Shown here: one piece after another, positions 1 through 26,555 of the stretch
Numbering within the stretch: position 1 is the stretch's first letter
Layout of the letters: each line of letters opens with the position of its first letter
Assembly: GCA_966675205.1 (NCBI GenBank)
Contig: CBKWLJ010000059.1
Coordinates: forward strand, 1 to 26,555
Source of the DNA: an uncultured bacterium
Lineage (GTDB): Bacteria; Cyanobacteriota; Cyanobacteriia; Cyanobacteriales; Coleofasciculaceae
DNA: 26,555 nucleotides
Reading direction: 5' to 3'
Made by a program: the position numbers and the translations under genes
The notes under the pieces: model-generated
Told to the model about the DNA's origin: nothing
The model's input: only the letters and a program-made list of their open reading frames with translations
Database searches by the model: none

Positions 1-8365: not shown

Positions 8366-9117
8366 GTCTGGTTATCCTCACAAAATTACTGCATGACGAA
8401 AATTTTTTGACAAAGTCTAGAAACAGCAGCTTTAGTAAGCTGACTGTATCAATGAAGCAGATGAACGTGATTTGATCAACTTGAAAGCTTAATGAAATTA
8501 GCTCTTCATCAAATGCTCACCTGATTTGATTAAAGTTTCAGTAATTTCCAGGGCATTGCCAGACTGATATTCAAACATAGGCAGGCACACTGCACGCAAG
8601 ATTCCAGAGTCGTTGCAAGCGAGAAAAGGCTTTTTCCACCTTGAAAGACTATTTGGCACCAACAGCAGGAACACTGACCAATAGCTTGACAGTGTTTGGC
8701 AAATCACCTGTAGAAAGATGTTCTATCTTTCAGGCCAATTCGCTAGTATATCCACCACAGCAACTAGGGTTTGGTTATAGAGCTGATAGAGACTGCAACT
8801 CAACACTTTTTTCTCGACTCGATACTCTTGCCGCAATGATCTAACGAGTCAACGGATGGTAGAGATGCACTTAACATAGGAGCCTAGTAGAGATGCACTG
8901 TCGGCGGCGATGCTCGTTATTATACATACTAGCCAAACGCACCCATCACGCAAAGCGCTTGTTTGTTGACCTAACTTCTACCATAACCGAATCTTTTTAA
9001 ATTGTCGGCTGGGTCTATTCACTCAGTTGACTTAGGTTAACTCGCTATAGCTAATTTTTAGCGATAAGACACGGAAACATCGTGCGAGCAGGGGAAAGGC
9101 AGTCGCTTCGCTTGAAA

Positions 9118-9153
9118 GGGAAAAGGTTTTTTGTGCCCCTTTTACCTTTTCCC
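9118..9153. terminator. Hairpin GGGAAAAGGT-(16 nt)-ACCTTTTCCC followed by a T-rich tract, just downstream of the MHYT gene stop
   Basis: The inverted repeat is seen directly. On the plus strand it is followed by TTTTACCTTTTT. It may act as a bidirectional terminator. Confidence 0.35.
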
Positions 9154-9191
9154 TTTTACCTTTTTCCTACCCGAAGGGTTTGAGGGGTACT

Positions 9192-9926
9192 TCACCTCTG
9201 CAAACTTCTCGTCTCAGTATGGAGATATATGGTTGCGAGGGTCATGCTTAGAATCAGAAGAGTAAAAAGGCAAACAATGTAAGCTAAAGATAAATTATCT
9301 AAGCCGGCGGCTTTAACGAGCCTCGTCAAATCGGGTTGAAACATCGCTGCTGCCATTCCCGTATAGTGCATTGAAAGTACCGCACCCCCCATGATGCAAG
9401 CCGTTGCGAACTTAGATCCTTTGAGGCCAGACCGTTCCCGAAATCCAATGGACAGCTTTAAAGCGACTAGAGATACGACAACTGCAATGACAACTGAGAG
9501 TAAGAATAGATCCGGTTTATAACGAACAGAAGCAGGCATTTGCATCGCTGCCATTCCTGTATAGTGCATGATGCAAATGCCAAGACCCATAGAACTGCTG
9601 CCTCCGAGTAAAGCTGCCATACTAGGCTTGGGACGACTAACAATAAATAAGGCTTGAGCTGAGGCTAAGATGGCGGCAACGAGTGAGATCAGAACAATAA
9701 CAAAGTTATAGCTAATGAAAATGGGTACGGAAAAGGCAAGCATAGCAATAAAGTGCATCGACCAAATTCCCATCCCCATGGAGAGTGCGCCTCCCATCAA
9801 CCAAAATCGGCGCGCTAAGCCTTGCGATTTCGTTACCCGACCAGAAAGTTCAAGAGCCGTGTAAGAAGCCAATACAGCAATTATCGCTGACAAAAGAACA
9901 AGATAAGAATTGTAGGAAACTGTCAT
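9192..9926 (-). CDS. Stand-alone MHYT-domain integral membrane protein (putative gas/redox-sensing transmembrane module without an output domain)
   Basis: 244 aa with about 7 predicted TM helices. Three MHYT-type motifs are present (MHFIAM, MHYTGM, MHYTGM) with the spacing characteristic of the MHYT sensor domain. Confidence 0.8.
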   Translation of the reverse strand: MTVSYNSYLVLLSAIIAVLASYTALELSGRVTKSQGLARRFWLMGGALSMGMGIWSMHFIAMLAFSVPIFISYNFVIVLISLVAAILASAQALFIVSRPKPSMAALLGGSSSMGLGICIMHYTGMAAMQMPASVRYKPDLFLLSVVIAVVVSLVALKLSIGFRERSGLKGSKFATACIMGGAVLSMHYTGMAAAMFQPDLTRLVKAAGLDNLSLAYIVCLFTLLILSMTLATIYLHTETRSLQR

Positions 9927-10003
9927 AGTTGTCTAAAGCGTATGTAATGGGATTTGTCAGTGAATGGGTTAGGTTGACAGCTTGGCAGGTTATCTACTAC
10001 ACG

Positions 10004-10078
10004 TTCAACCTTCAACCTTCAACCTTCAACCTGCAACCTTCAACCTTCAACCTTCAACCTTCAACCTTCAACCTTCAA
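10004..10078. repeat. STRR-like heptanucleotide tandem repeat (TTCAACC)x10 (one TGCAACC variant; GGTTGAA on the minus strand); the last unit supplies the MCP TGA stop codon
   Basis: The repeat is seen directly. It occupies the 147-nt gap between the MCP and MHYT genes. Confidence 0.9.
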
Positions 10079-13017
10079 TGTTCAGCAGTGCCGATGTTGA
10101 ATCGACCAACAGACATCTGCAATTTTTCTGCCACTGCTACTGTCTGTCTTAAGGAATCGGAGACTTGGTGAGAGGAATTAGAAGTGAGTTGAGAGGTTTG
10201 GGCAATATCTTGCATCAATTCTTTAACAAGTTGAGAGGTTTGGGCTTGAGAAACCGTTGCGTCTGAAATGAATTGCACGATTTCATCAATTTGACGAGAA
10301 ACATCAAATATTTGCTCTAGATTTTGCTTGGCATCAATTACCATGCGGGTGCCATGATCAACCTGAGTTCTTCCCTTTTGCATCACCTCAATTACTTCTT
10401 TGGTACCATCTTGAATCGCCTCAATCACCTGTTCAATTTCTCGGGTGGCATTGGCGACTTGAGTTGCGAGTTCACCGATTTGTTCGGCAACCACTCGGAA
10501 ACCTTGTCCTTCTTCACCCGCACGGCTAGCCTCAATCCCAGCATTAATTGCTAATAAATTGGTTTGAAGAGCAATTCCCTGAACGATGGAAACTACCTTG
10601 GCAATTTGCTTGGACGATTCAGCCAGAAGCTTGACTTTGTCAGTGGTTTTGACCACTGTTGATTGCAAATTCAAGATATTTTCTACCGTGCTATCGATCG
10701 CTACTCCACCCGCTTCTGCCGCAATCGCAGCCGTGCGGGCAACTTTAGCCGCTTGAGTCGCATTTTGAGCCACCTCTTGGATGGAATGCGTCATCTGTTC
10801 AACAGCGTCTAGAGTCCGAGTAATTTCATCGGCTTGTTGAAGTGCAGCTAGGGAGAGTTGCCGGACAGCGTATTCATCTTCTTGGAGAGAATGATTGACT
10901 TGGACAGAGGTTTGTTTGACTTGCCAAACAATTTCTCGCAGGTTCTCGATAATGGAATTGAAAAAGTCAGCAACAGTACCGATTGTACTTTCTGTCACCT
11001 GAGCTCGAACGGTCAAGTCACCTTTGGCTGAACTTTCAATATCATTGAGCAGATCCAAAACTTGGCTCTGAAGTTCTTCTTTTTGCTGACGTTGTTCGAG
11101 AGAAACCCACTCGGCTTTTTGGCGGGCTTGTTCAACTTGCTGAGAAACGGCTTCTGCTGCCTGACGAGCTAATTCAGCATCTTGGCGCGATCGCTCTAGC
11201 TGTTCGAGGAGGAGGGATTGGTTGAGGGCAAAGCTAATTTGAGCGGCTAACTGTCTGAAAATATCCACTTCATAGTTTTGCCAAACTCGGGGGGCAGAAC
11301 ATTGCTGAGCCCATAACAAAGCGACGACTTCACCGTCTTGTAAAATGGGTACGATCATAAACGCTTTAACTTGAAAGCGTTCTACTAGTTTGCGATGATC
11401 GTCCGACAATTGCGCTTCATGCACATTATCGCAAACCCAAGCGTGTCCTATTTTGTATTTTTCAATCTCCTCTGGAGCTAATGGGTTATCGATGGTTTGC
11501 CCTAAGGCATGAATCCAGCCTGGTGCCACGGATTCGGCGGTGATTGTCCCACTTTCGTAATCCGGATGGATGCGATAAATCACCACTCGCTCTGTTTGTA
11601 CAACAATTCGCACGCCTTCAGCCGAGTTGCTGAGAATATCGTCTGAATTGAGCGATTTATAGATACTGCTCGTAAACTTAGCATACAAGCGCAAACGGTC
11701 AGCTTCGGCTAACTGCCGACGAGCTTGTTCGGCCAAAAAGGCTTCACTAGCGACAATGCTGTCTGCCAAATCATTAAATGTCTGTGCCAGTTCTCCAACT
11801 TCATCGGTACTCACAACATCAGCCCGGATTTTGCGATCGCCCTGAGAAAATTTTTGGGCGGTTTGTTGTAACTGCTTCAGGGGTTGAGCGATGGTTCGCC
11901 CCAGCCAAACGGCTAAAATCACATCAATTACCAACGTTAAGGCAGATATAACCAACTGTACGAGTAAACTCTCCCCAAGCAGTTTATTGAGTGCAGTTTC
12001 TTCCGTTCCCCGGACTAAAATAGCGATCGGCTGTCCCGTAAAATCGGTTACAGCTTTAGCTGCCATTGTGTAGCTTTGGGTTCCGGCAACGGCTCGTTCG
12101 GTGACAATTTTTCCCGGTTGGGCAACAGCTTTCTGTAGTATGGATGTACCCAATAGAGGAACATTGGTCTTTGCTTGCTCTACAGAGGTAGCTGCACCTT
12201 GGTCTAATGCCGTCGCTAAAGTAAATTTTCCAGAAGGTTGGTAAGTATAAACTGCACTGTAACCTCCACCAAAAGTGCGTAGGGTATTTTCGACTATTGA
12301 CAACTTGCCATTTACAATATCCCCAGCCACCAATGCACCAATAACACTGCCAGTTGCCGAATCCTTAACCGGAGTAACCGTGTAACGAATCAGAGCATCT
12401 TGTTTGGGAAAACCCTGAGGAAGTGACGGTGACTCCTTCGCCAATTCAGACCAACTCACAATTTGGCTGGCTTCAATTTGCTTGGGATTTTTGAAGACTT
12501 CACTCACTAAATTGTTCGGATTGAACGTCTCTCCAGCCCGATCTTTGTTAGCATTAACAATAATTTGCAAATTTTTGCCTACTAACGTTGCATATTCAAT
12601 GTTTTCTGCCTCAATTTCATTGCGAAGAACCTGCTTAACTTGAGCGCGCAAATCGGGTGTTAGACTTTGACCTGTGGCGTGAGTTTTCGCCGCTGTGATT
12701 ACAGCCGTGTTATCGGATTGGCTGCGGAAACCCGTAACCATTTGGTCAATTTTGATGTTGTAGTTAATGGCCGCAACAGCTAATTCAGCTTCCGCTTGCC
12801 TAAGTAACTGCGTTCGCCCCGATGTCACAATCAATACAGAACCGACCCCTACAAGCCCAACAATAGAAATTACTTCTGAAGTAAACAGTCCTGTAAGCTG
12901 CTTGCCTCTAACTGATAAGTTAGAAAACCATTCCACAGAAGATGATTGGTATTCTTGGGAGCGAGAATCACGGGTCTGAGAAACTGAGCCTGTAATTTTT
13001 AATTTCGCTGGTGTCAT
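10075..13017 (-). CDS. Methyl-accepting chemotaxis protein: TM1, about 290-aa periplasmic (dCache-like) domain, TM2, HAMP, GAF, MCP signalling domain
   Basis: 980 aa. The N-terminal TM (LFTSEVISIVGLVGVGSVLIV) and second TM (LLVQLVISALTLVIDVILAVWLG) flank a long extracytoplasmic region. HAMP (LKQLQQTAQKFSQGDRKI...ELAQTFNDLADSI) is followed by a GAF-like block. The C-terminal highly conserved MCP domain reads VQGIALQTNLLAINAGIEASRAGEEGQGFRVVAEQIGELA. Confidence 0.85.
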   Translation of the reverse strand: MTPAKLKITGSVSQTRDSRSQEYQSSSVEWFSNLSVRGKQLTGLFTSEVISIVGLVGVGSVLIVTSGRTQLLRQAEAELAVAAINYNIKIDQMVTGFRSQSDNTAVITAAKTHATGQSLTPDLRAQVKQVLRNEIEAENIEYATLVGKNLQIIVNANKDRAGETFNPNNLVSEVFKNPKQIEASQIVSWSELAKESPSLPQGFPKQDALIRYTVTPVKDSATGSVIGALVAGDIVNGKLSIVENTLRTFGGGYSAVYTYQPSGKFTLATALDQGAATSVEQAKTNVPLLGTSILQKAVAQPGKIVTERAVAGTQSYTMAAKAVTDFTGQPIAILVRGTEETALNKLLGESLLVQLVISALTLVIDVILAVWLGRTIAQPLKQLQQTAQKFSQGDRKIRADVVSTDEVGELAQTFNDLADSIVASEAFLAEQARRQLAEADRLRLYAKFTSSIYKSLNSDDILSNSAEGVRIVVQTERVVIYRIHPDYESGTITAESVAPGWIHALGQTIDNPLAPEEIEKYKIGHAWVCDNVHEAQLSDDHRKLVERFQVKAFMIVPILQDGEVVALLWAQQCSAPRVWQNYEVDIFRQLAAQISFALNQSLLLEQLERSRQDAELARQAAEAVSQQVEQARQKAEWVSLEQRQQKEELQSQVLDLLNDIESSAKGDLTVRAQVTESTIGTVADFFNSIIENLREIVWQVKQTSVQVNHSLQEDEYAVRQLSLAALQQADEITRTLDAVEQMTHSIQEVAQNATQAAKVARTAAIAAEAGGVAIDSTVENILNLQSTVVKTTDKVKLLAESSKQIAKVVSIVQGIALQTNLLAINAGIEASRAGEEGQGFRVVAEQIGELATQVANATREIEQVIEAIQDGTKEVIEVMQKGRTQVDHGTRMVIDAKQNLEQIFDVSRQIDEIVQFISDATVSQAQTSQLVKELMQDIAQTSQLTSNSSHQVSDSLRQTVAVAEKLQMSVGRFNIGTAEH

Positions 13018-13115
13018 TCTAATTTCTAATATTAACGATTAAGCAATTGCCATAATTACAGGGGAAGGATTTGTTCACCTTGTCCCCTAGCTATAGACAG
13101 GAAATGCATCCTAGT

Positions 13116-13145
13116 TTTATAGGGTTTATGTAGATGCCCTATAAA
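13116..13145. promoter_or_regulatory. Perfect 9-12-9 palindrome TTTATAGGG-N12-CCCTATAAA about 100 to 130 nt upstream of the MCP start; candidate transcription-factor site
   Basis: The inverted repeat is seen directly. The CCCTATAAAA motif also recurs at about 13496-13506. Confidence 0.3.
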
Positions 13146-14545
13146 TTTCAGTTGACTGAGAAACAATCAATTAAGAAGGAACTCCTGAACAGGCAATCCC
13201 TACCATTAAAATTAGGGAATTTGAATCAGGACGCATTGAAACTTCAAGGGCTACCGCCTTGTTTCAACTATTTCTTCTCTTCCCCTAATAAATTAAGCAG
13301 CTTGTGTCCCCGCTCTTTGGGGCTAATTTTCTTTCTCTGTTCAGGAGTTCCCTATTAAGGAGTTCCCGCCCTGTTCGTGGAGCGTTCTCGAAGAGTAGGA
13401 GCTTGATCAAATTGGTAGCAGATTCCTCATATCAATTCAAGATTCAAGTTCTGGAGGCAAATGATTTGCATAATCATAGGTATGGGAATAGTTCGCATTC
13501 CCTATAAAACTATCCCTTGTTTTTAGGGGGTAGGCATCCGATGAACGAGTAGGGTGAATACTCTATAGATAATCAACTTCCAGGTTTTTGGAAGAATTCA
13601 TTACAAAATCTACGGTTTTAGCACCCGGTTTGATTCCTCAATTCCCACTGTCGCCCTGATTAGGAGCCAATGAAAAGATTCCACCTAGACTGACAGTTGG
13701 CTTCTATTAAGGTTTTAATCTTCTACGTACATACCACAATAGCAAATGATTTCTAAGTATGAACTCCGTAGATTGACTGGTAATGTCCGTGAAAATACGG
13801 AGCCTAACTTGCGATACATCAACTTAAGTCAAGGATTTTACAAGTTAGTGGCTGCATATTCAGTTCGAGATATTGAGTAGAATGCCTTTCCAGGCTCACT
13901 ATAGCCTCATTCACTCCAAAAATTAGCGATTGTGCTTACTCGATCGCACTTTTAGCTGAGACTCAGCACTTTAGGGCTCACAATGAGCTATTTCTCCTCA
14001 GACTCCCTGCCCCATCGACGCTTTCCTCCCTTTCTTGGCAGAAAATAGGTATCGAGCGAGTGTTTGATGAGAAGTGTAAACAGTGAGAGTTATTGCTGAC
14101 TGTTCCCCTATTCCTCTCATCTGCTTAGTCTCTTTTCAACGAAAAGTATGATGCACAGGATTACAGCGAACCAAGTTGCCCTGCATCCCTACAAACAGAC
14201 TGAGTTAGAAAGCGTATTGGCTCAGTTCTCGCTACTGCCCAAATCTTGAGACGAATTCTATTAACTTTCGCTTGTCTGTTTACTCAATGGATTTTTTCCG
14301 TCTACGCTTACTTATTCTCCTCAACCCTTAGCCTCGGTGAAATCCCCTTAAAGGTAGATTCAAAGATCAGCCAATAGTAGGTAGCAGTCTTGATAGCTTG
14401 CTGCTATATTAACCGAAGTTTAATCGTTCCTCATCTACGTAAATTTACTAAAATTTTCCCATTCTCCGTTCTGATTTCGCACTATTGCCCATCTCGATCA
14501 GATCAGCAGAACGATAATATGGTTTTGTTCTGTTTGATAGGTTTT

Positions 14546-15745
14546 ATGACTGGCATCTACTCTATACCAACGCAGATTGACAGCCACCGGCAGCAATTTC
14601 CTGCCTTAGCGAATAAAGCCTATTTCAACTTTGGAGGCCAAGGGACGCTACCTCAAGCAGCGTTGGAGGCGATTCAAAAAGCTTATGAATACATTCAGCT
14701 ACATGGTCCATTTTCTGCTGGCGTCAATGCTTGGGTAATCGAGGAAGCTCATAAGACAAGACTTGCGATCGCATCTGAGTTAGGTTCACCTGTAGAAGCG
14801 ATCGCTCTCACTGAAGATGTGACGGTTGGTTGTAACATTGCCATGTGGGGGATTGATTGGCAAGCCGGCGACCACATCCTGCTCACGGATTGCGAACATC
14901 CTGGCATTGTGGCTACAGCCCATGAAATTTGCCGACGGTTTCAGGTTGAAGTCTCCACCTGTCCCATCCTAGAAACCCTCAATCAGGGAAATCCCACAAC
15001 CGTAATCGCACAGCACCTGCGGAAGAATACGCGATTAGTCGTTCTAAGTCATCTGTTGTGGAATACCGGTCAAGTTTTGCCGCTGCGGGAAATTGTTGAT
15101 GCCTGCCACAGTTATTCTACAGGTAGCCATATCATCAGAGTTTTGGTGGATGCCGCGCAGTCGGTGGGTTGCTTGCCATTAAATTTGATGGAATCAGGCG
15201 TTGATTTCTATGCATTCACCGGCCACAAGTGGTGGTGTGGGCCTGAAGGACTCGGTGGACTTTATGTGCGTCCCGATGCCATGGAAAGTCTTCACCCAAC
15301 TTTTATAGGTTGGCGAGGAATTGTGAATGATGCAACGGGTAATCCTATAGGCTGGAAACCCAATGCACAAAGGTTTGAAGTCGCAACGTCAGCCTACCCA
15401 TTGTATGCCGGACTACGTGCTGCGATCGCAACTCATCAACAATGGGGAACCGCACAAGAACGCTACGAGCAAATTTGTCAAATCAGTCAGTACCTCTGGA
15501 AACGTTTATCCCAACTCGAATTTGTTCGCTGTCTGCGTACCTCACCCCCCCAAGCCGGTCTGGTTTCGTTTGTCTTAACTAACGAACAATCTCACCTAAA
15601 GTTGGTACAGTTTCTAGAACAGCAAGGATTCATGCTCCGCACTCTCGCGAATCCTAACTGCGTTCGTGCCTGCACTCACTACTTCACTCATCCTACAGAA
15701 GTTGATCGGTTAGTGGAAGCGATCGCATCGTATCAACTGACCTAA
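14546..15745 (+). CDS. Class V aminotransferase-fold PLP-dependent enzyme (cysteine desulfurase / isopenicillin-N-epimerase-like)
   Basis: The ORF is open from 14390, but the first 50 codons look non-coding, so ATG 14546 (MTGIYSIPTQIDSHRQQFPAL) is the preferred start. Class-V fold motifs are present, including the PLP-lysine region FTGHKWWCGPEGLGGLYV. Confidence 0.75.
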   Translation: MTGIYSIPTQIDSHRQQFPALANKAYFNFGGQGTLPQAALEAIQKAYEYIQLHGPFSAGVNAWVIEEAHKTRLAIASELGSPVEAIALTEDVTVGCNIAMWGIDWQAGDHILLTDCEHPGIVATAHEICRRFQVEVSTCPILETLNQGNPTTVIAQHLRKNTRLVVLSHLLWNTGQVLPLREIVDACHSYSTGSHIIRVLVDAAQSVGCLPLNLMESGVDFYAFTGHKWWCGPEGLGGLYVRPDAMESLHPTFIGWRGIVNDATGNPIGWKPNAQRFEVATSAYPLYAGLRAAIATHQQWGTAQERYEQICQISQYLWKRLSQLEFVRCLRTSPPQAGLVSFVLTNEQSHLKLVQFLEQQGFMLRTLANPNCVRACTHYFTHPTEVDRLVEAIASYQLT

Positions 15746-16339
15746 GCGGAGTATTGGTCAAGCGATTCTAGATTTTAGGGTGGATAAGCGCGAAGCCGTC
15801 ACCCATACCATAGGTTTCATCGCCTGAACCTTTTGTGTAGAAGAGACCCAAATGCGAGATTATAGCAATAATGACCAAACACTAGGCCATTTGCGTCACT
15901 AAATCACTAATACAGTCCCACCCTATTATGAAGCTCGTGTGAAGTTAAGCTTTCCCATGACTTCAGAGCTTGTATAACTTATCCTTATGATGGGTGACGT
16001 GCTTACCCAAATTGACAGAGATGACCTCTTAAAGATTTTATAAGTCATCTATTAATTTTTTTGTGTCTTTAACTACTTCTAGCTACTTTCTTCGTTATAC
16101 AAGCTGTTCAAAGTTAGCTACAAAGAAGTTACATTTAATGAGTCTTTACGTTAATAAGAATTTATATAATTAAACTTTGTGGTTTTTGAATAAAGCATAC
16201 GTGAAATTACTAGTAATCTCTCAAGGGAGAATAGTAGGATTCATTGTCAAAAGTTAATAACAACTTGTTTGAGGAAAACTCTTGAGTTGTGGCTTAAACT
16301 TGCCCCAGACCTAAAGGGGTTTCAGCTCCTGGCACGCCA

Positions 16340-16385
16340 CCAATCATTAGTAGGTAAGTAGCATTTACCTACTAATGATGATTGG
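16340..16385. other. Long AT-rich hairpin (CCAATCATTAGTAGGTAA-gtagca-TTACCTACTAATGATGATTGG, 18-bp stem with a 3-nt bulge) in the 1.1-kb region upstream of the beta-helix gene
   Basis: The inverted repeat is seen directly. Confidence 0.5.
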
Positions 16386-16486
16386 GGTGATGCTAACAGG
16401 AATCAATTGGATTTTAGGAGTCTTTTGATTCCAGTAATTTGACCAGCGAATACTGATACAAACACACCTTCTGAGGAAATTGTAAC

Positions 16487-16648
16487 ATGCAAAACATCAA
16501 AGAGGCTCAAAGCAACGGACTTCATCAGCTATTTAACTTTAGTAAAGAACTGTGTCACAAAACTCTGGAAAATCGTTACAAAACTTCCAGCACTATCGTC
16601 TTTATCGATTCAGCAGTTGACGATTACCCAACTCTGGTTAAGCCGTGA
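16487..16648 (+). CDS. Small ORF (53 aa) with GAGGA RBS; possibly the 5' remnant of a disrupted DUF4347-like large-protein gene
   Basis: It translates to MQNIKEAQSNGLHQLFNFSKELCHKTLENRYKTSSTIVFIDSAVDDYPTLVKP. The STIVFIDSAVDDYPTL segment resembles, from memory, the N-terminal motif of DUF4347 found at the start of giant cyanobacterial repeat proteins. The ORF ends abruptly. Confidence 0.25.
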   Translation: MQNIKEAQSNGLHQLFNFSKELCHKTLENRYKTSSTIVFIDSAVDDYPTLVKP

Positions 16649-16853
16649 CACTAGGAGCGAAGGTTATTGGCAATGATCCTCAAGGGGCTAGTTGGCTTTG
16701 AATTCAAAAGCCTGAGCATTTAACGAGGATAAGGAAACCTGAGTCTCAGTGCTACTGACTTTTCACAACAAGTAAAGTCAGTAGCCACATGAGAGGACAA
16801 CTGATATTAATCCTCATTAAGAGGAATCTTTTGTATTTTTTGGAGAATTAGCA

Positions 16854-19820
16854 ATGGCAAATACTCTGAAGAACTGGCAGCTAAATCTTGAGAGACTGCG
16901 AGTTCAAGATGCACAAGAAGAAAGTTTTTTTAGTAACGGAGATGAACCTTATTTTGTAGTCATTGGATTCCGTTCGCGCTTTAATACATCCAACTCTACT
17001 CAAACGTTTTGGAGCGGGTTTCTCAATGATGATTGGGCTGATGGTGTAGATGATGGAGATCAAAGAAATATTCCTCGACAGATGGGTACGGTATCTTTTC
17101 CGAATGTGAAAACAGTTACAAGAGATGAATTGTTATCGGGAGAGCAACTGGAACTAGTCGGAGCAGTGGCAATTGCTTTTGAAAGCGATGCGACTCCTTT
17201 TAGCACTATCCGCAGCCTAGTGGATGAGCTCAGGTCGTCCTTAGAAGGAGAGGTGAGAAGGTTGATTGAAGAAGGACAGCTGAACCTCGCCAACCCAGGT
17301 CCTGATATCGCAAGTGCGATCAATCAAGTTAAATCTAGCATCGAGCCAAGCTTCTTGGAAGCGGTTGGGCTTTTCCTAGAATCCTTGGGTGATCCCGACG
17401 ACGTAATTGGAATCCATACCTTCCTGTTTGCAGCAGCTGATCCAACCCTAGCTAACTTAATTCCACTCCCTTCTCTACCCAATGCCACTATCGGAGTCTT
17501 AACTGAGCAACAATTTACAATCGGTCAGAATCCAATTGTTTTCTCAGGTGACGGAGCAACTTACCAAGTCATGACTTCGGTCAGTTCAATTAGTGTTGAG
17601 CCGCCTAGGTCTGTATTCCAGGTCACTAATACAAATGACAGTGGATCTGGCTCTTTACGCGATGCCATCGCTCAAGCCAACGCCAGTGCGGGGTCAGACA
17701 CGATTAGCTTCGTCGGTTCGGTTTTTACCGATGCGATTCCCGATACCATTACCCTCACTTCAGGACAACTGAGTATTACCGACGACCTCCGGATTGCTGG
17801 GCTTGGTGCTAACAACCTGACTGTCAGTGGTGCTGGTAGTTCCGACATCTTCTCGATTAACGGCGCTGAGGTTGAAATACAAGGGCTGACTATTGCCAAT
17901 GGTAGTGATGGCATCAAGGTCAACAGTAACAGCAACCTGACGATGACTGACAGCATCATTTCGGCGGGAGAGGATGGTATTAGGATCGACGAAAACGGAA
18001 ACAACAACACCGTGACGGTGAGCAATAGCATCATCAGCAAAAACTCAGGCGATGATGGTCTTGAAATCGGGGGAAGTAACAACACCGTAACGGTGACCAA
18101 CAGCGCCATCAGTGAAAACGAGGATGGCTTAGCTGTTGAGGGAAACAACAATACTGTGACAGTGATCAATAGCACCATCAGTCTCAATAGCGAGGATGGT
18201 CTCGAAATCGACGGAAGCAACAACACCGTGACGGTAACCAATCACACCACCATCAGCGAAAACACTGGTGATGGCATTGATATTACAAAGAATGGCAACA
18301 CCGTGGAAGTGAGCCAGAGTACCATCAGCTTCAATACCCAGAGTGGTATCGAACTTGATGACGAAGGAAGCGACAACACTGTGACGGTGATCGGTAGCAC
18401 CATCAGTGCAAACCAAGATAGTGGTATCAAGGTTGAGGGAAACAATAGCACTGTGACGGTGAGTGGCAGCGACATTGTCGGCAACTCCGCTCAACTCTTC
18501 GGCGGCGGCATCTTTAGTAGCGGTGGTTCCTCCAACACGTTGGAAGTCAGTGATAGCGTCATTAGCGGCAACACCGTATTAGGCGACGATTTCGGCAACA
18601 ATGGTGGCGGCATCTATAACAGTGCCCGAATGTCGTTGACCAACAGCATCCTTAGTGGCAACACGGCGTTCTCGAATGGCGGCATCGATAACAGTGGCAC
18701 CCTGACGCTGATCGACAGTACCATCAGCAGCAATGTGGGGAGGGACGCCAACAGTGGCATCGGTAACAGAGGCGAACTGACGGTAATTAACAGTACCATC
18801 AGCAACCACCAATCACGAGGCGGCGACGGCGGCATCGATAACGGTGGTACCTTGACGCTGATTAACAGTATCATCAGCAACAACAGCGGAACCGAGGGCG
18901 GCGGCATCGATAATAGCGGCACTCTGACGATGCTCGACAGCACCATCAGCGGCAACACAGCAAGCGGTGGAGGTGGTATCCGTAATAGTGGTACTGTGAC
19001 AATAACTAATAGCACTATCAGTGATAACACAGCTCAGACCAGTGGTGGCATTGAGAACACTGGCACTGTAACGGTAACCAATAGCACCATCAGCGGCAAC
19101 ACAGGGAACAACAGTGGCGGTCTTTTTAACGGCAGCACAGGCATCTTAGAGGTGACCAACAGCACCATCAGTGGCAACTTGGCAGCAGAAAGCGGCGGCG
19201 GCATCAATAATGATCAGGGCACCGTGACGGTGACCAATACCACCATTACTGCCAACATTGCTGATAGTGACCGTGATGGCACTGGTGATGGCGGCGGCAT
19301 TTATAACGACGGTACCGCCGAGGTCAGGAATACCATTATTGCTGGGAACTTCGATAACTCACCAGCACCTAACCCCATTCATCCTGACGTTTCCGGCAGC
19401 TTCACCACCACCAGCTTCAACCTAATTGGCGACGCCACAGGCAGCACGGGCTTCACAGACGGCGACAATGGCAACATTGTAGGCACTAGCTGTAATCCGA
19501 TTGACCCCCTACTTGGCCCGCTACAAGATAACGGCGGCCCCACCTTCACCCATGCCCTCCTCCCAGGCAGTCCTGCCATTAACGCAGGCAACAATGCCAA
19601 TATCCCAGCAGGTATTACTACCGACCAACGTGGTGAACCTCGGATTGTGGACGGTACGGTTGACATTGGTGCTTTTGAGGCTGCACTCTTTTCTCCTATA
19701 GTGATTTGTTGTTGTGAATACAATGGCGACCCTTGGAACACGACGAACAATCATCAACTCTCAGCTTTCTCGACTGACACAGACAGCAACTTGATTCCTG
19801 TCGCGGATTGTTGGGTGTAA
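16854..19820 (+). CDS. Large right-handed parallel beta-helix / PMP-type repeat protein with a C-terminal 'choice-of-anchor Q'-like domain; no N-terminal signal peptide
   Basis: 988 aa with GGAG RBS 9 to 12 nt upstream. Residues 1 to about 250 form a unique hydrophilic domain. About 20-aa beta-helix repeats follow (NNTVTVTNSxISxNxDGLEIDGS), then PMP-like repeats (GGGIDNSGTLTLIDSTISGNTA). The C-terminal motif is LLGPLQDNGGPTFTHALLPGSPAINAG...DQRGEPR...DIGAFE, followed by an unusual tail ending ...IVICCCEYNGDPW...VADCWV. Confidence 0.8.
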   Translation: MANTLKNWQLNLERLRVQDAQEESFFSNGDEPYFVVIGFRSRFNTSNSTQTFWSGFLNDDWADGVDDGDQRNIPRQMGTVSFPNVKTVTRDELLSGEQLELVGAVAIAFESDATPFSTIRSLVDELRSSLEGEVRRLIEEGQLNLANPGPDIASAINQVKSSIEPSFLEAVGLFLESLGDPDDVIGIHTFLFAAADPTLANLIPLPSLPNATIGVLTEQQFTIGQNPIVFSGDGATYQVMTSVSSISVEPPRSVFQVTNTNDSGSGSLRDAIAQANASAGSDTISFVGSVFTDAIPDTITLTSGQLSITDDLRIAGLGANNLTVSGAGSSDIFSINGAEVEIQGLTIANGSDGIKVNSNSNLTMTDSIISAGEDGIRIDENGNNNTVTVSNSIISKNSGDDGLEIGGSNNTVTVTNSAISENEDGLAVEGNNNTVTVINSTISLNSEDGLEIDGSNNTVTVTNHTTISENTGDGIDITKNGNTVEVSQSTISFNTQSGIELDDEGSDNTVTVIGSTISANQDSGIKVEGNNSTVTVSGSDIVGNSAQLFGGGIFSSGGSSNTLEVSDSVISGNTVLGDDFGNNGGGIYNSARMSLTNSILSGNTAFSNGGIDNSGTLTLIDSTISSNVGRDANSGIGNRGELTVINSTISNHQSRGGDGGIDNGGTLTLINSIISNNSGTEGGGIDNSGTLTMLDSTISGNTASGGGGIRNSGTVTITNSTISDNTAQTSGGIENTGTVTVTNSTISGNTGNNSGGLFNGSTGILEVTNSTISGNLAAESGGGINNDQGTVTVTNTTITANIADSDRDGTGDGGGIYNDGTAEVRNTIIAGNFDNSPAPNPIHPDVSGSFTTTSFNLIGDATGSTGFTDGDNGNIVGTSCNPIDPLLGPLQDNGGPTFTHALLPGSPAINAGNNANIPAGITTDQRGEPRIVDGTVDIGAFEAALFSPIVICCCEYNGDPWNTTNNHQLSAFSTDTDSNLIPVADCWV
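17850..19290. repeat. Intragenic near-identical 60 to 69-nt DNA repeats encoding the beta-helix/PMP repeats (for example aacaacaccgtgacggtgaccaacagc, agcaccatcagcggcaacac)
   Basis: Recurrent nucleotide strings are seen directly. They explain the spurious antisense ORFs in the ORF track. Confidence 0.7.
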
Positions 19821-19876
19821 TTTAGCCCAAAGAAGCGATCGCATCCTATCTAGCTGCTTAACTTTTGAGCACCCGC

Positions 19877-19895
19877 GTCCCCACTTGCTGGGGAC
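19877..19895 (+). terminator. Hairpin GTCCCCA-cttgc-TGGGGAC 57 nt after the beta-helix gene stop
   Basis: The 7-bp perfect stem is seen directly. There is no U-tract; a second GC hairpin (GGGGTGACACCCC) lies at about 19946. Confidence 0.3.
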
Positions 19896-20008
19896 ACTAA
19901 TCGAGAGCGATCGCTCACTCACTCTTCATCAATTCTTTACAAATAGGGGGTGACACCCCTCACCCCGGAACGCCATAATAAGACTAGTAGATGCACCCTG
20001 ATGATCGG

Positions 20009-20040
20009 GAGAGTTACCACAAGTGACTCTCTTTTTTTTT
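20009..20040 (+). terminator. Rho-independent terminator candidate: GAGAGT-(11 nt)-ACTCTC followed by T9
   Basis: The 6-bp stem at 20009-20014 / 20026-20031 and the T-run at 20032-20040 are seen directly. It lies in the convergent gap between the beta-helix gene and coaE. Confidence 0.4.
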
Positions 20041-20104
20041 ATAGAGAATTCAGTAGGGACACGGCACTGCTGTGCCCAAACGATAAATTTGTTTTCATAC
20101 GCCC

Positions 20105-20683
20105 CTAAGCTAAGGCTAAATCAACCTGTTCGAGTAGCGCTTCTGCGGTTGAAGAATTATCCAGCACAACATCAGCACGAGCAACTTTCTCTGAAAGAGG
20201 AAGTTGATTATTAATACGGATTTGAGCTTGCTCTGGAGAAAAGCGATCGCGTTCTATAATTCGCTGTAGCTGTTGTTCGGGCGAACAGCTAACCACCCAA
20301 ATTTCCGTGACTAAGTCTGTCATCTCCGCTTCAAACAACAAGGGAATGACCAAGACTACAGTAGCAGTATCCAACCTCTGGAGTTCTGCGAGGATGCGAT
20401 CGCGAACATAAGGATGGATTTGTTGCTCCAACCACTGCTTTTCATCCGGGTACCTGAAAACAATTTCACCCAAGTATTGCCGATTGAGAGTGCCATCCGG
20501 CAACTTAACCGCCACACCAAAGCGTTCAAAAATTTCACTTAGGATAGGCGAACCTTCTTGCACCGCTTCCCTGGCATAGATATCCGCATCTAAAACAGGA
20601 AGCTGGTGATGGTTTGCTAAGTAATTTGCGACTGTCGTTTTCCCAGTGCCAATGCCACCAGTTAGACCAATAATTCGTTTCAA
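20105..20683 (-). CDS. coaE: Dephospho-CoA kinase
   Basis: 192 aa. It begins MKRIIGLTGGIGTGKTTVANYL (P-loop) and the length and layout are typical of CoaE. Confidence 0.9.
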   Translation of the reverse strand: MKRIIGLTGGIGTGKTTVANYLANHHQLPVLDADIYAREAVQEGSPILSEIFERFGVAVKLPDGTLNRQYLGEIVFRYPDEKQWLEQQIHPYVRDRILAELQRLDTATVVLVIPLLFEAEMTDLVTEIWVVSCSPEQQLQRIIERDRFSPEQAQIRINNQLPLSEKVARADVVLDNSSTAEALLEQVDLALA

Positions 20684-20996
20684 GAGGAATATGTGATGAA
20701 ATAATACGTTATGAATTAAGGGTATTCACAAGAAAGCTGAAACTCAACCCTCAGAGAATGTCTCAGAAGTATCAGATCCCCCCTAGCCCCCCTTAAAAAG
20801 GGGGGAACAAAAACTCTTGAAAGTCCCCCGTCATATCAAAGGCGAAGCAACTTAAGAGCATCCCCCTTGTTAAGGGGGACAGGAGGGGGATCTCTTTGGG
20901 GGATTTAGGGGGATCTCCAGGGAGTTACAATTCTTTAGAGACAACCTCTAAGACCTTCTTCATAGAGCAGCTCTAAAGTTAAGGTAGGAAAACAGG

Positions 20997-22370
20997 ATGC
21001 TTACTCAAGCCCCAGTCAAAGACATTATCCGCAAGCAACGAGAATTTTTTGCTACGGGCACCACGAAAGATGTTGATTGGCGCATTGCACAACTCAAGAA
21101 ACTCAAGCAAGCTGTCGTCGATTATCAAGAGGCAATTGTCAACGCCGTTAAAGCGGACTTAGGACGCCCGGATTTTGAGGCGTATTTTGAAATTGCCTCG
21201 ATTTCAGAAATCAACTACGCCCTCAAAAACCTGAAATCTTGGGTTAAACCGAAAAAAGTCTCTACAGGCATTGAACAATTTCCCGCCTCTGCCCGAATTT
21301 ATCCCGAACCCTTGGGCGTGGTTCTAATTATTTCGCCTTGGAACTATCCGTTCCAGTTGATGATTTCTCCCTTAGTGGGAGCAATGGCAGCGGGTAACTG
21401 TGCCGTCCTCAAACCCTCCGAAATTGCTGCCAATACCTCTAAGGTAATAGCAGATATTATCCAAAAAAACTTCGACCCTGACTATATTGCCGTTGTAGAA
21501 GGTGGGGTGGAAATCAGTCAACAACTTTTAGAAGAAAAATTCGATCACATCTTTTTCACTGGTGGTACTGCGATTGGCAAAGTTGTGATGCAGGCAGCAG
21601 CGAAGCATCTCACGCCTGTAACTCTGGAATTAGGAGGCAAGAGTCCTTGTATTGTGGATGCGGATGTTGACCTAAAACATACCGCAAAACGCATTACCTG
21701 GGGGAAATACCTGAATGCAGGGCAAACTTGTATTGCTCCCGATTATCTTTTAGTCGATCGCCGCATCAAATCCGAACTCTTGACAGAAATCAAAAAATGT
21801 GTAAAAGAGTTTTATGGAGATGACCCTGCTCAAAGTCCCGACTATGGTCGAATTGTTAGCCCCAGACATTTTGAGCGCTTAGAATCCCTATTAAAAGAAG
21901 GGAAAATTGTCATCGGTGGGCAAGCCAAACCCGAAGAAAAGTTTATTGCGCCTACAGTATTGGATGGGGTGTCCTGGGAATCACCCGTGATGCAAGAGGA
22001 AATTTTTGGTCCGATTTTACCAGTACTCGAATACACTGACCTCAAGGAAGCGATCGCACAAATCAACGCTCGACCCAAACCTTTAGCACTGTATATCTTT
22101 TCCAACGACAAACAAAAGCAGCAGCAAGTGTTGCAATCCACCTCCTCCGGTGGCCTTTGTATCAATGACACCGTCATGCAAGTTGCTGCCTCAACTCTAC
22201 CGTTTGGGGGTGTCGGGGATAGCGGGATTGGCAACTATCATGGAAGAGCCAGTTTTGATGCCTTTTCCCACTACAAGAGTGTACTTAAAAAAGGCTTGTG
22301 GTTCGATCAAAGTTGGCGCTATCCCCCGTACAACAATAAACTTCCGCTGCTCAAGCGAATTATCGGATAA
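20997..22370 (+). CDS. NAD(P)+-dependent aldehyde dehydrogenase, ALDH3 / fatty-aldehyde dehydrogenase-like
   Basis: 457 aa. The catalytic Glu motif ELGGKSPCIVD and the catalytic Cys motif GQTCIAPDY are present, with the Rossmann motif FTGGTAIGK. Confidence 0.9.
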   Translation: MLTQAPVKDIIRKQREFFATGTTKDVDWRIAQLKKLKQAVVDYQEAIVNAVKADLGRPDFEAYFEIASISEINYALKNLKSWVKPKKVSTGIEQFPASARIYPEPLGVVLIISPWNYPFQLMISPLVGAMAAGNCAVLKPSEIAANTSKVIADIIQKNFDPDYIAVVEGGVEISQQLLEEKFDHIFFTGGTAIGKVVMQAAAKHLTPVTLELGGKSPCIVDADVDLKHTAKRITWGKYLNAGQTCIAPDYLLVDRRIKSELLTEIKKCVKEFYGDDPAQSPDYGRIVSPRHFERLESLLKEGKIVIGGQAKPEEKFIAPTVLDGVSWESPVMQEEIFGPILPVLEYTDLKEAIAQINARPKPLALYIFSNDKQKQQQVLQSTSSGGLCINDTVMQVAASTLPFGGVGDSGIGNYHGRASFDAFSHYKSVLKKGLWFDQSWRYPPYNNKLPLLKRIIG

Positions 22371-22376
22371 CAAAAA

Positions 22377-22413
22377 TAATTCGGAATTCGCAATTCGGAA
22401 TTCGCAATTCATT
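22377..22413. repeat. Tandem 14-mer (AATTCGGAATTCGC)x2.3 starting 7 nt after the ALDH stop; same unit as at 4421-4434
   Basis: The tandem repeat is seen directly. Confidence 0.8.
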
Positions 22414-22564
22414 CTTCAGCAATTGGTAGCAATTTGTAGGGCGGGCAAAAGCGATAGAACTAGAAAAGCTTATGTTATCGTTGCTTAATTTTGCCCACCC
22501 TACCCTTCTCCAAGATTGCCTATAAACGAAAATAAAAGTGTAGCCTCTTGTTCTGTGTTTAGCC

Positions 22565-23998
22565 TTGAGTTATACCCAAACCCCCCAATCCAACACCACG
22601 CCGGGCAGTCCAACCCCCCAAACGCGCAAAGACCAACAAGAAACTCAGTTCAACCGCACCCGCGCCAGTTTGCGGCAAGCGTTGTCCTGGTATTCCAACT
22701 TGCGCCGCCATCGAGATCATCTCCCCGATGTAGAACTGCAAGCGGCACTGCGTTCTGAAATCGAGGCGTTGAAGTCTGCTTTAGACAAACTCGACCAATC
22801 CGTCATTCGCATTGCTGCTTTTGGTTTAGTCAGTCGCGGTAAATCAGCCGTTGTCAATGCCTTACTCGGACAGAAAATTGTGCAAACGGGCCCGCTTCAC
22901 GGTGTCACTCAATGGCCCCGTTCCGTCCGTTGGACTCCGAATGCCGAAGGGAAGGTGCAGGTTGAGTTAATTGATACACCGGGATTGGATGAAATTCAAG
23001 GGGAATCACGGGCGCAGATGGCACGGGAGGTTGCCACACAAGCGGATTTAATTTTGTTTGTCGTGGCCGGTGATATTACGCGGACTGAGTATCAGGCGCT
23101 GTGCGAACTGCGGCAAATGCAAAAGCCGATGATTTTGGTGTTTAATAAAATCGACTTGTATCCCGACCAAGATAGAGAGGCGATTTACCGACAGTTGCAA
23201 CAACTCGGAACAGGAAGTCCCAAAGATCGGCGTCTGCAAAGGCTATTATCCGAAGATGAGATTGTGATGATTGCGGCAGAACCCGCACCGATAGAAGTCC
23301 GAGTGGAGTGGCCCGATGGTCGAGTCAGTTATGAATGGGAGACGCCGCCGCCTCAGATTGATGAGTTGAAGCACAAGATTTTTAAGGTACTCAACCAGGA
23401 AGGGCGATCGCTTTTAGCCCTCAATGCTCTATTTCAAGCCCGAAATGCCGAAGCGAGTATTGCTAAGAAAACTCTTGAACTCCGCAGGGCCCAAGCAGAA
23501 GACTTAATCTGGCGCTTTACCAAGTATAAGGCGCTGGCAGTCGCACTGAATCCGATTGGGGTACTGGATGTTTTGGGGGGTGCTGTTGCAGACTTAGCCC
23601 TGATTCGTTCCCTATCCCGGTTGTACGGGTTACCCATGACGAGTTATGAAGCAGGTAAACTGTGGAAGAAAATTGTAGTCAGTTCTGGTGGCTTGCTCCT
23701 AGGGGAACTCGGTAGCAGTATGCTATTTGGGTTAGGCAAAAGTGCCTCTGCCGTTGCCAGCACCTTTGATAGCGCAGCAGGTTTGACGGCGTATGCTGGA
23801 AGTGCGATCGCACAAGCTGGAATTGCCGGGTATGGGGCTTATGCGGTAGGCCAAGCAACACAAATCTATTTAGAACAAGGCTGTTCCTGGGGAGAACTCG
23901 GCCCTAGTACTGTGATCCAAGACATCCTCAATCAAGTAGAACCCGATACAATTCTTTATCGCCTGCGGCAGGAATTAGGACAACAACTGGAATTATGA
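22565..23998 (+). CDS. GTP-binding protein: Era/EngA-like G domain plus C-terminal glycine-zipper (DUF697-like) region
   Basis: The G1 motif is GLVSRGKSAVVNALLG, G3 is DTPGLDE and G4 is NKID. The C-terminus is rich in GxxxG/A small-residue repeats. The start is uncertain: the ORF opens with TTG at 22565, has no in-frame ATG before the G1 motif, and the first 40 residues are low-complexity P/T/Q. Confidence 0.7.
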   Translation: MSYTQTPQSNTTPGSPTPQTRKDQQETQFNRTRASLRQALSWYSNLRRHRDHLPDVELQAALRSEIEALKSALDKLDQSVIRIAAFGLVSRGKSAVVNALLGQKIVQTGPLHGVTQWPRSVRWTPNAEGKVQVELIDTPGLDEIQGESRAQMAREVATQADLILFVVAGDITRTEYQALCELRQMQKPMILVFNKIDLYPDQDREAIYRQLQQLGTGSPKDRRLQRLLSEDEIVMIAAEPAPIEVRVEWPDGRVSYEWETPPPQIDELKHKIFKVLNQEGRSLLALNALFQARNAEASIAKKTLELRRAQAEDLIWRFTKYKALAVALNPIGVLDVLGGAVADLALIRSLSRLYGLPMTSYEAGKLWKKIVVSSGGLLLGELGSSMLFGLGKSASAVASTFDSAAGLTAYAGSAIAQAGIAGYGAYAVGQATQIYLEQGCSWGELGPSTVIQDILNQVEPDTILYRLRQELGQQLEL

Positions 23999-24018
23999 AT
24001 TATGAATTATGAATTACA
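23991..24018. repeat. Heptamer tandem repeat (AATTATG)x3.7 overlapping the GTPase TGA stop codon
   Basis: The sequence ggaattatgaattatgaattatgaattaca is seen directly. The stop TGA at 23996-23998 is part of the repeat unit. Confidence 0.8.
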
Positions 24019-24041
24019 GGAGAATTCAGGAGTCAGGAATC

Positions 24042-24154
24042 ATATCATTCCCGTTTGCATCAGAATTCACTGAAATTTTGCCCCAAAACCTCTGCGTTCT
24101 TGGAGCGAAAAACTCTGTGACCTCTGCGTTAAAAAATCTTATTCCGATAATAAC
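24042..24154. repeat. Left copy of an approx. 113-bp inverted repeat pair (about 88% identical to the reverse complement of 25764-25877)
   Basis: Manual alignment: the reverse complement of 24042-24154 (gttattatcggaataagattttttaacgcagaggtcacagag...caaacgggaatgatat) matches 25764-25877 (gttactatcggaatagtatttttttaacgcaaaggtcacagag...caaacggaaatgatat). Each copy carries an internal direct repeat ACCTCTGCGTT. Confidence 0.8.
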
Positions 24155-24238
24155 AGATTCAACCCATATTTCTTGTGAGATGGGCAGTCTTGCCCGTCTA
24201 GACCTAAAAATTGAAAGTGCAACAGCTTAACAATAATC

Positions 24239-25108
24239 CTAAAGAATAATGATGCTAAAAGCATCATCTCCAATATCCCTACGAATTTGGTAAATAGCCT
24301 GATAAACCTTAGAAACAACCATAAAACTTGGTCTTGAATCCGGTAAAAAATACAGACTACCAAACGTTCTGATATAGGAAGGTTGAATCACTTTAGTAGG
24401 ATTTCTTCTCAGAGGGTAATCCCAATCTTGGAATTCTTTTTCTAAAGCAACTATTGGCTGTTTAGATTCAGCTAAAGCAGAAACGTCAAAGTGCAGCGTT
24501 CCTGAATAATACACACCTGTATGCCATCCTCTCGGTTCATTTTTGGCAAACTCCGTTCCAAATCGTCGTCGTTTCACACTCTTGAAATTTGTCACCGACA
24601 GTTTAGCTTCATACTCTTTATCTTGACTCTTAAACCGAATCACCTCCATTACCATTTCAGGGGATGGTGCCTTTTGGGCGACTTCATAGTCTAATTGCTG
24701 CTGCAAAAAATCCTGTATTCGCTTTGGTAATTCTCCTGGAAGCTTAGGGTTTAGGGCAATAAATTTATCATAAAGAATAGGCTTTAAAGATAGCGTACTA
24801 GGATTTAAAGACCAAACATATCGTCCTTCTCTTTTGCTTTGAGGCGACCAAGGAAAAACATAAAAAGGAGAGGAGGGTGCAAAGATAACTTCGTCAGGTT
24901 TCTGCGAAGTCGTGTAAACTCTTGCACCTTGGTCAAACCAGGATAAAGGCTCAAAATGAGTAACCTTATTTTTTCCCACTCCAACTTTCCACGGGCTTTC
25001 AATCGCTGGTATGGGTCTACAAAACAGATAAAAGAATAATAATAAAGGAAGGATTAATGAAAAAATGCTAGCAATAATAATCTTCTGCCTAACCCTGATT
25101 CTTCGCAA
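24239..25108 (-). CDS. Hypothetical protein with N-terminal signal-anchor/TM segment; no recognisable family
   Basis: 289 aa. The N-terminus MRRIRVRQKIIIASIFSLILPLLLFFYLF is hydrophobic and the remainder is soluble. It lies inside the inverted-repeat-bounded segment. Confidence 0.55.
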   Translation of the reverse strand: MRRIRVRQKIIIASIFSLILPLLLFFYLFCRPIPAIESPWKVGVGKNKVTHFEPLSWFDQGARVYTTSQKPDEVIFAPSSPFYVFPWSPQSKREGRYVWSLNPSTLSLKPILYDKFIALNPKLPGELPKRIQDFLQQQLDYEVAQKAPSPEMVMEVIRFKSQDKEYEAKLSVTNFKSVKRRRFGTEFAKNEPRGWHTGVYYSGTLHFDVSALAESKQPIVALEKEFQDWDYPLRRNPTKVIQPSYIRTFGSLYFLPDSRPSFMVVSKVYQAIYQIRRDIGDDAFSIIIL

Positions 25109-25162
25109 CTGAATTCAACTCCTAAAGGGTGAGGGGGTATGAAAATTATAGAGAAAATATAA

Positions 25163-25220
25163 GGGCACGGCAATGCCGTACTCCTACCGTCGTTGATGTA
25201 AAAAAACTGATAGAGTCGAT
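25163..25220. repeat. Second copy of the dispersed hairpin repeat (GGGCACGGCAATGCCGTACTCC ... AAAAAAACTGATAGAG); compare 7650-7710
   Basis: Manual alignment shows a shared ACGGCAATGCCGT hairpin core plus a shared downstream AAAAA(A/T)ACTGAT(A/T)(G)AG tail. Confidence 0.6.
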
Positions 25221-25402
25221 TTATCCATATAGCCATGCAAGATAAATTATGAAAAATTTATATTTTATCTGTGTGCATCTGTGGTTTATTTTTCTCATAA
25301 ATCATTCCTGACTACTCTATATAATTGTAGGGGCAATTTATAAATCGCCCCTACTGCTTTTAATATCGGTTTTTTACTAACTCTGGAGATTTTCAAGAAT
25401 TG

Positions 25403-25654
25403 TTATGCGGAAGTCTCAGCATTGTTGGAGATGCTGATGTCAGCCTTAGCACGGTTCAACATAGCCTCTTTTAAATGTTCATCGTTGTGACGTTGTTGGG
25501 CTACTAACTCCCGCGCGTGTTCCTTAGTAAGGTTATTAGCATCATCTGGATTATCGACCTCTGCCTCTGCACGGTCTAACATTGATTCTTTCAATTGTTT
25601 ATCATGCTGACGATTCTGTGTTAGCAATTCTCGTGCTTGTTCTTCTGTACTCAT
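25403..25654 (-). CDS. Small hydrophilic protein (83 aa) built from two tandem repeats of about 35 aa
   Basis: EEQARELLTQNRQHDKQLKESMLDRAEAEV and KEHARELVAQQRHNDEHLKEAMLNRAKADI are clear internal duplicates. The underlying DNA repeat is visible at 25430-25640. The gene lies inside the inverted-repeat-bounded segment. Confidence 0.55.
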   Translation of the reverse strand: MSTEEQARELLTQNRQHDKQLKESMLDRAEAEVDNPDDANNLTKEHARELVAQQRHNDEHLKEAMLNRAKADISISNNAETSA

Positions 25655-25763
25655 GTGTTTTCTCCCTGTAACAACAAGCTTCTGTTCTCAGATTTACACG
25701 TTTCTAGTTAGACAGTAGCGAATAGAACAGAAAAATTCATAACTCTAAAGTAATATCCAATCC

Positions 25764-25877
25764 GTTACTATCGGAATAGTATTTTTTTAACGCAAAGGTC
25801 ACAGAGGTTTGCGCTCCAGGAACGCAGAGGTTTTCGAGCAAAATTTCAGTGAATTCCGATGCAAACGGAAATGATAT
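25764..25877. repeat. Right copy of the approx. 113-bp inverted repeat pair
   Basis: See 24042-24154. Together the two copies bracket 24155-25763. Confidence 0.8.
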
Positions 25878-25937
25878 AACAAGAGAGCGAGAAACGGCTG
25901 GCTAGAGAATTAGCGCAATGGTAGACCTTGCTTCGTG

Positions 25938-26555
25938 TTATTTGTCTTCTGTTGCAGTCTTGTCACGCAAGTGAGAGGCTGCTAACTGGGTGATTTGTTT
26001 AATGGCGGCCAAATCAGGAGGTTGAATTTGGCTATCCATCCCCAGCCAAAGTAGATATTCGATATTGCCAGCAGGGCCAGTCAGGGGCGACCAAGTTAAG
26101 CCTTTGTACATCCAACCTAACGGTTGAGCGGCTTGTAAAACTTGTGCGATCGCATTAGCATGATCACTAGGGTCACGCACTACACCTTTTTTCCCCACCC
26201 GTTCACGCCCCACTTCAAACTGAGGCTTCACCAGCAACACTACCTCACGCGGCGGTTGCAGCAGATTCCACAACGCCTCCAGAATTTTCGTCAGGGAAAT
26301 AAACGAGACATCGACAACCCCTAAATCCGCATATCCTTCTGTTATCTCCCCCCCATGATCAGCAGGGGTTAGGGGGGATACCTCACCATACAACTGTGCC
26401 GGTTGCAGATAGCGAATATTCGTCCGTTCTTTCAAAATTACTCGTTCATCATTTCGCAGATTCCAGGCAACTTGCCCATAACCCACATCAACACCGTAAA
26501 CTCGTTTTGCCCCAGCTTGCAGCAAGCAGTCGGTAAAACCTCCTGTAGAAATGCC
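25938..26555 (-). CDS. tlyA: TlyA-family rRNA (cytidine-2'-O)-methyltransferase, 3' portion (N-terminus beyond window end)
   Basis: The frame stays open to the window edge (GISTGGFTDCLLQAGAKRVYGVDVGYGQVAWNLRND...), which covers the SAM-binding GxSTGGFTD motif and the FtsJ-like fold typical of TlyA. The N-terminal S4 domain would lie upstream, outside the window. Confidence 0.8.
   Translation of the reverse strand, partial: GISTGGFTDCLLQAGAKRVYGVDVGYGQVAWNLRNDERVILKERTNIRYLQPAQLYGEVSPLTPADHGGEITEGYADLGVVDVSFISLTKILEALWNLLQPPREVVLLVKPQFEVGRERVGKKGVVRDPSDHANAIAQVLQAAQPLGWMYKGLTWSPLTGPAGNIEYLLWLGMDSQIQPPDLAAIKQITQLAASHLRDKTATEDK

Follow-up and report, generated by a model that had tools for sequence, protein, structure and literature searches.

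Near the end of the 26.5-kb window (the whole stretch of DNA that was analysed), a pair of inverted repeats encloses 1.6 kb between a GTPase gene and tlyA. The initial annotation had taken this segment for a candidate mobile or invertible cassette, and the arrangement on which it relied was confirmed: the segment contains just two convincing open reading frames, both on the minus strand and encoding proteins of 289 and 83 aa, its flanks are a DUF697 GTPase gene and tlyA, and a further dispersed hairpin repeat lies within it. The features of the locus are the following.

22565–23998, plus strand: GTPase gene (MMR_HSR1 and DUF697 domains; slr1306-family-like), convergent with the 289-aa gene
24042–24159, plus strand: left copy of a palindromic repeat, about 118 nt
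24239–25108, minus strand: 289-aa gene with a TTG start; predicted N-terminal transmembrane helix, then a beta-rich domain
25160–25187, no strand assigned: hairpin repeat of another dispersed type, TAAGGGCACGGCAATGCCGTACTCCTAC, found also at 7648 and 20054
25264–25290, plus strand: ATCTGYG units in an array, TTTATCTGTGTGCATCTGTGGTTTATT; this sibling type of repeat recurs at 4583–4620 and 7711–7739
25403–25654, minus strand: 83-aa gene composed of two tandem repeats, conserved directly downstream of tlyA in relatives
25655–25758, minus strand: leader/promoter region of the 83-aa gene, with the conserved elements GAATTTTTCTGTT..GCTAC..CTAGAAACGTGT.. and the inverted repeat TTCTGTTCT/AGAACAGAA
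25759–25877, minus strand: right copy of the palindromic repeat, inverted relative to the left copy
25938–26555, minus strand: 3′ part of tlyA (FtsJ-type rRNA 2′-O-methyltransferase), which runs off the end of the window

The inverted repeats, previously given as about 113 bp long and about 88% identical, are real and slightly longer, at approximately 118 nt (24042–24159 on the plus strand and 25759–25877 on the minus strand), with 106 of 119 positions (89%) identical in one gapped alignment and an arm-versus-arm BLAST E-value of about 4e-41. Repeat search divides them into a pair of 95-nt arms (24042–24136 and 25783–25877, 92% identical) and a pair of 29-nt arms (24131–24159 and 25759–25787, 86%), and the longest exact run common to both copies is 19 nt. 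The window contains only these two copies. The left one occupies the spacer in which the GTPase gene (stop at 23998) and the 289-aa gene (stop at 24239) converge; the right one separates the end of tlyA (stop at 25938) from the conserved leader that precedes the 83-aa gene. As had been noted, both are outside coding sequence. Neither has an ORF of at least 40 aa confined to it, and the listed ORFs that overlap the left copy (24009–24230 on the plus strand and 24139–24363 on the minus strand) extend past it.

The left copy is built of a terminal module, ATATCATTCCCGTTTGCATCAGAAT, a decayed mirror arm, four units (CCTCTGCG, CTTGGAGCG, ACTCTGTG and again CCTCTGCG) ending in TTAAAAAA, and a second terminal module, TTATTCCGATAATAACAGATT. 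The right copy likewise has four units and TTAAAAAA, with the second unit degenerate in both copies; a terminal inverted repeat, TCCGTTnnnATCGGAAT, is clearly recognisable at the ends of the right copy. The internal direct repeat reported for each arm is present as well: ACCTCTGCGTT, for which 0.45 chance matches are expected in the whole window, occurs twice in the left copy (24088 and 24120) and in the right copy once exactly and once with a single mismatch. Both copies fold as a long imperfect hairpin with complementary termini (z = −1.9 to −3.4); the termini TCCGTTTGCATCGGAAT and ATTCCGATAGTAACGGA of the right copy pair in the minimum free energy fold (z = −3.4), the left copy being weaker in this respect. 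The 5′ half of the element is a decayed mirror of the unit array (18/32 positions, by inspection) and pairs with the array in the fold, and the central hairpin is retained in five full-length members of the family.

The 289-aa protein had been described as membrane-anchored, which is borne out by its N-terminal segment, strongly hydrophobic and with residues 2–30 modelled as a helix. Searches of Pfam and NCBIfam assigned it to no family, and an exact-sequence look-up returned no record. Its AlphaFold2 model is of low confidence (pLDDT 61), and with this low-confidence model Foldseek retrieved nothing from the PDB below E = 0.1 and no nuclease- or recombinase-like fold match. Thirty-six homologues were found; the named ones among them, along with synteny, point to filamentous cyanobacteria. 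The 83-aa protein consists of two tandem repeats of about 37 aa each (35 aa in the initial annotation) that are identical at 18 of 37 positions. Both repeats are similar to the N-terminal 40 residues of IF7A, a glutamine synthetase inactivating factor, in matches below the curated cut-off. The protein is a putative tandem duplication of an IF7-like motif, which would hint that filamentous cyanobacteria have an unstudied protein related to the glutamine synthetase inactivating factors. Upstream of the 83-aa gene, TGTA-N8-AACA could be read as an NtcA-like site, but the related contigs L013 and L140 do not conserve it and it is not claimed here. In agreement with the initial annotation, no transposase, integrase or recombinase domain was detected by Pfam scans of the window ORFs of at least 100 aa across the 26.5 kb.

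The order tlyA, small gene, 289-aa gene and convergent DUF697 GTPase gene recurs in cyanobacterial contigs and is, judging from this recurrence, ancestral. In two closer relatives (L012 and L143; 85–90% nucleotide identity) both copies of the repeat are present, with sites and orientation as in the window. L012, a 9.26-Mb contig whose genes are 88–91% identical to those of the window at the nucleotide level, also has the same gene order; L143 begins and finishes inside the two copies. In more distant relatives, in which the 289-aa protein is only 60–70% identical, the order is conserved but repeat-free, and the spacers of 15–105 bp are too short for the ~118-nt repeat. The tlyA-side site is empty in L013, L140 and the P0022 contig, which have tlyA, an 85-aa gene and the 289-aa gene in succession with 90–105-bp tlyA spacers, all four genes being present in the P0022 contig. 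On the 289-aa side the site is empty in L013, L016 and L138; the convergent pairing of the GTPase and 289-aa genes is conserved in relatives, and in L138 only 15 bp separate them. A search with nhmmer at the orthologous sites of the repeat-free relatives found no copy, the conserved leader of the small gene abutting tlyA, and since this leader begins there 10–15 nt past the tlyA stop, it marks the point of insertion of the right copy. L140 has a repeat copy 3′ of the 289-aa gene at an offset that differs from that in the window, which indicates an independent insertion. The 289-aa gene, for its part, is by all appearances an ancestral resident of the locus and not cargo.

The repeat is also dispersed. 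Profile searches with nhmmer recovered related copies at the unrelated loci L105, L061, L031, L114/L039 and L016 (Allocoleopsis franciscana PCC 7113), the copy in L105 (E = 7e-23) adjoining a histidine kinase/cyclase gene. The repeat pair is best read as two putative insertions of a MITE/REPIN-like element. Bacterial MITEs are non-coding elements of approximately 100–200 nt with terminal inverted repeats and a stable hairpin, which reside in intergenic regions, often between convergent genes or just past a stop codon, and show filled and empty sites in relatives (PMC3184786, PMC3733652). The window repeat is like them, including Nezha of Anabaena and Nostoc, Correia/NEMIS of Neisseria, ERIC and RUP, in size, termini, hairpin, siting and filled or empty sites; the likeness to Nezha concerns these general features. 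It differs from MITEs in having neither a recognisable target-site duplication nor an insertion sequence with matching ends, and an interior of CTCTGYG units spaced at 9–11 nt was not found described for any of the named ones. With the REP/REPIN elements, which RAYT (TnpA-REP) transposases mobilise, it shares a palindromic, intergenic nature; these occur singly or as inverted doublets with long hairpins, are common at the 3′ ends of genes, are present in cyanobacteria and have been proposed to depend on a single-copy trans-acting enzyme. Their defining terminal tag is GTAG or CGTC (PMC3733652), whereas neither tag is found at the ends of the window element or of its arms, and the arms are unit arrays rather than self-complementary REPs. 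No direct repeat was seen flanking the copies, in the window or in L012; as the insertions are old, a short target-site duplication could have decayed. An autonomous partner or an insertion sequence with matching ends was not encountered in the window or in the cyanobacterial loci compared, Rfam yielded no family (for the window at the gathering threshold, for the region at E up to 10 and for 12 module-bearing loci), and blastn of the left copy against the PLSDB plasmids gave no match. The exact 19-mer GAATTCACTGAAATTTTGC had only eight chance matches in the genome contigs scanned, in unrelated phyla, so that the source species is not represented among them with that exact word.

Other candidate identities and patterns for the repeat were rejected. 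An intrinsic terminator does not fit, as on both strands the T-run precedes the stem and an A-run follows it. For an integron attC site, GTTAAAA resembles the attC core GTTRRRY; the element is built as a unit array, the arrangement is inverted and not direct, and there is no integrase. That the element always lies "forward" just 3′ of a gene holds by construction in convergent spacers, and the distances to the stops are patternless; the orientation bias 3′ of genes in the broad family is only about 2:1 and was rejected as evidence of function.

The palindromic repeat, its filled sites in two relatives, the empty sites farther off, the constant gene order and the dispersed copies are direct observations. 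With a probability of roughly 80%, we consider the locus to be the product of two separate insertions of a non-coding, imperfectly palindromic MITE/REPIN-type repeat into an old cyanobacterial cluster, whose genes are resident and in which the repeats have no role as a transposon or a switch. One copy would have entered the spacer between the tlyA stop and the leader of the small gene and the other the spacer where the 289-aa and GTPase genes converge, both before the split of the window organism from the two relatives at 85–90% nucleotide identity. The element would spread by means of a trans-acting enzyme, the only candidate seen being a GxxExxY PD-(D/E)XK protein, whose genes lie between such unit arrays in other phyla. 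If the neighbours are affected at all, for example by hairpins in transcript ends, this would be a by-product. Against two insertions stands the fact that two family copies 1.6 kb apart exceed chance for a low-copy family. In addition, the copies within the window are 88–89% identical, compared with 80–83% for orthologous copies, so they may not evolve independently and could occasionally homogenise each other via gene conversion.

The initial annotation had proposed three explanations: a composite element bounded by MITE-like copies, an invertible segment, and duplicated regulatory sites. Close to the last of these is the proposal that the copies are retained as cis-acting elements, kept alike by selection or gene conversion. 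At the RNA level they would act as hairpins that stabilise or delimit transcript ends, or through pairing of a 5′ and a 3′ copy in a transcript of the 83-aa and 289-aa genes; at the DNA level they would be binding sites insulating the gene pair. Such a role would be in line with the retention of the two copies at unchanged sites in three genomes, the occurrence of the repeat 3′ of the 289-aa gene in L140 as well, and the excess of within-genome over between-orthologue similarity, to which four "concerted" informative sites against one "orthology" site contribute, three of the four representing one contiguous change. The strand reading TTTTTTAACGCAGAGG folds better than its complement (consensus −12.6 versus −5.2 kcal/mol) because its mismatches are G–U pairs, but this strand is sense to the 289-aa gene on the left and antisense to tlyA and the 83-aa gene on the right, so that transcript orientation is not consistent between the copies. 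Between the two genes are a terminator-like hairpin and a promoter-like site, which speak against a single bicistronic RNA with both copies; a compensatory change is seen at one base pair only among five sequences, and relatives with the same genes manage without the repeat. Because the same element adjoins unrelated genes in other contigs, a regulatory duplication specific to this locus is unlikely, and we give cis-acting retention as a whole a small chance.

Inversion of the 1.6-kb segment by recombination between the arms, which would reorient both genes with respect to the tlyA and GTPase units, draws on the bracketing of the segment by ~118-nt inverted repeats of 89% identity and on the de Bruijn contig L143, which breaks inside both copies, as is expected wherever assemblers meet repeats. 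Yet a single orientation is found in 8/8 independent sequences (the window, L012, L143, three metagenome contigs, L013 and L140), the three metagenome contigs being 99% identical, from different samples and extending across the tlyA junction. The orientation seen in the window, L012, L143 and L001–L003, a small sample of assembled sequences, is also that of the repeat-free genomes, namely the ancestral co-directional order of tlyA, small gene and 289-aa gene. The longest exact run shared by the arms, 19 nt, does not exceed the shortest length on which RecA-type recombination works efficiently, and the Pfam scans showed no gene for an invertase or other recombinase in the 26.5 kb. Invertons (fimS, hin) and pdif/XerCD modules are similar in being short segments bracketed by inverted repeats; the window differs from them in lacking an invertase or Xer-type site, in the one orientation seen and in having copies of a dispersed family instead of dedicated recombination sites. 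Inversion is thus unsupported and in our judgement very improbable. Even less credible is a composite non-autonomous transposon, in which the two MITE-like copies and the two genes would move as one unit. The bracketing geometry is present and the repeat family has been mobile over evolutionary time, but the supposed cargo occupies the same neighbourhood without repeats in several more distant relatives, where both genes keep their synteny with tlyA and, in most cases, with the GTPase gene, cargo and repeats are never found together in another context, and there are no flanking direct repeats. Moreover, the GTTAAAAAA ends of both copies face inward, whereas they are outermost in the gene-bearing GxxExxY elements. 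We regard the composite transposon as refuted by synteny. What stands of that explanation is the MITE-like character of the copies, which are small and non-coding, have terminal inverted repeats and a hairpin, and occur at unrelated loci with filled and empty sites. As copies of a dispersed repeat on either side of an old conserved gene pair, the inverted repeats mark no mobile or invertible cassette. The locus is a caution that inverted repeats around genes in repeat-rich cyanobacteria need not denote mobile or switchable DNA, a question settled here by synteny with repeat-free relatives.

A more interesting lead than the locus itself comes from the core of the repeat, which consists of three to four CTCTGYG units at 9–11-nt spacing ending in GTTAAAAA. 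This module is present in more than 120 metagenome contigs of 28–68% GC, and in several phyla, with examples in Bacteroidota, Gemmatimonadota and Alphaproteobacteria, it forms inverted arms around genes for GxxExxY proteins (TIGR04256 / PF13366 PDDEXK_3; PD-(D/E)XK). In L022, a GxxExxY gene is enclosed by an inverted repeat of ~70 nt whose outer part is the module, and the gene-less palindromes in L111 and L132 look like possible deletion derivatives. The window element has the same layout as these palindromes, with one arm decayed, and differs from the GxxExxY-bearing elements by the addition of cyanobacterium-specific terminal modules. The gene inside those elements also sets them apart from REP/REPIN systems, as it encodes a PD-(D/E)XK GxxExxY protein and not an HUH Y1 transposase. 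When the ORFs near 113 module sites were clustered all against all, generic ABC ATPases and GxxExxY alone emerged. With three GxxExxY proteins as queries, tblastn found no such gene either in the window or among the cyanobacterial loci compared, and no GxxExxY relative was confirmed in viral contigs. The literature searched holds no description of the CTCTGYG module, and we know of no formal name for GxxExxY insertions with inverted unit arrays. It is conceivable, if somewhat doubtful, that the window repeat is a gene-less derivative of cross-phylum palindromic mini-elements whose gene-bearing form encodes the GxxExxY PD-(D/E)XK nuclease, the link being based on a short repetitive motif and a shared architecture and not on long alignable sequence. 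If true, GxxExxY, listed as "function unknown", would be the mobilising or homing enzyme of widespread small selfish elements, a class not found in the literature searched, which insert into the very short gaps that separate housekeeping genes and of which MITE-like hairpins are left, in cyanobacteria as elsewhere. Were the link causal, a large family now without known function would gain a role, and it would explain common intergenic hairpins that can break assemblies and may go unannotated.

The source genome is rich in other small intergenic repeats, two of which lie in the enclosed segment. The ATCTGYG array (25264–25290) is missing from the corresponding spacer in L012; the dispersed hairpin repeat (25160–25187), which has a terminator-like score on the minus strand and is placed between the 83-aa and 289-aa genes, occurs at the same place in that contig.

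The inverted repeat pair that the initial annotation placed around two minus-strand genes is real and lies far above chance expectation. A single gapped alignment of 24042-24159 with the reverse complement of 25759-25877 has 106 identical positions out of 119 (89%; BLAST E about 4e-41), and the repeat search of the window resolves the pair into arms of 95 nt at 92% identity (24042-24136 and 25783-25877) and a second segment pair at 24131-24159 and 25759-25787. No third copy of this approximately 118-nt repeat occurs elsewhere in the 26.5-kb window. The direct repeat reported inside each copy was recovered as two occurrences of ACCTCTGCGTT per copy, one mismatch being present in the right copy, against a chance expectation of 0.45 matches per whole window. 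The outer neighbours were both identified, as a DUF697 GTPase gene and tlyA, and the stated lack of a transposase or integrase holds for the window ORFs of at least 100 aa that were scanned, none of which contains a transposase or recombinase domain. The features of the locus are as follows.

24042-24159 (+), left copy of the repeat
24085-24136, core of the left copy (module match)
24239-25108 (-), 289-aa ORF, between the arms
25403-25654 (-), 83-aa ORF, between the arms
25655-25758 (-), conserved leader of the 83-aa gene
25759-25877 (-), right copy of the repeat
25783-25834, core of the right copy (module match)

Each copy is an imperfect palindrome. In the fold of the right copy, the termini TCCGTTTGCATCGGAAT and ATTCCGATAGTAACGGA pair with each other, and an inner stem joins the 5' half, CAGAATTCACTGAAATTTTGC, to the 3' unit array, GCGAAAAACTCTGTGACCTCTG; the fold z-scores of the copies range from -1.9 to -3.4, and five full-length family members retain the inner hairpin. 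Four units spaced 9-11 nt apart make up the 3' half: first CCTCTGCG, then a degenerate unit, then CTCTGTG and again CCTCTGCG, with TTAAAAAA after them. The 5' half looks like the mirror image of this array in decayed form. The orientation of the copies does not support an RNA role: the strand that folds better runs sense to the 289-aa gene at one of them, but at the other it is antisense to both tlyA and the 83-aa gene. The two enclosed genes are, besides, separated by a terminator-like hairpin and a promoter-like site. A separate small hairpin at 24179-24198 (GACGGGCAAGACTGCCCATC, minus strand), between the 289-aa stop codon and the left copy, is conserved in L012, a 9.26-Mb JGI contig, and in the short contig L143, is absent from the related contig L140, and has no following U-run.

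The 289-aa protein has the N-terminal hydrophobic helix expected from its description as membrane-anchored. It could be assigned to no family; its 36 homologues point to filamentous cyanobacteria as hosts, on the basis of source-given names and synteny. The structure model (a transmembrane helix plus beta sheets; low confidence, pLDDT 61) has no match in the PDB with E < 0.1, and nothing in this low-confidence model suggests a hidden recombinase. The 83-aa protein does comprise two tandem repeats, of about 37 aa each (18/37 identical). It matches the NCBIfam model of glutamine synthetase inactivating factor IF7A (NF052599) over the first 40 model positions with E 2.7e-10 and 40 bits, below the curated cut-off of 70 bits; its separate halves match with E 3e-7 and 1e-3, and the orthologues in L012, L013 and L140 likewise match. 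With both halves and the orthologues matching, the protein is taken to be an IF7-like motif duplicated in tandem, uncertified as IF7 itself. Its 50 homologues are unnamed or have plainly spurious names, and their named source organisms are cyanobacteria.

Whether these genes were carried in with the repeats can be judged from relatives with and without them. The closest homologue of the 289-aa protein (89% identical) lies on L012 in the window's gene order (tlyA, a 75-aa gene, the 289-aa gene, a convergent GTPase gene and aldehyde dehydrogenase) at 88-91% DNA identity, with both repeat copies at the window's two sites, the tlyA-side copy lacking its first 27 nt or so. At 60-70% protein identity (L013-L015, 70%; L140 and L141, 60%), tlyA, an 85-aa gene and the 289-aa gene follow one another, and the gap from tlyA to the small gene is only 90-105 bp. 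All four genes occur on the P0022 contig (60%), L138 and L139 (63%) have convergent 289-aa and GTPase genes separated by 15 bp, and in Allocoleopsis franciscana PCC 7113 (61%) the GTPase gene lies near the 289-aa gene. A repeat profile search found no copy at the corresponding sites in these more distant relatives, and the position of the small gene directly downstream of tlyA is a conserved arrangement in filamentous cyanobacteria. The small gene's leader (GAATTTTTCTGTT..GCTAC..CTAGAAACGTGT), common to the window, L012, L143, L013 and L140, begins 10-15 nt after the tlyA stop codon in L013 and L140. In the window and L012, which have the repeat at this place, the distance is about 200 nt and about 110 nt respectively, a clean contrast of filled and empty sites. 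The enclosed genes stand in place, syntenic with tlyA, in relatives without the repeats. Such synteny belongs to the initial annotation's own condition for giving up the mobile cassette, and by it that reading fails: the two genes are residents of the locus, not cargo. The leader also contains an inverted repeat (TTCTGTTCT ... AGAACAGAA) that may be a promoter or 5'-UTR structure, and an NtcA-like TGTA-N8-AACA upstream of the 83-aa gene is found in the window and L012 and is not conserved in L013 and L140.

The alternative of an invertible segment would predict both orientations. A single arrangement, the ancestral co-directional order of repeat-free genomes, is present in the window, L012, L143 and three metagenome contigs (L001-L003; 99% identical, each from a different sample), which cross the tlyA junction, and none of these assembled sequences has the inverted arrangement. 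The longest exact run common to both arms is 19 nt, at or below the minimal substrate for efficient homologous recombination. There is thus no sign of inversion at the level of assembled contigs, with which rare inversion would be compatible. The repeat pair does break short-read assemblies: L143 (about 85% nucleotide identity) is a 1.5-kb contig with both ends inside the two copies (segments 1-53 and 1489-1535), and about 30 identical nt occur at both ends. As to interaction of the copies, those within the window are 88-89% identical, orthologous copies of the window and L012 80-83%, and L012's own pair 81%. Among the informative sites, four place the copies together by genome and one by position; three of the four form a single contiguous change (TGGAGCG versus TCCGCG), so that the comparison is of two events with one, and for this reason we take it only as a weak hint of occasional gene conversion between the arms, or of selection for complementarity.

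The interpretation therefore survives in part: the repeats are MITE-like, but the reading of the segment as a mobile or invertible cassette fails. The segment is best read as a conserved gene pair whose two bordering spacers each received a copy of a dispersed palindromic repeat. Related copies adjoin unrelated genes: a nearly full-length copy (E 7e-23) directly follows a histidine kinase/cyclase gene in L105, a core copy follows a DUF6812 gene in PCC 7113, and others occur in L061, L031 and L114/L039. In L140 a copy lies 7 nt past the 289-aa stop codon; as its offset is unlike that of the window copy and the intervening hairpin is absent, this copy probably inserted independently, in a convergent spacer of the same type. 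Five of eight independent repeat sites lie between convergent genes, as is usual for small repeats that are tolerated. The copies show no visible target-site duplication.

While the two-copy finding itself is ordinary, the part worth pursuing is the cross-phylum module of unit arrays and its association with GxxExxY proteins. A scan with the pattern CTCTGT-N3-4-CTYTGCGTTAAAAA found the module, three to four CTCTGYG units at 9-11-nt spacing plus GTTAAAAA, in at least 120 metagenome contigs, the matches listed (L018-L137) ranging from 28% to 68% GC. At 113 non-identical sites among the matches listed, extra CTCTGYG units lie at -9, -18/-20 and -29 nt relative to the last one, and mirror units (CRCAGAG) 40-100 nt upstream or 20-60 nt downstream; from these positions, the module usually builds hairpins about 100 nt long, as in L111, L132 and L059. 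A contig may hold many copies, L056 having 21 arrays in 14 kb. Rfam contains no family for the module hairpins, and the literature searched yielded no description of CTCTGYG arrays.

When the ORFs around module sites were clustered, a single specific neighbour recurred, an approximately 125-aa protein present at four loci and matching TIGR04256 ('GxxExxY protein') with E of about 1e-40 to 1e-43. At these four motif-selected loci the module brackets the gene in inverted orientation; in L022 the gene lies inside inverted repeats of about 70 nt whose outer part, four units plus GTTAAAAAAAA, is nearly the window's array. In a protein-selected sample (tblastn against plasmids, eight records), the four closest homologues (43-53% identical; L144-L147, from Gemmatirosa, Bernardetia, Sphingomonas and Bacteroides finegoldii) are all bracketed by inverted unit arrays, with the variant unit CTTCGCG in Sphingomonas. 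Three of the four genes occupy short spacers between annotated neighbours (fabD|fabG, radA|next gene, ade|manC); the record from Gemmatirosa is unannotated. The four more distant homologues (36-42%) have no CTCTGYG units in their flanks, where three of the four (L149-L151) have repeats of other kinds: direct repeats (e.g. AGATTTAATCCGTGTACCTAT) in L149 and L150, and inverted ATCCGTG-type units in L151. Which type of repeat flanks the gene seems to vary with its GxxExxY subfamily; L056 is also littered with ATCCGYG units. A survey of PD-(D/E)XK proteins (PMC3424549) gives the function of the GxxExxY family, listed there as PDDEXK_3, as unknown and reports multiple transfers between lineages. 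GxxExxY proteins may mobilise these repeats, an idea that we infer rather than observe. The gene-bearing elements have their GTTAAAAA ends outward, whereas those of the window pair face inward, so the pair is not a single gene-bearing GxxExxY element; neither the window nor the related cyanobacterial loci examined contain a GxxExxY gene.

Other small repeats populate this genome's spacers, which makes the bracketing of the gene pair unremarkable. These repeats and the associated genes are listed below.

4583-4620 (+) and 7711-7739 (-), ATCTGYG-unit arrays, inverted, around the vault gene
4922-7600 (+), major vault protein homologue, 892 aa
7648-7675, 20054-20081 and 25160-25187, GC-rich hairpin repeat, three copies (TAGGGGTACGGCAATGCCGTACCC-like)
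16854-19820 (+), right-handed beta-helix protein, 988 aa
25264-25290, ATCTGYG-unit array in the 83-aa/289-aa spacer
25327-25354, perfect-stem palindrome GTAGGGGCAATTTATAAATCGCCCCTAC in the same spacer

The spacer between the 83-aa and 289-aa genes holds a promoter-like site and a copy of the hairpin repeat, also present in L012, with a terminator-like score on the minus strand. The shorter spacer of L012 lacks the ATCTGYG array and the palindrome, so these small repeats were gained or lost since the lineages split. The homologue of the eukaryotic major vault protein (Pfam Vault E 3e-67, MVP_shoulder 9e-55, Vault_2/3/4) is the window's second case of inverted small repeats around genes, its flanking arrays terminating in GTTAATTAA and GGTTCATAAA. 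Within the beta-helix gene, about 16 degenerate 69-78-nt repeats code for repeats of about 24 aa each, and some 13 tandem CAACCTT heptamers at 9987-10091, between an MHYT-domain gene and an MCP/GAF gene, resemble the short tandem heptamer repeats known from filamentous cyanobacteria.
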